64,000 nt of DNA from Candidatus Aramenus sp. CH1 (GTDB lineage Archaea; Thermoproteota; Thermoprotei_A; Sulfolobales; Sulfolobaceae). This document shows, piece after piece, positions 1 through 64,000 of this stretch (positions are counted from its first letter, which is position 1; the number at the start of each line of letters is the position of its first letter). The stretch is taken from contig JALBWU010000008.1 of assembly GCA_022678445.1 (NCBI GenBank), forward strand, positions 13,076 through 77,075, read 5' to 3'. The notes beneath the pieces are model-generated. The model saw nothing but the letters and a program-made list of their open reading frames with translations. It did no database searches and was not told the origin of the DNA. The position numbers were made by a program, and so were the translations under genes.

Positions 1-134
1 AATGAAATGTAGAAATATATAGTAAAATATAGCCTACTTTCCCTACTGGAAATATGGGGCGACCATTTAGGGAATTTAGGTGTATATAGCCTAATGTTGG
101 GTTTGCTTTTATTCCCCTCAAGGGACAATAACGC

Positions 135-974
135 ATGGACGCAGTTCTAGTGGGCGTGGTGCTCGGCGTAGTCCAAAGTGTGAGCGAGTGGTTGCCAATA
201 AGCAGTAAGACCCAAGTGCTCCTAGCTTCTACCTTTCTCCTTGGGGTCAGCTTCTCGGTGGGGTACTCCTTTGGGCTCTTCATGGAGATGGGGACGATAC
301 TGGCTGCGGTAGTGTACTTTAGGAGGGAGATATACGGAGTGCTGAGGGCGTTAGCTGGGAGGGGCAACCTGGAGGACGTCTTGCTCTTGAAGTACTTGGT
401 GATGTCCACCTTGGTGACGGGGGCGGTGGGGATGCCAATATACGTCGCCGTGGTTGACCTAGTAAGGGGTCCCGCCATCGGCGTGCCCATGACCGCGCTA
501 GGTCTAGTACTGATAGCTGACGGGCTGGTAATCCACTTCTCCAGGAGAGCCTACAGGCCTAAAAAAGGAGTTAAGGACATGAGCTTGAGGGAGATGGCTC
601 TAGTTGGGCTGGCCCAAGGCCTAGCCGCCCTCCCAGGGGTGAGCAGGTCGGGGATGATGACCTCAGTCCTGCTCCTCCTAGGATATAAGCCTGAGGACGC
701 CTTCAAGCTCTCTTTCATCGCACTGATACCCTCTGCTCTGGGGGCAATAGGGGTCACCGTTTTACTGTCAAGGGAGGTCGTGGAGAAGGCGTTGGACGAA
801 GTTGGGCTGGGGTCCTTGGAAATATCTGTTGTCGTAGCTACGGCGGTGAGCCTAGTGCTGATAGACGGACTGTTGAAGTTCGCCAGGACTAAGAAGGTAC
901 TGTTGTTGGTCTTCGCTTTAGGCGCAATGGCGCTAGCGAGTGGGGTACTTAGCACCCTCACGGGAATTGGTTAA
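135..974 (+). CDS. uppP: Undecaprenyl-diphosphate phosphatase (BacA/UppP family)
   Basis: Hydrophobic 279 aa; BacA motifs GVVQSVSEWLPISSKTQ and QGLAALPGVSRSG. Confidence 0.85.
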   Translation: MDAVLVGVVLGVVQSVSEWLPISSKTQVLLASTFLLGVSFSVGYSFGLFMEMGTILAAVVYFRREIYGVLRALAGRGNLEDVLLLKYLVMSTLVTGAVGMPIYVAVVDLVRGPAIGVPMTALGLVLIADGLVIHFSRRAYRPKKGVKDMSLREMALVGLAQGLAALPGVSRSGMMTSVLLLLGYKPEDAFKLSFIALIPSALGAIGVTVLLSREVVEKALDEVGLGSLEISVVVATAVSLVLIDGLLKFARTKKVLLLVFALGAMALASGVLSTLTGIG

Positions 975-998
975 GTAGAACACCGCCCGTAACACTGC

Positions 999-1742
999 TC
1001 ACACCAAGGACTCATTGGGTTGCTGAACTTGTGATGGGGCGAGCTCAAACTTCCTCACCTTGACCCTCTTCACCTCCCCGTTAAAGTAGAAAAGGGACTC
1101 CCCGACGTCCAGCGAGGGTACTATCCTCTCAACCTCCTTTGGTCTGAGGGGTAGGATCTCCTTGTACACCTTTAGGTCTGCGGGGTGGACTACCTTGTGG
1201 AGGAAGTAGAGTTCGCTCTCCGTCAAAGCGTCCTTGTTTACCTTGGCCGACCTCTGGCTAACGAAGACTAGGCCGAGTCCCCTCTTCCTCCCCCTCAAGG
1301 CTATCCTCACTATGGCGTCTGAGAGCTCAGTCTGCTTCCCCTGTGGTACGAACTCGTGCGCCTCCTCAATTACCACCAGCCTGTCCATTGGGTGGGCCTT
1401 TGCCACCTGCCACATTGCGTCCAAGTACTTAGCGAGGAAGGTGAAGGACTCCTCCCTCCACTCGCTCATGTCCACGTCTACAATGGCGTTTGACTTCTGA
1501 TGGAAGAGGGCTAGTTCAACTGGGTCGCTTGAGAAGTCGCTGACCACAGTCCCGCCGTAGGCTAGCACTTCCTCCACGTACTCTCCGTCTGGGTCGACAA
1601 TAGTAACTGGGACTCCCTCCTTGATGAGCTCCTCCACCAAGACCTTTGCCGTGTTGGACTTGCCGGAGCCCCTTATCCCCAAGATGGCCACACACTTCCT
1701 TGTCACCAGCCCCTTAGCGAGTACTATGTCTCCTAATATCAT
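999..1742 (-). CDS. Short HerA/FtsK-like (DUF87-type) P-loop ATPase
   Basis: Walker A GIRGSGKS, VDPDGEY, Walker B VVIEEAHEF, RGRKRGLG and SQR motifs; ATG at 1742 preferred over the ORF-track start at 1784. Confidence 0.75.
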   Translation of the reverse strand: MILGDIVLAKGLVTRKCVAILGIRGSGKSNTAKVLVEELIKEGVPVTIVDPDGEYVEEVLAYGGTVVSDFSSDPVELALFHQKSNAIVDVDMSEWREESFTFLAKYLDAMWQVAKAHPMDRLVVIEEAHEFVPQGKQTELSDAIVRIALRGRKRGLGLVFVSQRSAKVNKDALTESELYFLHKVVHPADLKVYKEILPLRPKEVERIVPSLDVGESLFYFNGEVKRVKVRKFELAPSQVQQPNESLV

Positions 1743-1802
1743 GTGAAGATAACTGGAGCGGGATCCCCTTAAATAGGTTAGCACTAGGTAAGACGGGCGA
1801 TT

Positions 1803-2879
1803 TCAGCCTTCTACCTTTATGATAAGAAAGGAGAGGGCGGTGATCAAGGCGTAGGGCAGGACTACGTGAACTATGGGGTACCCAGTTAAGGAGAGCACGA
1901 GGGGAGGGAGCGACCCCCCTAGGACGCTCGCCAGCTGGTAAGAGAGGTTGACGTTAGTGTGATTGTACTCTCCCTTGAACAAGTCCACTAAGATAGAGGA
2001 CTGTTAGGAGTGAGGGTGGAGTCAGAGATGGAGAGGACAAGTTCCCCTGGCAAAAGTAGACGGCTCTCCAGTAGGGCGGTTCCGACCACGAAGAGAGCTA
2101 TTCCTATCAGTCCCACCTCCTTCCTCCCGACCTGGTTTGCCAAGTAGCCGAATAAGGATGGTAACCAACTGAGTCAGCACTGAGACCAAAACGTCACTCG
2201 ACACCGAGGCAGTGGCAAAGGGAAGGGAAAAGACGAAGGATGTGAAGATATAGAAGTTTGCGCTCTCGCTTACCTTTATCCCCACAGCGTGAAGTATGCC
2301 CTTCCACTCCTTCAAGGCTGAGGCCAAATCGTAGCCCTCCCTACCCCCATGGCTAGGGGCCTTGATAAGGGGAATGGAGAGCAGAGACAGTAAAACCACG
2401 AGGAGGAGAGCGTAGTTCCAGCCCTCGAAGTGCCTTGACGAGAGTAAGAGCACTGCCCCTGTCGACAAGGTTAGGGCAATGGGAACGGCTAGCTGTATAA
2501 GGCTGAGAAGGAACACCCTAAACCTCGAAGAAGAGAAGGCCTCGGAGAGGGCCACGCTAGCACATCCCCACTCTCCCCCCAAGCTCAAACCTTGAATCAC
2601 TCTGAAGACGGCCACTGAGGGAGTGGAAGGGACAAGCGAGACGACAAGGGAAGAGGCGACCAAGGTGAGTACTGTGACCACCAAAGAGGCCCTAGTACCG
2701 AACCTATCGCCAAAGTATCCCAACACCACGCTACCGAGAAACCTCCCTACGAAGCCCAAGAAGAAGACAAGCGAACCCATTGCCGGAGGGAAGAGTATGA
2801 ACGCAACTTAGGAGAGGTAGAAGAACGCAAACCGCTCTGCCACCGTCAAGGACACAGCTGACGCAAGGAGGACCCTCAC
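1803..2879 (-). pseudogene. MFS metabolite:H+ symporter (MHS-like) pseudogene
   Basis: GTG at 2879, in-frame TAA at 2810-2808, MFS motifs GYFGDRFGTR and QGLSLGGEWG, then frame breaks near 2150 and 2000 before the LFKGEY..LSYQLASVLGG C-terminus. Confidence 0.75.
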
Positions 2880-3134
2880 AGGTTTAATTAAGCGTAGTTA
2901 CTCTTAAGCTGTTTTCCAGCGATGTTAAAATGAGCTCGTAGCCTTCACGCTGAAGGTAAAACTAGAGCTAATTGTAGTCAACTGGTCTACCGAAGAACGA
3001 GAACGTCACTTAGGGCAACTTATAGGCTCACTACGTTTGTGAAGACTCGAGTTAACGTTATTGCAGTTCATAAACCCAACACTCTATTTATACATTTTAT
3101 TTCTAGTTTAAGTTCAATTTTTTATGATAAACCT

Positions 3135-3168
3135 CCGTAAACCTCGTAGAGAAACTTTAAGTTTACGG
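3135..3168. promoter_or_regulatory. Inverted repeats around a probable BRE/TATA (candidate operator)
   Basis: CCGTAAAC (3135-3142) and GTTTACGG (3161-3168) are exact reverse complements; AAACTT-T-AAGTTT palindrome at 3152-3164. Confidence 0.35.
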
Positions 3169-3239
3169 GGCGTGAACCTGAACTAAGCCACGAAACTATT
3201 TTAGTGAACCTCCTTAAGTTAATTTATCTTAGATGCGAA

Positions 3240-3701
3240 ATGAATAAAACCGTAATAGCGTCCATAATACTGGCTGTACTAGTCACGTCAACGCTAGTGA
3301 TATCAGAAATATACCTAGGACCCCTGCTATCGGTGAGGTTTATCATAAACCAGCAACCTGCTATAGTATATGGAGCATACTTAAATCTTGGGAACTTGAC
3401 TCCAGGGTTGTACTATACCTACTCCACCACTGCTTACATAGAGGTTCTTACGCCCGGGGTTTACAACATTACTATCAACGAAATGCTATTCGAGGCGTTC
3501 TCGTCCTACAACGTTACGCTCTCTCTGCAAAACTCAACGGCGACGAGCACGCTGACTTTCTCCAACGGCTATCCCTTCAGCCAATCCGTGTACTTGAACA
3601 AGGGCAACTACAGCGTCTACATGACTCTGAACTTCGTGGTAAGCAGCAACCCCAGCCTCCTCGACTACAGCGGTCCAGTGATCTACGTGTACTATAAGTA
3701 A
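3240..3701 (+). CDS. Membrane-anchored or secreted hypothetical protein
   Basis: N-terminal hydrophobic helix MNKTVIASIILAVLV followed by a Tyr/Ser/Thr/Asn-rich, probably beta-strand domain. Confidence 0.7.
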   Translation: MNKTVIASIILAVLVTSTLVISEIYLGPLLSVRFIINQQPAIVYGAYLNLGNLTPGLYYTYSTTAYIEVLTPGVYNITINEMLFEAFSSYNVTLSLQNSTATSTLTFSNGYPFSQSVYLNKGNYSVYMTLNFVVSSNPSLLDYSGPVIYVYYK

Positions 3702-3736
3702 AGGTAAAGCTTTTTTTCTTTTTCCCTATCTAAGGT

Positions 3737-4057
3737 ATGCTAAATGTCACGTTGCTAGTGCTCGACGTGCTGGCCGGAGCCCTAACGTTCTTCGTTTCAA
3801 GGGAAGTGATGACGAGGCTAAGCGGTAGGGAGAAGGAAGTGCTGTTAAGCTCTAGCGTGACCGCTAACGAGGAGAAAGTCCTTGAAGCCATAAGGAACGG
3901 CGCTAAAACCCTTAACGAGATAATGAAGTACACCGGGCTCCCCAAGTCAACTGCATACAAGGCCCTAAGGAGACTGGTAAAGGAGGGAAAGATCGAGAGG
4001 GTGGGAAACGGAGGGAACGTTAGGTACGTGGAAAAGGAGAAAAACGAAGGGGAGTAG
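3737..4057 (+). CDS. Winged-helix transcription regulator with N-terminal transmembrane helix
   Basis: MLNVTLLVLDVLAGALTFFV then EEKVLEAI..TLNEIMKYTGLPKSTAYKALRRLVKEGKIER. Confidence 0.75.
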   Translation: MLNVTLLVLDVLAGALTFFVSREVMTRLSGREKEVLLSSSVTANEEKVLEAIRNGAKTLNEIMKYTGLPKSTAYKALRRLVKEGKIERVGNGGNVRYVEKEKNEGE

Positions 4058-4146
4058 AGACTGTTCTGACATAGCTCCCTGTCTCTCTTCTAATTCTCCC
4101 ACGCCCTCAGGAGTTTGGGCGAAGAAGTAATAGACTAAAAAAAGGT

Positions 4147-5007
4147 TTAAGGCGTGTAGACCGCTTGGACGTCTATATAGGCTCCGTTGGACAGGTTAAC
4201 CCTTACGGTGTAGGTCATCCCGGAGGACAAGGACACGGGCCCGTTGAAGTTCACGGTTATGGCGTTGTTGCCCACTGCGACGGTGCTCGGCATCGCTACG
4301 GCCGTGATGTAGTTGGTGCCTAGTATTTGGACTGACAGGATAGTCCCCTGGTACTGGGAGTAGAAGGTCAAGGTGGCGATCCCGTTCCCCCTAATGACGC
4401 TCTGGGCAGTAACGGTGGGCCCTGCAGTGGCGTAAGCGGAGAGCTTCTGCAGTACTTTTCCAAGGCCTACGTACACTAGGATTGCACCTATGAAGCCAAC
4501 GAAGATGGAGACTATGCCCCCAACTTCAGTCAGCGTGTCCTGGTATATACTACCCACTTCGTACAGCCCTATTCCCAGCAGGATCACGCCTATGAGTAGG
4601 ATTACCTCGGCGATAGGCACTAGGAAGATTCCTATCACTACAAACGTCAACAGCGCGGTTATGATCGATAGTGCCGCCCCCACGAGTATTAGCGTGGTGC
4701 CGGTTCTCCCAATACCCACGTCCCTGCCCACGGAGACTAACATCCCTAAGCCGTCCCTCACCCTTAAAATTGATATTACGTCAAGTACTGCACCTACCAA
4801 AAGAAGTAGTCCTGCCGCTATTACCAGCCCAGCAACTGCCCCCAGGCCTGCCAACAAGTTTGCCGAGCTTAGGGCCCCTAACGTACCAAATAACAGCCCG
4901 ACTATTGAGAAGGCCAAGAAGACGGACAGGAGGTTGCCCACTATGTATATCAGCATACCGCTCCTGATCTTCTTGATCCCCTCTATTTCTATGCTTTGAT
5001 AACTCAT
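4147..5007 (-). CDS. Sulfolobales membrane protein (DUF973-like)
   Basis: EIEGIKKIRSG N-terminus, several Gly-rich TM helices, soluble beta-rich C-terminal domain. Confidence 0.65.
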   Translation of the reverse strand: MSYQSIEIEGIKKIRSGMLIYIVGNLLSVFLAFSIVGLLFGTLGALSSANLLAGLGAVAGLVIAAGLLLLVGAVLDVISILRVRDGLGMLVSVGRDVGIGRTGTTLILVGAALSIITALLTFVVIGIFLVPIAEVILLIGVILLGIGLYEVGSIYQDTLTEVGGIVSIFVGFIGAILVYVGLGKVLQKLSAYATAGPTVTAQSVIRGNGIATLTFYSQYQGTILSVQILGTNYITAVAMPSTVAVGNNAITVNFNGPVSLSSGMTYTVRVNLSNGAYIDVQAVYTP

Positions 5008-5157
5008 ATGTTATTTGTTAGTATTTTAGTATTTATACTTTAAAGCAGACATTAAAATGAATTAACAACTAGTAGCCATTTTGTTGCCTATACAACAATA
5101 AAGTGAAAGAACTCTTGGGAGCCATAACTATGGTCCTTAAGTTAGGACAGGCTTCTA

Positions 5158-5294
5158 GAGCCTAGGTGTCGTCATCTCAGCGAGGACGTTGAAGGGAGGA
5201 AAATTGTGGGAGGCGAAAGTCAGGACGACATCAGCAGAGCGACTGCCCAGAAGCGGTGGCGTGCCCTAGGCTCCTCTTACGAAGCCGTTAGAGG
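5158..5294 (+). ncRNA. Candidate structured intergenic element (ncRNA or MITE-like)
   Basis: Nested stems: 5158-5166 with 5265-5273, 5167-5173 with 5224-5230, hairpins 5177-5192, 5242-5257 and 5273-5294, plus GGC-GAAA-GUC; no family recognised. Confidence 0.25.
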
Positions 5295-5367
5295 AAGTGC
5301 TCCGGGGTCCTCGGAAGCCTTGTGCGTTTGGTGCACGTAAACGGGGAGTGGACAGTTCGCGTCATCC

Positions 5368-6216
5368 CTAGACCTTCGTCGCCCTACCCCTTTTCCCTCC
5401 CCCCACCAAGTCCCTGTACCTAGATGCGACTATCCCAGCAAGCATCACTAGAATCCCCACTACTTGGAGGAAGGACACCGGGTTCCCGGTAACCTCGTCA
5501 AAGGCCGTAGCGAAGATCGGGATGGAGAACGTCAACACGGTCACCCTGCTTACCTTCTCTTCCTTTACTATCAAGTTCCAGAGGAAGAAGAGCAAGGCCC
5601 CTCCAAGGAGTGAGGTGTAAGCCACGTCCTCCGCGAAGGCCCAGTTTACCTCCAGCTCAGGGTCTACTGGGGTCATCGCGAGGAGGTACCCACTACCCAG
5701 CGTGAACTGGCTAGCGTTAACCACGAGGGGGTCGTAGTCCTTGAGCTTCCTGTAGTACACCGAGAAGAGGGCCCAGAACACCGCGTTCACCACAGTGAGG
5801 ACACCTCCTAGGAGGCTGACTCCATGGTCTAGCCCGAGGCCGTAAAGCACTACCCCAGAGAACCCTATCCCCACGCCCAACGCCTCCACTGCAGTGGGCC
5901 TCTCTGACAGCACTAGGTACGCGAGGGGTATTGAGAAGAGGGGCATGGTGTAGCTCAGCACTGCTGACTCCGAGGGGGAGACGTAGAGGAGGCCGTAGGC
6001 CCAAAGCAGGGAGCTGGCGACTGTGAAGACGGAGAGGAGCATCACGTCCCTGTTGACAACGACTTTCCTCGTCAAAGCCAGGAACACCCCTGCTGAGACC
6101 AAGTACCTCACCACGTTGAAGGTAACGGGCGAGGAGAAGGCGAGGGCGTCCTTGGCGAAGTGGTACTGGAAAGTGCCTATGACCACGTAGGGTATTAGGT
6201 ACTTTAAGACCTTCAC
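5368..6216 (-). CDS. EamA/DMT family transporter
   Basis: About ten TM helices in two repeats; ESAVLSYTMPLFSIPLAYLVLSER motif. Confidence 0.85.
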   Translation of the reverse strand: MKVLKYLIPYVVIGTFQYHFAKDALAFSSPVTFNVVRYLVSAGVFLALTRKVVVNRDVMLLSVFTVASSLLWAYGLLYVSPSESAVLSYTMPLFSIPLAYLVLSERPTAVEALGVGIGFSGVVLYGLGLDHGVSLLGGVLTVVNAVFWALFSVYYRKLKDYDPLVVNASQFTLGSGYLLAMTPVDPELEVNWAFAEDVAYTSLLGGALLFFLWNLIVKEEKVSRVTVLTFSIPIFATAFDEVTGNPVSFLQVVGILVMLAGIVASRYRDLVGGGKRGRATKV

Positions 6217-6348
6217 AGCCCGTCTCTCCCCCTTGTGTTTTTAAGCTTTTCCTAGATCAACCCCTTGACTGTTGAGCTGTGCCCCGGCAGTCAAGAGGAA
6301 CCACCAACTAGGCAAAAACTATTTTAAATTCTAAACTAACTTTACTTT

Positions 6349-7122
6349 ATGAAGTTAGGATACTTCGTGTCCCACGGCTCTCCCACGATACTAGTGGAGG
6401 ACGTCAAGTGGAAGAGGACTCTGGCTTCCCTTGGGAAGGAGATAAAGGAGAAAGTCAACCCCGAGGTGGTCGTAGTTGCGAGCCCCCACTTCTTCACCTT
6501 CTCCGACGTCCACTACGTGGAGGTGTCCGAGAAACTGGAGTGCATCCAAGACTACTACGGCTTTCCGGACGAGCTGTACAAGTTCTGCTACTCCGCCGAG
6601 AACGACGTGGGGTTTGCCAGGAAGATAGCTGAGCTGAGCCACGGGAAGTTCGTAGAGGACAGGAGCTGGGGGCTTGACCACGGGGCGTGGATACCCCTCT
6701 ACTACATGTTCCCGGAGGGCGGGGTAAAGGTGGTCACAGTGTCCATAAATGAGGGTAGCCCGGAGGAGCACTACAGGCTCGGAGAGGTTATCGCCAAGGC
6801 AGTGGATGTGCTGGGGAGGAGGGCGGTGTTCCTGGCCACGGGGTCGCCAACCCACAGGTTCGACTTGTTCTACTTCAAGGTGGAGCCGAGGCCAAGCAAG
6901 TTCGACCTGCTACTGGTGGACTTGCTCAAGCAGGGCAAGTTCGAGGAAATCATGAGGGCGAAGGAGCTCTATCCCAGGGAGTGGAAGGGGGCGATGCCTG
7001 AGGGAGAACTCAACACAATGTACATGCTCATGGGCTTCGTAAAGCCAAAGAGGGCGGAGGTAATAGACTTCGACGTCCCGTGGACTGGGGTGAGCATGCT
7101 GGCTACTGCGTTCTACGGTTAA
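6349..7122 (+). CDS. LigB/DODA-type extradiol ring-cleavage dioxygenase
   Basis: [26 protein letters not shown] and TGSPTH motifs; TTTAAA TATA about 26 nt upstream (leaderless). Confidence 0.85.
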
Positions 7123-7167
7123 CGCGAAGACGCGAGAGGTTTTTTACCAACTCTACGGAAATCACTT

Positions 7168-9441
7168 ATGAGCTACCTGCCCCCTAGGGAACAAGCCAGG
7201 CTGGGAAAGAACTTCCTACTCAAGGACTACTCCATCGTCTACCCGGAGAGGCTGAAGTTCAAGGTCAAGCACTACCTCTTCGAGCTTTTCGTCGACGTGG
7301 ACAACGAGCTGGTCGAGGGAAAGGCTACCATAGACGTGGACGCTTGGGGAGAGGTCAAGCTTGACGCGGTCCACTTCGAGGTCAAGTCAGTGAAGGTCAA
7401 CGGTAATGTCGTGGAGTACAAGTACGACGGAAAAGCGCTGTGGATAGAGCTAGAGGGTAGCCACAAGCTCGAGGTAGATTACGTGGCGAGGAAGCCAAGA
7501 ACTTTCAAGTTCGTCCGCAGGGGAGAGGCTGTGGAGGTGTGCAACGTGGGGGAGGTCATGAGCGCCCCCCACTGGATACCCGTGGTGGACTACCCCGGAG
7601 TGAAGGCGACCTCAGAGAAGGTGATAAAGGTGAGAAAGCCCCTAGTCGCCATCTCAAACGGCGTGCTCAAGAGGAGGTGGGAGGAGGGAGAGTACAACTT
7701 CTTCCACTGGGTCATGGAAAGACCGCACTCCGCCTACTTGAACAGCGTGGCTGTGGGCAACTTCGTAGTGCACGAGGAAGGGGGGGACCCCGTTTTGCAA
7801 TACTACTTACCTAGGGGCTACGAGGGGTTCCTGTGGAACTTATCCAAGACCAGGGACATGGTCGAGTTCTTCTCCTCCTACACGGGGGTGAGGTACCCCT
7901 ATGAGAAGTACGCCCAAGTGGTTCTCTTCTCGATGAGGGGAGGGATGGAGTACATCACGTCCACGCACTTGACGTGGTACACCCTCCACGACGAGGTAGC
8001 TGAGATGGACTACTCCAGCGACGGGCTCCTGTCCCACGAGCTTGCCCACCAATGGTTCGGTGACTTAGTGACTACGAAGGACTGGGCAAACATCTGGTTG
8101 AACGAGGGCTTCGCCACATACTTCCAGGCCCTTTACTTACTGCACTCAAGGGGTGAGGAGGAGTTCGTGTACGAGATGTACAGAAAGCTCAAGGACTACC
8201 TCGAGGAGTACAAGAAATACTCGAGGCCCATAGTGATTAGGTACTACAAGTGGGCTGAGGAGCTCTTTGACAAGCACACGTACCCAAAGGGAGCCCTTAT
8301 CCTCCATTCACTGAGGAGCTACTTGGGGGACGAAATGTTCAGAAAGGGGGTCAAGAACTACTTGGAGAAGCACAAGTTCTCCTCTGTAGACACGGAGGAC
8401 TTCCGGAAGGCGATGGAGGAGGTGGCGGGACAGGACTTGACGTGGTTTTTCGACCAGTACGTATACTCCGCGGGCCACCCCGTGGTGAACTTGTACTACG
8501 ACGGAAAAGAGGTGAGGCTTGAGCAGGCAGGGGACTTCAAGTACGACTTGAAGCTGGAGGTGAAAGTAGTCAAGAAGGACGGCACTGAGAAAGTCATCGA
8601 AGTGGAGGAAGGAGCAGAGGAGGAGGGAGAATACGTGTGCCTAGACCCCAAGTTCAAGTGGTTCAAGGTTGTCAACGACGTACAAGGCGAGGAGATGCTA
8701 GTCAAGGAGGCCAGGGACAAGGAATTGATGTGTAGGGTACAGGCAGTGAACGGGCTAACCCGGTTCTCTAACCCTAGGTCAGTCTCAGCAATAGCGGGAC
8801 TCCTCAACGACCCCTTCTGGGGGGTAAAGTACGAGTCGGCTATGGCCTTGGGTAAGGTGGGAGGAGAGGACGCTTTGAAGTACTTGACTTCGACGTGGGT
8901 GGAGCCGTCGAAGGCTAGGAGAGGGGTGGCGAAGGCCTTGGGAGAGTTCAAGTACAACGAGAGGGCCGGGGAGTACCTAGTGAAGCTGTTGAGGAAGGAG
9001 AGGAGCTACTACGTCAAGGCTGACGCCCTGGTCTCCCTGGGTAAGGCAGGGGTCGCCAAGTTCAAGGAGGAGGTAAAGGCCCACTTTGGAGAGCCCTCAC
9101 ATAACGACGTGGTTTCCTCGGCCGTGATAGAGGCGCTGTCCTACTTCGGCGATGACGAATCCTTCAACTTCGTCTTGGAGAAGGGGGTGAAGAGCGAGGT
9201 AGAGAACGTGAGGGCCGCCTCAGCTAGGGTGTTGTGGAGGTTCAAGGATCCGAGGGTAAGGGAGGTCTTGACGGCTATGCTGAAGGACCCTAGCACTGCG
9301 GTGAGGACGTCTGTAGTGACCTCGCTAGGGGAACTCAAGGACAAGGGACTACTCTCTCAAGTGGTTAACAACGAGGATGAAGACCAGAGGGTTAGGGCTG
9401 CCGCATTGAGGTTGTTAAGGTCCATTGAGGGAAGTCAGTAG
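7168..9441 (+). CDS. M1 family aminopeptidase with C-terminal HEAT-like repeats
   Basis: GGMEY, HELAHQWFGDLVT..WLNEGFA zinc motif, YPKGA; helical repeats at the C-terminus. Confidence 0.9.
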   Translation: MSYLPPREQARLGKNFLLKDYSIVYPERLKFKVKHYLFELFVDVDNELVEGKATIDVDAWGEVKLDAVHFEVKSVKVNGNVVEYKYDGKALWIELEGSHKLEVDYVARKPRTFKFVRRGEAVEVCNVGEVMSAPHWIPVVDYPGVKATSEKVIKVRKPLVAISNGVLKRRWEEGEYNFFHWVMERPHSAYLNSVAVGNFVVHEEGGDPVLQYYLPRGYEGFLWNLSKTRDMVEFFSSYTGVRYPYEKYAQVVLFSMRGGMEYITSTHLTWYTLHDEVAEMDYSSDGLLSHELAHQWFGDLVTTKDWANIWLNEGFATYFQALYLLHSRGEEEFVYEMYRKLKDYLEEYKKYSRPIVIRYYKWAEELFDKHTYPKGALILHSLRSYLGDEMFRKGVKNYLEKHKFSSVDTEDFRKAMEEVAGQDLTWFFDQYVYSAGHPVVNLYYDGKEVRLEQAGDFKYDLKLEVKVVKKDGTEKVIEVEEGAEEEGEYVCLDPKFKWFKVVNDVQGEEMLVKEARDKELMCRVQAVNGLTRFSNPRSVSAIAGLLNDPFWGVKYESAMALGKVGGEDALKYLTSTWVEPSKARRGVAKALGEFKYNERAGEYLVKLLRKERSYYVKADALVSLGKAGVAKFKEEVKAHFGEPSHNDVVSSAVIEALSYFGDDESFNFVLEKGVKSEVENVRAASARVLWRFKDPRVREVLTAMLKDPSTAVRTSVVTSLGELKDKGLLSQVVNNEDEDQRVRAAALRLLRSIEGSQ

Positions 9442-9480
9442 TCCTCCACTCCCAGTTGCTTTTTATTCAGTGTCTTCTTT

Positions 9481-10605
9481 TCACCCCTTCCTCTCCCTTA
9501 TAGCTCCGCTCACCGCGTAGAGCGCAGCTGAGGCAATCCCGAGGGAGGCAACGCTTCCCCAGAGCACAACTGGAGTAAAGAGGAAGGGGCCCATCATATA
9601 CCCAGTGAACGCGGAGCCTGTGACCCTCCCCAGTGCGGTGACCATGCCGTATATACCTATTGACCTACCCCTTGTCTCCCTATTGGTGAGGGAGGAAGCT
9701 ATGGCTTGCGAGAGCGGTGACACCACCATCTCTGCCAAGGTTACGAACACGGCGTCAACTAGGGCGAGGAGGAAGGAGGTAACGAAGGCGACAGCGAAGT
9801 AGGAGGCAGAGTAGAGTAGCATGCCTAGGGATATCATCCTCGGCGTCAGCTTCCTCCCCACGAACTCTTGGAGGGCGACTATGAGGACTCCGTTGGTCAT
9901 GAAGAGGAGCCCCACTTGGAAGGTGCTCAACTTGTCCACGAGGTTGTAGAAGGTCAGCAGGGGGAAACCGAGCTGTCCCATCACCATGAACGTCATGAAG
10001 GTAGGGACCAAGAAGAGGGCGAAGTCCTTGTTTACGTGTAACGAGACCTCTATCCTCCCCTTGTACTCCGGCAGGCTCAGGATCAAGGGTATGAATACCA
10101 GGGAAGCGAGGGAGGAGACCAGCAGGACTGCCCTAAACCCTGAGGTGGAAAAGACAAGGCCACCGATCACTGGCCCTACTGCCCACCCTGCGTTTATCCC
10201 GACCCTGACCCTGCTGAAGGCCCTAACTAACCTGCCAAAGCCGGTAGTGAGGTCGCCTATGATGGAGGTGTTTGCCACGTTATAGGCGGAGTTGAAGAAC
10301 GTCTGCACGAGTATGAGGGAGACCACTGCCAGGGGGTAGTTCAGCAAGTAGGCCAGCAGTAGAGAGAGGGAAGAGGACGCTGTTGCCAACAGCATCGTCT
10401 TCACCCTACCAAAGAGGTCGGTGAAGTATCCCCCTAGGAGGTATGCGACTAAACTTACCGCTCCCTGGAGCAAGTAAAAGGCGGAGACTGTGGAGAAGGG
10501 GAAGTGGTAAACGTCGTATAGGGCGAAGCCTATGAAGGGCCAAACTACGGACCCACTCAGCGACCTGGCACCGCCCACTAAGGCGAGCTTGTCTACTTCC
10601 TTCAT
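9481..10605 (-). CDS. MFS transporter
   Basis: GGYFTDLFGR motif A, about 12 TM helices; ATGA overlap with the upstream MFS gene. Confidence 0.85.
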   Translation of the reverse strand: MKEVDKLALVGGARSLSGSVVWPFIGFALYDVYHFPFSTVSAFYLLQGAVSLVAYLLGGYFTDLFGRVKTMLLATASSSLSLLLAYLLNYPLAVVSLILVQTFFNSAYNVANTSIIGDLTTGFGRLVRAFSRVRVGINAGWAVGPVIGGLVFSTSGFRAVLLVSSLASLVFIPLILSLPEYKGRIEVSLHVNKDFALFLVPTFMTFMVMGQLGFPLLTFYNLVDKLSTFQVGLLFMTNGVLIVALQEFVGRKLTPRMISLGMLLYSASYFAVAFVTSFLLALVDAVFVTLAEMVVSPLSQAIASSLTNRETRGRSIGIYGMVTALGRVTGSAFTGYMMGPFLFTPVVLWGSVASLGIASAALYAVSGAIRERKG

Positions 10606-11774
10606 TGGATAGGTCTGGAGTCGTCTAATAAAAAGCTAGCTCCAGTTGACTTTTCATCTTCCCCTGACTTCCCCTTGATCACTAGCGTGACCAAGGCTAA
10701 CGACGCTAGGGGGCCAAAGGCCAAGCTATCCATTACAAACCCCTTTAACCCCAGGGAGATCACCTCGCCTACAAAGAGCGGTGCCATCATTGAACCCCCT
10801 TGGGAGATGGCATTGGCGAAGCCCATGGATGTGCCGGCATACCTGCTCCCCATCACCTTTACCACTAGGGAGTCAGTTGGCGGCCTGTATATGAAGGAGA
10901 ACACTCCCAGGAGGAAGGAGAGGGGGATCAGGAGGGAAGCCTCCTTGGCCAGGGGTAGCGCGAACACCAAGGCTACGAACACGGCCAACGTCACCTTTAC
11001 CAGCTTGACGTCGTCCACAGTCCTAGACAGAAGGCCGGAGACCAACGTAGAGGCAAACTGGCCCACGCCGTAGAGCAGGAAGAGGATCTCGGACAGCTTG
11101 ACGGGCACTCCGTCGTAGAGTACTAGGAAGGGGAATAGCCACGAGGAGGTTCCCCATAGACCCCACTGCTCCCCTGCCCTTATCAGGGAGACGTAGATTA
11201 CCCTCCTGTCCAATAACACTTTCCTCACCTGCGTCGACTTCAGCGTACTCACCTTGAGGAACAGGGTGATGAGGCCTCCCAAAACGAGCCCCAGGGAAAG
11301 GGTGACGCAGTAGAGGGCCCACCCCGAAAGTATCTCCCCTGATAGGGACGAGACAACCAAGGTGACCACTGGGGCAGCCGAGTCCAGCACTGCCAAGTAG
11401 AGGGTCAGCGAGCCCCCAGAGGCAGACACCACCTTTACCGCAGACGGGTAAATCCCAGCAGTGAGCCCCCCTTCCACCAAGTAGATGGCGTAGAGCTCGC
11501 CCACGTTTTTAGCCAGGAAGACCAACGGCAGGAGGAGTCCAGAGAAGGTAGCTGAGACGAACATGGCCTTCCTAGGTCCCTCCCTGTCTATTATAGCCCC
11601 CCACAGGACGGAGCTGGAAGTGTACCCCAAGTAGAAGAGGAACACCACCGCCCCTATCTCCACTGGGGTGAGGTGGAGGGAGACAGCAAAGACAACCGCC
11701 ACTACCCCCCAGCCCGGCCTCAACGCTAGTTGAAGGGAAGTCAAGAGCCAGCCGAGGGCGAAGGGGGACTTCAA
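10602..11774 (-). CDS. MFS transporter
   Basis: WGAIIDREGPRK motif A; probable TTG start at 11774 (MKSPFALGW), since the longer ORF-track version overlaps the divergent GH15 gene. Confidence 0.8.
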   Translation of the reverse strand: MKSPFALGWLLTSLQLALRPGWGVVAVVFAVSLHLTPVEIGAVVFLFYLGYTSSSVLWGAIIDREGPRKAMFVSATFSGLLLPLVFLAKNVGELYAIYLVEGGLTAGIYPSAVKVVSASGGSLTLYLAVLDSAAPVVTLVVSSLSGEILSGWALYCVTLSLGLVLGGLITLFLKVSTLKSTQVRKVLLDRRVIYVSLIRAGEQWGLWGTSSWLFPFLVLYDGVPVKLSEILFLLYGVGQFASTLVSGLLSRTVDDVKLVKVTLAVFVALVFALPLAKEASLLIPLSFLLGVFSFIYRPPTDSLVVKVMGSRYAGTSMGFANAISQGGSMMAPLFVGEVISLGLKGFVMDSLAFGPLASLALVTLVIKGKSGEDEKSTGASFLLDDSRPIQ

Positions 11775-11826
11775 GACTCTTTTCTCTCGAGAATAAATAA
11801 TAGACGCGTTTTCAAATTTAATGGTA

Positions 11827-13533
11827 ATGAAGGAGTTCGCCTTCATATCAAACCAGATGACCTCTGCCTTGATATCCCTGGACACCAACGTGGCGTGGTT
11901 CCCCGCCCCTAGGTTCGACTCCTCGCCCATCTTCGCCTCTATCCTAGACGAGGAGCACGGAGGAGAGTTCAAGGTAGTGCCAGAGGGGAAGGTTATCTCT
12001 ACCTCGAGGGAGTACCTCACCTACAACGTGCTCAGGACTACCACCTATGCTGAGGGCGGGGAGGTCACCGTCACCGACCTTTTGCCCATAGGCGAGCCCG
12101 CCATCATACGGAAAGTTGAAGCGGAGATCCCTGTGAGGGTGAAGGTTTACCCGACCTTTAACTACGCCCTCCACCGCCCCGTCATTAAGTTCCACAGAGA
12201 CGCCGTCCAGTTCCTCAACCCTATAGGGGACGACTGCGTGGGCTTCGTCTACGGCAAAGGAGAGAGGGAGGGGAACGAGGTGCTCCTGCCCAAGGGAACG
12301 CACTTCCTCTACTTGGTCTACTTCAAGAATGCGAAGCATGGTCTCTTCAGCGAGAAGTCCGCCAAGCTGTCGCTGGACGTGGAGGAGGCGTTCAACAGGA
12401 CGGTCTCCTTCTGGAGGGAGAAGGAAAGGAGGGCCGAGGGAAAGCTGGCGAGGGGGTCTTACACTGTGCTCTACGGCGTCGTCTACTCCCCCACTTCTGC
12501 CCCAGTAGCATCCCCTACGACCTCCCTGCCAGAAGTGGTGGGAGGGAAGAGGAACTGGGACTACCGCTTTGCTTGGGTGAGGGACTCCTCGATAGTGGCC
12601 CAGGACTTAATAGAGGTAGGTGAGGTGGTAACGGGGAGGAGGATACTCAACTTCCTGTTGGGGTTGGTGAACTTCACGTCTAAGCCCTTCCGCCACCCGC
12701 TCTACACGGCAGACGGGGAGGATCCACCTGCCGAGGTCGAGCTCAAGTGGCTCCCTGGGTACAAGGGCTCGTCCCCAGTGAGGGTGGGAAACAAGGCGTC
12801 GGAGCAACTCCAGCTCGACGTGGAGGGCTTCTTCATGTCGGCCCTCTGGAAGTACTACGAGAAGACCGGGGATCTGGTGTTCCTCAAGGAGGTAGAGGGG
12901 AAAGTCAAGTACATAGCGGACTGGGTCTCGAGGAACTGGGGCCTCATCGACGCCAGCATCTGGGAGGAGAGGGGAGTGTCTAGGCACTACACACACTCAA
13001 AGGCCATGATGTGGGTGGCCCTCAAGAGGGCAGGGGACATAATGAGGGAGCTTGGGGAGGAGGACTACTGGGAGGAGAGCAGGGAGAAGCTCAGGCAGTG
13101 GGTATTCAGCAACTGCGTCCACGCAGGTTACCTCACTAGGTACGCGGGCTCCACTGACGTTGACTCCGCCCTCCTCTCCCTCCCGCTCTACGGCTTCGTG
13201 GACGTCAAGGATGAAGTGTTCCTAAGGACGCTAAGGAAAGTGGAGGAGAACCTAAAGGTAGGGCCCTTCGTGAAGAGGTACGCGAGCGACTTCATGGGAG
13301 AGGCTAAGCACCCGTTCCTCTTGACCACCTTATGGCTGGCCAGAGTCTACGCCAGGCTAGGTAGGAAAGAGGAGGCCGTGAAAGTAGTTGAGGAATTGAA
13401 CAAGCTGTCCCCACTTGGCCTAGTCGGGGAACACGTGGACGTGAAAGAGGGGGACTTCACTGGGAACTTCCCACAGGCCTTCGTGCACGCGGAGCTACTG
13501 GTGCTCTTGAAGGAGCTGGGGGTTAAGCTGTAG
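11827..13533 (+). CDS. Glycoside hydrolase family 15 (trehalase/glucoamylase-like)
   Basis: TSLPEVVGGKRNWDYRFAWVRD, DASIWEER, EH..GNFPQAFVH motifs. Confidence 0.9.
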   Translation: MKEFAFISNQMTSALISLDTNVAWFPAPRFDSSPIFASILDEEHGGEFKVVPEGKVISTSREYLTYNVLRTTTYAEGGEVTVTDLLPIGEPAIIRKVEAEIPVRVKVYPTFNYALHRPVIKFHRDAVQFLNPIGDDCVGFVYGKGEREGNEVLLPKGTHFLYLVYFKNAKHGLFSEKSAKLSLDVEEAFNRTVSFWREKERRAEGKLARGSYTVLYGVVYSPTSAPVASPTTSLPEVVGGKRNWDYRFAWVRDSSIVAQDLIEVGEVVTGRRILNFLLGLVNFTSKPFRHPLYTADGEDPPAEVELKWLPGYKGSSPVRVGNKASEQLQLDVEGFFMSALWKYYEKTGDLVFLKEVEGKVKYIADWVSRNWGLIDASIWEERGVSRHYTHSKAMMWVALKRAGDIMRELGEEDYWEESREKLRQWVFSNCVHAGYLTRYAGSTDVDSALLSLPLYGFVDVKDEVFLRTLRKVEENLKVGPFVKRYASDFMGEAKHPFLLTTLWLARVYARLGRKEEAVKVVEELNKLSPLGLVGEHVDVKEGDFTGNFPQAFVHAELLVLLKELGVKL

Positions 13534-13683
13534 TTTACCAAACGCCTTAGGTGGGGAGAAAGTCGGATATTGAGCAGGAGAGGTTAGTAGACCCCTTGAC
13601 TACGGCGCTTATTTATGTGCTTACTCTCAACTCCGAAAGTACGTAAATAATAAAATAAATAACATAGTTTCCAAAAATAATAT

Positions 13684-14882
13684 ATGGTATACCCGTTTTC
13701 CTCGATAGAGGACTTCAAGGTTGAGCTCACCCAAGACCACGAGCTCCTCAGGGGAGTGATAAGGGAGTTCTCCGAGGAGGTTTTGGCTAAGCGCGTGGAG
13801 AGGGGAGAGGCGGAGAGAGACCTGCCCAGGGAGGTAAAGGAGAAAGCGAAGGAGGTCGGACTTTACGGCCTCAACATACCTCCTGAGCTGGGGGGCCAAG
13901 GGGGGGACTACCTCTCCCTGCTCGTGGCGTCTGAGGTGATAAGCAGGGTGTGGCCATCCTTTGGTACCTTCCTTCTCATAGACTGGATGTTCATGTACGC
14001 CGTGACCCGCTTCGCCAGCGAGGAGCTGAAGAAGAAGTTCGTCCCCCCTGTCGCCAGGGGGAAAAAGTGGCGGCGTTTGCCACTACTGAGCCCTCAGCTG
14101 GCTCAGACGTAGCGGGGATCAAGTCCACAGCGAAGAAGTTGGACGACGGGTACTTGCTCAACGGCAGGAAGATCTTCATAACCAACGGGGACATCGCAGA
14201 CTTCTACTTGGTCACGGCCAGGACTTCTCCTCCCGAGCCCAACGCCAGGTGGAAGGGGATATCCATGTTCCTAGTGGAGAGGGAGGACGTGAAGGTCGTA
14301 AGCAGGATAGACACCACTGGGCTGAAGGCTTCCCACACTGCAGAGATAGAGCTCACTGACGTGAAGGTTCCAGCAGACAAGCTTGTGGGCGAGGAGGGTA
14401 AGGGCTTCACGTACGCGGTGAGCTCCTTCGACTTCGCCAGGACGATAGTAGCGTCGCAGGCCCTCGGGATAGGACAGGGGGCTCTGGAGAGGATGCTCAA
14501 CTACTCGCTACAGAGGACGGCCTTCGAGAGGAAGCTGGCGGACTTCCAGCTGGTGCAGACAAAGATAGCCGAGTCCATAGCGGACTTGGAGACGGCTAGG
14601 TTAGCTACGTACTGGGCGGGGACGCTATTCAAGGAGGGGAAGGAGAAGGAGTTCGTCGTCGCCTCGTCCCTTGCGAAGTTCGTGTCCACTGAGGCAGCGG
14701 AGAGGGTCGTGCTGAGGGCCATTGGAGTACACGGCGGTTACGGGGTGACCACCTCCACTGGGCTTGAAAGGATGCTGAGGGACCTGCAGATACTGAAGAC
14801 CTACGAGGGGACTAACGACATCCAGAGGGTGAGCCTAGCTAGGTTTACCTTGAACAAGTTCCTGGGCTACAAGACCACTTAA
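13684..14882 (+). pseudogene. Acyl-CoA dehydrogenase split by a -1 frameshift
   Basis: ACAD N-terminus in one frame and AFATTEPSAGSD..NGRKIFITNG..HGGYG..YEGTNDIQR in another; the junction is G5A5 at 14057-14066, where G6A5 would give RGEKV. Confidence 0.85.
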
Positions 14883-15113
14883 ATGGCCTGGCCCTAGGCC
14901 CTCCAGCTCTTGGCGTCCGCCCTTTGGCTTCGTGGAGGTCAAGCGGGCCCCACACGTAGAGGGGAGACCATGAATTTACCTATGTAGCCTTTGAGGAATC
15001 GCACGCCGGGCTTGAAGTCTCGTGGGGACTCACGTCTAGCGCGCGAGCTTCATGGGCCTCTGTTCGCTTATTCCCACACGGCGTAATGGCGGAGACCATA
15101 TTTACTTGTTTCT

Positions 15114-15191
15114 CCCCCTCCTGTTTACGTCAGCTGTATGCGTAAGAGGACACTTCGACTTAGTTGCGTGGCTGACGTGACACGGAGAGGG
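15114..15191 (+). other. Long imperfect intergenic hairpin
   Basis: ACGTCAGC (15127-15134) pairs with GCTGACGT (15171-15178), extended on both sides with G-U pairs and bulges. Confidence 0.4.
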
Positions 15192-15201
15192 CAAAGCTTA
15201 T

Positions 15202-15227
15202 ATCTGTAAATACAGAAATCTGTAAAT
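15202..15227. promoter_or_regulatory. Candidate RHH autoregulatory operator between TATA and start codon
   Basis: ATCTGTAAAT at 15202-15211 and 15218-15227; CTGTA/TACAG/CTGTA half-sites alternate in orientation; TTATAT at 15198. Confidence 0.55.
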
Positions 15228-15512
15228 ATGGGAAAGATAACGGTCAAGGTCTCCGACGAAGTGGAGAAAGATCTACGCACGTTCGTCGCGATCTCCGGCT
15301 ATAAGAGAGGGATGCTCAGCGTAGTTGTGGAGGAGGCTCTGAAGGACTACATCTCTAGGCACAGGATCGCCGTAAAAGAGAAGGGTGAGATAGAGTTCAA
15401 CCTAAAGGACCTCGAGAAGGGAAAGTTCTACTTGGTAGAAGTAGACGGCGAAAAGTATGCCCTAAGAGTGACTGAAGACAACAGGGTCCAACTCTACGAG
15501 GTCCTAGAGTAG
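15228..15512 (+). CDS. CopG/ribbon-helix-helix protein with extra C-terminal beta domain
   Basis: MGKITVKVSDEVEKDLR..KRGMLSVVVEEALKDYI pattern. Confidence 0.75.
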   Translation: MGKITVKVSDEVEKDLRTFVAISGYKRGMLSVVVEEALKDYISRHRIAVKEKGEIEFNLKDLEKGKFYLVEVDGEKYALRVTEDNRVQLYEVLE

Positions 15513-15686
15513 ATGGTGGTCCTCAAGTTCTGGAGGCTGGAGATAATAATTGACGTGAAAGCTGAGGAGCTGGAACCGTGTAAAGGGAAAATAATATCAA
15601 CGTGGAGCTACAGGAAAATGAAAAACGTGAAGTTCTTCGTCCACCAAGACGACAAAGGTAACGTGAAGATAAGGAAAATGGAGTAG
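15513..15686 (+). CDS. 57-aa hypothetical protein, absent from the ORF track
   Basis: ATG directly follows the RHH stop (TAG-ATG); MVVLKFWRLEIIIDVKAEELEPCKGKIISTWSYRKMKNVKFFVHQDDKGNVKIRKME. Confidence 0.55.
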   Translation: MVVLKFWRLEIIIDVKAEELEPCKGKIISTWSYRKMKNVKFFVHQDDKGNVKIRKME

Positions 15687-15701
15687 AGACGACGTTATTT
15701 C

Positions 15702-16500
15702 CTGACCTCCTCCCCACCCTGCGAGGGTTCTGCATAGGTCTAAGGCGTTACTCCCCTTTAAGGGAGATACCCCGTGATGTGAAGAGAAAGGAAAGAGCCA
15801 AAGCGTCGACAATCTTCTTCACTCCTAGTTTCACGATGTTTAACGCTCCGCTAACGTCGCTGTGAAGCTTATGGCCAAGAGGACAGTTTACGACTCCCCT
15901 AGGCCTTCTCGTTACATTTGCGTTATGGTAAGCGCAGAAACGCGAGGTATTGTACTCAACAACTAGGTACGTCTTTACGCCGTGCTCGTGGAGTTTGTTC
16001 GCTAATGCGCCAACTTGCGAAAAGACCAAATTTGAAGTGAGCTTGTTACCCTTATCTTGAGAGATGAAGTAAGGATAGCCCAAGTAAACGGCGGAGACGC
16101 CAAGATCCCATAAGGACTTAGCCAAGTGAGATGCTAAAGTTCTGTAAATGAAGAAGCCTACGGTACAACTTTGCAAATACTCTTTCCCTCTCCATCAACA
16201 CTTCTTCCCTAGCTTCTTGTTCTTGAACCTTCTCAGCCTCGCTTTTCAACTTGTCTAGTTCGGCGATCTTTTTCTGAAAAATAGAAGTAATCGCTCTTAA
16301 CTGCTGAACCACGGTAAAATACAACAGTAAGCTCTCAACAACAACAGTAGCCAACGCGTTTATACCTAAGTCAATTGACGCAACCTTGTTACCTTTAGGC
16401 TTCTCAACTGAATCTCTCTTTCGCCGTGAATAACGAGAGAGTCCTTCATTGGCTTACCGCTTTTCTTTGGGGAAGCGTACTCCAGGAAATGTTTCTACAA
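15702..16500 (-). mobile_element. tnpB: Decayed IS200/IS605-family tnpB element
   Basis: Fragments KPKGNKVASIDLGIN (RuvC-I), VVEYNTSRFCAYH..VVNCPLGHKLHSDVSGALNI (Zn finger and RuvC-III), and right end ..AACCCTCGCAGGGTGGGGAGGAGGTCAG; frames broken; left boundary approximate. Confidence 0.8.
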
Positions 16501-16763
16501 AGTTCTCTAAGACCGCTCTACAAGGTCTATACGCCGCAATAAATTAGCATATTACGATACATAATACGTCCTTACGCTATTTAACAAAAGGGAATTTTAA
16601 TGCTCTTCTTGGAATAGGTACAACGCCTTAATTACTAAGGCACAGTTCTAACTAGTCGCTCTTTAGCTCATTTCTCACGCTGTGGAACATTTCTCGTATC
16701 ATGTATTGTATCGGTATTACCGGCACTATAGATTTAAACTCTAGACTACGTCTTTAAATTATA

Positions 16764-16812
16764 AGTTTCAGTTATCTCTCTAAATCCTTAATTTCGCCAA
16801 GGCATAACTTTC
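16764..16812 (+). promoter_or_regulatory. Three ANTTTC hexamers upstream of the PolB2 cassette (candidate UV/DNA-damage elements)
   Basis: AGTTTC 16764, AATTTC 16790, ACTTTC 16807; ANTTTC is the element described for UV-inducible Sulfolobus promoters. Confidence 0.45.
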
Positions 16813-16816
16813 AATT

Positions 16817-17056
16817 ATGGGTAGAACGCAATCGCCCTTTACCTCCTCAGTAGACAGGGAGGTGGAGAAGCTCGTTAGGCTTGCGAATAGGCTAGGAAAC
16901 CCTTGCTTTAAGGAGGTTGTGCTTGAGGCCTCAACTAGGGTTAGGGACTTTCAAAGCGCCCTTTACGACGAGGTCACAGATCCTCAGGAAGTCGTTCTCT
17001 TATCCCTCATTTCTGTTTTAGCTGAGGTGAAGTGTAACGGAAGGTTACGTCGTTGA
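16817..17056 (+). CDS. Small helical protein of PolB2 operons (arCOG07300-like)
   Basis: MGRTQSPF..EVEKLVRLANRL; position directly upstream of and overlapping polB2. Confidence 0.75.
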   Translation: MGRTQSPFTSSVDREVEKLVRLANRLGNPCFKEVVLEASTRVRDFQSALYDEVTDPQEVVLLSLISVLAEVKCNGRLRR

Positions 17057-18746
17057 CGCAATACCTACTTACAAGGGAGTTTACTTAGTTTTAGATGGCT
17101 TTAGAAAGGTAAAGGTTCCAACAACTTTTCCAATTTACGTGGAAACCCAAAACCCAGAGATAATTGCACAACACCCTTCAGTGGAGTACTACGAGGAGGA
17201 AGTTTGGAAGGACATTCACGAAAACGAAGTGAAGCTTTACAGGTTTGAGCTTACAGATTACAACGCTTACCTTTACATTAGGAAAAAGGCAAAGGTAGTG
17301 AACGAGTTGCCAACTGTGATGGCGCAAACACTTTACAGGCTTAAGGCTTATCCTTTTAGAAAAGTAAGGATTGAAGGAGGCAAAGTAGTGGAGGTTTTTC
17401 CGGAGGAGTTCCCGAAAATTACTTACGCCACTGTAACTACAGTTGATTGGTTTGGCCCTTCCTATTACGGCAAGGAGTTCATAGCCAACGTAAACGGAGT
17501 TGAAATAAAGGAAAAGGTTGGCGAGTTTGATTTAGCAGTTGACGTGGCGGAGTGCTTTGGAATTGCCTGCCACAAGGTAAAGAGCTCAGTCCTCATTAAG
17601 AGAAAAAGGGCTCCAGTGTCTGTTAAGGGACTAATCGAGTGGTCGTTAACTACGAAGACCCCAATAAGGGAACTGGAGGACTCCACAATAGGCAAGGCAC
17701 TCACTACAAACGAAGCTTGGGTTGCCTTGAAAAGAAAGGTAATAGTTCCTGGCGTTGTACCTAGAGTTGAGAAGTTAAGAACTGTTGAACAACTTAAGGA
17801 GGTAGACAAGGGAGGTTTAATTGTTTTCCCAAAGGTAGGGGCATACAACCAAGTTTACCAGCTAGACTTCTCCTCAATGTACCCCTCGCTCATAGTAAAG
17901 TACAACATATCCTTCGACACCGTAGATAAATGCGACGACGTGGTAACTGAAATAGGGCATAGCATCTGCATGAAAGAAAAGGGAATAGTGCCAGAAGCCT
18001 TAGAGTGGTTAGTAAAGAGAAAAGAAGAACTAAAAAGGATTGACGAGGAAAGGGCAGAGGCCATAAAGTGGATTTTAGTTGCGTCATTTGGCTATTTAGG
18101 TTATAGGAATTCAAAGTTTGGAAAAATAGAGGCTTACGAGCTTGTAACCTACTTTGCCAGGAAAACGCTCAGGGAGGCAATAGAGCTAGCTAAGAAATAC
18201 AAGGTTGAAGTATTGCACGGCATAATAGATTCGCTAATAGTTAAGGGAGATAACGTAAAGGAGTTCAGCGAGGCAATAGAGAGATTGACTGGACTGAAGA
18301 TGAAGGTAGAGGAAATGGACTGGGTAATCCTTTTCCCAAGGAGGGACGGAATGCCTTACCCAATGAGGTATTTAGCCAAAAGAAAGGACGGAGAAGTTAA
18401 GGCAAAGGGGTTAATAAGAAGTAACATGCCGAACGTGGTGAAGGAATTCCTAGAGAGAGCTGTAAAGGCAATGGGAAAGGCGAAAAAATTTGAGGAAATA
18501 GACCTTAACGAAATCAAGGAAATAAAGAAGGAGTTGGAGGAGAGGATAATAGAGGGAAAGGAAAGGGCAGACTTCGTAATTTGGGTAAAGGACAGGCCTT
18601 TAGTTAGGGGAGTTAGGGGATTTTACGACGCCAGGGAGGGCTACAAAGGCAGAGACGTTGGATACTACTTGGATTACTTGGAAAGGGAGTACGAGGTGTT
18701 GGTTAACGCTATCCACGGGATTCGAGCTGTTGGACAGGTTAATTGA
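17037..18746 (+). CDS. dpo2: Family B DNA polymerase PolB2/Dpo2, probable ACG start
   Basis: DFSSMYPS, KWILVASFGYLG, degenerate motif C HGIIDS; open frame from 17031 (after TGA at 17028) reading [ACG]EGYVVDAIP, first canonical start only at 17139. Confidence 0.88.
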   Translation, partial: TEGYVVDAIPTYKGVYLVLDGFRKVKVPTTFPIYVETQNPEIIAQHPSVEYYEEEVWKDIHENEVKLYRFELTDYNAYLYIRKKAKVVNELPTVMAQTLYRLKAYPFRKVRIEGGKVVEVFPEEFPKITYATVTTVDWFGPSYYGKEFIANVNGVEIKEKVGEFDLAVDVAECFGIACHKVKSSVLIKRKRAPVSVKGLIEWSLTTKTPIRELEDSTIGKALTTNEAWVALKRKVIVPGVVPRVEKLRTVEQLKEVDKGGLIVFPKVGAYNQVYQLDFSSMYPSLIVKYNISFDTVDKCDDVVTEIGHSICMKEKGIVPEALEWLVKRKEELKRIDEERAEAIKWILVASFGYLGYRNSKFGKIEAYELVTYFARKTLREAIELAKKYKVEVLHGIIDSLIVKGDNVKEFSEAIERLTGLKMKVEEMDWVILFPRRDGMPYPMRYLAKRKDGEVKAKGLIRSNMPNVVKEFLERAVKAMGKAKKFEEIDLNEIKEIKKELEERIIEGKERADFVIWVKDRPLVRGVRGFYDAREGYKGRDVGYYLDYLEREYEVLVNAIHGIRAVGQVN

Positions 18747-19284
18747 GAAAGACGACTTCGTCGAGTTTTATTCCCTAGATAGGGAGTTCCTCTACACTTT
18801 TTACCATAGGGTACTGGTAGTTTCAGCGCCAGTTAAGGTTGTTATTGTTGCAGAAAGGGGAGGACTAGATCCCTTGTTAATTGAGAGGTTTAGGAGGATA
18901 TTTGGGTGGAAGGGAGAAATTTACTTAAGGAGGGCATTCAAGGTTGAAGACGTTAAACCTACAATTGAGGCAATGGAGGAAGTCGAGGGAAATTTGGTCG
19001 TTGTTAATCCTTATCACCACAGAAGGAAATACGCAGAGATAGTATCAGCTTTGAGGAAAAGCGAAGGAAGGAAATTCCTCTTTAGCTTCATGGACAGGGA
19101 GAAGGAAGGATCTATTTTTGGTACCCACAGCGCTCACGCTATCATTAAACTAGAGCCTGGAACAAGGGGATTTAGAGCAGTGCTAAAGAAAAGCGTAACT
19201 TACAGTGAAATTGATATTCCCTTTGGCTTCTGGGAAATTTACGGAAAAAGTGAGGGAGAAGGGTTGATAAAATGGATGATATGA
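18706..19284 (+). CDS. Degenerate RadA/RecA-like protein of PolB2 operons, probable ACG start
   Basis: [ACG]LSTGFELLDRLI resembles the RecA-like N-terminus; no intact Walker A; GAGGTG at 18693-18698. Confidence 0.7.
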   Translation, partial: TLSTGFELLDRLIEKDDFVEFYSLDREFLYTFYHRVLVVSAPVKVVIVAERGGLDPLLIERFRRIFGWKGEIYLRRAFKVEDVKPTIEAMEEVEGNLVVVNPYHHRRKYAEIVSALRKSEGRKFLFSFMDREKEGSIFGTHSAHAIIKLEPGTRGFRAVLKKSVTYSEIDIPFGFWEIYGKSEGEGLIKWMI

Positions 19285-19368
19285 AGGAAATTTCACTGCT
19301 TGAGTTTTTATCCATTATCTGAATTAAATCCGCCAAATTATTTTAAATACATGACGTACATAATCTTA

Positions 19369-20272
19369 ATGATTCAGATAGAACACGTATCCAAGACGTT
19401 CGGCAGGTTCAAAGCTCTAGATGACGTGACCTTTGAAGTTCCGGATGGGCAAATAACAGCCTACGTTGGCCTAAACGGAGCTGGGAAAACAACTACCATG
19501 AGGATAGTTGCTGGGGTAATTTACCCAGATTCCGGAGACGTTAAAGTAGAAGGGCATAGCGTCGTAAGGGAAAAGGTAGAGGCCTCTAAAAACTTGGCTT
19601 GGGTTCCAGAGTTTCCAATTTTCGAGATGGAAATGAAGGCAATTGATTATTTCGTTTACATTGCTGGCTACATGGGGTACTCCAACTTCAGAAGCCAAAA
19701 AGTTAGGAAAAGAGCTCTTGGCTGAAGTTGGATTAGAGGGAATGGAAAACAGAAAGCTCAAGGACTATTCGCAAGGTATGAAGAAGAGATTTGCCTTAGC
19801 CCTTTTAATGATTTCTAACCCAAAGAACTACCTCTTTGACGAAGTTTTAAATGGTCTAGACCCTCAAGGAATAATGTTCTTTAGGGATTTGGCGTTAAAG
19901 CTGAAGAAGGAAGGAAAAGCTGTCCTCTTTTCTTCCCACATACTTTCTGAGGTTGAAAACCTCACAGACAAGGTTGTTTTCATCCACAAGGGAAGGATAG
20001 TTAGGGTAATGAGCATGGACGAGATAAGGAAATCCGCTACACCTAGCCTCTTTATAAGAGTAGAAAATCCAGACAAGGAATTGGTTGACGTTCTCTCAAG
20101 TTACGGTAGCGTTGAACAAAACGGTAACTTAATCTTTGTGAGGAACTTCAAGGGGGATGTAGCTGAAGTCAACTCTAAGCTGTCCCAGAAATACAAGTTA
20201 ATGGAAATAAGGACTGAGTACGCCTCTCTAGAACAAGTGTTCTTCCAGATCATTCAAGGTGAGCAAGAATGA
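19369..20272 (+). pseudogene. ABC transporter ATP-binding protein with +1 frameshift
   Basis: GLNGAGKTT in one frame; YSQGMKKR, LFDEVLNGLD and SSH in another; one extra base near 19684. Confidence 0.85.
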
Positions 20273-21775
20273 GGCCCCTTTTTACACGATTTTAAGAGGT
20301 CATTTCTTAGACTTTCAACCCTGCTGTTATTAGCGCTGTTCATATTAGCAGGCGTGGGTTTAACTACACTAGTTAGCTCTAACCTTAGCTCTTTGACTCC
20401 CTTTAAGTACTCGTACATAGGCTACGCGGTTATTAACGGCACTGATCTACAAATAGCAGGACTTGGAATAGGTACTTCAGGAAACCCGCAGCAGGGATTA
20501 AATGTGACGCTAGGAGTTAGCATTGGTAATGAAATAAAGTACTTCTCCACTATTACAAACTCCTCTGGTATGTTCGCACTAAAGGTAGAAGGAGCCTTGG
20601 CCCCTAACGTTACTTTACAGTTTTCAGAAGCTAACGGTAAGAAGGGGGAAATAATATTGATTAACCCAAACCAGGATTCTATTCCTTTGATTCAGGCAGC
20701 GTGGAACACAACCTTTGAATATGCTTCCCCATACACTCTATGTTCTAGTTATAACACTCCAAGCTTCGCTAATTACGAACTCCCTAGCCAAATTTCCGGG
20801 ATACCGGTGACATATTATCCCAACGGAACGTTAAAGGTGTTCGTAGCCTCTACAGTCTCAGGAAAACTTTACTATAACGTTACGGCTTCGAGTCCTAACA
20901 ATGCTGGCACAAGTGGTTCGGCTCAATCACTCCAGGAGTCAAAATACGCGGGTTACCTTACCCATGGAACACATGTTATCTTACTAGACGTAGGAAAGCT
21001 CGAAAATTTCCCTCCAACGCTCTACGAGCTAAAGCTCAATTTAACTAGTAGTAACCATCAAAATTCAGTAGAAATACCCTTCAATACCGAGTCTAGAGCG
21101 TTTTCCTTGAGTTCACAAGGAATTATAGACCAATTATCAGCGGGAACTTTTGCTACGTTTTTCCCTATAATATTTCTTTATTTGGGTTATGGGCTATTAG
21201 CTAAACCTAAGGATCAAGGAGCTTTGGACTTCCTTCTTTCTAGGCCAGTAACTAGAGGAAGTGTATTTGTGAGTAGATACTTGGGAGGAGTTATGACGGC
21301 AATTGTTAGCTCGGCTTTGTTTGTTCTATCATTGTCAATACCTACAATAGCGTTATTAGGCGTGCCAGTACCAGCACTTGACGCTTTATTATTATTTATG
21401 GGCCTTACGTCAAGCCTAACAGCGTTTTATTCCATTATGGTTATGATAGCGAGCCTAACAAAAAGCTCTGGAAAGTACTTAGGGATCGCCCTCTTTACGT
21501 TTTTCTTCTTCCTCTTTATAGAAACACTAATAGCCACCATCCTACTGCTTAAGGGAATAAACTTTGTTAGTTATCTTCCATACTTGAATTATAATTTACC
21601 GTTGGACACTGTAACCAATGCTATTTCCTCGTCTAGTGGTACGTCTCAATTCTACGCTAACGTGCCACTAGAGATAGTTGGTTCAATATTGTGGATAGCA
21701 GTGCCAACAATGATAGCATACTTAGCCTTTACGGAGTACTTTAAGTGGAGAAAACTAGTTTCAAGCTCAAGATAA
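20269..21775 (+). pseudogene. ABC-2 type permease with +1 frameshift near the start
   Basis: ATG at 20269 overlaps the ATPase stop (ATGA); MRPL then LHDFKRSFLR in the next frame across T5 at 20279-20283; LLSRPVTRGSVFVSRYLG motif. Confidence 0.8.
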
Positions 21776-21806
21776 ACCTTTTTTTATTACTTACTTTTTG
21801 TAAGAT

Positions 21807-23276
21807 GTGAAGTTCCTCAGAGAGTCAACAGGATTGATAAGGGAAATGGGTCCTCTAGACGCTTTTGCCCTTAACTTCTCTTTCATAGGCCCAGCTGCTG
21901 GAATTTCTTACCCTCTTTTCGTTGCCTCATTTTTGCCCGGAGCCAATTGGATTCTAGCGCTATTAATTGGAGCTCTTCTTTCCCTACCTCTTCTCTTCAA
22001 CTACTATTTCCTTTCGCTAAAGTTACCTAGATCTTCTTCTGACTACATTTTCGTTTCAAGGACTTTAGGAGGCATGATGGGAGTAATTTTGGCTATGTCA
22101 TTAATAGTTTCTTTTGCCATGGGTTTCCCAGTTCTGGCTGAGCTTGAAGTTATCATGGTTCTATCCCCAACAATGCAGTTGTTGGGCTATTCCCTTCGCG
22201 ATCCTAACTTAATTTTCATAGGAAATGAATTGACAGACAACGTGAACTACTTAACCTTGGCAACGACGTTGATTATAATTATAGCTTTCCTCATTAGCTC
22301 AAACTCAAAGTGGTTCTTCAAGACATTTAGGTACCTAACTTTCCTGCAAATTATTGGCACTATTGTAATGGTTCTTGGCATGGTAGCCCTAAAATCGGCG
22401 TTTTCGCCCTATTATCAACCGTCGCCTCCTAAGTTTAGTTTCACCGAAACCTTCCTCCTCTCTTCTGTCTTTGTGCTATCCATGTACGCCTTCGTTAACG
22501 CTCCTGCTTTCTTTGCAGGAGAAGCTAGAAAGCCAAGGAAAAGCTTTGCTTTAGGTTACTTTGCCTCCTACGCTGTTGCTACCGCCTTCTCCTTGGCATT
22601 AATCTTGGCTTTGGAGTACAGCATTGGCGTAGGAGGTTTCATTTCTGTCTCTACCGAGAGATGGAACTTGCCTATCTCAACTTCCTCCCTTCTATCCTTT
22701 GGTTCACTTCCTTTCCTTGATAGCTTGCCTTTACTCCTTTTAGTTATTGCGTCTGGTCTCACGTGGTATTTGCTTTACGCTATGATAAACGTTGGCGCCT
22801 CCTCTAGGTTCCTTTTTTCTTTAGCTTTTGACAGGGTACTCCCCTCCTTCTTGGGAGAAATAAAAAGGGGAATTCCAGTCAACGCGTTAATCTTCTCCCT
22901 TTCGCTTTCCCTATTCTTTGAGCTCATAGAGGTTTACTTGGGCTACTCTGTCAGCTTCGCTGTTGACGGGCTTTGGTTCCTGACGTGGAACTATCTCCTA
23001 GTGTCGTTGGCCTCTGCCATCACCGTGAGGAAGGACTTAAAGCTGGGCGTCTCCGGCCTTCTGTCCAGCGTCTCACTCGCCTTAACCGCCTTTATTGCAG
23101 TATTCTACGGGTTAAAGTACGCCAACGTTATCTTCTCTGGGGACGTGTACTTTGACTTATTAACTATTGTCATACCTCCCCTAGCCGGTTTGACTACCTA
23201 CTTGACAGCCAAGCGTGTGAGAAAGGTGCAGGGAATAGACCTTGACTCGACGTTCAGGGAGATACCGCCTGAGTAG
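21807..23276 (+). CDS. APC family amino acid permease
   Basis: FLRESTGLIRE, PRSSSDYIFVSR, SRFLFSLAFDRVLP, FREIPPE terminus. Confidence 0.85.
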   Translation: MKFLRESTGLIREMGPLDAFALNFSFIGPAAGISYPLFVASFLPGANWILALLIGALLSLPLLFNYYFLSLKLPRSSSDYIFVSRTLGGMMGVILAMSLIVSFAMGFPVLAELEVIMVLSPTMQLLGYSLRDPNLIFIGNELTDNVNYLTLATTLIIIIAFLISSNSKWFFKTFRYLTFLQIIGTIVMVLGMVALKSAFSPYYQPSPPKFSFTETFLLSSVFVLSMYAFVNAPAFFAGEARKPRKSFALGYFASYAVATAFSLALILALEYSIGVGGFISVSTERWNLPISTSSLLSFGSLPFLDSLPLLLLVIASGLTWYLLYAMINVGASSRFLFSLAFDRVLPSFLGEIKRGIPVNALIFSLSLSLFFELIEVYLGYSVSFAVDGLWFLTWNYLLVSLASAITVRKDLKLGVSGLLSSVSLALTAFIAVFYGLKYANVIFSGDVYFDLLTIVIPPLAGLTTYLTAKRVRKVQGIDLDSTFREIPPE

Positions 23277-23287
23277 TGCGCGTGAGG

Positions 23288-24001
23288 CTATTTTAACTCG
23301 GTCATCAACCTCGCTACGACGCTCTCTATTGACTCGTCCTCCCTGCCCATTGCCTTCAACTGCTGTATAGATCCCTGCCACACCAAGGAGCCATTGGATA
23401 TCATAAGCACGTAATCGGTGAGTCTGAGGGCTATGGACATTATGTGGGTGGAAATGAGGAATGTGGAGTCCATTTTCTTGAGCAGTGAGATCACCATCTC
23501 TTGCGTTGGGATGTCTAAGTAATTGAGGGGCTCGTCAAGTAGGAGGACCTTGGGGTTGTGCATTATTGCCAAGGCTATTGCCAACTTCTGCTGGTTTCCC
23601 CTTGATAACTTGCCCGCTAAGACCCCCTGGTACTGCTCCAGCCCCAGTAAGTGTGTCATCCTCTCCGCTACCTCCCTTGGATTTTCAAGTTCCCTTAAGG
23701 TGGCTATGTACTCGAGGTTCTCCCTAACCGTCAAGTTCCTGTAAGGCATGGGGTCCTCAGGCAAGTAGCCCAAGAGCCTCTTTGCCCCTGTGGAGTCTGG
23801 GGGATAGCCCATGACCTTGACCTCCCCTACGTCCGGTTTCATTAATCCTGAGAGTATCTTCATTGTTGTAGACTTCCCGGCACCGTTAGGCCCTAAGAGC
23901 GCGTACTTCCCCCCACAGGGCACAGTAAAGCTCAAGTTATTTAAAGCCAAGAAGCTACCGTAACGCTTCACAACGTTTCTCGCTTCAATACAATACTCCA
24001 T
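23288..24001 (-). CDS. ABC transporter ATP-binding protein
   Basis: [25 protein letters not shown] motifs. Confidence 0.9.
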
Positions 24002-24101
24002 CAGAGAATAAGTTGATAGGTAGCTTAAATCCATTTTCAAAGCAGTTCAAAACTAAAGGTCATACAAAAACGCTTATTAGGGCCATGAGGAAAAGTAGTT
24101 C

Positions 24102-25085
24102 ACGCTTACCATACACGCAGTCACCCATAACAAGTGGGACAACTCCCTGAAGCCAATAGCCTCAGTGAAGGACGGAGAAGTCATAGAAGTGGAGACTAAG
24201 GAAGCCTCAGACGGTCAGATATCACCTTCCTCTACTGTAGAGGACTTGAGGGGGCTGAACTTCGACCTTATCCACCCCCTCACTGGGCCAATAGAGGTTG
24301 AGGGGGCTGAGCCTGGCGACGCAGTGGAGGTTGAGTTCCTCGAGTTCAAGGACATGGGCTGGGGCTGGACTGCGGTGATCCCGGGCTTCGGCTTCTTGGC
24401 CCAGAATTCCTATACTGCCCCCATCGACTTGAGCGGACCGGGGCTCAAGATATGGAAGAGCGACGGAGAACACTCCAAAGCAACCTTCGGCAAAATACAC
24501 GTAAAGGTGAGGAACTACCCTTTCCCTGGCGTAATAGGTACGGCTTTGAGGGCGCCAGGGAGGTGGAGCACAATTCCCCCAAGGGAGAACGGGGGAAACA
24601 TGGACGTAAAGCACTTAACCGTGGGCTCCAGAGTGATCTTGCCAGTTTTCAAGAGAGGGGCCCTGCTTTCAATAGGCGACACCCACCTTGCCCAGGGCGA
24701 TGGAGAAGTGTGCGGTAGCGCAATAGAGGCACCGCTGACTGTTAAGCTTAGGGTAAGGCTCATTAAGGACGCCAGCATATCCCAGCCTATCTTCTACTTC
24801 TCCAAGGTAAAGGAGATGGACTATGAGGAGTACTTGGCATATCCAGGCATGTAGCCGGACTTATGGGAGGCTAGCAAAATAGCCGTCAAGGGCATCATCT
24901 CTATCCTCTCTAGGTACATGACGCCTTTGGAGGCTTATATGTTGTCCAGCGTGATTTTAGACTTGAAGGTAAGCCAAGTTGTAGACGTGCCAAACTGGAT
25001 CGTGACTGCCTACTTCCCCCTGGACGTGATAGAGGAGAGGGAAGTAAGGGAAGAACTGAGGGCGCTAGACAAAGTTGTTAGATAG
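24102..25085 (+). pseudogene. Acetamidase/formamidase family gene with ACG at the leaderless start position and an internal TAG
   Basis: [ACG]LTIHAVTHNKWDNS, HPLTGPI, GGNMD, GDTHLAQGDGEV; TAG at 24852-24854, then the conserved EAYML..DLKVSQVVD tail continues in frame to 25085. Confidence 0.8.
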
Positions 25086-26468
25086 CATTTTTTCCTGTGC
25101 TTTCTCCCAGAACTTCTTCCAGAAAAAGAAAGGTAACCCTAACCCCATTTGGATGAGGAAAGAAACTACGCCGATGTAAAGCTGAGCGCTTGGATCGATT
25201 GACACGGCAAACAGCGAGAAGTAGTCCAAGAGCAGCGGGGGCGCCAAAAGCAGGGGTATTAAGAACTGGATCGCTGAGAACCTCACTACTGGGGCGTTCT
25301 CGTCCTTGATCTGGATTGGGTTCAAGCTGGCTATAACGGATGCAATATAGACGTAAATGAAAGGCATTCCACTCACTAAGAATGCCACAGTATAGTCCCC
25401 CAGCAACGCGTTGACAGCTGAAAAAGAAGCCAACGCAATCTCCAGGGAGATTGTCCTACTTAGCATATAGTACCTAGCGTATCTCAGGGGGCCAAGGATT
25501 CCGAAACTCAACCAGAGAGGCTCGAACATGAAGGATGACTGAGCAACGATTAGCATTCCGTACATGAGCAAAAAGGTTAACCAAAAGGTTAACCCGGAGA
25601 AGATGTGGTCGTTAAGAGCTCCGTCACTGCTTAGATGGACAACTATTAGGTAGTAAACTACAGAGGCTGAAGTAAAAGCTATCAGTAGGTACTTTACGTT
25701 TATCCGGAATGTCTTAAAGGTCGAGATCCCCATGTAGTTTACCCTAGTCCCGAGCTCAAGGAAGGATAGGCTCCTCTTCAGCACTGCGACGAAAGGAGTA
25801 CCGGAGGAAAAGGATATCTCCTTTACCTTGGAGCTCTGAGTCTGTCCCTGTACTGAGAGGAGCTTTATTTCGTCCAAGTTCTTGACCGAGAGAAACACAA
25901 ACAGGACAGTGAGCAAAGCGAGTAAGGCGTAGGCAAAGGTGTAGCCTATAAACATGGAGAACGGAGAGAACGGGAAACCAAAGAGGGGAGAGAGGAACCA
26001 CACCCCAATTATCGTAGCGATCAAGAGCCTCTTCCTGAGCTTCAAGGTGGCCAGTGCCATGGACATGGAGGGGGTAAGGAGGACCAGAGCTACTAACACA
26101 GCTACTCCCGCTGGGCCCAACGCGTCCACTGCAAACACGCTGAAGTAGAGGGAGGCAAGGCTGTTGGCCACTATGGAGACCAAGTAAAGGCCTACTAGTA
26201 TCTCCTTTCTGTCAAGGGGGAGGAGAAAGAGGAAGTCTACGTCGGACTTGGTGAGGAAAACTCCTGACAATAAGGAGGAAACCACGACCGGGACTGTTAG
26301 AAGGCACACTGTATAGCTCAAAGGTACTTGAGCACCATGTGTTGCTCCAATTATCAAAAAATAATAGGAGATAATGAGTAGTAAGGACAAGGCCAGGAAG
26401 GGCTTTGTAAACCTGCTGAAGAGGAGCAGCTTAAAGAGCACGACCTTTCTGCGTAGGCTAACACTCAT
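25065..26468 (-). CDS. Multi-pass membrane protein, probable ABC permease
   Basis: Many TM helices, KSDVDFLFLLPL motif; same strand as the ABC ATPase at 23288-24001. Confidence 0.7.
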   Translation of the reverse strand: MSVSLRRKVVLFKLLLFSRFTKPFLALSLLLIISYYFLIIGATHGAQVPLSYTVCLLTVPVVVSSLLSGVFLTKSDVDFLFLLPLDRKEILVGLYLVSIVANSLASLYFSVFAVDALGPAGVAVLVALVLLTPSMSMALATLKLRKRLLIATIIGVWFLSPLFGFPFSPFSMFIGYTFAYALLALLTVLFVFLSVKNLDEIKLLSVQGQTQSSKVKEISFSSGTPFVAVLKRSLSFLELGTRVNYMGISTFKTFRINVKYLLIAFTSASVVYYLIVVHLSSDGALNDHIFSGLTFWLTFLLMYGMLIVAQSSFMFEPLWLSFGILGPLRYARYYMLSRTISLEIALASFSAVNALLGDYTVAFLVSGMPFIYVYIASVIASLNPIQIKDENAPVVRFSAIQFLIPLLLAPPLLLDYFSLFAVSIDPSAQLYIGVVSFLIQMGLGLPFFFWKKFWEKAQEKMLSNNFV

Positions 26469-26509
26469 AAAATAAGTTTTGGGAATGCATATAATAAAAA
26501 TCCCGAGTT

Positions 26510-28099
26510 TCACTCAGGCGGTATCTCTTTGAACACTAGACCTATGTCTATGCCCTTCGACGCGTTTAATCTCTTGGAGATTGAGTAAATGAGGGCCCCT
26601 CCCCCATATATTACCCCTAGAGAAGCCAGCGTTGGCACGTTAATTGGTAACAGGACAGGGTTGTTGAAGGTTACGGCAAGCGCGTACATCAGGAAAGCGA
26701 AGACCCCGAAGCCCACCCAGCTTATTATTGGGACACCCATGATTCTCCTCTTGAAGGGTACTGAGGTTGAGAACATGTCCTTCTTTAGGAAGGGCATTAG
26801 CGCGGTGGAAATGGCGAAGACTGCGTAACCTATCTCGAACACTACGGTCACGTCCACGGTCTCTATCACTTGGAGGTAGGCATACATTAGGACACCTATT
26901 ATGCCCACTGCAGTGATGACAGCAGTGGCCTTGAGGGGAACGTGTAGTCTATCATTAACGTCGGCGAGCCACGCTGGGGCTACCCTATCGAAGGACCAAG
27001 CGAAAAGGTACCTAGTCAACGCTATGACGAGTGGGGGGTTGCTGTAGAAGTTGGGCAACCACAATGCCAGGAACGAGATGAAGTAGAGGACGACGTTGTG
27101 GTTAACCATGAGAACGAAGAAGGGTATAAAGGGGCCTATGGACGAGAGGGAGTTGTAAACTGGGTCGTTTACGCCGTTGGCGGAGATGTAGGACCACGCC
27201 GTCAAGAACTCGTTTCCAAACGCGTCCAACGAAAGCTGGGTGAACATCACGTAGTACAGAGCTATGAGGACTATTGAGACCACTATGGAGTACATGACGT
27301 TTTTCCTCACGCTCTTCATTTCCCCAGACCAAGAAGCAGGGAGGTTGTACCACGTGAAGTAGTACCACACCACTGGGATGCCCAGGAGGGCCCCAGCTAT
27401 TGGGTTAGACACGAAGCTGAGGCCATTGCTCACGGCGTCCTTTATGACCTCGTTGTAGGCGTCGTTCATCCCGGTAAAGGAGGAGAGAGCGTGAGCGAAG
27501 GAGGAGGGACTAATGGTAGCTAAGGTTGCGAATAGGACCACGGTGGATAGGACGCTTACGATTCCGGAGACAAGGACAAATTTCCAAGCTAGTCTGTTGG
27601 AGAAGGCCAAGAGCGAACTTATCACGACAACGACAACTCCCACTATTACGCTCCCGTTTGTGGAGCCGAAGAAGTTGCCCAAGTTGAGGAGCGCTTGGTT
27701 GTTGTAGTAGAGTCCTAGCCCGGAGAAGAGATAGGAGAACCAACTGGCTGCGTAGTAGCTGTAGAGCCCTAGGGACAAGGCGAAGGCCACGAAGAGGCCG
27801 AAGTAGTTTACGAAACCTACCCAGGGGCTGCTCGCCCTGCTGTTGAAGACATAGTCCCCTCCAGCCCTAGGCATGGACACGCCAGACACGTAGAATAGGA
27901 ACGCGGAACCAAGGGCGGGGATGAGGGTGACTAAAAAAGAGAGCGTCCAATTTATCCCGGGGTCAAGGTAAAGCCACTCAATTATGAGTATCGGTATCCC
28001 CCCGGTAACGAGGGCCCAAGACGCCAGCAAGGAAGACCAAGGGCTTACTTCCCTTACTAGGCCGGAGCTCTCCCTTAAGAACACCTTTTTTGTCTCCAT
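26510..28099 (-). CDS. APC family amino acid permease
   Basis: [38 protein letters not shown] terminus. Confidence 0.88.
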
Positions 28100-28453
28100 T
28101 TCCGCTTACCCGTTTTGTCAGGGGAATAATAAGCTTAATAATACATGAGTTAATATAGCGTTAAAAAATGATTTTGGAAAAATATAAAGTGTAAACAGAC
28201 TCACTCATAAACTATAATTGAGCTGAAAATCGTTTAGAAACCTAGTAAAGATCATAACGAAAAATGTAGGGAAAACCTACCTGAAACCCGCAGTTTACTT
28301 TAAAGATTTTCATATTAGCCGGTGTTACTAAAGATATTTTTTTCATATAAAGTGATATTTCTGCGTTTAATACTGTGGCCTGATTTTAACAAGAAATACG
28401 TTTTTACTTATTTTGGAAAATGTTTAAATAAAAAGGCCACGAGGTGGGAATTG

Positions 28454-29425
28454 ATGATCGTCCGCCACAACGAGTTAAGGGGACTGCTCACCGACATCCT
28501 GGAGAAGAGGGAGGTAGAGTGCAGTGACGTAATTGCAGACCACTTCATCGAGGCGGAGCTGAGGGGCCACTCCTCCCACGGCGTCCAGAGGATAATACCC
28601 TTAGTAAAGGGGATAGAGCTCGGCACCATAAGGAGGGGCCTGGAGTTCGAGGTAGTCAAGGAGAGCAACTCTTCCATCTTGATCGACAGTAAGCACAGCG
28701 TGGGAATCTCGCTCTGGAGCTTACTCATCGAAAAGGAGTTCGACTCCCCGGTGGCAGCCATAGCCGTGAGAAACGCTTCCCACGTGGGTTACCTAGGTTA
28801 CTACACCGAAAGGCTTGCGAGGAAGGGAAAGGTAGCTATAATGCTAGGGAATGCGGAGCCAGCCGTGACGAGGCCCAGCGGGACCCCTACAAAGGTGCTC
28901 TCCACGACGCCCTTTAGCGTTGCCATACCCTCTGACCCTCCGGTAGTGCTTGACATGGCCCTCTCCGCTATAGCTAGGGGGAAGATCGTGGAGGCGCTTA
29001 GGAAAGGCGAGGTGATACCCCACGGCGTCGCTGTCGACTCAGAGGGAAAAGTGACCACTAACCCACAAAGGGCCTTAGAAGGTGCACTTTTACCCTTAGG
29101 TGGGGAGAAGGGGTTCTACCTCATGCTCACTCTGGAGCTCTTAGTGGCGTTCTTGACAGGGTCTGCAGTGGGGCCCCAAGTGAGGGGGGTGCTGAACACT
29201 GAGCAGCCTCCAAACAAGGGGGAGGTGATGATAGTCATCGACCCAAAGTACTTCGAGTCAAATGACGGCGCCATAGAGTACATGAAGGTGGTTGTCGGAG
29301 GGCTCTTCCCAGGGGAGCACGGGAGGAAGATCAGAGAGGAGAGGCTAAAGAGCGGTATCGAGCTGGACGAAAAACTCTTCTCCACCCTCTTGGGCATGAG
29401 AGAAAGGGTGCCGTACTTTAAGTGA
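28454..29425 (+). CDS. Ldh_2 family (type 2 malate/L-lactate dehydrogenase-like) oxidoreductase
   Basis: AELRGHSSHG, ASHVG, VLDMALS, LLPLGGEKG, PGE motifs; GAGGTG SD at 28441. Confidence 0.85.
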   Translation: MIVRHNELRGLLTDILEKREVECSDVIADHFIEAELRGHSSHGVQRIIPLVKGIELGTIRRGLEFEVVKESNSSILIDSKHSVGISLWSLLIEKEFDSPVAAIAVRNASHVGYLGYYTERLARKGKVAIMLGNAEPAVTRPSGTPTKVLSTTPFSVAIPSDPPVVLDMALSAIARGKIVEALRKGEVIPHGVAVDSEGKVTTNPQRALEGALLPLGGEKGFYLMLTLELLVAFLTGSAVGPQVRGVLNTEQPPNKGEVMIVIDPKYFESNDGAIEYMKVVVGGLFPGEHGRKIREERLKSGIELDEKLFSTLLGMRERVPYFK

Positions 29426-30026
29426 AACCTGCGTGAGACAACTTCCTCTTTATCTCCTCCAGCACCTTCCTTCGGAGCTCGTCCACCTTCTCCCAGTCGA
29501 CCTTCTTCTCTGCTTTTAAGCACTTGACGCTGTAGAGGTACAAGTCCCTCATGTTGCCTAGCTCCCTGGATACGTCCCTTAACGTGGGAGAGTACTGCCC
29601 TAGGCTCTCAAGGAGGAACCTCGACTCCCTTATCCTCTTCCTCACTTCGTGGAAGTCTTCCTCCACCTCCAGTGCCAAAGCGTTGGCCTTTACCCTCCTC
29701 GCCACCAAAAGCCTCGAGCCGTACATCCTGGGAAGCTCATACTTAGCCATCTTGCCGAACTGCGAGACCACCTTCCTAGCCAAGTAGTCCCTCTTGTCCC
29801 TGTCCAAGCACGTCAACACGTCCATGTCCCTCACTTCCCCCAGCTTCCTCAGTATAGACCTAGCCACTAGGACTGCCTCTGCCCTTGAATGGAGGAGGTA
29901 AGTGGCCTTGGCTACGACGAGGTACCTCCTCAGTTCCACCCTTGCGTCGTGTATTGCCTTTTCCGAGGTGGAGCTTATCGACAGGAACTTATGTAGGTGC
30001 AGGTTGGCATAGTCCTCAGGCCTCAA
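29418..30026 (-). CDS. CHAD domain protein (polyphosphate-binding family)
   Basis: Two repeats IHDARVELRR..LGEVRDMDV and FHEVRKRIRESR..LGNMRDLY; last gene of the ppx operon. Confidence 0.8.
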   Translation of the reverse strand: MRPEDYANLHLHKFLSISSTSEKAIHDARVELRRYLVVAKATYLLHSRAEAVLVARSILRKLGEVRDMDVLTCLDRDKRDYLARKVVSQFGKMAKYELPRMYGSRLLVARRVKANALALEVEEDFHEVRKRIRESRFLLESLGQYSPTLRDVSRELGNMRDLYLYSVKCLKAEKKVDWEKVDELRRKVLEEIKRKLSHAGFT

Positions 30027-30649
30027 GTGCTTAATACCCCTTTAACCAGCGACCTTATCCTCTCGTTGACCTCCCTGACGTTTCCCCTGGTCACTATGAC
30101 GTCCCTCGACAGCCTCTTCAAGTGCTTCTGGAACTCAATAACGTACTTCCTGTACGACGTGAAGATCTCCTCGTTGACGCATAGGTCCACGCTCTCGCTA
30201 AGTGGGTCGAGGAACCCCTTCTTCCTTATTATTCTCCTCATTACCTCCATGGAGGGCGACACCAGGGAGACGCTGACGTCAGCCTTGGGGAGGACTGAGA
30301 GGACTCCCTCGATCCACTCCCTCTCCAGCTTCCTCGTTATCCCCCAAGCCTCTAGCGTGAGCAGGTAGCCGTCGGCTATGGCGATGAAGCCCGACTCCAG
30401 CGCGGGCTTAACCACGTTCTCCACTTGGTCGGCCAAGTCGGTGACGTAAGCGAGGAAGAGGGTCCTCCTCTGGAATACTATGTCCTTCTTCACCTTGGCT
30501 ATTGCCTCCGCCATGAGCTTTGACGACTGTATCCCAAAGGTGACTACGCCGTAGCCCTCCTCCTCTAGGTACTCCTTTAGGCTCTGGACGTGGGTTGTCT
30601 TCCCAGAGCTCTCCACCCCCTCAATGGCTATTATCTTCCCCCTTCCCAT
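30023..30649 (-). CDS. Thymidylate-kinase-like protein (PPK3-type subunit)
   Basis: [14 protein letters not shown]-loop, ADGY in place of DRY; coupled in the ppx operon. Confidence 0.8.
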
Positions 30650-31272
30650 ACCTCCACCACCTTCCTCCTTATCTCGTTCTGGACTTCCCTTGGGTCCTTG
30701 GTGCCGTCCACCACCACGAAGTTATTCTCCTCTTGGGAGACCTTATCGTACACCTCCAGTATCGCTGACTGGTACTTGAGGAAGCCCTCCTCTGGCGTGA
30801 GCCCAGGGAACACGTCTGCCCCAGCCTCAGCCGGCTTAACCTGCCTCCTAGATCTGAGCAACCTCTCAAGGGCGACCTCAGGGGGTACCCTTATGTAAAA
30901 GACTACGTCCGGCCTCCTTGCGAAGCTGTAGAGCTTCTTCACCCACTCCAGGCTAACCCCCCTGACAGTGTCCCTAGCGTAGGCCGTGTAGACGTACCGG
31001 TCGCAGATCACCGCAAAGCCCAGCCTAAGCATTGGGAGGACGTACTTCTCGTACCTGTCGGCGAAGTCAGTGGCGTGGATCAAGCTGAAGGTCAGAGGGG
31101 TAAGCAGGCCCTTCTTCTTGGCCTCCTTTATGATGTCGTGTATCCACTCGGAGGAGTTCCACTCCGTGAGGAAGGTGAACCTCCTCTTGGACATCCAGTC
31201 CCTGAGCAGGGAAGCTTGACTCGACTTCCCCGAACCGTCTATTCCCTCAAAGGCTATCAAGAGTCCCCTCAT
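30631..31272 (-). CDS. Thymidylate-kinase-like protein (PPK3-type subunit)
   Basis: [14 protein letters not shown]-loop, CDRY; ATGA overlap with the ppx stop. Confidence 0.82.
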
Positions 31273-32505
31273 AGGCTACCAGCCACTGACGACTCCACTA
31301 CTTGTTTTATCTCCTTGCCCTTCCTGATTAGGTCTTCCTTGCTCACCAAGTCCTTCAGCACGGACATGTGCTTCTTCTTTAGCTTCCCCTTGGACGCCTT
31401 GCACATCAAGTACACCATTAATGCTTCCTTCGAGGTGAACCCTGGGAGGGTGGAGTACTTGACGAACCTCTGGCACATCTCGTAGGGGTCCAGGAAGCCA
31501 GCAGACTTCATTACGCCAACGATGAAGGCGGTGACCTTCTGGTAGAAGTCGTCGAAGTGGTTGTAGAGGTCCCACGGCGGATCCACGTTGAACCAGTAGG
31601 CAATGGACTCAAGCCACCTCTCCCTCAAGTTGTCCAACTTCTCCTCCACCAGTGCCCCCTCCCTCAGGCCAAAGGCGGAGATCACCAACTTCTCCGCCCC
31701 CAAGGCCTTCATGAGCTCGTCCACAACGACAGAGGCTGTGGAGATGGTGTAGGCCCTATCCTTGCTTATCCCAGGCAGACTTGCCCTCTCCTCCGGGTCG
31801 AGGTTGAAGAGGACGCTCGAGTACTTTGACACCTCCTTACCTTGTAGCTCGTAGCCGTGGGTGGACTTGAGCGGGAAGGCTGAGAGCCTCTAGTCCATCT
31901 TGCCCAGCGCCCTCACGTTCCCCCCCAGCGCCTACGACCACGCCGTTCACCTTTTTAAGGACGGAGAGCTCCGCCCTCACCTTCTTCCTGAGCTCCTTCT
32001 CGTCCTTTACCTCCCTGGAAAGCTTGAGTGCCCCAAGCCTAAAGTGGTAGACCTCTCTGACCTCCCTCGACGAGAAGTACACGACCTCAAGAGATCCCCC
32101 TCCTAGGTCAAACATGACGCCGGAGTCCACTGGCAACGAGTTCACAGTCCCCAGGAAGGAGAGCTTCCCCTCATCCTCACCGCTCAAGACCCTCATCTCC
32201 ACGCCGAGGACGTCCGAGAGCCTCTTTGCGACCTCTGGCCCGTTGGACGCGTAGCGAAAGGCGCTCGTGCCGAGAAGCTTTACCTCTCCCACCCTTTTCT
32301 TCTCTATGACCTTCTTGAACTCCTTGAACAGCTTCTCCGCCTCCTCTACCTTGCCCTCGGGTATCGGGTAGTCCTCCTTGACGTCCTCCCCTAGCCTCAA
32401 GAAGGACTTGGTGGATCCTATTATCCTGAAGGTGTCGTTGGGGAAGACCTGGTAGATGCAGAGCCTCGTCGAGTTGTAACCCGTGTCAATTACGGCTGAT
32501 AGCAT
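31269..32505 (-). pseudogene. ppx: Exopolyphosphatase Ppx/GppA with frameshift and nonsense codon
   Basis: IDTGYNSTR, GTSAFR, EDEG, DLGGGSLE, GLREG motifs; C7 run at 31920-31926 has one extra base; TAG at 31892-31890 lies in the restored frame. Confidence 0.88.
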
Positions 32506-32982
32506 TCACATCAGCTTCAAGATCTTTTGGTTTAACAGCAACTGGAGGACGCCGGAGCCCTTGGCCACGTCGTACTCTACAACCGCTACTGCGCCCTTCT
32601 TGAACTCCACCTCCCCTCCCGTGATCTCCTTGACCAGCTTGGAGAGGAAGGGCTCGTGGCCCACAACAAGCAATGTGGAGTTGTCCATCTCTTTGAGCTT
32701 GCCCACGAAGTCGGAGGGCTCCCTTTCTGGGTCTAGCTCGCTCAAGGTCTCTATCTTCTTGTCCTCCTCACCTAGCTCTTCTAGTATTACCTCGGCTGAC
32801 TGGTAGCCCCTCAATAGCGTGCTGGTCATTACCCTGTCAAACACCACTTCCATCTCCTCCAGGAAGTAGGCGACCCTCCTCATCTGCTTAACCCCCTTCT
32901 TTACGAGCTTTCTATCCTTGTCGTCCACTCCGTCTACCTTTGGCTCCGCGTCTCCGTGCCTTACCAACACAAGCGTTAACAT
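32506..32982 (-). CDS. sixA: Phosphohistidine phosphatase SixA
   Basis: LVRHGDAE, DRKLVKKG, VVGHEP, FKKG motifs. Confidence 0.88.
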   Translation of the reverse strand: MLTLVLVRHGDAEPKVDGVDDKDRKLVKKGVKQMRRVAYFLEEMEVVFDRVMTSTLLRGYQSAEVILEELGEEDKKIETLSELDPEREPSDFVGKLKEMDNSTLLVVGHEPFLSKLVKEITGGEVEFKKGAVAVVEYDVAKGSGVLQLLLNQKILKLM

Positions 32983-33340
32983 AGAAAGTTAGTCTGAACA
33001 TAAAATAATAAGGATTCTCTCCATACTCTATATAGGCACGTGGAGAGGCCAAGCGGTCTTCCAAGAAAAATTTATAATTATATTTGTCAAATTGTTCTCT
33101 TAATTAAGAACTTAGGGGATTTACGAGCGCGATTCCTCAGAACAGTATTTTCTATATATAAAGAAAATTAAAAATGATTTAGTGAGAAGCCATGATAAAA
33201 CATAATTATGTTGATAATCTCAACAAACAGTCGTTTAAAATGATTGTGATATCCCTTCCCTGTTTTACATGAATGTTTAGAACAAATCAACATAGGAATT
33301 CTTAAATAGTAATATCCTTTACCTCATAATTAGAGGCAAA

Positions 33341-33409
33341 ATGGCCAAGAAGCAGAAGAAGGAGCAGTCACAGGGACAGAGCCAGAGCCAGCAGGGCCAG
33401 AAGAAGTAA
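33341..33409 (+). CDS. 22-aa Lys/Gln-rich small protein
   Basis: MAKKQKKEQSQGQSQSQQGQKK; GC-rich coding-like patch in an AT-rich spacer, GAGG at 33333, CTTAAATA at 33301. Confidence 0.55.
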   Translation: MAKKQKKEQSQGQSQSQQGQKK

Positions 33410-33445
33410 CACTCTGCTGGCGTGCTCTCTGAGGATTAAAGTCAA

Positions 33446-33481
33446 TTTGTTTTTTGTAAACTACTTCTTTTAAACTTTTTT
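33446..33481 (+). terminator. Oligo(T) tracts, probable archaeal terminator
   Basis: TTTGTTTTTT and TTTTTT tracts about 35-70 nt after the small ORF stop. Confidence 0.35.
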
Positions 33482-33682
33482 CGGGTGGTTTCCCTTGATA
33501 CCCAGAGAAAGCAGTGACAATTCTATAGGTAGAGTAAAGTAAAACATGTACAGTTACTGCCTTCTAGTCGTCAAAGGTTTAACGCTAATTACGGGGAAAA
33601 CATTAAGAGTGTTTAGAACCGCTCGCGAGTAGGAAAGGGCCTGCCTTAAGGGACAAGGCGTTTAAGGGTTCAGCAAGGCGCG

Positions 33683-34612
33683 TCAAGTCGGGACCAGTAT
33701 CCCCCTCTCGTCCAAAGACTTGAGGAACCAAGCGTTCTCCTCTACCTCCCTTTCGTCGAACCCCAAGTCCTTGTCGTAGTTCTTTGCCTGGGAGCAGTCG
33801 AACCTGGAGCCGTCGTACTTCAACAAGTTCCTTATGTCAGCGGGAAGGTAGGCCTTGGCCAAGGACTTTGGAACGGGGATCTTCACGTATCTCTTCCCAA
33901 GGCCCCTCGCCATGGCCTCGAAGAACCTGTCCACCTTCACCGGCTCGCACTCCGTTGCGTAGAAATAAGTGAACTTGGGCCTCTCCTCTACCACTGCCCT
34001 TATTATCCTCGCCACGGAGTTGGCGCTTATGGAGGAGAAGAGAAAGCCTATGGCGGGAACGAACCCCCTCTTGGCGAACTTGTACATTGTAACGAACTGG
34101 ACGTGAGCCCCGTACTTGCCGTAGATCAGCCCCGGCCTCAGTATGGCAGCGTTGACCCCTGCCTCCCTGATCACCTTCTCCCCCTCGCACTTGGTCCTCT
34201 CGAAGGTCGTAGTAGGAGTGACCCCCTCGCAGTGCTTCTCCTCTGGCTTTACGTTTCCCGTCATGCCCAGCATACCGCTCAAGTGGATCATTACTACCTT
34301 GGGGTTCTCCTTGACTATCGTCTTGGCCACCTTCATGGGTACCTCTACGTTTGCCCTCCTTAAGGCCTCTTCGTCTCCCGAGATCTCCCCGACTAAGTTG
34401 ACCACGGCGTCAGCGTCCCTGACTAGCCCCGATATGTCTTCTGCCAACGGATCGACCTTGACCAGCTTCACCCCCTTCTCCTTGAGTGCGTTCGCGTAGA
34501 CTTCCTTCACTGGGTTCAAGTGCCTATAAGTCACCACCACCTCTCCGTAACTGGAGAGGTACTCAGCCACGTGCGTGGCCACGAACCCTAGACCCAGCAC
34601 CAAGTATTTCAT
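33683..34612 (-). CDS. NAD-dependent epimerase/dehydratase (extended SDR)
   Basis: LVLGLGFVA, VVNLVG, LRPGLIYG. Confidence 0.8.
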   Translation of the reverse strand: MKYLVLGLGFVATHVAEYLSSYGEVVVTYRHLNPVKEVYANALKEKGVKLVKVDPLAEDISGLVRDADAVVNLVGEISGDEEALRRANVEVPMKVAKTIVKENPKVVMIHLSGMLGMTGNVKPEEKHCEGVTPTTTFERTKCEGEKVIREAGVNAAILRPGLIYGKYGAHVQFVTMYKFAKRGFVPAIGFLFSSISANSVARIIRAVVEERPKFTYFYATECEPVKVDRFFEAMARGLGKRYVKIPVPKSLAKAYLPADIRNLLKYDGSRFDCSQAKNYDKDLGFDEREVEENAWFLKSLDERGILVPT

Positions 34613-34662
34613 AATGATGAAATCTGGTGGACGCTTAAAAACACGCGTTAGCTCCCTTTTTT

Positions 34663-35370
34663 ATGGACAAACAGCAAATCAGGGAGTTGGTTTGGAAGAC
34701 ACTGGAGGAGAGGGACATTGCCTCCTTTCCTAGGCCAGTCTACGGCAGAATTCCAAACTTTAAGGGCTCGGAGAGGGCAGCGGAGAACTTGGCTAGGACA
34801 AGGGAGTTCGCTAGGGCGGAGGTGGTTAAGGTGAACCCTGACGCCCCTCAGAGGAAGGTGAGAGAGATAGCCCTGAGGGAGGGGAAGAAAGTGCTGACTC
34901 CCACTCCTAGGCTAAGAGGGGAGTTCTTCCTCCTGGACGGGAGAGGCGTTGATCCCAGGAAGGCCTCCACTATCTCTGGGTTTACCAAATTGGGGAAAAG
35001 AGTGAGCTTCGAAGAAATACCCCACGTAGACCTCGTGGTAGTGGGCTCTGTAGCGGTAACGCTGAAGGGGGACAGAGTGGGGAAAGGGGAGGGGTACAGC
35101 GAACTAGAATACGCAATACTCAGGGAGCTTAGGAAGGTGGACGAGGGGACGCCCATAGCTACTACTGTGCACTCGATCCAGATCGTGGACTACATACCAG
35201 TTGAGCCCTACGACGTGCCCCTAGACTTGATAGCCACTGAGAAGGAGTTGATAAGGGTGGAGCCTAGGCAGAAGCCGAAGGGGCTCTTCTTGGAGTACTT
35301 GACGAAAGAGAAGATAGAGGACACGCCGTACCTAAAGAGGTACCTACAGCTCACCGGGAGGTATCCCTAG
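34663..35370 (+). CDS. 5-formyltetrahydrofolate cyclo-ligase family protein
   Basis: [46 protein letters not shown]. Confidence 0.85.
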
Positions 35371-35908
35371 AGATGACTCTGCTGAGCCCGTAGAAGAGGG
35401 AGAGCGACGCAACCGTGAGCAGGAAGCCAAAGACCAAGAAGCTCAACACAGTGAAGCCCAAGATGACGAATCCGACGAGGGCCGCCACCAACACGTACCC
35501 CGACACCTTCAGCTCCCTCAAGTTTAGGAAGCTGGAGAGCCTCAGCACCTCCATTGCGAACTCCAGGAGGTAAGCCAGAACTAGGAGTTCTCCGACGAAC
35601 TCTAAGATCGAGAAGAGACCCCTTGCATTCATGAAGTAGAAGACAAGAAATATTGCCTGCCCCACTACTAGGATAGGGAACACCTTCACTGCCAAGCTGA
35701 AGTTCTCGGCCATCTGGTCGAAGGACTTCCTTGCAAGCACCCCAAAGGCAAGGAGGGATGCGGTAGAAACTACTGCAGAGACGTAGCCCGGCGGGGAGAA
35801 CGCCAGCTCCCCAGTGACCGCAATGGAAAAGGAGTAAACTAGGAGGAAGACTGAGGAGGCCCTAAGCGACGTGTATGGTCTTACGTTAATTTCCCTCTTC
35901 CTTGGCAA
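35351..35908 (-). CDS. Hypothetical membrane protein
   Basis: About six hydrophobic helices; TTG start coupled to the upstream epimerase gene. Confidence 0.65.
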
Positions 35909-35911
35909 CCC

Positions 35912-36700
35912 TCACACCACCCTCGCTGAGATGACGAAGTTGAAGTCCCTTCTCTCCTTTGACGAGAGGGCTACGAGCCCTAGTCCGTTATGGTAGGCGT
36001 CCGGTGCCCCTGACATGGGCTCTACTGCGACCGCCCCCGGTTGCCCAGTGTACACTTGGACGTAGTTCATGTCGCTCTTCTCTATGGTCACCGTGGAGTA
36101 CTCGGATCTCAGCTCGACCACGTTGTCCTCTATCACAAAAGTATCGTCGTAGTCCCCTTGTACTAGCTTGAACTCTTCCACCTCCCCTGTGGGGATCTTG
36201 TTCTCTGCCTTCAACCTCCTCACCCTGAAGGGGGAGACGGACCACTTCCCCCTCACCAGGAAGTACGGGTGGGCTCCGACCACCAAGGGGGCAGACCTCT
36301 CCCCGACGTTCTCCACTGAGATCGTCACGTCCAAGCTACCGAACACCACGGAGTAGGTAACGCTGACCCTCAGGGTAGTCGGGTAGCCCGGGTGGGAGAG
36401 CAGGGTCTCCAAGACAGCCCTTTCCTGGCCCTTTTCTCTCACCTCGAACACCTTGTCCATTACAAGGCCGTGGATAGCGTGGCCCTCCGAATTCTTAGGT
36501 AAGTAATAGGTTGCCCCCTCCCAAGTGTAGACCCCATCCTTTACCCTATTGGCGTAGGGCACTAGGATCGCCATTCCTCCTCTAGTCTTCCTCTCCTTCC
36601 CTGGGAGGATTACGTCCTTGCCGTTCTTCTTAAGGGAGTAAAGGTAAGCCCCCTCCTCCATGACTTGTGCCCAGAGGGTGCCGTCTGAGATCTCCAACAT
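35912..36700 (-). CDS. Aldose 1-epimerase family protein
   Basis: LVPYANRV, HAIHGLV, GAHPYF, VAVEPMSGAPDAY. Confidence 0.88.
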   Translation of the reverse strand: MLEISDGTLWAQVMEEGAYLYSLKKNGKDVILPGKERKTRGGMAILVPYANRVKDGVYTWEGATYYLPKNSEGHAIHGLVMDKVFEVREKGQERAVLETLLSHPGYPTTLRVSVTYSVVFGSLDVTISVENVGERSAPLVVGAHPYFLVRGKWSVSPFRVRRLKAENKIPTGEVEEFKLVQGDYDDTFVIEDNVVELRSEYSTVTIEKSDMNYVQVYTGQPGAVAVEPMSGAPDAYHNGLGLVALSSKERRDFNFVISARVV

Positions 36701-36774
36701 TTAGTTAACTTTGTTTTCCAACAATTTTAGTCTTTGGACTTCGAAGGGGCCTTCGAAACCATGGCCCCAGCTGG

Positions 36775-37377
36775 TTACGGTCTCTCTCCAGACACCAGGA
36801 AGACGGGGTTTCTCGACAGCATCATAGTGCCCTCCCTGATCTTCTTGCCCTTTGCCACTATGAGCTCTACCACCTCTACGTTGATGAAGCCCACCTCTTC
36901 CATGGAGGAGATGGCCTTAGAGGTGGTCTCCAGTAATACCGCTGAGACCACTACCCTGCCTTCTGGCCTTAACGCGTCAAAGAGGGCCTTGAGAGTTCCC
37001 TCAAGTCCCCTCGTTCCTCCCACGAACGCCCTGTCTACCTTTCCTACCCTCTGCACGACGTGTTGGAGGATTTGTGGGGACTCTCCCAAGACCACCTCTA
37101 CGTTCTTCAAGTTGAACCTCTCTACGTTCCTCTTAGTGAGCTCCACTGCCTTCTTGTCGGAGTCGACAGAGACCACCTTGCCCCTCTCCCCAACCAAGAG
37201 AGACGCCTCCACACTTACGCTACCAGAACCGCTCCCCACGTCTAGGAAGACGTCCCCCTCCCTCACCCTCAGCTTCGATAAGGCCACTGCCCTTACCTCC
37301 TCCTTTGTCATAGGGATGTACTCTTCCCTCTCAAACATATCATCTGGTATCCCTGGAACCTTGTACTCCCACATCAC
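36775..37377 (-). CDS. cbiT: Precorrin-6B C15-methyltransferase CbiT
   Basis: IPDDMF..PMTKEEVRAVALSKL, DVGSGSGSVS, SRNPV. Confidence 0.88.
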   Translation of the reverse strand: MMWEYKVPGIPDDMFEREEYIPMTKEEVRAVALSKLRVREGDVFLDVGSGSGSVSVEASLLVGERGKVVSVDSDKKAVELTKRNVERFNLKNVEVVLGESPQILQHVVQRVGKVDRAFVGGTRGLEGTLKALFDALRPEGRVVVSAVLLETTSKAISSMEEVGFINVEVVELIVAKGKKIREGTMMLSRNPVFLVSGERP

Positions 37378-37826
37378 CTTGTCCCCCTCTTCTTGGGCTT
37401 CAGCAAGAAGTTGATAGCAGTGGAGAAGGCGCCCCCGCCCAACACAATGAGGCCAAGGACGAACCCGTACTCAAAGTCTACTCTCCTTCCCTGGACGTAC
37501 TGTAGAGCGTAATGCACCAAAGTGCTCGCGTTGTTCGGGTTGAACACCGTTAGCTCACCGGGACTTGTGGAGAAGAAACAGACCTCGTATATCAAACTGT
37601 TGTTTGCCAACGTTGCTGAGCTGGAGTACCCTGACACAACCACGGGCAGGGTGAAGTTGTACGTGAACACGACCTCCGAGTTCCCAGGATAAGAGACGTG
37701 GAAGTACGAGTGAGGAGGGATGGAGACTGAGGACGTAGAGGTGATTGCTTTGTATCCGTGGTAGGTCAAGGCTACTGCTATTGCCCCTAAGATCATTAGG
37801 GCTAATCCCAGAACTAAGAGCTTCAT
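37374..37826 (-). CDS. Hypothetical membrane protein with N- and C-terminal TM helices
   Basis: Hydrophobic termini flanking a small Ser/Tyr/Asn-rich domain. Confidence 0.65.
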   Translation of the reverse strand: MKLLVLGLALMILGAIAVALTYHGYKAITSTSSVSIPPHSYFHVSYPGNSEVVFTYNFTLPVVVSGYSSSATLANNSLIYEVCFFSTSPGELTVFNPNNASTLVHYALQYVQGRRVDFEYGFVLGLIVLGGGAFSTAINFLLKPKKRGTR

Positions 37827-37857
37827 AGGGTCCTATATTTCCCAAAGGTAAAAAACT

Positions 37858-40651
<2,794 letters not shown>

Positions 40652-40730
40652 AACTGAAGTATTAGCCTTCATCTAATTTAAACAATGATTTCATAAAAGG
40701 AACTAAAAAAGGCGTTAACCGAGTTACGGC

Positions 40731-43700
40731 TCACTTCCCGGGCTTCTTCCTGGAAAGCGCTACAGTAGCTCCAGCCACTACTGCAACTACTACGCCCACT
40801 GAGCCTAAGAACGCGTAGTTTGGCGACTCTACCAGTTGTTCGTGTATTGGACCATTGACCACTAACGTCGCCCCCACTGAGACGTTATCCGTCCCCGTGA
40901 ACTTGCCCACCTCGTATATGGGGACGTTGGCGTTCAGGGCCACAGTGGACCCTTGGTCGTACCAAGAGGAGACGTCGTTAACTGTAACCAGGAACTGCTT
41001 AACCGCGGTGACGTCCACAGAAGAGGAGGAGTTGACCTTGAGCGTCGAAGGCGAGATAGAGGTCGGCACGTACCTCTCCTGGGGGCTCACGTAGTAGGTC
41101 AAGTTCTCCACTTGGATCTCCGTTCCCGCGTCGTACCACCCCGTCTTCAGCGTGGTGTTCGTCCCGTTGACTAGTGCGTACACGGGGATTGGGGAGTTCA
41201 CAGTGACGTAGTACTGCTTGATCGAGCTGACGACTAAGTTCACAGATTCCTCCAATGTGATCTTCTCCGAGGGCATGACGCTCACTACCACGTACCTAGT
41301 GCCCTGTGAGGGGTAGTAGGTCAAGTTCTCCACCACAATGGTAGTGCCCTTGTTGTACCACCCTGCCTTAAAGGTAGTGTTAGTCCCGTTGACCAAGGCA
41401 TATACTTGGACCTCCGTGATCAAGTTGATGTAGTACTGGGGCACCACGCTCACCGTGACTGCTTCGGGCGACGTCACAGTAAAGGACTGAGGAGATATGC
41501 TCACTATCACCTCCCTGGCACCAGCGTAGGGGTAGTAAGTTATGTTCTCCACCTTCACTGCGTCCCCGGCGTTGTACCATCCAGTGACAAGGGTAACGTT
41601 TGTCCCGTTGACTAGTGCGTACACGGGGATTGGGGAGTTCACAGTGACGTAGTACTGCATTACCGCGTAGACCTCTAAGATGAGGGGCGATGCTACAGTC
41701 ACTTTCTCTGAAGGGGACACTGAGGCAATGACGTATCTCTCCACTGGGCTGGCGTAGTAGGTGAGGTTCTCCACGTCAATGGTAGTCCCTATTATGTACC
41801 ACCCCGTCTTCAGCGTGGTGTTCGTCCCGTTGACTAGTGCGTACACGGGGATTGGGGAGTTCACAGTGACGTTGAACTCGTAGTTGTAGAATACTGAGAT
41901 AGTCCCTGGAGAGGAGACCACACCCTCGTAGTTGTAAGCCACCCACCTACCTTGGGAGTTGGAGCCCGGCAGGGTCTGGCTGTAGGCGTAGGTGGAATTG
42001 CAGTCCACCCATACCGTCGCTGGGGCAGTCGCTCCCGCCTCCATGCCGAAGTACGTGTATATCACGCTGGGATCCCCATAGCCCTGTCCGCCCTGCACCT
42101 CAAACTCGAAGGTGACCAGGTACTGCTCGTAGTAAACCACGTTTATTGATCCGCTCACGTTCACAACGCCCTCAACAGCTGTGGGAGTAGCCCACCTTAT
42201 CCCCTGGGAGATGCCCACTATCTGTTGCACGGAGTAGGTAGTGCCAACTGGCACCACCAAGGAGATGGGCATTGGGTAGGATGCTATCGTCCCATTGGGG
42301 AACTGCAGTGTCACAGTAGGAGAGGTGGGCAGAGGCTGGCCTATTACCTCGTACGCCAACGTCACCTGGGCTGTTGGCTGACTCACTAGCACCTCGACGG
42401 TCCTCTCCACGTAGAACCCTGGGAACAGTGTAGCTACCACTGTTAGGTCGTAGGTGCCGGGCCCGGGCGCTGTCACGTCCAGGTACTCCGTGGCCTCGCC
42501 ATTTACTGTCACTTGACCCGGTAAGGTGTAGGTAACACCGTTGGGAGTGACGACGGAGAGGGTAACTGTGCCATAGGCGTACACTGTTATGGGGATGGAG
42601 AAGGTAAATGTAATCTCAGTGACGGCTCCTGGAACGCTGAGTGAGAACTGGGTTACAGGAGTGGACGTGACTTCACCTCCGTATAGGGCAACGTTGGCCT
42701 CGCCTATTAGCTGACCTTGGGCACTGTACACCAGAACAGCGTAGTCCATTGGAAAGAGGGTTAAGGTAGCTGAGCCCCCAGTAAAAGGTATGCCCTGGCC
42801 CTCGTAGTTTGGGGAGTACTGGTAAGTGTCGTTGTACACCACCACGTAACCGCTCTGCACACCTGTCTCTACCGTTAGCGTTGAAACTTGGTTGGAGGTC
42901 CATAAGCTTCCAAGGGTTCCGGAGCCGGCAGTGACCCCGGCCACAAGCTCCCCGGAAAACGGGTAGTAGTAGGAAGTGTCCACTGCGTCGCTCACTGTCT
43001 CCCCTGTGTCGGAGCCGAAGTTGTAGGCGTTCTCTATCCCTTGGAAATTGTGGCCGTTCCAGTAGGATAGGGAGAAGAACACTTGGGACGAGTTGAGGTA
43101 GGCGGTAGAGCCTCCACCTGGTCCTCCCATTACGAGTTCTGCGTCGTAGAAGTGCCCGTTCCCCGTGTACTGGTAGCCGTCTACCATAAAGTAGACGTTG
43201 CTGGCCAACTGTACGTTGGTTACGGTCACGGTGTCGTAGTTAATCCACCCATAGCCGTCGTTGTACCAGAAGTAGATGACAGGCTGACCCAAGGAGTTGA
43301 CGCTAACGTTAACCAGCAAGTAGATTGAAGCTGGAAGGCTTAGTGGAACGTAGTTCCCAGGAAGGAGTCCAGGCTGGTAGACGTAAACTTCAGTCCCCTC
43401 AAAGGTCTGGATTTCCCCGTTACCCACTACACTGGTAACGTTAGCGTTTACACTGGTGAAGTTCCACACGTTGTCCAGGAACCAGACTGTGTAGTTGTAG
43501 CTGTCGTAGATCGCCACGTCCTGGATCCAGAGGGCGTAGGTGTTATCCGCGTACTGGTAGTTGAGGACTACGTTGAGCTGGAAGCTAACGCAGGGGGTAG
43601 CGAAGCTGGAGAAGGCCTTGAGCTGGTCAATTGTCACCTCACCCATGAACTGACTCGTCGTCCTTATGAAGGGACCGTTGGGACCTATGCCGTAGTCAGC

Positions 43701-43928
43701 TATGCCCATGGGTGCAGGCTCGCCACGGTAGGAGGAGTACACGTTGACACCTCCTTGGAAGAACTTCCCGGCGAGGCTCGCGTTGGGCCTTGATGGGGGT
43801 AGGACTGGCAATGGTCTGGGGGTAACGTGAGGTGTGGCTCCCTGATGTGCCAAGCCAAGGGTAGTCGCACCCACGGTAAGCATTGACAGGATGAGAAGAA
43901 GGAGGACTACTACAGTATTTCTAACCAT
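40731..43928 (-). CDS. Thermopsin-family (peptidase A5) membrane-anchored protease with C-terminal repeats
   Basis: Signal peptide, EPAPMGIADYG, SFQLNVV, WIQDV, DAELVMGGPGGG, TGET motifs; repeated SPIPVYALVNGTNTTL..GWY; C-terminal TM. Confidence 0.9.
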   Translation of the reverse strand: MVRNTVVVLLLLILSMLTVGATTLGLAHQGATPHVTPRPLPVLPPSRPNASLAGKFFQGGVNVYSSYRGEPAPMGIADYGIGPNGPFIRTTSQFMGEVTIDQLKAFSSFATPCVSFQLNVVLNYQYADNTYALWIQDVAIYDSYNYTVWFLDNVWNFTSVNANVTSVVGNGEIQTFEGTEVYVYQPGLLPGNYVPLSLPASIYLLVNVSVNSLGQPVIYFWYNDGYGWINYDTVTVTNVQLASNVYFMVDGYQYTGNGHFYDAELVMGGPGGGSTAYLNSSQVFFSLSYWNGHNFQGIENAYNFGSDTGETVSDAVDTSYYYPFSGELVAGVTAGSGTLGSLWTSNQVSTLTVETGVQSGYVVVYNDTYQYSPNYEGQGIPFTGGSATLTLFPMDYAVLVYSAQGQLIGEANVALYGGEVTSTPVTQFSLSVPGAVTEITFTFSIPITVYAYGTVTLSVVTPNGVTYTLPGQVTVNGEATEYLDVTAPGPGTYDLTVVATLFPGFYVERTVEVLVSQPTAQVTLAYEVIGQPLPTSPTVTLQFPNGTIASYPMPISLVVPVGTTYSVQQIVGISQGIRWATPTAVEGVVNVSGSINVVYYEQYLVTFEFEVQGGQGYGDPSVIYTYFGMEAGATAPATVWVDCNSTYAYSQTLPGSNSQGRWVAYNYEGVVSSPGTISVFYNYEFNVTVNSPIPVYALVNGTNTTLKTGWYIIGTTIDVENLTYYASPVERYVIASVSPSEKVTVASPLILEVYAVMQYYVTVNSPIPVYALVNGTNVTLVTGWYNAGDAVKVENITYYPYAGAREVIVSISPQSFTVTSPEAVTVSVVPQYYINLITEVQVYALVNGTNTTFKAGWYNKGTTIVVENLTYYPSQGTRYVVVSVMPSEKITLEESVNLVVSSIKQYYVTVNSPIPVYALVNGTNTTLKTGWYDAGTEIQVENLTYYVSPQERYVPTSISPSTLKVNSSSSVDVTAVKQFLVTVNDVSSWYDQGSTVALNANVPIYEVGKFTGTDNVSVGATLVVNGPIHEQLVESPNYAFLGSVGVVVAVVAGATVALSRKKPGK
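41133..41872. repeat. Identical intragenic DNA repeats in thermopsin
   Basis: 77 bp identical at 41133-41209 and 41796-41872; 57 bp at 41602-41658 identical to 41161-41217. Confidence 0.9.
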
Positions 43929-44100
43929 AACAGTTATTTAAAGGAAAGCCCTCTATATGTGTTTCTCTTCCATCTACCTCCCCACGACGATGTAAGTAGG
44001 CACAACACGCGATAGTCTTTATTCTCGCGTCCTTAACACTATGATTAGAATTGAAAAGTTTAAGTTTTTTAGCCACTCTCGAAAATGTAAGTGATACCCT

Positions 44101-44568
44101 ATGCAGAAGACTTACTCTGGCAGGAACGTGAACTTGCAAGCTTTGGCACAGGAGATAAACAACCTCCTCCTCAGCGAAGGCTGGGAAAGCACCATGCAAC
44201 CCATGGCCCCTCCAATGGGGGGTATGCAGGACTTCCTCATAAGGGCGATAAAGAAGGGACACTTCCACCACGCGGAGCAGGTGATAGTAAGGGTGACGGG
44301 ATACCCCTACGACTTTAGGATAATAGTAGAGGAGGAGCACATAGGCCCCCTAGGCAGGGAGCTCGTAAACCACAGGCTATTTACCCAGATAGACAAGGAG
44401 ATAAACGACGGCCTCTTCGACCTCCCCTACCAAGCCACCCAGTACCAGCCAGCTCCCCAGTATCCCCAGCCTGCACAGCCACAGCAGGGGGTTAAGTGTC
44501 CCCAATGCGGTTTCGTTAACCCGCCCACATCCAAGTTCTGCGCCAACTGCGGTTACAGGCTAGCATGA
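44101..44568 (+). CDS. Hypothetical protein with P/Q-rich linker and C-terminal zinc ribbon
   Basis: YQPAPQYPQPAQPQQG then CPQCGFVNPPTSKFCANCG. Confidence 0.8.
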   Translation: MQKTYSGRNVNLQALAQEINNLLLSEGWESTMQPMAPPMGGMQDFLIRAIKKGHFHHAEQVIVRVTGYPYDFRIIVEEEHIGPLGRELVNHRLFTQIDKEINDGLFDLPYQATQYQPAPQYPQPAQPQQGVKCPQCGFVNPPTSKFCANCGYRLA

Positions 44569-44904
44569 CGCAATAAGTTCCTCATTTTCTTCAATTTAAT
44601 GCTCATAAGGATAGGTTGAGAGCAAAGTCATAACAAGGAAGATGAAATTACTAGATACTGTAGAGAAGCGGAGGTCGCAGGTCAATTGATAGTCTATTCC
44701 ATGAGGTTCCGCGCGGAGCCCGACGACGTAATAGTTTCAGCATTCACCTAGGAGTCAGCTAGGCAGATCCTAGTCTGGATGATCAAGAGCTACGCCCACC
44801 TAATGGAGGACCAGAGGACTTATAAGCTTGTGAGGATGAGCGTGGTCAAGGACGAAGAAGAAATGAATATGAATAAATAAAAGATATCTCGAATATACTT
44901 AACC

Positions 44905-45309
44905 GTGGACGAGAAAGCAGTAAACGGCATCGTTGAGACGTTCATGGTCGCTGGGATCAAGGTCAGAGGAGTGAAAAAGACCGAGACTGGATTTAAGCTC
45001 TATATCGACGAGAACTCCCACGTGGAGCTCTTAGGAAATAGGCTGAACTTTTACGTGATGCGTCGGATCCCCTGCTACTCTGTGGAGTCTATTGTTGCAT
45101 CCATAAAGAGGGTTAAGAACATGAAGGAGGCTGCCCCCTTTTCTCACTTGAACCCCATGTTTGGCCTCTACTTCGTGGAGGATAAGTGCTACGCCCTGGT
45201 GGCCACAAGCGTCAGTATAGGCATACTCTCCGAGTTATCGGAGAGGCTTATCTCCACTTATAGGGAGCTCGTCAGAGCTATATCTGTACTTTTCAAGCTA
45301 ACCGACTAA
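44905..45309 (+). CDS. Hypothetical protein
   Basis: 134-aa ORF with plausible composition; no motif recognised. Confidence 0.55.
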   Translation: MDEKAVNGIVETFMVAGIKVRGVKKTETGFKLYIDENSHVELLGNRLNFYVMRRIPCYSVESIVASIKRVKNMKEAAPFSHLNPMFGLYFVEDKCYALVATSVSIGILSELSERLISTYRELVRAISVLFKLTD

Positions 45310-45524
45310 CTTGACATCCTCCCCCTGTACCTCAGGAAGAGCTTAACCGCGTGAGGACAGAGATCTGAACCGCACTCGCATGAGGAGGAAACCAGCCTCC
45401 CTCCTCTCACTCTTATCTCTACGTGGTAATAGCCAACTGCACACCTAGCAGGTACCTCGCCCTTGACTACTACCTCTTCACCCTCTTTACTTACCGACTC
45501 CACTAAGACGTCCAACTCCACCAC
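45306..45524 (-). CDS. SWIM zinc-finger protein
   Basis: SSSCECGSDLCPH (CxC..CxH) preceded by YHVEI. Confidence 0.75.
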   Translation of the reverse strand: MVELDVLVESVSKEGEEVVVKGEVPARCAVGYYHVEIRVRGGRLVSSSCECGSDLCPHAVKLFLRYRGRMSS

Positions 45525-45530
45525 CAGGAG

Positions 45531-45821
45531 TCAGTAAAAGCTCTCCTCTACAGAGGTGAGTATATCCTTCACTTTCTTGTTTCGCGACTCCATCTTCAAG
45601 ATTGCTATTGAGATCAAGGTGAACCCCAGCTCCGAGTAGACCTCCAACAGGGAGGCGTTTCCCTTAGCTAGCTTCTTTAGGAAATACCTCATCTCGTCCC
45701 TCACCGCCAGCAGGTCCTTCTTCACTTCTCCCTTCTCTAGTAGGGCTGCGACACTGAGGTTGTACACAGCCTGCTTCACAAGGCGTTTCAGCTGGTTTAT
45801 ACTAAGCTGTTCAATCTGCAT
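45531..45821 (-). CDS. Hypothetical helical protein
   Basis: 96-aa ORF co-oriented 6 nt upstream of the SWIM gene. Confidence 0.6.
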   Translation of the reverse strand: MQIEQLSINQLKRLVKQAVYNLSVAALLEKGEVKKDLLAVRDEMRYFLKKLAKGNASLLEVYSELGFTLISIAILKMESRNKKVKDILTSVEESFY

Positions 45822-46037
45822 GTTTCCAATGATTATATTGGTCGAACTAGTTAATAACGTTACTTAAAGCCGGGTTAATATTTCTCCCTTGAGTTTTACT
45901 TCGGTCATATCCTCTTGACTGAAAACTTTGTACACACTATAGATATATTGGAGGCTTTATTAATCGAAAGATGATTTTATTGATCAAAATAAGAAACTTG
46001 ATTAAAGTATTTTAACTTGTTTTTCCTTTTTTAATTT

Positions 46038-46409
46038 ATGCAATCTCCACTCCCAGACTTGATACAAGTGAGTAGACTAAACGACAAGGAAAGGGAAGAA
46101 GTCATGTCAAAGCTGTTCTCCCAGCTCATGTCCATGGACGAGAGGCAAAAGGTTGAGGCAATGAGGGAGATGATAAAGTACATGGCTGAGAAGGCCACAG
46201 ACGAGGAATACTTAAACTTGTGCAGGACTAACATAAAGCTGGCCTCAGGCCTGCAAGACAACGTGCTCTCAAGTTTCCTAAAGGTGAGAATGCAGGCAGT
46301 ATCTCAACTGCCAAAGGAGCTCAGGGACAGGGATCAAAGGCTCCTAGCCACCGCGTTACAAAGCCTAGACGAGAAGACCAGGGAAAAGATGATGAAGGCT
46401 ATGAAGTGA
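46038..46409 (+). CDS. Hypothetical all-helical protein
   Basis: 123 aa, Met/Glu/Lys-rich, preceded by an AT-rich promoter region. Confidence 0.7.
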   Translation: MQSPLPDLIQVSRLNDKEREEVMSKLFSQLMSMDERQKVEAMREMIKYMAEKATDEEYLNLCRTNIKLASGLQDNVLSSFLKVRMQAVSQLPKELRDRDQRLLATALQSLDEKTREKMMKAMK

Positions 46410-47283
46410 CTCCATACTTGTCTAGAAGGTATAAGTACTCCTTTTTCAGCTCCCTCACCTCCCTTGTTATCCCCTCCACCTCTTCCTGGGTAAGGGGGAA
46501 GATAGGGGGCCTCGGGTAGCCCACGTCATACCCTTGGAGTTCCTTGACTAGGACGTAGTGGGAGGCCATCATACCATACTTCCTGGCTAGGTCTAGGAAC
46601 CTGTAGAAAGTCTCTTGGACCTGGAATGCCTCTCCCACCTTCCCCTGAGATACCAGCCTCTTCTGGAGGACAAGGAGCTCCGGCATGTAGTTACCACCAG
46701 CAGTTACGGTTCCGTCGAGGAAAGTTAGGGACTGGACAGTGAGGTAGTCGCTACCGTTGTACACCTTGAGGTTGGGGAACCTCTTGTAGCGTAGGGAATG
46801 GACGAAGTCATCGTTTGTGTCCTTTATTCCAGTGACCCCTCCTATCTCCTCGATTAGCTGAGGAGTGACGTCGAAGTTGGTAGCGTGAGGGTAATTGTAG
46901 ATATACACGGGGTGTGGGGACTTCTCTACTATTGCTTTAAAGTACTTTACCACCCACTTGCTGGGTAACCCGGGGTAGTAGTAGGGCGAATAGGAGGCGA
47001 CGCCAAGGACGGAGAAGTCCTTTGAGAAGGAGAGCAGGGAGAGGACCTCGTCCAAGTTTAGGCCACCGAGCTGGAATATTACCTTGTCTGTGACATCGTA
47101 TACGGCCTTGAGGGCCTCCTTCTTCTCCTCGGCAGAGATGGAGGGGCCCATCCCTGTGGTCCCGTTGAGAAAGATCGCGTCAATCCCCTTCTCAATTAGG
47201 TTTTCCGCGTGCTCCTTTAGCTTCGCTCTGTCGAGCGCGTTGTCCCGGGTGAACGGAGTAACGATAGGGACTATTACCTCCAT
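46399..47283 (-). CDS. 2-keto-3-deoxygluconate aldolase-like (DHDPS/NAL family)
   Basis: PIVTPFT, NGTTGMG, IYNYPHAT, GIKDT; strongly resembles Sulfolobus KD(P)G aldolase. Confidence 0.85.
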   Translation of the reverse strand: MEVIVPIVTPFTRDNALDRAKLKEHAENLIEKGIDAIFLNGTTGMGPSISAEEKKEALKAVYDVTDKVIFQLGGLNLDEVLSLLSFSKDFSVLGVASYSPYYYPGLPSKWVVKYFKAIVEKSPHPVYIYNYPHATNFDVTPQLIEEIGGVTGIKDTNDDFVHSLRYKRFPNLKVYNGSDYLTVQSLTFLDGTVTAGGNYMPELLVLQKRLVSQGKVGEAFQVQETFYRFLDLARKYGMMASHYVLVKELQGYDVGYPRPPIFPLTQEEVEGITREVRELKKEYLYLLDKYGVTS

Positions 47284-47971
47284 ATTGGTATCTCGACTCC
47301 GGGGGTTTTATTTAGTAGTGGTCTGAGGGCGCGGGTCTAGGATTGGTAGCGTACAGAGAGGGAACTGGGTAACTTAAATGGGTAGTCTGCCAGCGCATGG
47401 CTCAGGTTACCTGGCTTAGTTGGTACGAGGTGAGGCGTAAGTAGAATAAGGACGACCGGGAGGAGCTTGGAATGAGTGAAGGTTTACCTGACGTTACCGT
47501 CAAGGACGTATGGGGTTGTCGCGATTTAGGGGAGGACGGCTCAACTTAAGGACCCCTAACTCTCAATCCCGGTAAGGGGAACCGCGAAGAGTGTAGGCTT
47601 CTGCGTCTCTTTGCTGCACAGACCGCCAATATAGTCCAGACCTACTGAATGCCTGCTGTTTAGGTATAAACTATTTTTACGAATTCCATGTCTTGGTTTT
47701 AGGACAATGACGTCATTCATAATCTTTACAAAATAATTAGAAATAATCCATTGCAATAAAGGTCGAACCCTTAGTAAACCCCCGTGGAATCCTGGTCTCG
47801 ACGGAAGAAGGAATTCCCATGTCCTTATAGCTTGGACACGCGAAAAGGGATCCGCGGGAAAATCAAAGCCAATTCCTCTCCTTTTTCCCGCTCTTCCCCA
47901 CAGTCTACTAGCTTGGTGCTCTGCTTATCCTCCAAGATAAACGTATAGCTTTGGAATCCCACTTTCTACCA

Positions 47972-49348
47972 ATGAAAGTCCTCATAGTGAGGTACAGCGA
48001 GGTGGGCATAAAGGGTGCTCCCACCAGGAGGAAGATGGAGAGACTCCTGATCAACAACCTCCTGGCGTCCGCGAAGAGAAAGGGGTGCGGTAAGGTAGGG
48101 GTAGTCCACGGCGAGGGAAGGATATTCCTTTACGGCAACGTAGACTGTCTGGCCAAGTCCTCTACCAAGGTCTTCGGCGTCAAGTCCGTGAGCCCGGCAG
48201 AAGAGCTTGAGTTCGCCTCCCTCGACCAGATTGCCGAGAAAGCCGAGGAGCTTTGGAGGGAGGAGGTAAAGGGGAGGTCGTTCGCGGTGAGGGTTAGGAG
48301 GGTGGGCCAGCACCCCTTCTCCTCCTCCGACGTTGCTGACGCAGTAGGTAGCAAGCTGGTGAAGTACGGCAGAGTAAACTTGGACAGCCCAGAGGTGGAG
48401 GTTCACGTGGAGGTGAGGGAGGACAAGGCCTACTTTTACGATCAAGTGTTGGAGGGCCCAGGCGGCCTCCCCCTAGGCTCTGAGGGGAGGGTGTTCGCTC
48501 TGTTCTCCGGTGGTATAGACTCCCCAGTGGCCTCGTGGATGGTAATGAAAAGGGGAGCCTACGTCGACTTCCTCTACTGCAATCTGGGAAGCGAGGTAAC
48601 AAAGAACGCAGTTCTCGGCGTGGCGAGGAAGCTCGTCGAGTGGAGTGTTGGCTACACACCCAAGTTCTTCCTTGCCGAGTGTAGCAGAATAACCAAGGGG
48701 ATCATGACGGGGCTAGACAAGAGGCTCTGGCCCATAGCCTTCAAGAGGGCCCTCTACCTTTTGGCTGACAAGCTGGGCACCTCCAAGGGCTACGGCGGGA
48801 TAGTCACTGGCGAGTCCCTAGGGCAGGTCTCCACCCAGACTCTCTCGGCCCTCAAGGTGCTCAACAGGGGGATCTTGCTCCCCATCTTGAGGCCCTTGTT
48901 GGGCTTCGACAAGGACGAGATTGTGAAAATGGCGAGATATATAGGAACTTACGAGTACTCGAGCAAGATACCAGAGTTCTGCTCCGTTTTCTCCTTTCAC
49001 CCAAAGACCAAGTTCACCTACCACGTTATAGAGGAGGTAGATAAGGTTGTCTCGAGCGCAGTTGAGGAGGTGCTGGGATCGGTCAAGGAGGTGAAGTTAT
49101 ATGGAGAGCAAGAAGAGCCCGACCTCCAAGGCCTTAAGGTTGATGTTTTCCCGGAGGGGGCAGTGCTGGTGGACTTGACCGGGAAGGCTGAGAACGCGGT
49201 GAGGCTAACCCCTAGGCAGGTGATGGAGTTCGTCTTCAAGAACGGCCCCGATAAGACCTACGTCTTCCTCACTGGAGGTGACAAGTTTAACGTGGACTTG
49301 GTGAGGTCGCTGAGGAAGATGGGGGTAAAAGCCTTCGTCCTCAGCTGA
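47972..49348 (+). CDS. thiI: tRNA sulfurtransferase ThiI (THUMP plus PP-loop) with C-terminal extension
   Basis: YSEVGIKG, GPGGLPLGSEG, LFSGGIDSPVA, GESLGQVSTQT, PEFC. Confidence 0.9.
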   Translation: MKVLIVRYSEVGIKGAPTRRKMERLLINNLLASAKRKGCGKVGVVHGEGRIFLYGNVDCLAKSSTKVFGVKSVSPAEELEFASLDQIAEKAEELWREEVKGRSFAVRVRRVGQHPFSSSDVADAVGSKLVKYGRVNLDSPEVEVHVEVREDKAYFYDQVLEGPGGLPLGSEGRVFALFSGGIDSPVASWMVMKRGAYVDFLYCNLGSEVTKNAVLGVARKLVEWSVGYTPKFFLAECSRITKGIMTGLDKRLWPIAFKRALYLLADKLGTSKGYGGIVTGESLGQVSTQTLSALKVLNRGILLPILRPLLGFDKDEIVKMARYIGTYEYSSKIPEFCSVFSFHPKTKFTYHVIEEVDKVVSSAVEEVLGSVKEVKLYGEQEEPDLQGLKVDVFPEGAVLVDLTGKAENAVRLTPRQVMEFVFKNGPDKTYVFLTGGDKFNVDLVRSLRKMGVKAFVLS

Positions 49349-50747
49349 GGTACTTGACCATGTAGGAGCCCTCTTTGGCGTATCCCTTTTTCCTGTAGTA
49401 CTCCCTCGCCCCAATCCCCGAGAGCACAGCGATTTTCTTGACGCCTAGCTCCTCTCTGGAGATCCTTTCAGCCTCCTCTAGGAGCCTGGAGCCGTACCCC
49501 TTGTGCTGGAAGGCGAAGTCATCTTTCGCGCCCACTGGCACCTCTGGGCCGTAGACGTGGAGCTCCCTCACTACAGTGGCCCCCTTAAGCTCCTCCCTGT
49601 GTGGAAAGCCGGGTAGCCTCAACCTCAAGTAACCCACTAGGACTCCCTTGTCGTCCTCGAAGGAGAGGAAGAACTCAGTACCTCCACTGGCCTCGTACTC
49701 CTCCCTCTTCAGCGTGGGGTTTGAGGGAAGGAGCCCCCTGTGCAACCAAGATATCCCGGCCTCCCTGTACCTTATCTCCTGAATCTTGATCCCCCTCCTC
49801 TTTACCTCCTCCTCCACCAGCTCCCTCAAGTTCCCCTTCCTGTTCCCTGCCAGGATCACGTTTGCCGGAATGTCCCTCTGCACCCTCATTATCCTAACCC
49901 ACCTAGGTATGTACTTGTAGGCCTCAGCGATGAGCTCCACCACGGTCTCCGTGTCGTATGGCTTGTACTTCCCCCTCCTCCAGAGCTCCACAAGGGGGGC
50001 AGTCTCCACCACAAGGGTGGGGTAGATCTTGAGCATGTCTGGCCTAAAGTGCGGGTTCCCGAAGATCTCCTTGATCGCCTCCAAGTCCTTATCAGGGTCA
50101 GAGCCTGGAAGGCCAAGCATCACGTGGTATGTGACCTTGAATCCAGAGTCCTTTAGCACCTTAGTAGACTCTATGGAGTCCTTAACCGTGTGGCCCCTGT
50201 TACTGAGCTTGAGCACCTCGTCGTAGACCGTCTGGACTCCTAGCTCCACCCTGGTGACCCCTAGCCTCAGCATCTGGTCCGCGTGCCACTCCTTTCCCCA
50301 GTCCGGCTTGGTCTCCACCGTGATCCCAACGCACCTAACCTTCGCCGTCTCGTTCCTCTCTTGTGCCTCATCCAAGTAGACGAACTCCCTCTCCTTCCTC
50401 TTTGGGAAGGAGTTCATGGCCTCAAGGGCGTTGGCTATTAACCATTCCTGGTAATCCAAGGGGGTTGACAGGAAGGTCCCTCCCATGACTATCAGCTCAA
50501 CCTTGCTAGGCTCGTGGCCGTTGACCACGTACTGGAGTAGCCTCGACCTCACTTGGTTGTAGGGGTCGTAGTCGTTCTCCAACGCCCTCATCAGAGTAGG
50601 CTCCCTGCCGTAGTAGCTCTGGGGTGTATTGTACTCAACTCCCCCGGGGCAGAAGACGCACTTGCCATGGGGACATCTGTGGGGGTGGGTCATGACAGAG
50701 ACAACTGACACCCCTGACAGCATTCTCACTGGTTTCTTGACCTGCAT
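49341..50747 (-). CDS. elp3: Elp3 radical-SAM/KAT tRNA U34 carboxymethyltransferase
   Basis: CPHGKCVFCPGG, ELGVQT, KIYPTLV, RELHVYG, QHKGYG. Confidence 0.93.
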   Translation of the reverse strand: MQVKKPVRMLSGVSVVSVMTHPHRCPHGKCVFCPGGVEYNTPQSYYGREPTLMRALENDYDPYNQVRSRLLQYVVNGHEPSKVELIVMGGTFLSTPLDYQEWLIANALEAMNSFPKRKEREFVYLDEAQERNETAKVRCVGITVETKPDWGKEWHADQMLRLGVTRVELGVQTVYDEVLKLSNRGHTVKDSIESTKVLKDSGFKVTYHVMLGLPGSDPDKDLEAIKEIFGNPHFRPDMLKIYPTLVVETAPLVELWRRGKYKPYDTETVVELIAEAYKYIPRWVRIMRVQRDIPANVILAGNRKGNLRELVEEEVKRRGIKIQEIRYREAGISWLHRGLLPSNPTLKREEYEASGGTEFFLSFEDDKGVLVGYLRLRLPGFPHREELKGATVVRELHVYGPEVPVGAKDDFAFQHKGYGSRLLEEAERISREELGVKKIAVLSGIGAREYYRKKGYAKEGSYMVKYLS

Positions 50748-50804
50748 TGACGAAAAGTAGGGATTTAACGGAAAAAAGGGTTTTCTATTTACTTGGGCCC
50801 CGCT

Positions 50805-51116
50805 TTACCTCCACGCCCTCCTCTTAGACCTCTTGCCTTGGGCCTTGTACTCAGGGTAGCTGGGCACGGTCTTGATGGCGTTGTACTCCCTGACCCTAGC
50901 CAAAGCCTCCTTGGCGGAGGTAACGCCCTTCAGCATCTCCGCTAGTCCCCTCTCGCCTATATAGTTCAGCCACGCCACTATGTGCCCCTCCTTTAGGTGC
51001 CACTCGACGCATGCTGAGTCCTCCTTGGAGAGCCTCTCTAGCTCCCTCTCGAGCTCCTTTACGTCGCCTGCCTTGCCCACCACTCTCTCATAGGACTTGA
51101 AGTAGAACGGCTCCAT
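50805..51116 (-). CDS. Hypothetical protein (DUF5752-like)
   Basis: EPFYFKSY..WHLKEGHIVAWL pattern. Confidence 0.6.
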   Translation of the reverse strand: MEPFYFKSYERVVGKAGDVKELERELERLSKEDSACVEWHLKEGHIVAWLNYIGERGLAEMLKGVTSAKEALARVREYNAIKTVPSYPEYKAQGKRSKRRAWR

Positions 51117-51150
51117 AGAACAAGGCTTTCTCTGGAGGCTTTTTAAGGCT

Positions 51151-52494
51151 CTAGGATCCTTGTTTGTTCTGCTCCGACTCCCAGACCTCTAGGGGCTTGC
51201 CCTTTACCTCTGGGATGAATAGTATTGTTATTACACTTGATAATAACGCAATTCCGGAGAAAATTCCGACCATCAAGCCTAGGCCCAAGCTACTGACGAG
51301 CTCAGGGAAGGCTGATATGTTGAGGGCAGCGGCTAGTCTGTCCACTCCCACGGTGATGGACTGGCCGGTACCTCTGACCTTGGTGGGCACTAGCTCAGGG
51401 GTTACCATCGCAGACCCAATTATAGACGCAGGGCCCATTGCAGAGAAGAGGTAGTTGAGGAGGTAGAAGGTGAACCCCAGCTCCGCCCCAAACCCTGCTA
51501 GCTCGCCATTGTACAGCGAGACGCCGAACAGCCCGGGCTTCAGCAGGAGGAGGGCGTACATGAAGAGCCATAGAGAGACTCCCGCGTAGCCTGTTACTAT
51601 CAAAGGCCTTCTGCCTATCCTGTCTATCAAAGCTATGCATATGAGCTGTCCTGGTATCCCAGCCAGGAACTGGGCTACGTAGGTGAAGGCTATGGGGCTG
51701 AGCCCTAGGTTCTGGGCTATGGTTATGGGACCATAAATGGCGAATGTGGAGGAGTAGATGTCGTAGAGCAACCAGAGCACAGCAGACGCGACGATGAAGG
51801 CCATGGAAGAGGCTAGCCTCTTGGCGAAGGGCAACGTGTCTCTCTCAACCTTCACAGGCTGCCCGAGCTCCCTCTCAACCTTCCTGAGCTCTCCCTTCAC
51901 AGGCTTCACTCTAGAGAGAAACATCAAGGTCTCGTAGATCTTCCTCCTCAGGGCGACCACCGACAGTGCAGGGACCGCCCCAAATCCCAACACTAGCCTC
52001 CAAATGACGTCGTATGGAAGGTGGACCATCAGCACTACCTGCTCCACGAAGGCCGCGAGGACTGCCCCGAGGCCCCACATAACGGCAAAGGTTATGACCA
52101 TCATCTTCCCCCTGCTCTTTGCAGGAGCGTTCTCGGCAACTATTACCGGCGAGAGGACGTAGTCTGCGCCTATCCCCATGCCCAAGATCAGCCTAGAGAC
52201 GAGGAGCTCCGGGAAGTTCTGGGAAAAGGCCTGTGCGATTGCACCAATCCCCATTAAGGTCACGTCTATGCCGTAGAGCTTCTTCCTCCCCAGCTTGTCT
52301 GCCAGGAAACCAAAGGCTATTGCGGCTACTGCAGCCCCGTAGTAGCTCCCAGCTATCATTACGCCGAGCTCCAGTTTGCTCAGCGATAAGGAGAGGACAA
52401 TGAAGTAGGAAGCGAGGGAAATGGAGTAGAGGTTGTAGCCATCGGTGAAGACGCCCATCCCTGAAACGATGACGTTCTTCCAGCCGTAATTCAT
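51151..52494 (-). CDS. MFS transporter (sugar porter or phosphate:H+ symporter-like)
   Basis: [42 protein letters not shown]. Confidence 0.88.
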
Positions 52495-52515
52495 ATGATT
52501 AGTAAATACTCATAG

Positions 52516-53091
52516 TTAATAAAACTGAATCCTTACCCACTTAACTATTATCTCCTTGATCTCCTTGAACGCGTGGGCTGGAGGGGAGTGCCTCATCTCC
52601 AGGAGGTGGAGCTCGCAGTCTCCCCCGTTCTCCTTTACCCTCTCGCATAGCTCAACGCTGTGCGAGGGGAGTACTACCTCGTCGTTCTTGCCGTGGATGA
52701 GCAGAACCTTCTTGAGCTTGTCGGCGTAATTTATTGGCGAGTACTTCACTAGTTCCTCCCTAGGTACCTTGCTCAAGTCTAGGTAGGTTCTGTGCTGTAG
52801 CGTGCCCTCGGGGAAAGTAGAGAGGTACTCGAGCTGTTTCACCCGGTCAGTGGGGGCGGAGACTGCTATCACCGGCTTGCCCTTGAGGGCGCCCACGACC
52901 AAGGCTATGGTTCCTCCCCTTGAGTGCCCCGCTATCAAGTCGAAGGAGAGGCTTGACGCCCTCTCAACCCCCTCCCCCACCTCGTAGTCGAAGGGCGGTA
53001 CCAAGACCTGCCCGAACTCCTTGAGGGGGTCACTTAACCACGTCACCTTGTTCGGGGATGAGCCCTTACCGTGGAGTACTAGGGAGATCAT
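52516..53091 (-). CDS. Alpha/beta hydrolase
   Basis: LHGKGS, GHSRGG nucleophile, HGKNDEVV, RH. Confidence 0.85.
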   Translation of the reverse strand: MISLVLHGKGSSPNKVTWLSDPLKEFGQVLVPPFDYEVGEGVERASSLSFDLIAGHSRGGTIALVVGALKGKPVIAVSAPTDRVKQLEYLSTFPEGTLQHRTYLDLSKVPREELVKYSPINYADKLKKVLLIHGKNDEVVLPSHSVELCERVKENGGDCELHLLEMRHSPPAHAFKEIKEIIVKWVRIQFY

Positions 53092-53126
53092 AAAGTCAAA
53101 AAGCGGGATGGAGGTAAATATTTGTT

Positions 53127-53699
53127 GTGAAGGAGAAGGAGCTTACCAAGGAGGCCTACGAGGTAGTAGTGCACAGGAGGAGGCCCCTGGGCGTAGAGGT
53201 AGAGGGGTTCCCCGCGTGCGACGTAGGCTGTGGCTCCGGGCAGAACTGTTTAGGGCTGAAGGGGTTTGTGGTGTGCCTCGACTTCGCCGAGAGGCAACTC
53301 CTCGAGGCGAGGAAGAGGGGTTGCCAGTACCTAGTACAAGCAGACATGGAGCACATGCCCTTCAGGGAGGGCGCCTTCCTTACGCTCATGTACATAGCGT
53401 CCTTACACCACTTACCGGAGCCCTCAAGGGCGTTGGAGGAGGCAAAGAGGACCTTGAAGGAGGGGGGAAAGGTAATAGCCACGGTCTGGCTAGTCCAACC
53501 GAGGTTCCTCTTCAGGAGGAATGCGTTGGTGAAGTCCAGGGTAAACGGGAGGGTGGTCTACCGCTTCTACCACTTCTTCCTCCCCTGGGAGCTCTGCAGG
53601 CTCTTCAGGGAGGAGAGCTTTTCCGTGGAGGAGTGCAGGAACTACAGGGTAAGGTCAGTCCTACCTAACAACACCTTGTGCGTTGCGACCAAGAAGTAA
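53127..53699 (+). CDS. Class I SAM-dependent methyltransferase, Trm9/ALKBH8-like
   Basis: DVGCGSG, ADMEHMPF, IASLHHL, ATVW and VYRFYHFF motifs. Confidence 0.75.
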   Translation: MKEKELTKEAYEVVVHRRRPLGVEVEGFPACDVGCGSGQNCLGLKGFVVCLDFAERQLLEARKRGCQYLVQADMEHMPFREGAFLTLMYIASLHHLPEPSRALEEAKRTLKEGGKVIATVWLVQPRFLFRRNALVKSRVNGRVVYRFYHFFLPWELCRLFREESFSVEECRNYRVRSVLPNNTLCVATKK

Positions 53700-53748
53700 A
53701 TATAAGCCATGTAGCATGTATTACTACATGGAATCGCAACCAGGGTTT

Positions 53749-54219
53749 ATGGACAACAAGATAAGGGAATGGCTACAGTCCCTAGGGTACTCCGTGAGCA
53801 ACCATCCCCAAGCTAAGGAACCGTTCAACGTGGTAGTTTCCCCTCCCCAAGGGGGACCAGTACTAAACGTGATAAGGCCGACGCCTGAGGGGAGGTTCTA
53901 CGTCATCACCATGGGCATAGGCATCCACCCAATGCACCAGAACGCCTTGAGGGACATGAAGGAGAAAGAGAGGAGGGAGTTCCTGAGCGAGCTGAAGTAC
54001 GACCTCCTAAAGATGGGGGTGGACTTCGCCTTCCTCCCAGTGAACCAGGAGACCCCGCAGATAGTCCAAGTGTCAAGGCTCGTCCTATCGGAGTTGTTGA
54101 CGCCAAACGAGTTCTTGAACTCCTTCTTCGTCGTGAGGAACGCTGGCCTACTCGTGATACTCAAGATCTCCGATAAGTTCGGCAACGTGGCTCCACCTCA
54201 GCCCTATAGGTATATATGA
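53749..54219 (+). CDS. DUF2299-like hypothetical protein
   Basis: IREWLQSLG..PFNVVVSPP..LKMGVDF pattern. Confidence 0.65.
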   Translation: MDNKIREWLQSLGYSVSNHPQAKEPFNVVVSPPQGGPVLNVIRPTPEGRFYVITMGIGIHPMHQNALRDMKEKERREFLSELKYDLLKMGVDFAFLPVNQETPQIVQVSRLVLSELLTPNEFLNSFFVVRNAGLLVILKISDKFGNVAPPQPYRYI

Positions 54220-54226
54220 ATTTTTA

Positions 54227-54505
54227 ATGACTGCCGAGAACAAGTTAGTCATGGAAAAGTGGTTAGAGGAGGGGTACAAGGAGCTCCTCAAGTTCGCGGA
54301 CGAGGCCTATGCCTTCCAGAATGAAGACGAGTACGTCCTAGTTGGGATAAAGGCTACCTCGTGCATGGAGAAGACCAAGATAATCGACAAGGTGCTGGAC
54401 AAGGTGTACCAGTACGGAAACGAGTTTTACCTCTCCGTCATAATCACCGACAGGGAGAACTTCGAAAAAATCAAGGAAAAACTTGGGAAACAGCTCATCC
54501 CGTAG
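54227..54505 (+). CDS. Hypothetical protein
   Basis: 92-aa ORF co-oriented with the upstream gene. Confidence 0.6.
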   Translation: MTAENKLVMEKWLEEGYKELLKFADEAYAFQNEDEYVLVGIKATSCMEKTKIIDKVLDKVYQYGNEFYLSVIITDRENFEKIKEKLGKQLIP

Positions 54506-54506
54506 G

Positions 54507-54671
54507 TCATTCCGTGGGCATTCCCTTTGGCCCTTCCCTCAAGTACCTCTCGGGGTCCTTCTCAAACGCCCTCTTACAATGGGCACTGCAGAAGTAGTAC
54601 ACTTTGGCCTTGTACATGGTCTTGTACTGAGAGGTCTCGTCCACCTCCATTCCGCATACCGGGTCTATCAT
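54507..54671 (-). CDS. YHS/TRASH metal-binding protein (copper-chaperone-like)
   Basis: MIDPVCGMEV..YYFCSAHCKRAFEKDPERY; the true start is far inside the ORF-track frame. Confidence 0.88.
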   Translation of the reverse strand: MIDPVCGMEVDETSQYKTMYKAKVYYFCSAHCKRAFEKDPERYLREGPKGMPTE

Positions 54672-54765
54672 ATGACAGTAGGTGACATCGCCAGTATTAT
54701 GCGTTAATGTTTCCACTTGTTTCTGAGTACCTCGACTTATAACCTCCACTTGAAATAAAGACCAC

Positions 54766-55281
54766 ATGGATAAAGAAACAGATGAGGTCAGACTCACCGA
54801 CTTGGAGTACAGGGTACTCCAGATACTCAGGGAGGACGCCAGGACTCCTGGCTCTAAGATAGCAAAGCAACTTGGGATAAGCAGAGTCACGATCTCCAGG
54901 GTAGTGAGATCGCTGAAGCAAAAGGGGGTGAAGTTCGAGGCCAGGCTGAACGAGGAAGAGCTGGTGGCAGTGGTCACTTCAGACTCCTGCCTGTCGGAGG
55001 AGTGCTTCAAGGTCATAACCGGGGAGTTCGTCTCCATAGTGAGGGGGCATGACCTTTCTGAGATAGAGAAAAAGCTTGAAGGGGCAAGGCCACTCTCCGT
55101 AATCCTAGGGCGCACGCTAGGCAAGAGGGTGGTGAGGGAGTCCCTCCGTTGCGACTACTGTGGAGGGAAAATAGAAGGAGAACCAATTACCTATAAGCTG
55201 GGGAGGAAGACGTATTACGCTTGCTGTAGGGCTTGCTACGAGGGGTTAAGGGAAAAGCTACAGAGGAGATCAGCCAGTTAG
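54766..55281 (+). CDS. Lrp/AsnC-type HTH regulator with C-terminal TRASH domain (CopR/CopT-like)
   Basis: LREDART..IAKQLGISR HTH; CDYCGGKI..YYACCRAC. Confidence 0.85.
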   Translation: MDKETDEVRLTDLEYRVLQILREDARTPGSKIAKQLGISRVTISRVVRSLKQKGVKFEARLNEEELVAVVTSDSCLSEECFKVITGEFVSIVRGHDLSEIEKKLEGARPLSVILGRTLGKRVVRESLRCDYCGGKIEGEPITYKLGRKTYYACCRACYEGLREKLQRRSAS

Positions 55282-56186
55282 CACAATAGCTGACTTGACC
55301 TTGTAGTTGACGACTATGCCCTTAAGTTGTCTTTCTACCATAACTATGGAGAACCTCAATATTCCCTCGTAGGCCTCGCTCCCCGGATTGACCACCACAG
55401 TGCCACCTACCTTGTCTGTAGCCCACGATTCGTGTATGTGACCGTGGAGCCCAAGGAGAGGTCTATACTCGTTTATTAGATCCCTCACTGCCCTAGACCC
55501 TACGTGTACCCTCTTTCCATCCACGAAAGCCTGGTCCAGCTTCGTGTCATAGGGAGGGGCGTGGAAGTTCAGGATCGCCTTTGAGGGGTCTAGCCTCGAC
55601 AAGTAGTCCTTTCCCTTTATAAGTATATCTCAGTGTCCGTTTTCTCCCTGTAAGAGTGGAAGGGGGTCTCGTTAACGTAGCCGTAGCTGACTACTTGCAG
55701 GGAGTTACTGCCCTCGCCTACCTCCTCTATCCCCTCCACCTTGATACTCCTCTCCGAGAACGCCTTGTCTATGTAGAGGGGGTCGTCGTTGCCTACGCTC
55801 CATATGACCTTGACCTTGGTCCCCTTTAGCTTTTCCTCGGCGATGTCCAACCACTTTGCCACTTGTTGGGTGGTAAACTGGGCGTACACTTTCTCTTGTA
55901 CCTCTGGCTTGGCCAACAATTCCTCTACCTCGCTCCTCTCCCCCACGAACACGTAATAGCCAGTAGTCTTGCCTTCCTCCACTAATTCCTCGACGTTGAC
56001 CTCCTTTCCCTCGTGGAAGAACTGGTTTCCCTGCCTAACGACAGGGACTACTTTCTTTGCCACAAGGTCTCCTCCAATTACGAGGTAGTCTACGCCGTAG
56101 ATCTTAGAGGCGTTTAGTGCCTTTCTGAACACTACCTCTGAACCGTGTATGTCGGTCACGAACAACAGTTTAAGGTCTTTCGCCAT
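55270..56186 (-). pseudogene. Calcineurin-like metallophosphoesterase with in-frame TAA
   Basis: TDIHGS, GGDL, GNDD, then HAPPY and GLHGHIHES in the same frame; TAA at 55619-55617. Confidence 0.8.
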
Positions 56187-56388
56187 TTGACCTCAAATCA
56201 TGTTATTTTCTATTTAAGCTTTTCAGGATTCCTTTAAGAAACTTTTCTTTTGCTAAAGCAAGAGAGACGCGTTTTTGCCAAAAAATTTCCAACACGACAT
56301 CCGAATTTTTATTTAGTTTTTACGATTACAAAACGAAAAACCTTTTTTCGGAAAAGTATTTTACTCTTGGCAGAGCTCTAATTCCCTA

Positions 56389-56892
56389 ATGAACAAATTA
56401 ACTAAGATAGGAATAGTGGTGGCGGTGGCAGGGCTACTTGTGCTCTTCATCGTCTCTCCCCTTTTGGCTTACCAAGAGTCGACCGGCATAGCGTCACAGC
56501 TTTCCAGGAACTTGAGGGACTTAAACGTCACCCCCGGCACGACTATCGCGGTGACCTACGACGGGGAAAGTAACGGCAGTATCTTTGTTCTCGTCTACAA
56601 CACCTCCTCCTTTTTACCTCTCCACGTCGCTATCCCCCAGTCGTCAAAGTACTTTGAAAACGCCCAGAACGGAACGTTTTTCTACTACGTTTACCCGTCC
56701 AAGGGGCAGGTGAACATAACCAACAACCAGACGGAAGCCCAGAGGGTCTTCTACTCTTATGGCTACATACCGGAGAGCGGTCTAATGCTGATAGAGGTGA
56801 CTGGGTACTTGGGCATGGCCCTCCTCATAGCGGGGATAGCGGTTGGAGTCTTAGGGTTCTTCAGGGATAGGTTTGGGAAGAGGCAAGCGTAA
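56389..56892 (+). CDS. Hypothetical membrane protein with N- and C-terminal TM helices
   Basis: Hydrophobic termini and an Asn-rich central domain with several NxS/T sequons. Confidence 0.7.
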   Translation: MNKLTKIGIVVAVAGLLVLFIVSPLLAYQESTGIASQLSRNLRDLNVTPGTTIAVTYDGESNGSIFVLVYNTSSFLPLHVAIPQSSKYFENAQNGTFFYYVYPSKGQVNITNNQTEAQRVFYSYGYIPESGLMLIEVTGYLGMALLIAGIAVGVLGFFRDRFGKRQA

Positions 56893-56924
56893 GCGAGGCA
56901 ACGGGCCCACATACTGCTTCTCAG

Positions 56925-58169
56925 TCATCCCTCCTCTATGTACTTGAACAGCCACGCAGAAACGAAGAGGAGGACACCAGCTACGGCGAAGTCTGTCGCG
57001 AACTTGAGGTAGTGGGAGACGTAGCCGGACAGCAGGGAGCCCAAGAAGAGGGCTATCCCCACTAGAGTGCTGTAGACGCCCAAGCCAGTCCCCTGCCTCC
57101 TCTCCCCGACTGCCTTGAATATCAAGGTGTTCGAGGCGGAATAGTACAGGGAGAAGGCTAGTCCCGCCGCCAGGGGGTAAAACACGGCGTTGATGGAAAA
57201 GAGCAACTCAGGAAACACGGTCGACGCGCCCATAACCACATAGCTCGACCCCCTCAACACCAATGCCCTAAAAGCCGTTTCTCTCTCGTCGAACTTCTCC
57301 AGCACCTTTCCCGCTAAGTGAAAGGAAACGATCTGCACTAGCATACCCTCCGTTATTATCCCCAACACCACAGACTTGTCCAATCCCTCTTGGTACAGCC
57401 CTACGGGGTACACAGTGTTGAAGAGCCCGCTGGACACGTAGAATATGAATATTGCCAAGTAAAGTAGAGGCAGGTAGTTTATGGGCTTCTTGGTAAGCCT
57501 GGAGAGCTTGAACATCTTAAAGTGGTGTATTGAGGGTATGTGGAGGAAGATTAAGGGGAGCATCTTCAGCCTCGTCATGAAGGACTCCTTGTGGTGGACT
57601 ATGCTCGTCCTCTCTATCCCTATGATCGATTTAGGCGTGTAGACCAACGACGTAGTCACTGCCAGGAGTCCGAAGCCAGTGAGCACCAGGAATATCTGGA
57701 ATATCCTGAGAAAGTTCACCGCAACCGTGGAGATCACGAACCCAGCGAGGGAACCTATGGACGAGAGCATGGAGAGCCTTGAGAAGTTGTAGGCCCACTT
57801 GGCCTTCTCGCTCGTCTCCATCACCAACAAGTTCATTGGCGTAGAGTAGGACACGCTGAAGAACGTGAAGAGAGCATACAGTGAGGTTATCGCCACTATC
57901 GTCCTAGAGAAGGACATTGCCAGGAGGGACAAGGTGGAGGCGACGAAGCCAAGGACTATGAGCTTCCTCAAGTTGAACCTGTCCGCCATCATCCCCCAGA
58001 GCATGGATGCAGGTATTAACACCACGTTTGATAGGGTGATGGCGTAGGCAACGTCAATGGAGTTCCCGCCAAGGCCCAAGATCTCCAGGGTCACTAAGGT
58101 AGATAGGGGCCCGCTGGCGACTCCGAAGAAAAGGGCGGAGTACATCCACCTCGTGTCTCTTTTTATCAC
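56925..58169 (-). CDS. MFS transporter
   Basis: [12 protein letters not shown] motif A, about 12 TM helices. Confidence 0.85.
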
Positions 58170-58222
58170 ATCAATTCGTGTTTAAACAAGCTATGAAGAT
58201 TATAAAATAAACTATTAGGTTA

Positions 58223-59932
58223 TTACACCTTTACCCTCACCTTGACGTTAAGGATAGGGCCACCAAACTTCCCCCTTTTCGGCGAGACTACCGCGTTAAC
58301 TGAAATTCCTTCGCTGTTCTTGAGCGAGGACTTGAACAGGAAGTAAACTCCGCTGGGGACTCCTTGTTCCCTTTTGAACGTGACCTTAACCTTCCCCGCC
58401 TCCGTGACTAAGTAGCCCTCCCCCTCGTATCTAGAGTTGTAGACAACTGCAGTCCTATCTCCGTAGACCTCCTTGAACTGACTGTTGGTGTAGTTGGGGT
58501 GGGCTGAGTAGACCAAGGTGTCGCCTTCCGGTACCTCCAGCATCGAGGGAGTTGGTATGAGAGGCTTGAAGCGGTACTCGACCTTTGGGGAGAGCTTTAC
58601 CACTTTCTCCCTCTTGAGCTCCTCCACCGTGACCCCAGTGCCCTTCAACGCCACCTCGAGCGCCGTCCAGGGGTCTTCCTCTAGGAGTGGATGGGAGACC
58701 CCGAGCTTCCTAGCCAGCATCCCCATGAGTTTCACCTCGCTTACTCCCTTCTTGGGGAGGATAGGCTCGTTGTAGACTAAGTACTGATGCCAGTAACTGT
58801 ACACCACGTCCTCCTTCTCTAGGAAGGTAGGGGCTGGGATGACAGCATTGGCTACCTTGGCTGTCTCGGACCAGAACGGGTCGTGGACTACTAAGGTGAC
58901 CTCGCCCTCCTCTACCGCCTCCCTTATCAAGTTGCCCCCGGGCAGGGAGATCACGGGGTTAGCGTTCCACACAAAGATGAGTTTGAACTCCTTTACCCTC
59001 GCCCCCACTTCTGCCATGCTCACTACCTTTGACGGCTTCGCCAAGTGTATCCCCCTCAAGTAGCTGAAGTCTATGCCTAGGCCTTGGCTGTTGGAGTAGA
59101 AGAACCCCCTATCTATGCCTAGGTAGTGGGGGATCTGGGAGATCACGCTTATTGCGTACCCCCCGTTGACGCTCCTGCCCAAGGCGAAGCCAATTACGGT
59201 CAAGGGCCTCATCTCCTGGTACACGTCGGCAAGCTCTTCCATCTCCTCCACTGGGACTCCAGTGACCCTGGACAGGTGGTCTAGGTCGTAGAACTCCAAG
59301 TTGGGCACTCCCTTGATGGCCCCCCTAGCATGGAGCACCTTTAGCACGCCTATGGCCAAGAAGACGTCAGTCCCTGGCTTGACTATGACGTACTTGTCGC
59401 TCCTCTTCGCCGTCTCGCTCAGCCTGACGTCCACCGAGACCTTATACTTGTCTCTGAGCAACGCCCACCCGTGTACGAAGCTTATCGCAGCCTCGCTCCC
59501 CCAGAACACCACTGCCTTGAACTTGGCGAAGTCCTCTGGGAGAGCCCCGAAACTAGTCCCGTATACTGTCTTAATTGCTTCGTGTCCCTCTAGACTACAG
59601 ATAGAATAGTCTGTACTGCTCGCCCCCAAGACGTTCCAGAGCCTAGCTGGGTAGTACCAAGTGAGGAGCCCTTGGTTCCCATCGTAGTCCACGTGGATGA
59701 TCTTGGACTTGTCGTCTATGCCCTTGATTACCTTTGCCACGTAGTCCAGGGCCTCCTCTAAGGAGACCTCCTTGCCCTCCACCATTGGCGAACCTACCCT
59801 GTTCCTGAAGTTCCTCTTTAGGTCCGCGATACCCCTAGAGCAGGTGAAGCCGTTGACTGGGAACAGCTTCAAGGGCCTATACTCCTCGTCGAATATGCAC
59901 GTATCGTAGCAGTCCCTAGTACACGCTATCAT
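58223..59932 (-). CDS. Molybdopterin-dependent oxidoreductase, compact catalytic subunit
   Basis: [16 protein letters not shown]-terminal motif, [25 protein letters not shown]. Confidence 0.85.
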
Positions 59933-59983
59933 GATGGAAGATGGACATGGAAAAATAAAAGCCTAAGTTACAAATACCACCTG

Positions 59984-60580
59984 ATGGACAGGGCTGAAGC
60001 AATCCTCGAGGCGTACAAACAGAGGAAGGCAATAGACCCCTTCCCCCTGACGGAGGAGGAAGCAAAGGAGGTGGGGAAGAAGTTCGCCGAGGCTTTGGTG
60101 TCAATGGAGGGGCTTGGGGGCTACAAGATAGCCAAGGGCGGGATAGTTGGAGTGCTCACCAAGAAGATGATAACCACTAAGGACGAGGTCGAGCTGTGGT
60201 TTCCCACGCACAAGCTTGAGGTAGAGATAATAGCACTAGTCAAGGGAGGAAATGTGGAGAAGACCTTCCTGGGATTGGAGCTCCCAGCTACCAGGTTCAA
60301 GACTTGGGATCTAGGGAGGGAGTACGTCATAGCGGACGACGCTTTTGCCGGTAGGCTCTACGTGGGCAAGGAGGTCAACCCTCCCTTTGGGACGTTCAAG
60401 CTAATAGTGAACGGTAAGTTCGTGGTGGAGGGAGCGCCAACCTATTCTCCCAGGGAAGTGGTAAAACCTTACATGGAAGGTTATGTGGCGTTGGGCGCTT
60501 TCATCGGTCCCCTTAAGCTGAGCAAGGGGGACGTGATAAGAGTGGAGGGTAAAAAGACAATTAACGTGAGGGTGGTCTAG
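59984..60580 (+). CDS. 2-keto-4-pentenoate hydratase-like (FAH superfamily)
   Basis: [20 protein letters not shown]. Confidence 0.6.
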
Positions 60581-61965
60581 CTCTCGTATTCCACTGGGTC
60601 CTTGAGCCCGTTTATCCTGAAGGCTGTCTTCCTCATATAGCATGGCCCACACTTACCGCAGTGCTTCTCCCCTCCCTCGTAACAGCTCCAAGTCAAGTGG
60701 AGGGGTGCCCCTATCTCCACCCCAAGCCTCACTATCTCGTGCTTCACCAAGTTCCCCACTGGCATTAACACTTCCACCTTCTTGTTGGGCCCAGTGACGT
60801 AGGGGGAGAGCCTGTTGAAGAGCCTCATGAGCTCCATCTCGTTGTCCGGGTAGGCCCCGGACTCCTCCAAGTTTATCCCAGCTGCAACTGCGTCGTAGCC
60901 TTGAGCCTCAGCTATGCCCAAAGCGACGGTGAGGAATATTGAGTTCCTTGCGGGGACCCACTCGTGGGCGAACTCGGCTCCTTCCTCCCCGTTCCTGTCC
61001 TTCACTATCTCCCCTCCTCCCTTCAGCAGGGTGGAGTTCCCAATTACCCTGAAGAGCTCCGTGTCGAGCTCTATTAAGGGGACGTGGAGGTACTCGGCTA
61101 TCTTCCTCACTGCCTCCCTCTCCCTCTCCTCGGCCTTGTGTCTGTAGTTGAAGTGTAGCAACGTCACTTCGTACCCTTCCCTCAGGAGCTTTGTAGCTGC
61201 TACCGTTGAGTCGAGGCCCCCGCTGGCTATTACCAGCGCCCTCTTCCTCTTTTGTTCAAGGAGGGGCAACTCCGTGAACTCCTTCTGCTTAGTCACCTCC
61301 ACTACGCTGTAGGGCTTCAGCTTTGTGACGTTGACTGGGTCGAAGGGACCCACCTCGAAGTAGTCGTCAAGCGAGGAAAAGAACACCGCGTTTAAGGAGA
61401 CGTCGTACGCCATGTAGACTGGCTTGAAGTTCTGGGCTATGAAGATCCTGTCAGGCCTCTTCCTGTCAGCGATAATGAAGGCGAAGCTCCCCCTTACCTC
61501 GGAGAGCAACTTCCTGAGGCCCTCCAAGCTTCCGTCCCAAGCCTTATCTAGGAGTGGGGGGATTACGGCTGAATCGATTTTGGTCTTCCTAGTGAGCTTG
61601 TACTTTACCTCGAGCTCTTGGTCGTTGGCTATTATTCCGTTGTGCGTTACTACGTACCTCTCCCCCACGAATGGCTGGATGTCTTCTTGGGTCTTCTGTC
61701 TGACGTACTCTGTAGTGGGCTCTGCCCTGTTGTTAGCCACCACCACGAAGGTGTCCTCGCTCAAAATACCCCTAAGCTTCTCCTCCTGAGTGGAGGGCCT
61801 ACCGAGGGACTTCACAACGTTGACTGACCCGTCCATGTTTATGGCCACTACCCCAAAGCTGTCCCTTCCCCTGTCCTCAGCCTTGGCTAGGATCCTAGCT
61901 AGCTTCCTCTCCGCTTGCTTGTAGTCTGCTCCTTCCAATAAGATAACTCCACTAACGCTACACAA
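60577..61965 (-). CDS. queC: GATase-QueC fusion (archaeosine/preQ0 pathway)
   Basis: N-terminal Cys class II GATase (CSVSG, RGRDSFG, NNRAEP, THNG); Que[29 protein letters not shown]. Confidence 0.93.
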
Positions 61966-62006
61966 TTTGACCTTACGACATTTTCTCTGGGTAAACTAAA
62001 AAGCTA

Positions 62007-62219
62007 TCACTTCAGCTTCCTGTAGACCAAGTAGAGCTTCACGTAGCCGTTCGGTAGGTCCTCTCCGTCGACTATGGAGTAGTTGTACTTCCTGGCTATC
62101 TCCGGGGACGCCTCCAGTACGCTTTCCGCCACAACCACCTCTACCCTGTCTGCACCTATTGCCTCCTTGGCCTGTAGGTAAGACCTCAGCTCCTCCTTGC
62201 TCTGGATTATCTCAGACAT
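62007..62219 (-). CDS. Small hypothetical protein
   Basis: 70-aa ORF co-oriented upstream of queC. Confidence 0.6.
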   Translation of the reverse strand: MSEIIQSKEELRSYLQAKEAIGADRVEVVVAESVLEASPEIARKYNYSIVDGEDLPNGYVKLYLVYRKLK

Positions 62220-62251
62220 CGTTATAACCTTAGCAGAAGAGGATTAAATAT

Positions 62252-64000
62252 ATGGACATTTTGGAGGAGGTAAAGGAGAGACTTGCCTACTTCAACGCCT
62301 CTGTAGCTCACGTCCACGTTGAGACCGCCCTTGAACCGGACGCTGGGGCATACGTGGACGAACTGCCAGTGGACCCCAAGCTCAAGGAGGTACTGAAGGG
62401 GCTTGGGTTTGCCAGGCTCTACAAGTTCCAGGAGGAGGCGGTCAAGGAGATACTGAAGGGTAAGAACGTACTCATCGTCTCCGGTACTGGGACTGGGAAG
62501 ACGGAGGCGTTCCTCATACCAGTACTCCAGTTCGCGTTGAAGGGCGAGAGGAGCGTCTTGGTCTACCCAACAAAGGCCCTGGCAAGGGATCAGCTCTCCA
62601 GGGTAACGGAGTTCGCCAGGGGCCTAGGCGTAGGGGTTGCGGTGCTAGATGGGGACACCCCAAGGGAGGAGAGGAAGAGGATCTACTCCGATCCTCCAGA
62701 GGTGCTCATCACGAACCCGGACATGATACACAGGGGCTTGACGCTCAGCCCGGACTTCAGGAAGCTGATCAGGGGGAGTGAGCACTTCGTCTTTGACGAG
62801 CTCCACGTCTACGAGGGCGTCCTTGGTTCCCACCTCAGGATGGTGGTGGACAGGATTAGGGAGTTCCAAGGAGACGTGCAAGTGGTCTCATCTAGCGCTA
62901 CAATAGGCGCTTCCCCCTACATGTTAGAGGGACTATTTGGCCTGCCTGGGGAGGTAATATACGGTAGCACCAGGAGGAAGGGGACCGCTTTCCACGTGTT
63001 GGTCAACTCCAATGGGATCAGCAGGTGGACTTTGTCTGCCTTCCTAGCTTCCTTCCTAGTGAAAAAGGGAATGAAGGTCCTAGTGTTCGCGGACTCGCAA
63101 CAGATGGTAGAGCTAACTGCAAAGATAGCCCAAAGGTTTGGCGTAAGCCTTGAGGTGCACAGGGCGGGGATCCTCCCAGAGGAGAGGATGAAGGTAGAGG
63201 AGAGACTGAGGAGGGGGGAAATACCCGGAGTAGTGGCGACCCAGACGCTGGAGCTCGGGATAGACGTCGGCTCAATTGACGCAGTAGTGATGGCTGAGAA
63301 CCCCCCAAGCTACTCCAAGTACCTCCAGAGGGCAGGGAGGGCGGGGAGGAGGAACAGGACTGGGTACGTGTTCACGGTAATGGGCGAAGACCCGATAGAC
63401 TCCTACTTCCTCAGGAGGCCAGAGGAGTTCTTTAACAGAAAGCTGAGCCCTTTGCCCTTTGACATCTCCAACCTCGAGGTAGTAAAAGTCCACGCCTTGG
63501 CCTACTTGCTCGAGAAGAAGGCGGTGAAGCTTGACGAGTTCCCAGAGCTCTGGAGGAAGGCCTTACTAGTCCTAGAGAAGGAAGGCGTAGTGAAAGTAGT
63601 CAACGGCGTGGCCTACTCCACGAGGAAGGCAATGGAGGTGTTCCAGCAGTCGTCCCTCAGGAGCTCTGGGTCCATAGTAAAGGTATACCACGGCGACAAG
63701 AAGGTTGCAGAGAGGGAGCTCCCAGTTGCGTTATACGACCTCTACCCCAATGCCGTTTACTTGGCATCAAAGAGGACTTACGTGGTCGAAAGCCTAGACT
63801 TAGCCAGGCTAGTCGCCAAGGTGAAGAGGGTTGAAGAGGACCTCCCTTACTACACCAAACCGCTCTACTCCGTTGATCTGAAGGAGTTCAAGGAGCTCGA
63901 GAGCAGGAAAGCGTACAACCTACCGGTAAAGTACGGGGAAGTGAGCATAGAGATCTCGGTAAGGGGGTACGTAGTTCACGACATATACTCAAAGAGGGAG
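62252..64000 (+). CDS. DEAD/DEAH-box SF2 helicase (Hrq1/MrfA-like), runs off the window end
   Basis: Read by hand from ATG 62252: YKFQEEA Q motif, [50 protein letters not shown]. Confidence 0.9.

Follow-up and report, generated by a model that had tools for sequence, protein, structure and literature searches.

ACG codons as probable weak translation starts of PolB2 and iRadA in a mutasome operon of Candidatus Aramenus sp. CH1

PPB2-PolB2-iRadA operons occur in Sulfolobales and in other archaea (PMC11791011; Makarova et al. 2014, PMC4104785). The operon and the MGRT motif of its first protein were described by Timinskas et al. 2025 (PMC11791011), who predicted a PolB2 mutasome complex with a ratio of 3 PPB2 : 1 PolB2 : 1 iRadA. 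The DDRE promoter element, associated with regulation by Orc1-2, lies between positions -23 and -55 (PMC6061795). In the window, meaning the whole stretch of 64,000 nucleotides analyzed here, the locus at 16817-19284 is a PPB2-PolB2-iRadA operon of the Sulfolobaceae archaeon Candidatus Aramenus sp. CH1 (Table 1). A first-pass annotation made from the sequence alone had recognized a known cassette of a small gene, PolB2 and a RadA-like gene, and the gene order and sizes agree with that identification. Like the known operons, this one encodes a PPB2 with the MGRT motif, a PolB2 with a DK loop and an IID motif, and an iRadA in whose sequence a Walker A motif (GxxxxGK[ST]) was not found, and it has a DDRE-like element of the ANTTTC type upstream. 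Unlike them, it has an ACG at the start position of PolB2, where the other orthologues examined have ATG, GTG or TTG, and an ACG at that of iRadA, where the S. acidocaldarius-like clade has CTG; in addition, the C-terminus of PolB2 extends 29-41 nt into iRadA in this clade.

Table 1. Features of the PPB2-PolB2-iRadA operon (positions are those of the window)
Feature	Position	Strand	Description
DDRE-like promoter element	16760..16782	+	AGTTTC core 16764-16769, -53 to -48 from PPB2 ATG
PPB2 (arCOG07300)	16817..17056	+	79 aa, ATG start, N-terminal MGRT (MGRTQSPF)
PolB2 Shine-Dalgarno TGAGGTGA	17023..17030	+	contains TGA (17028-30), which closes the PolB2 frame
Candidate PolB2 initiation codon ACG	17037..17039	+	7 nt after GGTG
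PolB2 (Dpo2)	17037..18746	+	569 codons from ACG plus stop 18744-46
iRadA Shine-Dalgarno GAGGTG	18693..18698	+	within PolB2 3' end
Candidate iRadA initiation codon ACG	18706..18708	+	7 nt after GAGGTG
iRadA (catalytically inactive RadA/KaiC-like PolB2 partner)	18706..19284	+	192 codons plus stop 19282-84

Of 21 related loci, 20 have a PPB2 orthologue upstream of PolB2. The region upstream of PPB2 has no Shine-Dalgarno (SD) sequence, and its transcript is probably leaderless. The DDRE-like element falls inside the published range of positions, and 9 of the 11 bases 3' of its AGTTTC core agree with the Orc1-2 DDRE consensus AATAGTTTCRGWDTACTCWS, a resemblance that suggests DNA-damage-inducible function. 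The operon sits in an AT-richer block and adjoins an IS-like repeat. All 840 codons of PPB2, PolB2 and iRadA are intact, with the lengths of 569 and 192 codons first noted for the two downstream reading frames confirmed, and the contig of a second assembler (Logan, SRR18166207) agrees with this sequence at 100% identity across 5269 nt, both ACGs included.

The two junctions are built alike. The first-pass annotation had described GAGGTG followed by a spacer of 6-7 nt; an SD sequence is indeed present at both junctions, and the spacer is exactly 7 nt both times. It had also placed the C of each ACG at the third position of an AAC (Asn) codon of the overlapping upstream gene, as is the case at 17036-38 and at 18705-07. 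At the first junction, the TGA within the SD closes the PolB2 frame two codons upstream of the ACG (the frame continues AGT GTA ACG), and between this TGA and the GTG at 17139, 34 codons from the ACG, the PolB2 frame contains no ATG, GTG or TTG. The product matches Pfam PF00136 (7e-13), shares 60-70% identity with Sulfolobaceae proteins that bear the annotation DNA polymerase II, and carries the motifs DFSSMYPS, IID (residues 396-398, a degenerate DxD) and the DK loop (VDKGG at residue 256). The segment upstream of GTG 17139 is coding, with constraint equal to that of the rest of the gene: in comparison with G003, a relative in the same clade, the 33 codons from the ACG to this GTG give pN 0.114 and pS 0.755, and the rest of PolB2 gives 0.116 and 0.735. 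An orthologue alignment places five invariant columns in residues 1-34, and the AlphaFold model of PolB2 (pLDDT 89.9) forms four beta-strands from residues 2-36 with pLDDT of 96-97.

Homology had been taken to predict an ATG at this position, and the prediction stands, as 16 of 21 related loci have ATG or GTG as the codon aligned with ACG 17037. In the remaining five (L007, L009, L018, L019, L016) the position of a canonical start differs by one or two codons, L016 having a TTG two codons downstream, and PolB2 starts with ATG in four further related loci too. The PolB2 SD matches the anti-SD over 8 nt, the longest match among 26 orthologous junctions. Across these junctions, the SD lengthens as the start codon becomes weaker (mostly 3-5 nt for ATG, mostly 5-7 nt for GTG and TTG, 8 nt for ACG), and the length of the PolB2 SD suggests compensation rather than silencing or throttling.

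At the second junction, where iRadA overlaps PolB2 by 41 nt, the homology prediction of an ATG has to be corrected. In the nearest lineages without a canonical iRadA start, five in number (L002, L004, L005, L033 and L035), the codon in gap-free alignment with ACG 18706 is CTG; it is GTG in L012 and ATG in L013, and in other relatives iRadA starts 1-4 codons before a conserved TGF motif. As CTG is already present in the nearest relatives, this junction does not represent a parallel change from ATG to ACG. In the five CTG lineages, a GAGGTGA or AAGGTGA box lies 7 nt before the CTG and iRadA has no canonical start for 20-91 codons; one of these proteins matches an S. acidocaldarius SUSAZ protein whose NCBI annotation begins at the CTG. 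Among database homologues, ACG 18706 is aligned with the annotated methionine in 9 of 19. iRadA homologues of 187-204 aa adjoin PolB2 downstream, and one of them is named as KaiC-like domain-containing; as a Pfam search of iRadA gave no match, the RadA fold itself rests on PMC11791011. In-frame TTGs, conceivable alternative starts of iRadA, occur at 18658 and 18730, neither with an SD. The former, upstream of the ACG, is not conserved in relatives, and both the invariant G5 and the nearly invariant F6 of iRadA lie upstream of the latter. With an SD at 7 nt and homologous start positions, both ACGs are the best start candidates, as originally proposed.

No close relative has an ACG at PolB2 or iRadA. 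The closest PolB2, that of G003 (79.6% amino acid identity), starts with GTG, and its contig ends before the second junction, leaving iRadA unassembled; as dS between the two genomes is saturated, the ACG mutation is undatable. In the sister species G002 the operon is gone except for a degraded iRadA 3' remnant at the start of a contig, which shows that the operon is dispensable.

The same design was found elsewhere in the genome studied here (G000). An SD followed after 7 nt by a near-cognate codon heads NurA, PurQ and ThiDN (ACG), FEN1 (ATA) and fibrillarin (ATT), and in alignments to curated family profiles these codons correspond to position 1-2. In the set of open reading frame heads whose codon usage resembles that of coding sequence and whose SD is exactly 7 nt away, near-cognates made up 10 of the 19 codons, with about 2.3 expected (P=2e-5). 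Exact 7-nt spacing, which is the mode for canonical starts in a genome-wide scan, was found for 10 of 11 near-cognate candidates compared to 29% of canonical starts (P=3e-5). Solid ACG starts number only about five in roughly 2000 genes. Comparison of individual orthologues across genomes places the ACG start of NurA in G000 and G002, that of ThiDN in G000, G002 and G003, and that of PurQ in G000, G002, G003 and G014, and the FEN1 start is ATA or ATC in each of the six genomes compared. Between G000 and G002, the near-cognate-start genes give dN/dS values of 0.02-0.13 at dS of 0.19-0.37. Judged by these substitution rates, the near-cognate starts of NurA, PurQ, ThiDN, FEN1 and fibrillarin persist across species under purifying selection; the data cover these five genes, PolB2 and iRadA having no intact operon in a close relative. 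A further ACG candidate (G000 C21:112710) heads a gene that looks truncated, so that an ACG at a start can also accompany decay. GC3 is 0.51-0.74 in the clade of G000, G002 and G003 compared to 0.18-0.45 in other genera, a strong GC shift that favors the change from ATG to ACG.

The genome encodes a single initiator tRNA, with anticodon CAT. A special initiator tRNA for ACG was considered and rejected, as no initiator-like anticodon arm with CGT was found and the sole initiator-type arm carries CAT, the aragorn tRNA listing being incomplete because of tRNA introns. A literature search on Sulfolobus and on archaea in general found no description of ACG or other non-canonical starts, only of in vitro discrimination by aIF1 against non-AUG codons. 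In the Sulfolobus (Saccharolobus) solfataricus system, as cited in PMC6237735, aIF1 is reported to select against non-canonical starts. Such discrimination in S. solfataricus counts against initiation at ACG.

Taken together, we consider it probable, at roughly 0.68, that both ACGs function, though weakly, as initiation codons in the PPB2-PolB2-iRadA mutasome operon. PPB2 would be initiated from an AUG on a transcript that is probably leaderless and inducible by DNA damage, and the two downstream cistrons, each overlapping the preceding gene, would depend on their SD sequences for initiation. A strong GAGGTG:anti-SD duplex may set the codon 7 nt downstream into the P site, where the ordinary single initiator tRNA (anticodon CAU) could pair with ACG despite the mismatch at the middle base. 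ACG, AUA, AUU/AUC and CUG would, in this GC-shifted clade, start a small set of SD-led genes at the 7-nt spacing. A change from ATG to ACG would be a T-to-C transition, silent in the overlapping upstream gene (AAT to AAC) and favored by directional GC pressure, and the resulting ACG would be tolerated, a longer SD perhaps making up for it. PolB2 and iRadA would then probably be produced in smaller amounts than PPB2, which would fit the predicted 3:1:1 complex. As at least three other intact genes have ACG at the start position, this codon is probably a general weak start in the genome and not a brake built for PolB2.

An adaptive throttle, with the ACGs selected to hold a potentially mutagenic polymerase module low or to set the PPB2:PolB2:iRadA ratio, is unlikely. 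Two adjacent cistrons sharing so scarce a start codon would be in keeping with it, as would the predicted complex (PMC11791011), the near-cognate CTG on iRadA in five related lineages and the presence of the nucleases NurA and FEN1 among the other near-cognate genes. However, PurQ, ThiDN and fibrillarin, which are unrelated to mutagenesis, share the SD and 7-nt near-cognate design, the PolB2 orthologues examined all have canonical starts, the SD of PolB2 is the strongest of the 26 loci, which speaks against throttling, and GC-biased drift accounts for the T-to-C change. The first-pass annotation had suggested such a throttle; its cassette and ACG starts hold, but not the polymerase-specific device. 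Decay, frameshift fusion, editing and sequencing error are less likely. Decay in progress, in which the operon is being lost and T-to-C hits on the starts leave little or no PolB2 or iRadA, appears improbable even though the sister species retains only a remnant of iRadA, the operon lies in an AT-richer block beside an IS-like repeat and another gene headed by ACG seems to be truncated. In a model of pure knock-out, both genes would take their first hit at the start codon with a probability of about 0.002, and both of these hits would be ATG to ACG with a probability of about 4e-5; all three genes are intact, the SD boxes are perfect and the spacing is optimal, and the ACG starts of NurA, PurQ and ThiDN persist at dN/dS of about 0.1. 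Relaxed evolution, which the earlier annotation had raised, was not found, as PolB2 shows no rate acceleration in G000 compared to G003, and its ranking of independent T-to-C decay as the less favored alternative is borne out.

Use of the starts given in databases or of canonical codons nearby would agree with existing calls, namely GTG 17139 (535 aa; IMG, Logan) or ATA 17061 (561 aa; NCBI) for PolB2 and TTG 18730 (184 aa) or TTG 18658 (208 aa) for iRadA, but we regard it as very unlikely. None of the four codons has an SD; GTG 17139 would delete the four confident beta-strands and the five invariant residues, ATA 17061 would truncate the first strand and remove the invariant D7, TTG 18730 would delete G5 and F6, and the extension from TTG 18658 is an alternative frame of PolB2 that a TGA closes in the nearest relatives. 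Conversion of ACG to AUG by C-to-U editing of the mRNA, as in plant organelles, would fit, if indirectly, the recurrence at start positions of ACG rather than of other threonine codons. We know of no such editing in archaea, and it is highly improbable here, as the SD and 7-nt context is shared by ATA, ATT, ATC and CTG, which C-to-U changes would not repair, and the ACG sites have no common sequence context beyond the SD. A broader possibility, that ACG receives dedicated handling through either this editing or a lineage-specific relaxation of aIF1/aIF2 proofreading, is likewise very doubtful; if it were true, an SD-led regulon including the PolB2 mutasome, NurA and FEN1 would be co-regulated at initiation. 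Programmed +1 frameshifting, which would fuse PPB2 to PolB2 and PolB2 to iRadA, draws on the +1 frame moves at both junctions, the rare CGT CGT codons ahead of the PPB2 stop and the fusions of mutasome components that occur elsewhere (PMC11791011). It was rejected on comparative evidence and is scarcely credible: in relatives whose genes overlap in the same way, the aligned codon is an ATG, GTG or TTG with which the downstream gene can start by itself, the frame relation at the second junction differs in more distant relatives, no slippery motif is conserved, and initiation accounts for the SD and 7-nt geometry. A sequencing or assembly error hiding true T bases has in its favor that these two ACGs are found in one organism only, yet it is just as implausible, as it would need two identical specific errors, the independently assembled SRR18166207 contig agrees, and ACG starts of other genes recur in the separate genomes G002, G003 and G014.

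If ACG does initiate here, it would be a start codon in Sulfolobaceae, and ATA, ATT, ATC, CTG and possibly TTA (IleRS) would be start codons likewise. As ACG is not among the starts of NCBI table 11, annotation pipelines would, on the preferred reading, be truncating PolB2 and iRadA and, in this clade, NurA, PurQ and ThiDN as well, and all three existing PolB2 calls (535 aa twice, 561 aa) would be wrong. A strict 7-nt spacer, together with an SD that is longer the weaker the start codon, would amount to a simple rule for the acceptance of near-cognate codons by a eukaryote-like archaeal ribosome, and in the mutasome, weak starts on the two downstream genes could help to bring about the predicted 3:1:1 ratio. 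The same design is present in genomes matching the genetically tractable Sulfolobus acidocaldarius, with CTG on iRadA and ATA on FEN1.

Non-AUG initiation is familiar from eukaryotes and their viruses, as in the ACG starts of AAV VP2 and Sendai virus C', where the normal initiator tRNA reads ACG weakly and output is reduced. The proposal made here is alike in that ACG would serve as a weak start for the ordinary initiator tRNA, and it differs in that eukaryotic near-cognate initiation uses scanning and Kozak context, whereas here an SD duplex at a fixed 7 nt would select the codon inside operons. Plant organelles edit ACG to AUG at start codons. A genomic ACG at the position of the start methionine is common to both settings, but ATA, ATT and CTG starts co-occur in the present case. 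Bacterial non-canonical starts such as the AUU of infC are, like those considered here, SD-led and one mismatch from AUG, and initiation at ACG is very weak in E. coli. Initiation has been measured there for all 64 codons (bioRxiv 10.1101/063800). In this hyperthermophile clade, in contrast to bacteria, ACG recurs at the head of conserved genes and persists across species.

Reading of the window sequence places three overlapping genes on one strand at 16817-19284: a small gene (PPB2), a family B DNA polymerase (PolB2) and a catalytically inactive RadA/KaiC-like partner (iRadA). PolB2 shares 60-69% identity with proteins from Sulfolobaceae that are annotated as DNA polymerase II, and iRadA homologues always adjoin PolB2. 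The small gene-polB2-radA-like arrangement recognized in the first-pass annotation corresponds to the PPB2-PolB2-iRadA "mutasome" operon of Timinskas et al. 2025 (PMC11791011), with which it shares the PPB2 MGRT arm, the PolB2 DK loop and IID motif, and an iRadA without a Walker A motif. The operon itself is already known. For the putative Orc1-2 DNA-damage response element, the consensus and expected position were taken from PMC6061795. The PolB2 stop is displaced in this clade, so that the C-terminus overlaps iRadA by 29-41 nt (window 18706-18746; 4-13 nt in other genera), and disorder is predicted for the final seven residues of PolB2 (pLDDT <50).

Features of the operon (window numbering) and of other genes with Shine-Dalgarno (SD)-spaced non-canonical codons (G000, studied genome; C, contig; L, locus; other G numbers, related genomes)
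Feature	Location	Strand	Description
Putative Orc1-2 DNA-damage response element	16760-16782, upstream of PPB2		Good sequence match; AGTTTC core at -53 to -48
PPB2	16817-17056	Same as PolB2, iRadA	79 aa, N-terminus MGRT
PolB2	Frame open directly after TGA 17028-30, end 18746	Same	Pfam DNA_pol_B match
iRadA	Frame end 19284	Same	~190 aa product
FEN1	G000 C3:31044-32096 (L042:301-1353)	- (in L042)	ATA, 7 nt after AGGTGA or GGGTGA; ATC in G001; relatives L073-L077
Isoleucyl-tRNA synthetase	G000 C21:71950-75099 (L044:301-3450)	+ (in L044)	Sole SD-spaced codon TTA (GGTG + 7 nt + TTA TCY); relatives L089-L093
ABC-2-like membrane protein	G000 C21:112710-113144 (L046:301-735)	+ (in L046)	ACG at GAGGTG + 7 nt; GTG in G012, ATG in G001
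ATP-grasp (LysX/RimK-like)	G000 C1:124715	+	Candidate ATA
ParA/MinD-like ATPase	G000 C1:63330-64094	-	Candidate ATT
Putative SpoU/TrmL-type tRNA methyltransferase-like (judged by N-terminal sequence only)	G000 C5:48257	+	Candidate ATA at 6 nt

Both ACG codons lie where the first-pass annotation had placed them, 17037 at the PPB2/PolB2 junction (7 nt downstream of the GGTG in TGAGGTGA) and 18706 at the PolB2/iRadA junction (7 nt after GAGGTG). The C of each occupies the third position of an AAC codon in the upstream gene, and the reading frames counted from them span 569 (PolB2) and 192 (iRadA) codons, again as claimed. Existing PolB2 annotations are mutually discordant, with 535 aa from GTG 17139 in IMG and Logan and 561 aa from ATA 17061 at NCBI; the database call for iRadA is 184 aa from TTG 18730. 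Because ACG is absent from the NCBI table 11 start list, no annotation pipeline is able to choose it.

The PolB2 frame contains no ATG, GTG or TTG from the stop at 17028 up to GTG 17139. Across 25 orthologous loci, ACG 17037 lines up with ATG or GTG in the majority, as homology had been said to predict, and the remainder carry a canonical start at a distance of one or two codons; GTG occurs in the closest operon, which belongs to the same-genus genome G003 (79.6% aa identity). The 33 codons from ACG to GTG 17139 are under constraint equal to that on the rest of the gene (pN 0.114 and pS 0.755, compared to 0.116 and 0.735), include five invariant residues and form four beta-strands in the AlphaFold model (pLDDT 96-97; whole-model mean 89.9). 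Judged from this conservation and the modeled fold, PolB2 translation must start at, or adjoining, ACG 17037.

At iRadA, the expected ATG did not hold up. In a gap-free alignment, ACG 18706 falls on CTG in five lineages (L002, L004, L005, L033 and L035), in each of which this CTG stands 6 nt behind GAGGTGA or AAGGTGA and a canonical start is lacking for 20-91 codons. One of the five matches an S. acidocaldarius SUSAZ protein whose NCBI annotation begins at the same CTG, and other relatives use GTG, ATG or TTG at the aligned codon or a few codons away. In this S. acidocaldarius-like clade, gene callers either give truncated products of 104-146 aa or, at NCBI, take the CTG. Two alternative iRadA starts, neither with an SD, are unlikely: TTG 18730 would delete the invariant G5 and near-invariant F6, and TTG 18658 would extend the protein by an alternative-frame leader that is not conserved.

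The whole genome was scanned for long reading frames with coding-like codon usage whose head lacks a canonical start and carries a non-canonical codon behind an SD. Of 19 such codons spaced at exactly 7 nt, 10 are one mismatch from ATG, where about 2.3 are expected (P=2e-5), and 10 of the 11 near-cognate candidates have exactly this spacing, compared to 29% of the canonical starts led by an SD (P=3e-5). Near-cognate codons fall at position 1-2 of curated NCBIfam profiles, with ACG for NurA (G000 and the sister species G002), PurQ (G000, G002, G003 and the other-genus genome G014) and ThiDN (G000, G002 and G003), ATA for FEN1 (ATA or ATC in 6/6 genomes examined) and ATT for fibrillarin (ATT or ATC in G000, G002 and G003). 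Between G000 and G002, dN/dS of near-cognate-headed genes is 0.02-0.13 at dS 0.19-0.37, and therefore ACG-headed genes stay functional over evolutionary time. G000 carries a single initiator tRNA (anticodon CAT); an initiator-like arm with any other anticodon was not found in this genome.

FEN1 has no available canonical start in six genomes, including one matching S. acidocaldarius. The isoleucyl-tRNA synthetase gene lacks ATG, GTG and TTG from the upstream stop to 66 codons into the gene, and its TTA arrangement recurs in all six Sulfolobaceae genomes examined, which points to conserved initiation of an essential gene at UUA, a codon that differs from AUG at two positions. The ABC-2-like membrane protein gene (145 codons versus ~240 in relatives; missing from G002 and G003) may be decaying.

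The first-pass annotation had proposed that the paired ACG starts throttle a potentially mutagenic polymerase. Two candidate near-cognate starts in the operon stand, whereas specificity to the polymerase module is not supported, as ACG, ATA and ATT starts head other genes too and the PolB2 SD is the longest of 26. Across these 26 PolB2 loci, SD length grows with weaker start codons (mostly 3-5 nt for ATG, mostly 5-7 nt for GTG or TTG, 8 nt for ACG), and the long PolB2 SD looks like compensation keeping the gene expressed, not a brake. The change from ATG to ACG is T>C, the direction favored in this GC-shifted clade (GC3 0.51-0.74 in G000/G002/G003, compared to 0.18-0.45 in other genera), and is silent in the overlapping upstream gene at both junctions. 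An adaptive throttle specific to the mutasome is possible given the two ACGs within one operon, the predicted 3:1:1 complex and the CTG on iRadA of relatives, but the data are explicable without it.

Pure decay, in which the operon is being lost and its start codons were hit, would fit a dispensable operon of which G002 keeps only a degraded 3' iRadA remnant at a contig start (G002:C21:1-60, L083, against window 19257-19284; TGG to TGA). This is unlikely, as all three reading frames are intact, PolB2 evolves no faster in G000 than in G003, and the odds that in both genes the first substitution to knock out function would fall on the start codon are ~0.002. Frameshift fusion, mRNA editing and sequencing error are each less probable still; a second assembler's contig (run SRR18166207) agrees at every position over 5269 nt, both ACGs included.

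G002 seems to have lost the operon, probably at a repeat or IS boundary. Directly upstream of it, window 15698-16469 is an IS-like repeat ("dead IS605" in the first-pass annotation) with many copies in G002 (contigs C2, C3, C6, C17 and C38; 71-79% identity). The operon and the downstream ABC-transporter genes lie in an AT-richer block (16001-24000; GC 0.42-0.44, compared to 0.50-0.56 in the flanks), and the genes downstream of the operon are common to G002 at 91% nucleotide identity.

The main weight of the finding lies in the genome-wide near-cognate rule, not in PolB2 specifically, and cultured, genetically tractable Sulfolobaceae make direct tests feasible. A literature search yielded no description of SD-anchored ACG initiation in archaea. 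On sequence grounds, the ACG starts would be a form of near-cognate initiation, itself known.

Follow-up and report, generated by a model that had tools for sequence, protein, structure and literature searches.

A putative ACG start codon for polB2 and other genes in a Sulfolobaceae archaeon

At which codon does translation of polB2 begin in the thermoacidophilic archaeon Candidatus Aramenus sp. CH1, if the conserved N-terminus of this DNA-damage polymerase is encoded ahead of any canonical start codon in its frame? An earlier note on this locus, which lies in a window of 64,000 nucleotides (the whole stretch of DNA that was analyzed, to which all positions at the locus refer), had pointed to an ACG codon at 17037. 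Comparisons of sequences and predicted structures suggest that translation of polB2 starts at this ACG, and we consider it likely that ACG is a working, probably weak, Shine-Dalgarno (SD)-dependent start codon in this clade.

The PPB2-polB2-iRadA operon

On the forward strand, polB2 occupies the second place in an operon of the order PPB2-polB2-iRadA. The first gene (16817-17056) encodes a small helical PolB2 partner of 79 residues that starts with MGRT, and its last 20 nucleotides overlap polB2. In other Sulfolobaceae, 79-residue homologues that share 63-79% sequence identity with it are encoded ahead of polB2. Its N-terminal MGRT motif and its place in the operon match those given for PPB2/arCOG07300 by Timinskas et al. 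2025 (PMC11791011), and on these sequence features we identify the open reading frame (ORF) as PPB2. An older annotation refers to the upstream 79-residue ORF as 'dpo2 amino-end' (PMC2246294). That it represents the true N-terminus of PolB2 was ruled out, the ORF being PPB2 and the PolB fold beginning, in the predicted structure, at the MEGY strand.

Upstream of the PPB2 ATG, the promoter region (16764-16795, forward strand) displays two ANTTTC hexamers, AGTTTC at 16764-16769 and AATTTC at 16790-16795, which we regard as candidate DNA-damage-responsive elements (DDREs) with a function inferred from their sequence. The first of these, together with its flank, resembles the DDRE consensus of S. 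islandicus, AATAGTTTCRGWDTACTCWS, located -23 to -55 from the ATG (PMC6061795). This DDRE-like ANTTTC element would be the only sign of a DNA-damage-inducible expression of PolB2.

As proposed here, the polB2 (Dpo2) coding sequence (17037-18746, forward strand) comprises 569 codons followed by a TGA stop. The ORF encodes a family-B DNA polymerase (Pfam PF00136, E = 7e-13); the top NCBIfam match of its product, NF004416, fell under the cut-off of that family. The product is 55-69% identical to Sulfolobaceae proteins named DNA polymerase II and 44-79% identical to Sulfolobaceae PolB2, and the other PolB paralogues of the same genome match it at 28-38% only. Its sequence contains HGIIDSL and EVDKGG, that is, a degenerate catalytic motif (IID for DxD) and a D(K/R) loop motif, both of which have been described for PolB2 (PMC11791011), and Asp257 and Asp398 are invariant in an alignment of 35 sequences. 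An AlphaFold2 model of the product starting from the ACG has a mean pLDDT of 90.1. By domain, motif and operon criteria, the sequence places the protein in the PolB2 (Dpo2) group of family-B DNA polymerases. A single-protein search for related loci returned no relatives in genome contigs and one distant locus in metagenome contigs, and no other contig encoding the 535-residue polB2 product (see below) was found.

A conserved third gene is located directly downstream of polB2 in all relatives. In the window it extends from 18706 to 19284 on the forward strand, with a proposed start at ACG 18706-18708, in which C 18707 is the third base of an AAC codon of polB2. Seven nucleotides before this ACG lies an SD sequence, GAGGTG (18693-18698, forward strand), inside the 3' end of polB2, the stop codon of which follows 38 nucleotides past the ACG. 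Orthologues have ATG or GTG at the codon corresponding to ACG 18706 or at the next one, resulting in an N-terminus of the form M-L-x-T-G-F-x-x-L-D. We considered TTG 18658 and TTG 18730 as starts of this gene and rejected both; the former would add a nonconserved leader and the latter would strip the conserved motif. Sequence searches with the protein gave no matches in Pfam or the PDB, and its homology to RadA is undetectable by sequence. We refer to it as iRadA-like, an assignment resting on synteny and on PMC11791011. Three other genomes, which are S. acidocaldarius-like, have CTG at the iRadA start, and ACG is found on both downstream genes of the operon in this genome only. The operon is otherwise intact-looking, with the MGRT motif in PPB2, the IID and DK motifs in PolB2 and the DDRE-like promoter element.

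The start of polB2

The polB2 frame reads TGA (17028-17030), AGT, GTA and ACG (17037-17039, forward strand), and continues with GAA GGT TAC GTC GTT GAC GCA ATA CCT. The TGA, two codons upstream of the ACG, forbids an extension of the frame, just as the earlier note had read it. We could also confirm that the frame is free of ATG, GTG and TTG between the TGA and GTG 17139, the latter lying 34 codons past the ACG. C 17038, in the middle of the proposed initiation codon, falls on the third position of an AAC (Asn) codon of PPB2.

Ahead of the ACG lies the polB2 SD sequence TGAGGTGA (17023-17030, forward strand), which is located inside the PPB2 coding region and has as its last three bases the TGA by which the polB2 frame is closed upstream. 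It is composed of GAGGTGA at 17024-17030 and the preceding T and constitutes an 8-nucleotide complement of the 3' end of the genome's own 16S rRNA, GGAUCACCUCA. Its spacing had been called ideal for the ACG and, indeed, the AGGTG-N7-ACG spacing in polB2 is the modal spacing of canonical SD-led starts in this genome.

We aligned the gene with 35 distinct polB2 loci from the same family, Sulfolobaceae. All of these start with ATG, GTG or TTG, the window being the sole exception. At the position aligned with the ACG, the start codon is ATG in 24 and GTG in 4 of the 35 orthologues, and in the other 7 a canonical start lies one or two codons away. The expectation that Met1 of Dpo2 homologues would align with ACG 17037 was thus borne out for 35 of 35, at or within two codons, which places the pattern beyond chance.

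The N-terminal 33 codons ahead of any canonical start (17040-17138, forward strand) were suspected from the beginning to encode a real PolB2 N-terminus, and this view is supported by our data: the segment is conserved, and its residues are modeled as four β-strands with pLDDT values of 94-96. Asp7, Pro10, Thr30, Pro32 and Tyr34 are invariant across 35 sequences. A comparison of these codons with those of a sister species (G003) yielded a pN of 0.11 and a pS of 0.76. That species has GTG as its polB2 start and the closest relative of the genome under study (G002) is without the operon, the polB2 ACG being seen in one genome alone.

Public gene calls start the protein further downstream. The NCBI annotation (PGAP) uses ATA 17061-17063, yielding a 561-residue product that begins with MPTYKG, and the JGI and Logan gene calls (Prodigal) use GTG 17139-17141, yielding a product of 535 residues (both on the forward strand). 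We rejected ATA 17061, which has no SD sequence at a usable spacing and would cut β-strand 1, as well as GTG 17139, which has no SD sequence upstream and with which four conserved β-strands would be lost. The start codons of NCBI translation table 11 include CTG, ATT, ATC and ATA; ACG is not among them and is therefore not called by any pipeline. One polB2 gene would thus carry two wrong public N-termini. Since ACG is barred in prokaryotic code tables and gene finders, every gene of this kind would be misannotated; nurA, purQ and thiD (see below) would be truncated by 19-34 residues in annotation, and genuine structural elements would be missing from such proteins if they were expressed or modeled according to database entries.

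Probable ACG starts across the genome and the clade

The earlier note had treated the ACG as a matter of polB2, which turned out to be too narrow. Nine other genes in this genome have an ACG that is aligned with the ATG, GTG or TTG of the relatives, in the layout SD-N6/7-ACG. These genes encode the iRadA-like protein, NurA, a PfkB/ribokinase-like protein, a small protein, two ABC-2 permeases, an ATPase, PurQ and ThiD. For six of the nine, the ACG is kept in sister species, the ORFs are intact and the N-terminal segment is under purifying selection. Considering the genes with an orthologue in the respective genome, the ACG is kept at 6 of 6 in G002 and at 4 of 7 in G003. This distribution follows phylogeny, which argues for substitutions rather than errors.

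Where both genomes have ACG, the segments between the ACG and the first canonical start showed dN/dS values of 0.028/0.159 for the comparison with G002 and 0.060/0.435 for that with G003. Values of 0.14-0.18 were obtained for the N-terminal segments of purQ, thiD and nurA, and it is by analogy with these three only that the N-terminal segment of polB2 would be said to evolve as coding sequence while its start is ACG. These comparisons indicate that the ACG start is a genome-wide and clade-wide habit and not a peculiarity of polB2. Our literature search returned no published report of ACG starts in archaea or Sulfolobus.

The spacing between SD sequence and ACG was analyzed for the whole genome. 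At ORF 5' ends, AGGTG-Nk-ACG occurs 2, 0, 0, 4, 7, 0, 3, 1 and 3 times for k = 3 to 11, with the peak at N7, as for ATG and TTG. ACA, ACC and ACT were found 1, 1 and 0 times, respectively, at AGGTG-N7 (binomial P = 9e-4). With strict filters applied, ACG ranks first among noncanonical codons at N6/7, with 6 cases observed versus 1.26 expected (P = 0.002). Without spacing or geometry filters, the genome-wide enrichment of SD sequences before ACG is weak (rank 7), the signal emerging only with N6-7 spacing and overlap geometry. Candidates with an adjacent canonical start were dropped (contig and position, minus strand marked: C23:51504(-), C19:90421, C23:6505(-), C24:21697(-), C22:302828(-) and C21:29116), and C12:226150, C19:163926 and C8:14843 are ambiguous.

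At 5 of 7 checked sites, the C occupies the third position of an AAC codon of an overlapping upstream ORF that stops 5-38 nucleotides past the ACG. The sequence around the ACG of purQ and thiD agrees with this overlap picture, with the C as a wobble base of the upstream gene. Altogether, the C holds the third position of a C-preferring upstream codon at seven checked sites. In a raw scan, 11 of 24 ACG candidates, a set that contains at least two false sites, had this overlap frame, versus 18 of 133 ATG starts (P = 7e-4). In this lineage, 83-86% of NAY codons end in C. Such a codon bias in the overlapping gene partly explains the conservation of the C, which is therefore no proof of selection for ACG.

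Proposed mechanism, alternatives and relation to known systems

The codon bias offers an attractive explanation for the origin of these starts: most likely, they arose by T-to-C substitution where the T of an ATG was the wobble base of an upstream Asn or Asp codon. In polB2, the 8-nucleotide pairing of TGAGGTGA would hold the small ribosomal subunit with the ACG in the P site at optimal spacing. The PPB2 stop codon (TGA, 17054-17056, forward strand), 17 nucleotides past the ACG, is the predicted coupling point, at which terminating PPB2 ribosomes would create a local supply of ribosomal subunits for polB2. The ordinary initiator Met-tRNA (anticodon CAU) would then read the ACG despite the central C-A mismatch, giving a full-length product that begins Met-Glu-Gly-Tyr, at an output that is probably lower than that from an ATG. 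We propose the same mechanism for the iRadA-like gene (ACG 18706) and for at least eight more genes of the genome that are led by an SD sequence. The N-terminal peptide expected of full-length PolB2 is MEGYVVDAIPTYK.

A dedicated ACG-reading initiator tRNA was ruled out, the single initiator tRNA having the anticodon CAU; tRNA-Thr(CGU) is an ordinary elongator, and a second 'Thr(cgt)' call by ARAGORN is actually an intron-bearing tRNA-Met. The initiator tRNA of the clade differs from that of other Sulfolobaceae at one T-loop base only, with an unchanged anticodon arm. A lineage-specific change in aIF1, which might have accounted for relaxed start selection, was not found either; its sequence is essentially as in relatives without ACG use.

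An alternative that we consider improbable is that polB2 (and iRadA) has been inactivated or impaired by a change from ATG to ACG, leaving a fresh pseudogene or a truncated product from ATA 17061 or GTG 17139, the downstream starts used by public annotations. PolB2 is dispensable in model Sulfolobales (PMC8100216, PMC7785828), and its loss even lets S. islandicus grow slightly better (PMC8100216). No PolB2 operon turned up in 6 of the 47 genomes of the family, among them the closest relative, G002, and with PolB2 being dispensable and missing from some genomes, a recent loss of its start would be tolerated. However, two ACG starts in one operon are accompanied by 569 and 192 codons without stops or frameshifts, and the ATA and GTG lack an SD sequence and would remove one to four conserved β-strands. 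Moreover, the SD-N7-ACG arrangement is also present at nurA, purQ and thiD, where it is kept across species with a dN/dS of about 0.15 ahead of any canonical start. That these three should be dead genes is most improbable; in S. islandicus, the nurA operon is essential.

Alternatively, ACG could become AUG before translation by C-to-U editing at specific mRNA sites in polB2, iRadA, nurA, purQ, thiD and the others. The sole support for such editing is that, at ten sites, the change always affects the second base of the start codon and is always C for T. These sites share no context beyond the SD sequence, the base at -1 being A or G and that at -2 varying, and near-cognate initiation accounts for the data without new machinery. 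To our knowledge, there is no archaeal case of C-to-U editing of mRNA, nor was one found in our literature search. We regard editing as very unlikely; if true, archaea would have their first known system for editing mRNA.

A programmed +1 frameshift in the 20-nucleotide overlap, fusing PPB2 to PolB2, would make a polB2 start codon unnecessary. The polB2 gene is indeed in the +1 frame relative to PPB2, there are two CGT codons in the overlap ahead of the TGA, and a single ORF was once described for the gene of S. solfataricus, with one natural PPB2-PolB2 fusion also on record (PMC2246294, PMC11791011). Such a fusion is scarcely credible in light of the overlap, which is without a slippery motif, and of the published model (PMC11791011), in which PPB2 is a separate trimeric subunit that needs a free N-terminal arm; the PolB fold is moreover predicted to begin at the MEGY strand. 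The same geometry is found at unrelated pairs for which a fusion is implausible, e.g., at nurA with its upstream 903-codon ORF, probably rad50. The overlap frame itself is expected, because T-to-C is synonymous in the upstream gene only in that frame.

Finally, a sequencing or assembly error with T as the true base at 17038 would fit the presence of the polB2 ACG allele in one genome only but is hardly believable, given that an independent Logan assembly yields the same 535-residue gene call and thus has no ATG there either, that a second ACG start lies within the same operon, and that the same substitution in other genes is common to separately sequenced species in a tree-like pattern.

If ACG is indeed used as a start codon, an ACG-CAU mismatch is tolerated in an archaeon whose initiation factors are of the eukaryotic type when the P site is fixed by strong SD pairing, and the trait is stable across species. 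A simple origin suggests itself, in which the codon bias of an overlapping upstream gene erodes the ATG of the downstream one. The mutasome has a predicted stoichiometry of 3 PPB2 : 1 PolB2 : 1 iRadA (PMC11791011), and weaker starts on both single-copy subunits fit this ratio. The presence of ACG on both suggests a built-in setting of the subunit ratio or an error-prone polymerase that is kept scarce. The question is directly testable, since Sulfolobales are amenable to genetics, to translation in vitro and to cryo-EM of initiation complexes; in Haloferax, harringtonine-type arrest is effective for the profiling of initiation sites (PMC7261190).

In plant organelles, the ACG of ndhD and psbL is converted to AUG by C-to-U editing. 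The genomic ACG at a conserved Met1 position is similar here; in contrast to plant organelles, no editing or editing machinery is known for archaeal mRNA. Another parallel is initiation at ACG in eukaryotes and their viruses, as for AAV VP2, Sendai virus C' and plant AGAMOUS. There, as proposed here, an ACG stands where an AUG is expected, is presumably read by initiator Met-tRNA via a central C-A mismatch and gives a reduced but useful output. The core of start-codon selection, e/aIF1, 1A and 2, is common to archaea and eukaryotes (PMC6412873). Whereas eukaryotic ACG starts depend on scanning and Kozak context and serve as alternative starts for isoforms, those proposed here would be placed by an SD sequence in an overlapping polycistronic operon, would be the only start of the protein and recur at housekeeping genes.

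Weak noncanonical starts are also found in bacteria, such as the AUU of infC and pcnB. As in those cases, a conserved suboptimal codon behind a good ribosome-binding site has been kept over evolution, but unlike for infC, no autoregulatory logic is evident for the ACG starts. The arrangement also resembles termination-reinitiation coupling, in that the downstream start and its SD sequence are located inside an upstream ORF whose stop is 5-38 nucleotides beyond. Huber et al. reportedly found, in 2019, translational coupling at overlapping gene pairs of archaea and bacteria. The characterized cases have overlaps of 1 or 4 nucleotides and canonical starts, whereas here the overlaps are 8-41 nucleotides, the start is ACG and the coupling is putative.

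The operon itself is like the PolB2 mutasome operon PPB2-PolB2-iRadA described by Timinskas et al. 2025 (PMC11791011), the Dpo2 of S. islandicus being treated in PMC7390963 and PMC8764526. The likeness extends to the gene order, the MGRT arm of PPB2, the IID and DK motifs of PolB2 and the DDRE-like promoter element.

Start codon of polB2

The gene polB2 (Dpo2), which encodes a family-B DNA polymerase, is the second gene of the PPB2-polB2-iRadA operon. Its frame reads TGA (17028-30), AGT, GTA, ACG (17037), GAA GGT TAC GTC GTT GAC GCA ATA CCT, the TGA lying inside GTG AAG of the window sequence GCT GAG GTG AAG TGT AAC GGA. The open frame of 571 codons matches a family-B DNA polymerase (PF00136, E 7e-13; NCBIfam type-B polymerase models also match). 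ORF and codon listings confirm the claim of the earlier note that this TGA is in frame and that no canonical start (ATG, GTG or TTG) occurs before GTG 17139, 34 codons past the ACG. The GAGGTGA noted at 17024-17030 ahead of the ACG is likewise present and, together with position 17023, forms a Shine-Dalgarno (SD) sequence, TGAGGTGA (17023-30), an 8-nt match to the 3' end of the genome's own 16S rRNA, GGAUCACCUCA.

The protein database contains three versions of the polB2 product: the JGI call and an independent Logan assembly give a 535-aa protein from GTG 17139, and the NCBI call a 561-aa protein with the N-terminus MPTYKG from ATA 17061. No SD sequence precedes either codon in the window sequence. 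No pipeline could choose the ACG, because table 11 does not allow it as a start.

We searched 31, then 47 related genomes with the PolB2 protein and noted, for every match, which codon lies opposite ACG 17037 in the alignment; this yielded 35 distinct orthologous loci. The aligned codon is ATG in 24 and GTG in four, including sister species G003, the nearest polB2 relative. Met1 thus coincides exactly with the ACG in 28 of 35 orthologues, the comparison that the earlier note had suggested as a check, and lies within one or two codons in the other seven (ATG one codon upstream in four; ATG, GTG or TTG two codons downstream in three). The window's T(ACG)-E-G-Y-V-V-D-A-I-P is the sole exception to the consensus M-E-G-Y-V/L-V/I-D-A-x-P among the loci compared. 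Also borne out is the suspicion that a start at GTG 17139 deletes a genuine N-terminus: the 33 residues following the ACG are conserved, with D7, P10, T30, P32 and Y34 invariant in the 35-sequence alignment, and comparison of this segment with G003 gives pN 0.11 and pS 0.76. In an AlphaFold2 model built from the same alignment (mean pLDDT 90.1), residues 2-36 form four beta-strands (pLDDT 94-96). According to this model, a start at GTG 17139 would remove all four strands and one at ATA 17061 would truncate the first. Judging from the sequence comparisons, polB2 most probably starts at ACG 17037, which would be a real, weak, SD-dependent start.

Proposed ACG starts in other genes and in sister species

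Across the whole assembly, we scanned long open frames at their 5' ends for an SD-like motif followed by each codon. Of the codons that precede the first canonical start, ACG has the fourth-strongest association with a 6-nt SD, directly behind GTG, ATG and TTG. With 3 to 11 nt between AGGTG and the codon, ACG counts were 2, 0, 0, 4, 7, 0, 3, 1 and 3, peaking at 7 nt as for ATG and TTG. At that spacing, ACG occurs seven times versus once each for ACA and ACC and never for ACT (P 9e-4). Under strict filters, at 6 or 7 nt, it is the top non-canonical codon (6 observed versus 1.26 expected, P 0.002); in a looser genome scan, the SD-ACG enrichment is weak.

Orthologue alignment revealed ten genes with ACG at their relatives' Met1, namely polB2, the iRadA-like gene and eight elsewhere. 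These eight comprise nurA (C2:42184; relatives ATG 11, TTG 1, ATA 1; next canonical start 34 codons downstream), a PfkB/ribokinase-like gene (C19:27298; relatives ATG/GTG/TTG; stop directly upstream), genes for a small protein (C19:109279) and an ABC-2 permease (C21:112710), both with ATG in relatives, an ATPase gene (C21:124611, minus strand; relatives ATG/TTG; next canonical start 51 codons downstream, and a GTG three codons upstream inside the SD), purQ (C19:144703, minus strand; relatives TTG/ATG/CTG; next canonical start 30 codons downstream), thiD (C5:14734, minus strand; relatives ATG/TTG; next canonical start 19 codons downstream) and a second ABC-2 permease gene (C5:21776; relatives TTG/GTG/ATG). 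The polB2 ACG is most probably one of at least ten ACG starts that we propose in this genome.

ATA or ATT 7 nt past an AGGTG and near the upstream stop of long ORFs marks C3:9790, C22:193295 and C22:299450 (all minus strand) as possible further non-canonical starts. Near-cognate Met1 codons also occur in other genera, with CTG at purQ (L140, G008) and ATA at nurA (L065, G014). The ABC-2 permease orthologue at G001:C1:135468-136639 (L168, L170) contains in-frame TAG and TAA stops and is probably a pseudogene.

Sister species G002, with 93-98% amino-acid identity in the ACG-start genes, has ACG in all six that have an orthologue there, all outside the operon. G003 (82-93% identity) has ACG in four of seven, all four among the six of G002; of the remaining three, nurA and the small-protein gene have ATG, and polB2 has GTG. 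This distribution matches the tree ((G000,G002),G003), G000 being the window's own genome, and therefore reflects fixed substitutions in separately sequenced genomes rather than errors. Where both genomes carry ACG, the segments between it and the first canonical start evolve under purifying selection (dN 0.028 and dS 0.159 for G000-G002 pairs; dN 0.060 and dS 0.435 for G000-G003 pairs), and are therefore translated. At least one of the genes, nurA, belongs to an operon essential in S. islandicus.

Possible origin of the proposed ACG starts

At five of seven sites examined, an overlapping upstream gene stops 5-38 nt past the ACG and reads its C as the wobble base of an AAC codon; around the ACGs of purQ and thiD, the neighbouring bases likewise show this C as the end of an AAC or GAC codon. 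PPB2 and polB2 overlap by 20 nt, the PPB2 TGA lying 17 nt past ACG 17037. In this genome, 83-86% of NAY codons end in C. The overlap frame with C as upstream third base was found for 11 of 24 SD-ACG candidates versus 18 of 133 SD-ATG starts (P 7e-4) in a raw scan; at least two of the 24 candidates are false, having a canonical start right beside them. ACG is almost absent (one site) from ATGA overlaps, the other frequent type, where the T cannot change because it is part of the upstream gene's stop codon. In the simplest model, a synonymous AAT to AAC or GAT to GAC change in the upstream gene would erode the downstream ATG to ACG, and would be tolerated because that codon can still support SD-anchored, coupled initiation, the ordinary Met-tRNAi presumably pairing with ACG via a C-A mismatch.

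The genome has a single initiator tRNA (C21:99122-99198, L171) with a normal CAU anticodon and GGG/CCC stem, identical in G002 and G003. Its sole difference from other Sulfolobaceae is one base of the T loop, TTCAAGT versus TTCAAAT; the anticodon arm is identical. The tRNA-Thr(CGU) is an ordinary elongator, a second ARAGORN tRNA-Thr call is a mis-parsed tRNA-Met, and aIF1 shows no clade-specific change relative to relatives. Nothing in these components points to special machinery for ACG starts.

The operon, alternative explanations and precedents

The forward-strand 79-aa ORF at 16817-17056, starting MGRT, corresponds to PPB2 (arCOG07300), and 79-aa homologues lie upstream of polB2 in other Sulfolobaceae. 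PPB2 is a small helical subunit predicted to form a 3:1:1 complex with PolB2 and iRadA, an inactivated RadA homologue (Timinskas et al., PMC11791011). The ORF was formerly labelled 'DNA polymerase II amino-end' (sso8124) because it was taken as a frameshifted N-terminus (PMC2246294); a role as polymerase N-terminus is rejected, as the PolB fold begins at MEGY in the AlphaFold2 model. GC content is 42-44% in the block that contains the operon and its neighbours (16001-24000); it is 48.9% in the genome and 52% over the window.

The iRadA-like gene repeats the polB2 layout, with GAGGTG (18693-98), 7 nt and ACG (18706). Its orthologues have ATG or GTG at this codon or the next one, giving M-L-x-T-G-F-x-x-L-D. 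A start at TTG 18658 would add a non-conserved leader, which is the polB2 C-terminus in another frame, and one at TTG 18730 would lose the conserved motif; both are poor alternatives. In three S. acidocaldarius-like Sulfolobaceae genomes (L002:3206, L004:3218, L027:3221), the codon at Met1 of iRadA is CTG, preceded by GAGGTGA, and the next canonical start follows only after 18-42 codons. The gene probably starts at this CTG, so near-cognate starts on iRadA would not be unique to the window's genome.

Alternatively, polB2 may simply have lost its start. PolB2 is dispensable according to one published study (PMC8100216), and searches of 47 family genomes failed to find its operon in 6. The closest relative, G002 (93-98% protein identity elsewhere), lacks the operon and has no PolB2 match, which could reflect acquisition by G000 or loss from G002. 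We nevertheless regard start loss as unlikely, because the 2.3-kb operon is flawless apart from its two ACG start codons, whose layout is exactly that of conserved housekeeping genes. The operon also looks functional because the IID and DK motifs are retained in the PolB2 translation and a damage-response-like element lies upstream: of two ANTTTC hexamers at 16764-16795, the first (AGTTTC, -53 to -48 of the PPB2 ATG) and its flanks resemble the S. islandicus Orc1-2 consensus, making it a candidate element. RNA editing of the start codon, for which the data examined offer no support, is very improbable. Hardly credible are a +1 frameshift fusion, equally unsupported in these data, and a sequencing error, against which stand the agreeing Logan gene call and the recurrence of the ACG pattern in other genomes.

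Initiation at ACG is an established near-cognate event in eukaryotes and their viruses, as are weak AUU and CUG starts in bacteria and ACG-to-AUG editing in plant organelles. Our literature searches found no published report of ACG starts in archaea. In Haloferax ribosome profiling, near-cognate codons accounted for about 30% of the putative alternative initiation sites and were set aside by the authors (PMC7261190). Relative to these precedents, the proposed ACG starts in Sulfolobaceae, a lineage close to genetically tractable models, would be new, as would their explanation by overlap and codon bias and a PolB2 operon carrying two of them; the putative iRadA CTG starts of S. acidocaldarius-like genomes are testable in a model organism.

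Follow-up and report, generated by a model that had tools for sequence, protein, structure and literature searches.

Within the window, i.e., the whole stretch of 64,000 nucleotides from a hot-spring archaeon analyzed here, the 3' end of polB2 overlaps with a further ORF, and the question arises at which codon the translation of this second gene starts. Archaea are generally credited with AUG, GUG and UUG starts only, and gene finders apply the same rule. The preliminary description of this DNA had proposed another codon, an ACG behind a GAGGTG. Based on orthologous start positions, the geometry of Shine-Dalgarno (SD) sequences and comparable genes of the same genome, we consider it likely that iRadA translation starts at ACG 18706.

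Identity of the gene downstream of polB2

The ORF located 3' of polB2 encodes iRadA, an ATPase-dead paralogue of RadA known from the PPB2-PolB2-iRadA operon (Timinskas, Timinskas and Venclovas, 2025; PMC11791011). This identification is based on the fold matches of an AlphaFold2 model, the absence of a Walker A motif and the position of the gene after PPB2 and PolB2. Sequence and profile searches against Pfam, NCBIfam and the PDB yielded zero matches, and the ORF was identified by the fold search alone. The model (pLDDT 83, pTM 0.84) gave top Foldseek matches in the PDB that were all RadA/Rad51, with E-values from 3e-8 to 1e-6 and TM-scores of 0.6-0.7. The designation "RadA-like" in the preliminary description is thus borne out by matches to RadA/Rad51 ATPase cores (E about 1e-8) and by the genes that precede the ORF. 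The 192 residues do not include the N-terminal helical (oligomerisation/DNA-binding) domain of RadA, and the model opens directly at the core. The Walker A motif G....GK[ST] is absent anywhere in the protein, in which TGFxxLD is followed by IEKDDFVEFYSLD, and none of the Pfam or NCBIfam ATPase models matched. A total of 29 homologous proteins was found, with lengths of 145-204 aa and mostly of 187-195 aa.

The iRadA described for the PolB2 mutasome operon (Makarova, 2014; PMC11791011) likewise has a RadA/Rad51 core without the N-terminal helical domain, misses the ATPase motifs and is encoded in the same orientation as PPB2, with MGRT at its N-terminus, and PolB2, directly 3' of both. The protein encoded here ends in GLIKWMI, which resembles the clamp-binding tails reported for iRadA. 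It is in itself no different from the published iRadA; the start codon alone differs (ACG here, CTG in S. acidocaldarius), and the passages of PMC11791011 consulted contain no discussion of start codons.

The three genes are contiguous (Table 1). Together they encode the DNA-damage translesion polymerase complex, with iRadA as the third gene. PPB2 carries MGRT, its conserved N-terminal motif (PMC11791011). It has no SD; about 25 nt upstream of its ATG lies an AT-rich box, ttaattt, and the gene is therefore probably leaderless. Over eight bases the SD of polB2 is complementary to the 3' end of the 16S rRNA, GGAUCACCUCA. Upstream of ACG 17037 the polB2 frame is open for only two codons, and the first canonical start, GTG 17139, would drop 34 conserved N-terminal residues; polB2 orthologues read M-EGYV.DA.P, with the Met aligned with ACG 17037. 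In the great majority of the related loci, too, a long upstream ORF ends at or overlaps the iRadA start and, where checked, it is a PolB2 orthologue with the N-terminus M-EGYV.DA.

Table 1. Features of the PPB2-polB2-iRadA region (positions within the window; SD duplex energies refer to pairing with the 16S rRNA tail).
Feature	Position	Strand	Remarks
PPB2, first operon gene	16817..17056	+	begins MGRT; ATG start; anti-SD duplex only -2.6 kcal/mol
SD of polB2, TGAGGTGA	17023..17030	+	inside PPB2 3' end; duplex -12.4 kcal/mol
polB2	17037..18746	+	569 codons from ACG 17037; PolB family matches
TTG, rival upstream in-frame start	18658..18660	+	gives 208 aa; duplex -3.4 kcal/mol, no SD
SD of iRadA, GAGGTG	18693..18698	+	Glu-Val codons of PolB2; duplex -10.2 kcal/mol
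Spacer ttggtta	18699-18705	+	read directly
ACG, proposed iRadA initiation codon	18706..18708	+	7 nt after GGTG; aligns with orthologue Met
iRadA CDS	18706..19284	+	192 codons plus stop; predicted product (M)LSTGF...; RadA/Rad51 core fold
TTG, rival downstream in-frame start	18730..18732	+	gives 184 aa; database gene call P0001
polB2 stop TGA	18744..18746	+	38 nt downstream of ACG 18706

The start region and its orthologues

Direct reading confirmed that GAGGTG and ACG 18706 lie 7 nt apart inside the 3' end of polB2, as described beforehand. The ACG is in frame with the ORF 18658..19284, in which it represents codon 17 counted from TTG 18658, and in the polB2 frame its C occupies the silent third position of an Asn codon (AAC, 18705-18707). 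The leader MDTTWITWKGSTRCWL that would result from TTG 18658 reads as in the preliminary description, which regarded this TTG as the only canonical start in frame. This does not hold, since TTG 18730 (codon 25 by the same count) is in frame as well and is used by the database call. These two in-frame canonical alternatives of the iRadA ORF, which polB2 and the genes purQ and nurA treated below do not have, weigh against the ACG.

The organism is known only from a metagenome. In an independent Logan assembly of the DNA run X1, probably that of the source sample, the stretch recurs with zero differences at a word depth of about 412. The C of the ACG is therefore not a low-coverage error; the run was available in contig form and demonstrates reproducibility of the C only.

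The 16S 3' end reads GGATCACCTCA, and GAGGTG pairs with ...CACCUC... of this tail, with -10.2 kcal/mol for this duplex and a mean of -4.4 kcal/mol at internal polB2 positions. Among 881 ORFs with an unambiguous start, the spacer between GGTG and start codon has its mode at 7 nt (49 cases, vs. 14, 18, and 12 at 5, 6, and 8 nt), which is the spacer of ACG 18706. We did not accept the bare motif as evidence, as GAG-GTG is a common codon pair and the 1.93-Mb genome contains GAGGTG-N7-ACG 60 times, mostly at Glu-Val codons. What makes the motif significant is solely where it lies with respect to the orthologous start codons and the conserved N-terminus.

We compared 53 distinct start regions of orthologues, and in 48 of them ATG, GTG or TTG is present 2-8 codons before the glycine of the conserved TGF. 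The commonest orthologue start in the alignment (A1) is M-L-x-T-G-F, whose Met falls exactly on codon 17 of the window ORF, i.e., on ACG 18706, which supports the proposal that this codon is the start; we infer that ribosomes initiate here and insert Met. In the closest orthologues the SD sits in the same place and the overlap with the polB2 3' end is also present. Ca. Acidianus copahuensis, the closest orthologue with a canonical start, has GAGGTG-N7-GTG at this place. As the codons of TGF also overlap the polB2 tail, the conservation of TGF is not a clean signal.

In iRadA of S. acidocaldarius (L002, L003) and of one MAG (L004, identical to L027) the position of the ACG is occupied by CTG, located 7 nt after GAGGTGAT. 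Upstream of the TGF glycine only six codons of the frame are open, two of which precede the CTG. The first canonical start beyond it is found at +38 (in S. acidocaldarius a GTG, 38 codons after that glycine) or +14. Codons 13-42 of these genes show a pN of 0.18 vs. a pS of 0.90, and judged from these substitutions their N-terminus is under purifying selection. The CTG is kept in the S. acidocaldarius lineage and in a second genus. With 6 nt the SD in front of ACG 18706 is shorter than in the CTG lineages (9-11 nt), a point against the ACG. An apparent fifth orthologue lacking a start (L083) was rejected, as in its metagenome contig 1 nt is deleted behind an ATG and no near-cognate start is involved. 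The nearest iRadA relative is 65% identical, and the ACG was seen in one genome only; scans of metagenomes and genome collections revealed no relative closer than 62-65% and no second population with ACG 18706.

Probable near-cognate starts in the genome and known systems

The layout of an SD followed after 7 nt by ACG also heads polB2 (17037), nurA, purQ and thiD in this genome. For these four genes and for iRadA of S. acidocaldarius no canonical start can account for the conserved N-terminus. Counting the near-cognate codon as residue 1, NurA and PurQ (from residue 2) and FEN-1 (from residue 1) align to the same-numbered profile position, so that profile position 1 is taken by the near-cognate codon; for ThiD there is an offset of one residue from the profile. 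The ACG of purQ is common to three species (G000, G002, and G003) and that of nurA to two (G000 and G002), and fen1 starts with ATA, ATC or ATT in 21 of 21 parsed Sulfolobaceae genomes. NCBI already annotates FEN-1 of the Sulfolobaceae as MGVDL.... Ten long ORFs without an available canonical start carry ACG (4), ATT (4) or ATA (2) at GGTG-N7, compared with one or two such codons each when the same frames were inspected at control spacers of 4, 10, 13, and 16 nt. ARAGORN found one initiator-type tRNA (A1:U72, GGG/CCC anticodon stem, CAU) and no dedicated initiator tRNA with CGU for ACG, the latter being a weak negative given that its intron mode is unreliable here.

In the proposed mechanism, GAGGTG would pair with the 16S rRNA 3' end and set the ACG in the P site, where the ordinary initiator Met-tRNA (anticodon CAU) would accept it despite the mismatch in the middle base, giving a product of 192 residues with the N-terminus (M)LSTGF. 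The ACG probably arose from an ancestral ATG by a T-to-C change, which is silent in the polB2 frame (AAT to AAC, both Asn) and would be tolerated because, in this lineage, a good SD allows initiation at near-cognate codons.

Initiation at ACG occurs in AAV VP2, Sendai virus C' and yeast ALA1, and bacterial infC has an AUU start behind a strong SD. As in the eukaryotic and viral cases, the ACG here would be read with reduced efficiency by the normal initiator Met-tRNA and yield a real protein; however, those codons are chosen by scanning and Kozak context, whereas this one would be pre-positioned by the SD/anti-SD duplex in a polycistronic mRNA. Like AUU of infC and ATA/ATC/ATT of Sulfolobaceae fen1, which are conserved across species and translated as Met, it would be a near-cognate codon positioned by an SD, but its mismatch lies in the middle base, it stands outside NCBI table 11 and no pipeline calls it. 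The factor aIF1 is said, in work by Hasenohrl from 2009, to discriminate against non-canonical codons in S. solfataricus. Non-AUG initiation at ACG has been described in yeast (PMC2909995). For archaea our literature search found no description of an ACG start, and it returned no paper on the start codons of the genes adjoining Saci_2156. Harringtonine ribosome profiling in Haloferax volcanii assigned about 30% of the putative alternative sites to near-cognate codons (Gelsinger, 2020; PMC7261190). These data are an experimental hint that archaeal ribosomes initiate at such codons, although the study put these sites aside because they might be false positives and did not link them to conserved N-termini of proteins, and the euryarchaeon in question is mostly leaderless.

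Alternative readings and significance

Both canonical codons of the frame were weighed against ACG 18706. A start at TTG 18730, unlikely in our view, would give a protein without TGF, possibly by reinitiation after the polB2 stop 14 nt further on. This codon is canonical, was chosen by the public gene call and lies closer to the polB2 stop than the ACG. The stretch upstream of it forms a duplex of -8.1 kcal/mol with the 16S tail, but it pairs with the GGAU part of the tail and is about 12 nt too far away for an SD. A start there would remove two residues of TGF, the invariant Gly and the nearly invariant Phe, and truncate the first helix of the AlphaFold2 model; no orthologue starts at this position, and S. 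acidocaldarius, with the same overlapping layout, has no canonical codon near the polB2 stop. TTG 18658, the first canonical start in the open frame, could cover the conserved N-terminus, albeit with 16 extra unconserved residues, and we regard its use as very improbable. It lacks an SD and lies inside the translated polB2 frame. In leaderless promoters of Sulfolobus the AT-rich box is usually found 26-28 nt upstream of the start, but the nearest AT-rich stretch (attta, about 18621-26) is centered about 34 nt upstream of this TTG. The comparison of homologous N-termini, proposed beforehand as one of the checks that could refute the ACG start, revealed the 16-aa extension in no homologue, and 29 of the 53 orthologous regions cannot encode it, since their frame is open for at most 12 codons upstream of the TGF glycine.

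Just as improbable as the upstream TTG is a silencing of iRadA by the change from ATG to ACG, with little or no product and early decay of the gene. ACG is intrinsically weak and initiates poorly in those systems for which measurements exist. At this position it is known from a single genome, and the operon may be a recent acquisition, as a search with this query did not recover iRadA from G002 and G003, the two closest genomes. Yet the frame of 192 codons is uninterrupted and has retained all residues that do not vary among the other 24 aligned homologues; polB2, whose function depends on iRadA according to the published model, is likewise intact and ACG-started, and the same layout, conserved across species, heads the housekeeping genes purQ, nurA and thiD, which cannot all be dead. 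The least probable reading, for which we see hardly any chance, dispenses with separate initiation: a +1 frameshift in the 41-nt overlap would fuse PolB2 and iRadA, or C-to-U editing of the mRNA would restore AUG. The iRadA frame is indeed +1 relative to polB2, with an SD-like element just upstream as in bacterial prfB; the overlap, however, contains no slippery or stop-codon shift site, mRNA editing is not known in archaea, and by far most orthologues carry a start codon of their own with an SD spaced for initiation. Fusions between operon components occur elsewhere, but those named in the passages of PMC11791011 consulted are iRadA-PPB2 and one PPB2-PolB2, not PolB2-iRadA.

Initiation at ACG 18706 thus stays the preferred reading. 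Taking all loci together, we lean slightly towards a wider interpretation, in which ACG would be a genuine SD-dependent start codon in a genus of the Sulfolobaceae (probably Candidatus Aramenus), used by at least five genes including both downstream cistrons of the PolB2 mutasome, and CTG would play the same role for iRadA of S. acidocaldarius. The weak starts of polB2 and iRadA behind the ATG-led PPB2 would then help to set the predicted subunit ratio of 3:1:1 and keep a mutagenic polymerase scarce. Sulfolobaceae offer genetics, in vitro translation and toeprinting, and S. acidocaldarius itself carries a CTG-start iRadA, which makes the question directly testable.

Under the rule of AUG, GUG and UUG starts, gene calls truncate iRadA by 8 residues here and by about 40 in S. 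acidocaldarius, and polB2 by 34. For a complex that drives damage-induced mutagenesis, such mis-started calls corrupt both the family alignments and the structural models. If ACG and CUG indeed initiate behind an SD in Sulfolobaceae, the fidelity of archaeal start codon selection, i.e., the aIF1/aIF2 checkpoint, would be looser than assumed, and near-cognate starts would offer a simple route for tuning subunit ratios within an operon.

Start region and identity of iRadA

Comparative evidence supports ACG 18706 as the translation start of iRadA, the inactive RadA paralog, as the preliminary description had proposed. Direct reading of the sequence confirmed that this codon follows GAGGTG by 7 nt and lies within the 3' end of polB2, 41 nt inside the gene. 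It represents codon 17 of the frame that is opened by TTG 18658 and ends at 19284. TTG 18658 had been regarded as the only canonical in-frame start, which does not hold, as a second one, TTG 18730, is located further downstream and is used in the public gene call (P0001, 184 aa). The bare GAGGTG-N7-ACG motif, with 60 occurrences genome-wide, is unremarkable because GAG-GTG encodes a frequent Glu-Val pair. The stretch is identical in an independent Logan assembly with a word depth of about 412 (one public run with the stretch, probably the source sample); the C of ACG 18706 is therefore real DNA.

With 29 homologous proteins and locus DNA taken from related genomes, a genome collection and metagenomes, we obtained 53 distinct start regions. 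ATG, GTG or TTG is located two to eight codons upstream of the glycine of the conserved N-terminal TGF motif in 48 of them, and the most common N-terminus, M-L-x-T-G-F, places its Met exactly on ACG 18706. The closest homolog with a canonical start, from Ca. Acidianus copahuensis (65%), carries GAGGTG-N7-GTG at the equivalent place, with the same overlapping polB2 tail. The Trp-rich leader that would result from TTG 18658 is common to none of the 53 regions, and in 29 the frame is open for at most 12 codons upstream of the TGF glycine, which is too short for a leader of 16 amino acids. Thus the 16-aa extension, named beforehand as an argument against ACG, was found neither in the proteins nor in the start regions.

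Start codons and associated features (window positions, forward strand, where given)
Feature	Codon	Position	SD context	Anti-SD duplex (kcal/mol)
iRadA, supported start	ACG	18706-18708	GAGGTG 18693-18698, N7	-10.2
iRadA, upstream rival	TTG	18658		-3.4
iRadA, downstream rival	TTG	18730		-8.1
polB2, conserved N-terminus	ACG	17037	GGTG-N7	-12.4
polB2 as called (stop TGA 18744-46)	GTG	17139..18746		
nurA (L093), thiD (L094), purQ (L095)	ACG		GGTG-N7	
PEP synthase (ppsA, L098), truD (L097), ParA-like ATPase, membrane protein	ATT		GGTG-N7	
fen1 (L101), RimK-like ligase	ATA		GGTG-N7	

The iRadA ORF had no match in Pfam, NCBIfam or PDB profile searches. An AlphaFold2 model from 25 homologs (pLDDT 83, pTM 0.84) gave RadA/Rad51 ATPase cores as first structural matches (E from 3e-8), no Walker A motif was found in the protein, and directly upstream are a PolB-family gene and a 79-aa ORF with an MGRT N-terminus. 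The locus is thus the PPB2-PolB2-iRadA operon described by Timinskas et al. (2025; PMC11791011). That paper characterizes iRadA as a RadA that has lost its ATPase function and lacks the N-terminal domain, ascribes to PPB2 a conserved MGRT arm at the N-terminus, and models the three proteins as a 3:1:1 heteropentamer. The earlier designation as RadA-like was therefore correct; the protein is a typical representative of a known family, encoded in a known operon. Its C-terminus ...GEGLIKWMI (19255-19281) resembles the C-terminal clamp-binding tails that the same paper reports for iRadA.

The genome (1.93 Mb, 24 contigs, 49% GC, Sulfolobaceae) encodes a FEN-1 with 97% identity to that of Ca. A. 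sulfurataquae, and for this reason is probably a Candidatus Aramenus genome. In its two closest genomes (99% and 92% complete), whose purQ, nurA and fen1 are 80-97% identical to those of the window's genome, iRadA was not found with the window query; the PolB2 operon may have been recently acquired or lost in this genus. Downstream of iRadA an ABC-transporter ATPase (19300-20272) is split into overlapping ORFs (19300..19725 and 19643..20272), the frame changing near a GGGG run at 19674-19677, because of either a genuine frameshift or an error of the assembly.

Start of polB2 and alternative readings

PolB2 orthologs begin with M-EGYV.DA.P, and their Met falls on ACG 17037. The frame is open just two codons upstream of this ACG, no canonical start in this region (17023-17139) can serve the conserved N-terminus, and the gene call from GTG 17139 is 34 residues short. 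TGAGGTGA lies 6 nt upstream of the ACG, its GGTG thereby 7 nt away. As iRadA and polB2 each show SD-N7-ACG, the two downstream cistrons have a start arrangement in common. The C of either ACG also belongs to the overlapping gene upstream, where it occupies the silent third position of an AAC codon for Asn.

A start of iRadA at TTG 18730 would be canonical and nearer to the polB2 stop, but is unlikely, as it would remove the invariant Gly and the near-invariant Phe and lacks an SD at the proper distance: the stretch that gives its duplex value pairs with an incorrect segment of the 16S tail and is about 12 nt further from the TTG than expected of an SD. TTG 18658, without an SD, inside translated polB2 and opening an extension that is not conserved, is a very improbable start. 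We consider it equally improbable that iRadA was recently silenced. In favor of silencing, ACG at this start is seen in a single genome, and a search of the two closest ones did not find the operon; against it, the reading frame is intact, every invariant residue is kept and polB2 has the ACG start feature too. Least probable is a frameshift fusion or RNA editing, since no shift site is present and the orthologs have their own starts.

Putative near-cognate starts across the genome and a possible mechanism

The 16S rRNA gene ends in GGATCACCTCA, followed by flanking sequence. Among 881 ORFs with an unambiguous start, the spacing between GGTG and the start codon has a sharp maximum at 7 nt (n = 49; 14, 18 and 12 at 5, 6 and 8 nt), exactly the spacing of ACG 18706. 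Next, we examined GGTG sites that precede an ORF of 150 codons or more lacking a canonical start, both in the open frame upstream and in the first 15 codons downstream. Ten of the 21 sites at spacer 7 carried ACG (4), ATT (4) or ATA (2), and control spacers of 4, 10, 13 and 16 in the same frames yielded one or two such codons each; AAG, AGG and CTG were absent at spacer 7. Besides polB2, nine long ORFs of this genome (L093-L101) have a near-cognate start and no available canonical one. When residues are numbered from the near-cognate codon, NurA and PurQ match their NCBIfam profiles in register from residue 2 and FEN-1 from residue 1; ThiD is shifted by one residue.

The purQ ACG is common to three species, namely this one and the two most closely related to it (protein identity 90-95%); more distant genomes carry TTG, ATG or GTG. 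The nurA ACG is common to two species, others having ATG. Among the fen1 loci of related genomes (L108-L136), ATA, ATC or ATT was present in all 21 parsed Sulfolobaceae genomes, always behind a TAGGTGA-like SD, and the order's other families have ATG or TTG. NCBI annotates Sulfolobaceae FEN-1 as MGVDL... (351 aa; older records truncated to 300-331 aa), and AUH, unlike ACG, are table-11 start codons, so AUH starts are implicit in current annotation.

ARAGORN predicted one initiator-type tRNA (A1:U72, GGG/CCC anticodon stem, anticodon CAU) and no tRNA with a CGU anticodon, the latter being weak negative evidence. In the likeliest mechanism the ordinary Met-tRNAi would read ACG with a C-A mismatch at the middle position, its acceptance helped by SD pre-positioning. 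The first operon gene, PPB2, is probably leaderless: its ATG has no SD, but about 25 nt ahead of it is an AT-rich box. Weak polB2 and iRadA starts would agree with the predicted 3:1:1 complex and with a mutagenic polymerase being kept scarce, which is speculation because most relatives have ATG there.

Putative CTG starts in the Sulfolobus acidocaldarius lineage

Eukaryotes are known to initiate translation at near-cognate codons, as are bacteria at AUU, AUA and CUG. Archaeal start codons are given as AUG, GUG and UUG in PMC4705826, and according to work cited in PMC6237735, S. solfataricus aIF1 reportedly discriminates against codons that are not canonical. The only experimental hint of archaeal near-cognate initiation in the papers searched is that of Gelsinger (2020; PMC7261190), where about 30% of putative alternative initiation sites in Haloferax (harringtonine) were near-cognate and were set aside. 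A description of ACG starts in archaea was found in none of the papers searched.

Three iRadA loci, L002 and L003 of one genus and L004 (= L027), a MAG of another, have no canonical start upstream of TGF. All carry GAGGTGAT-N5-CTG, i.e., GGTG-N7-CTG, at the equivalent codon with an SD match of 9-11 nt. Upstream of the TGF glycine their frame is open for only six codons, two of them ahead of CTG, and the next canonical codon follows 38 or 14 codons downstream of this glycine. Between L002 and L004, pS is 0.90 and pN 0.18 in codons 13-42. As this segment is not part of the polB2 overlap and, for L002 and L003, also precedes any canonical start, it is translated and under purifying selection. Two annotated homologs are presumably truncated, P0025 of M. 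tengchongensis (151 aa) and P0008 (178 aa), which was called from the L004 sequence.

FEN-1 from the genome of L003 is 100% identical to that of S. acidocaldarius DSM 639, and FEN-1 from the genome of L002 99.7% identical to that of strain SUSAZ. L002 and L003 therefore represent the gene downstream of dpo2 (Saci_2156; PMC7785828) in this model organism. In these loci and in L004, CTG is the only plausible start of iRadA, and the family is evidently expressible from a near-cognate codon behind this SD. The main interest is that S. acidocaldarius permits an immediate experimental test.
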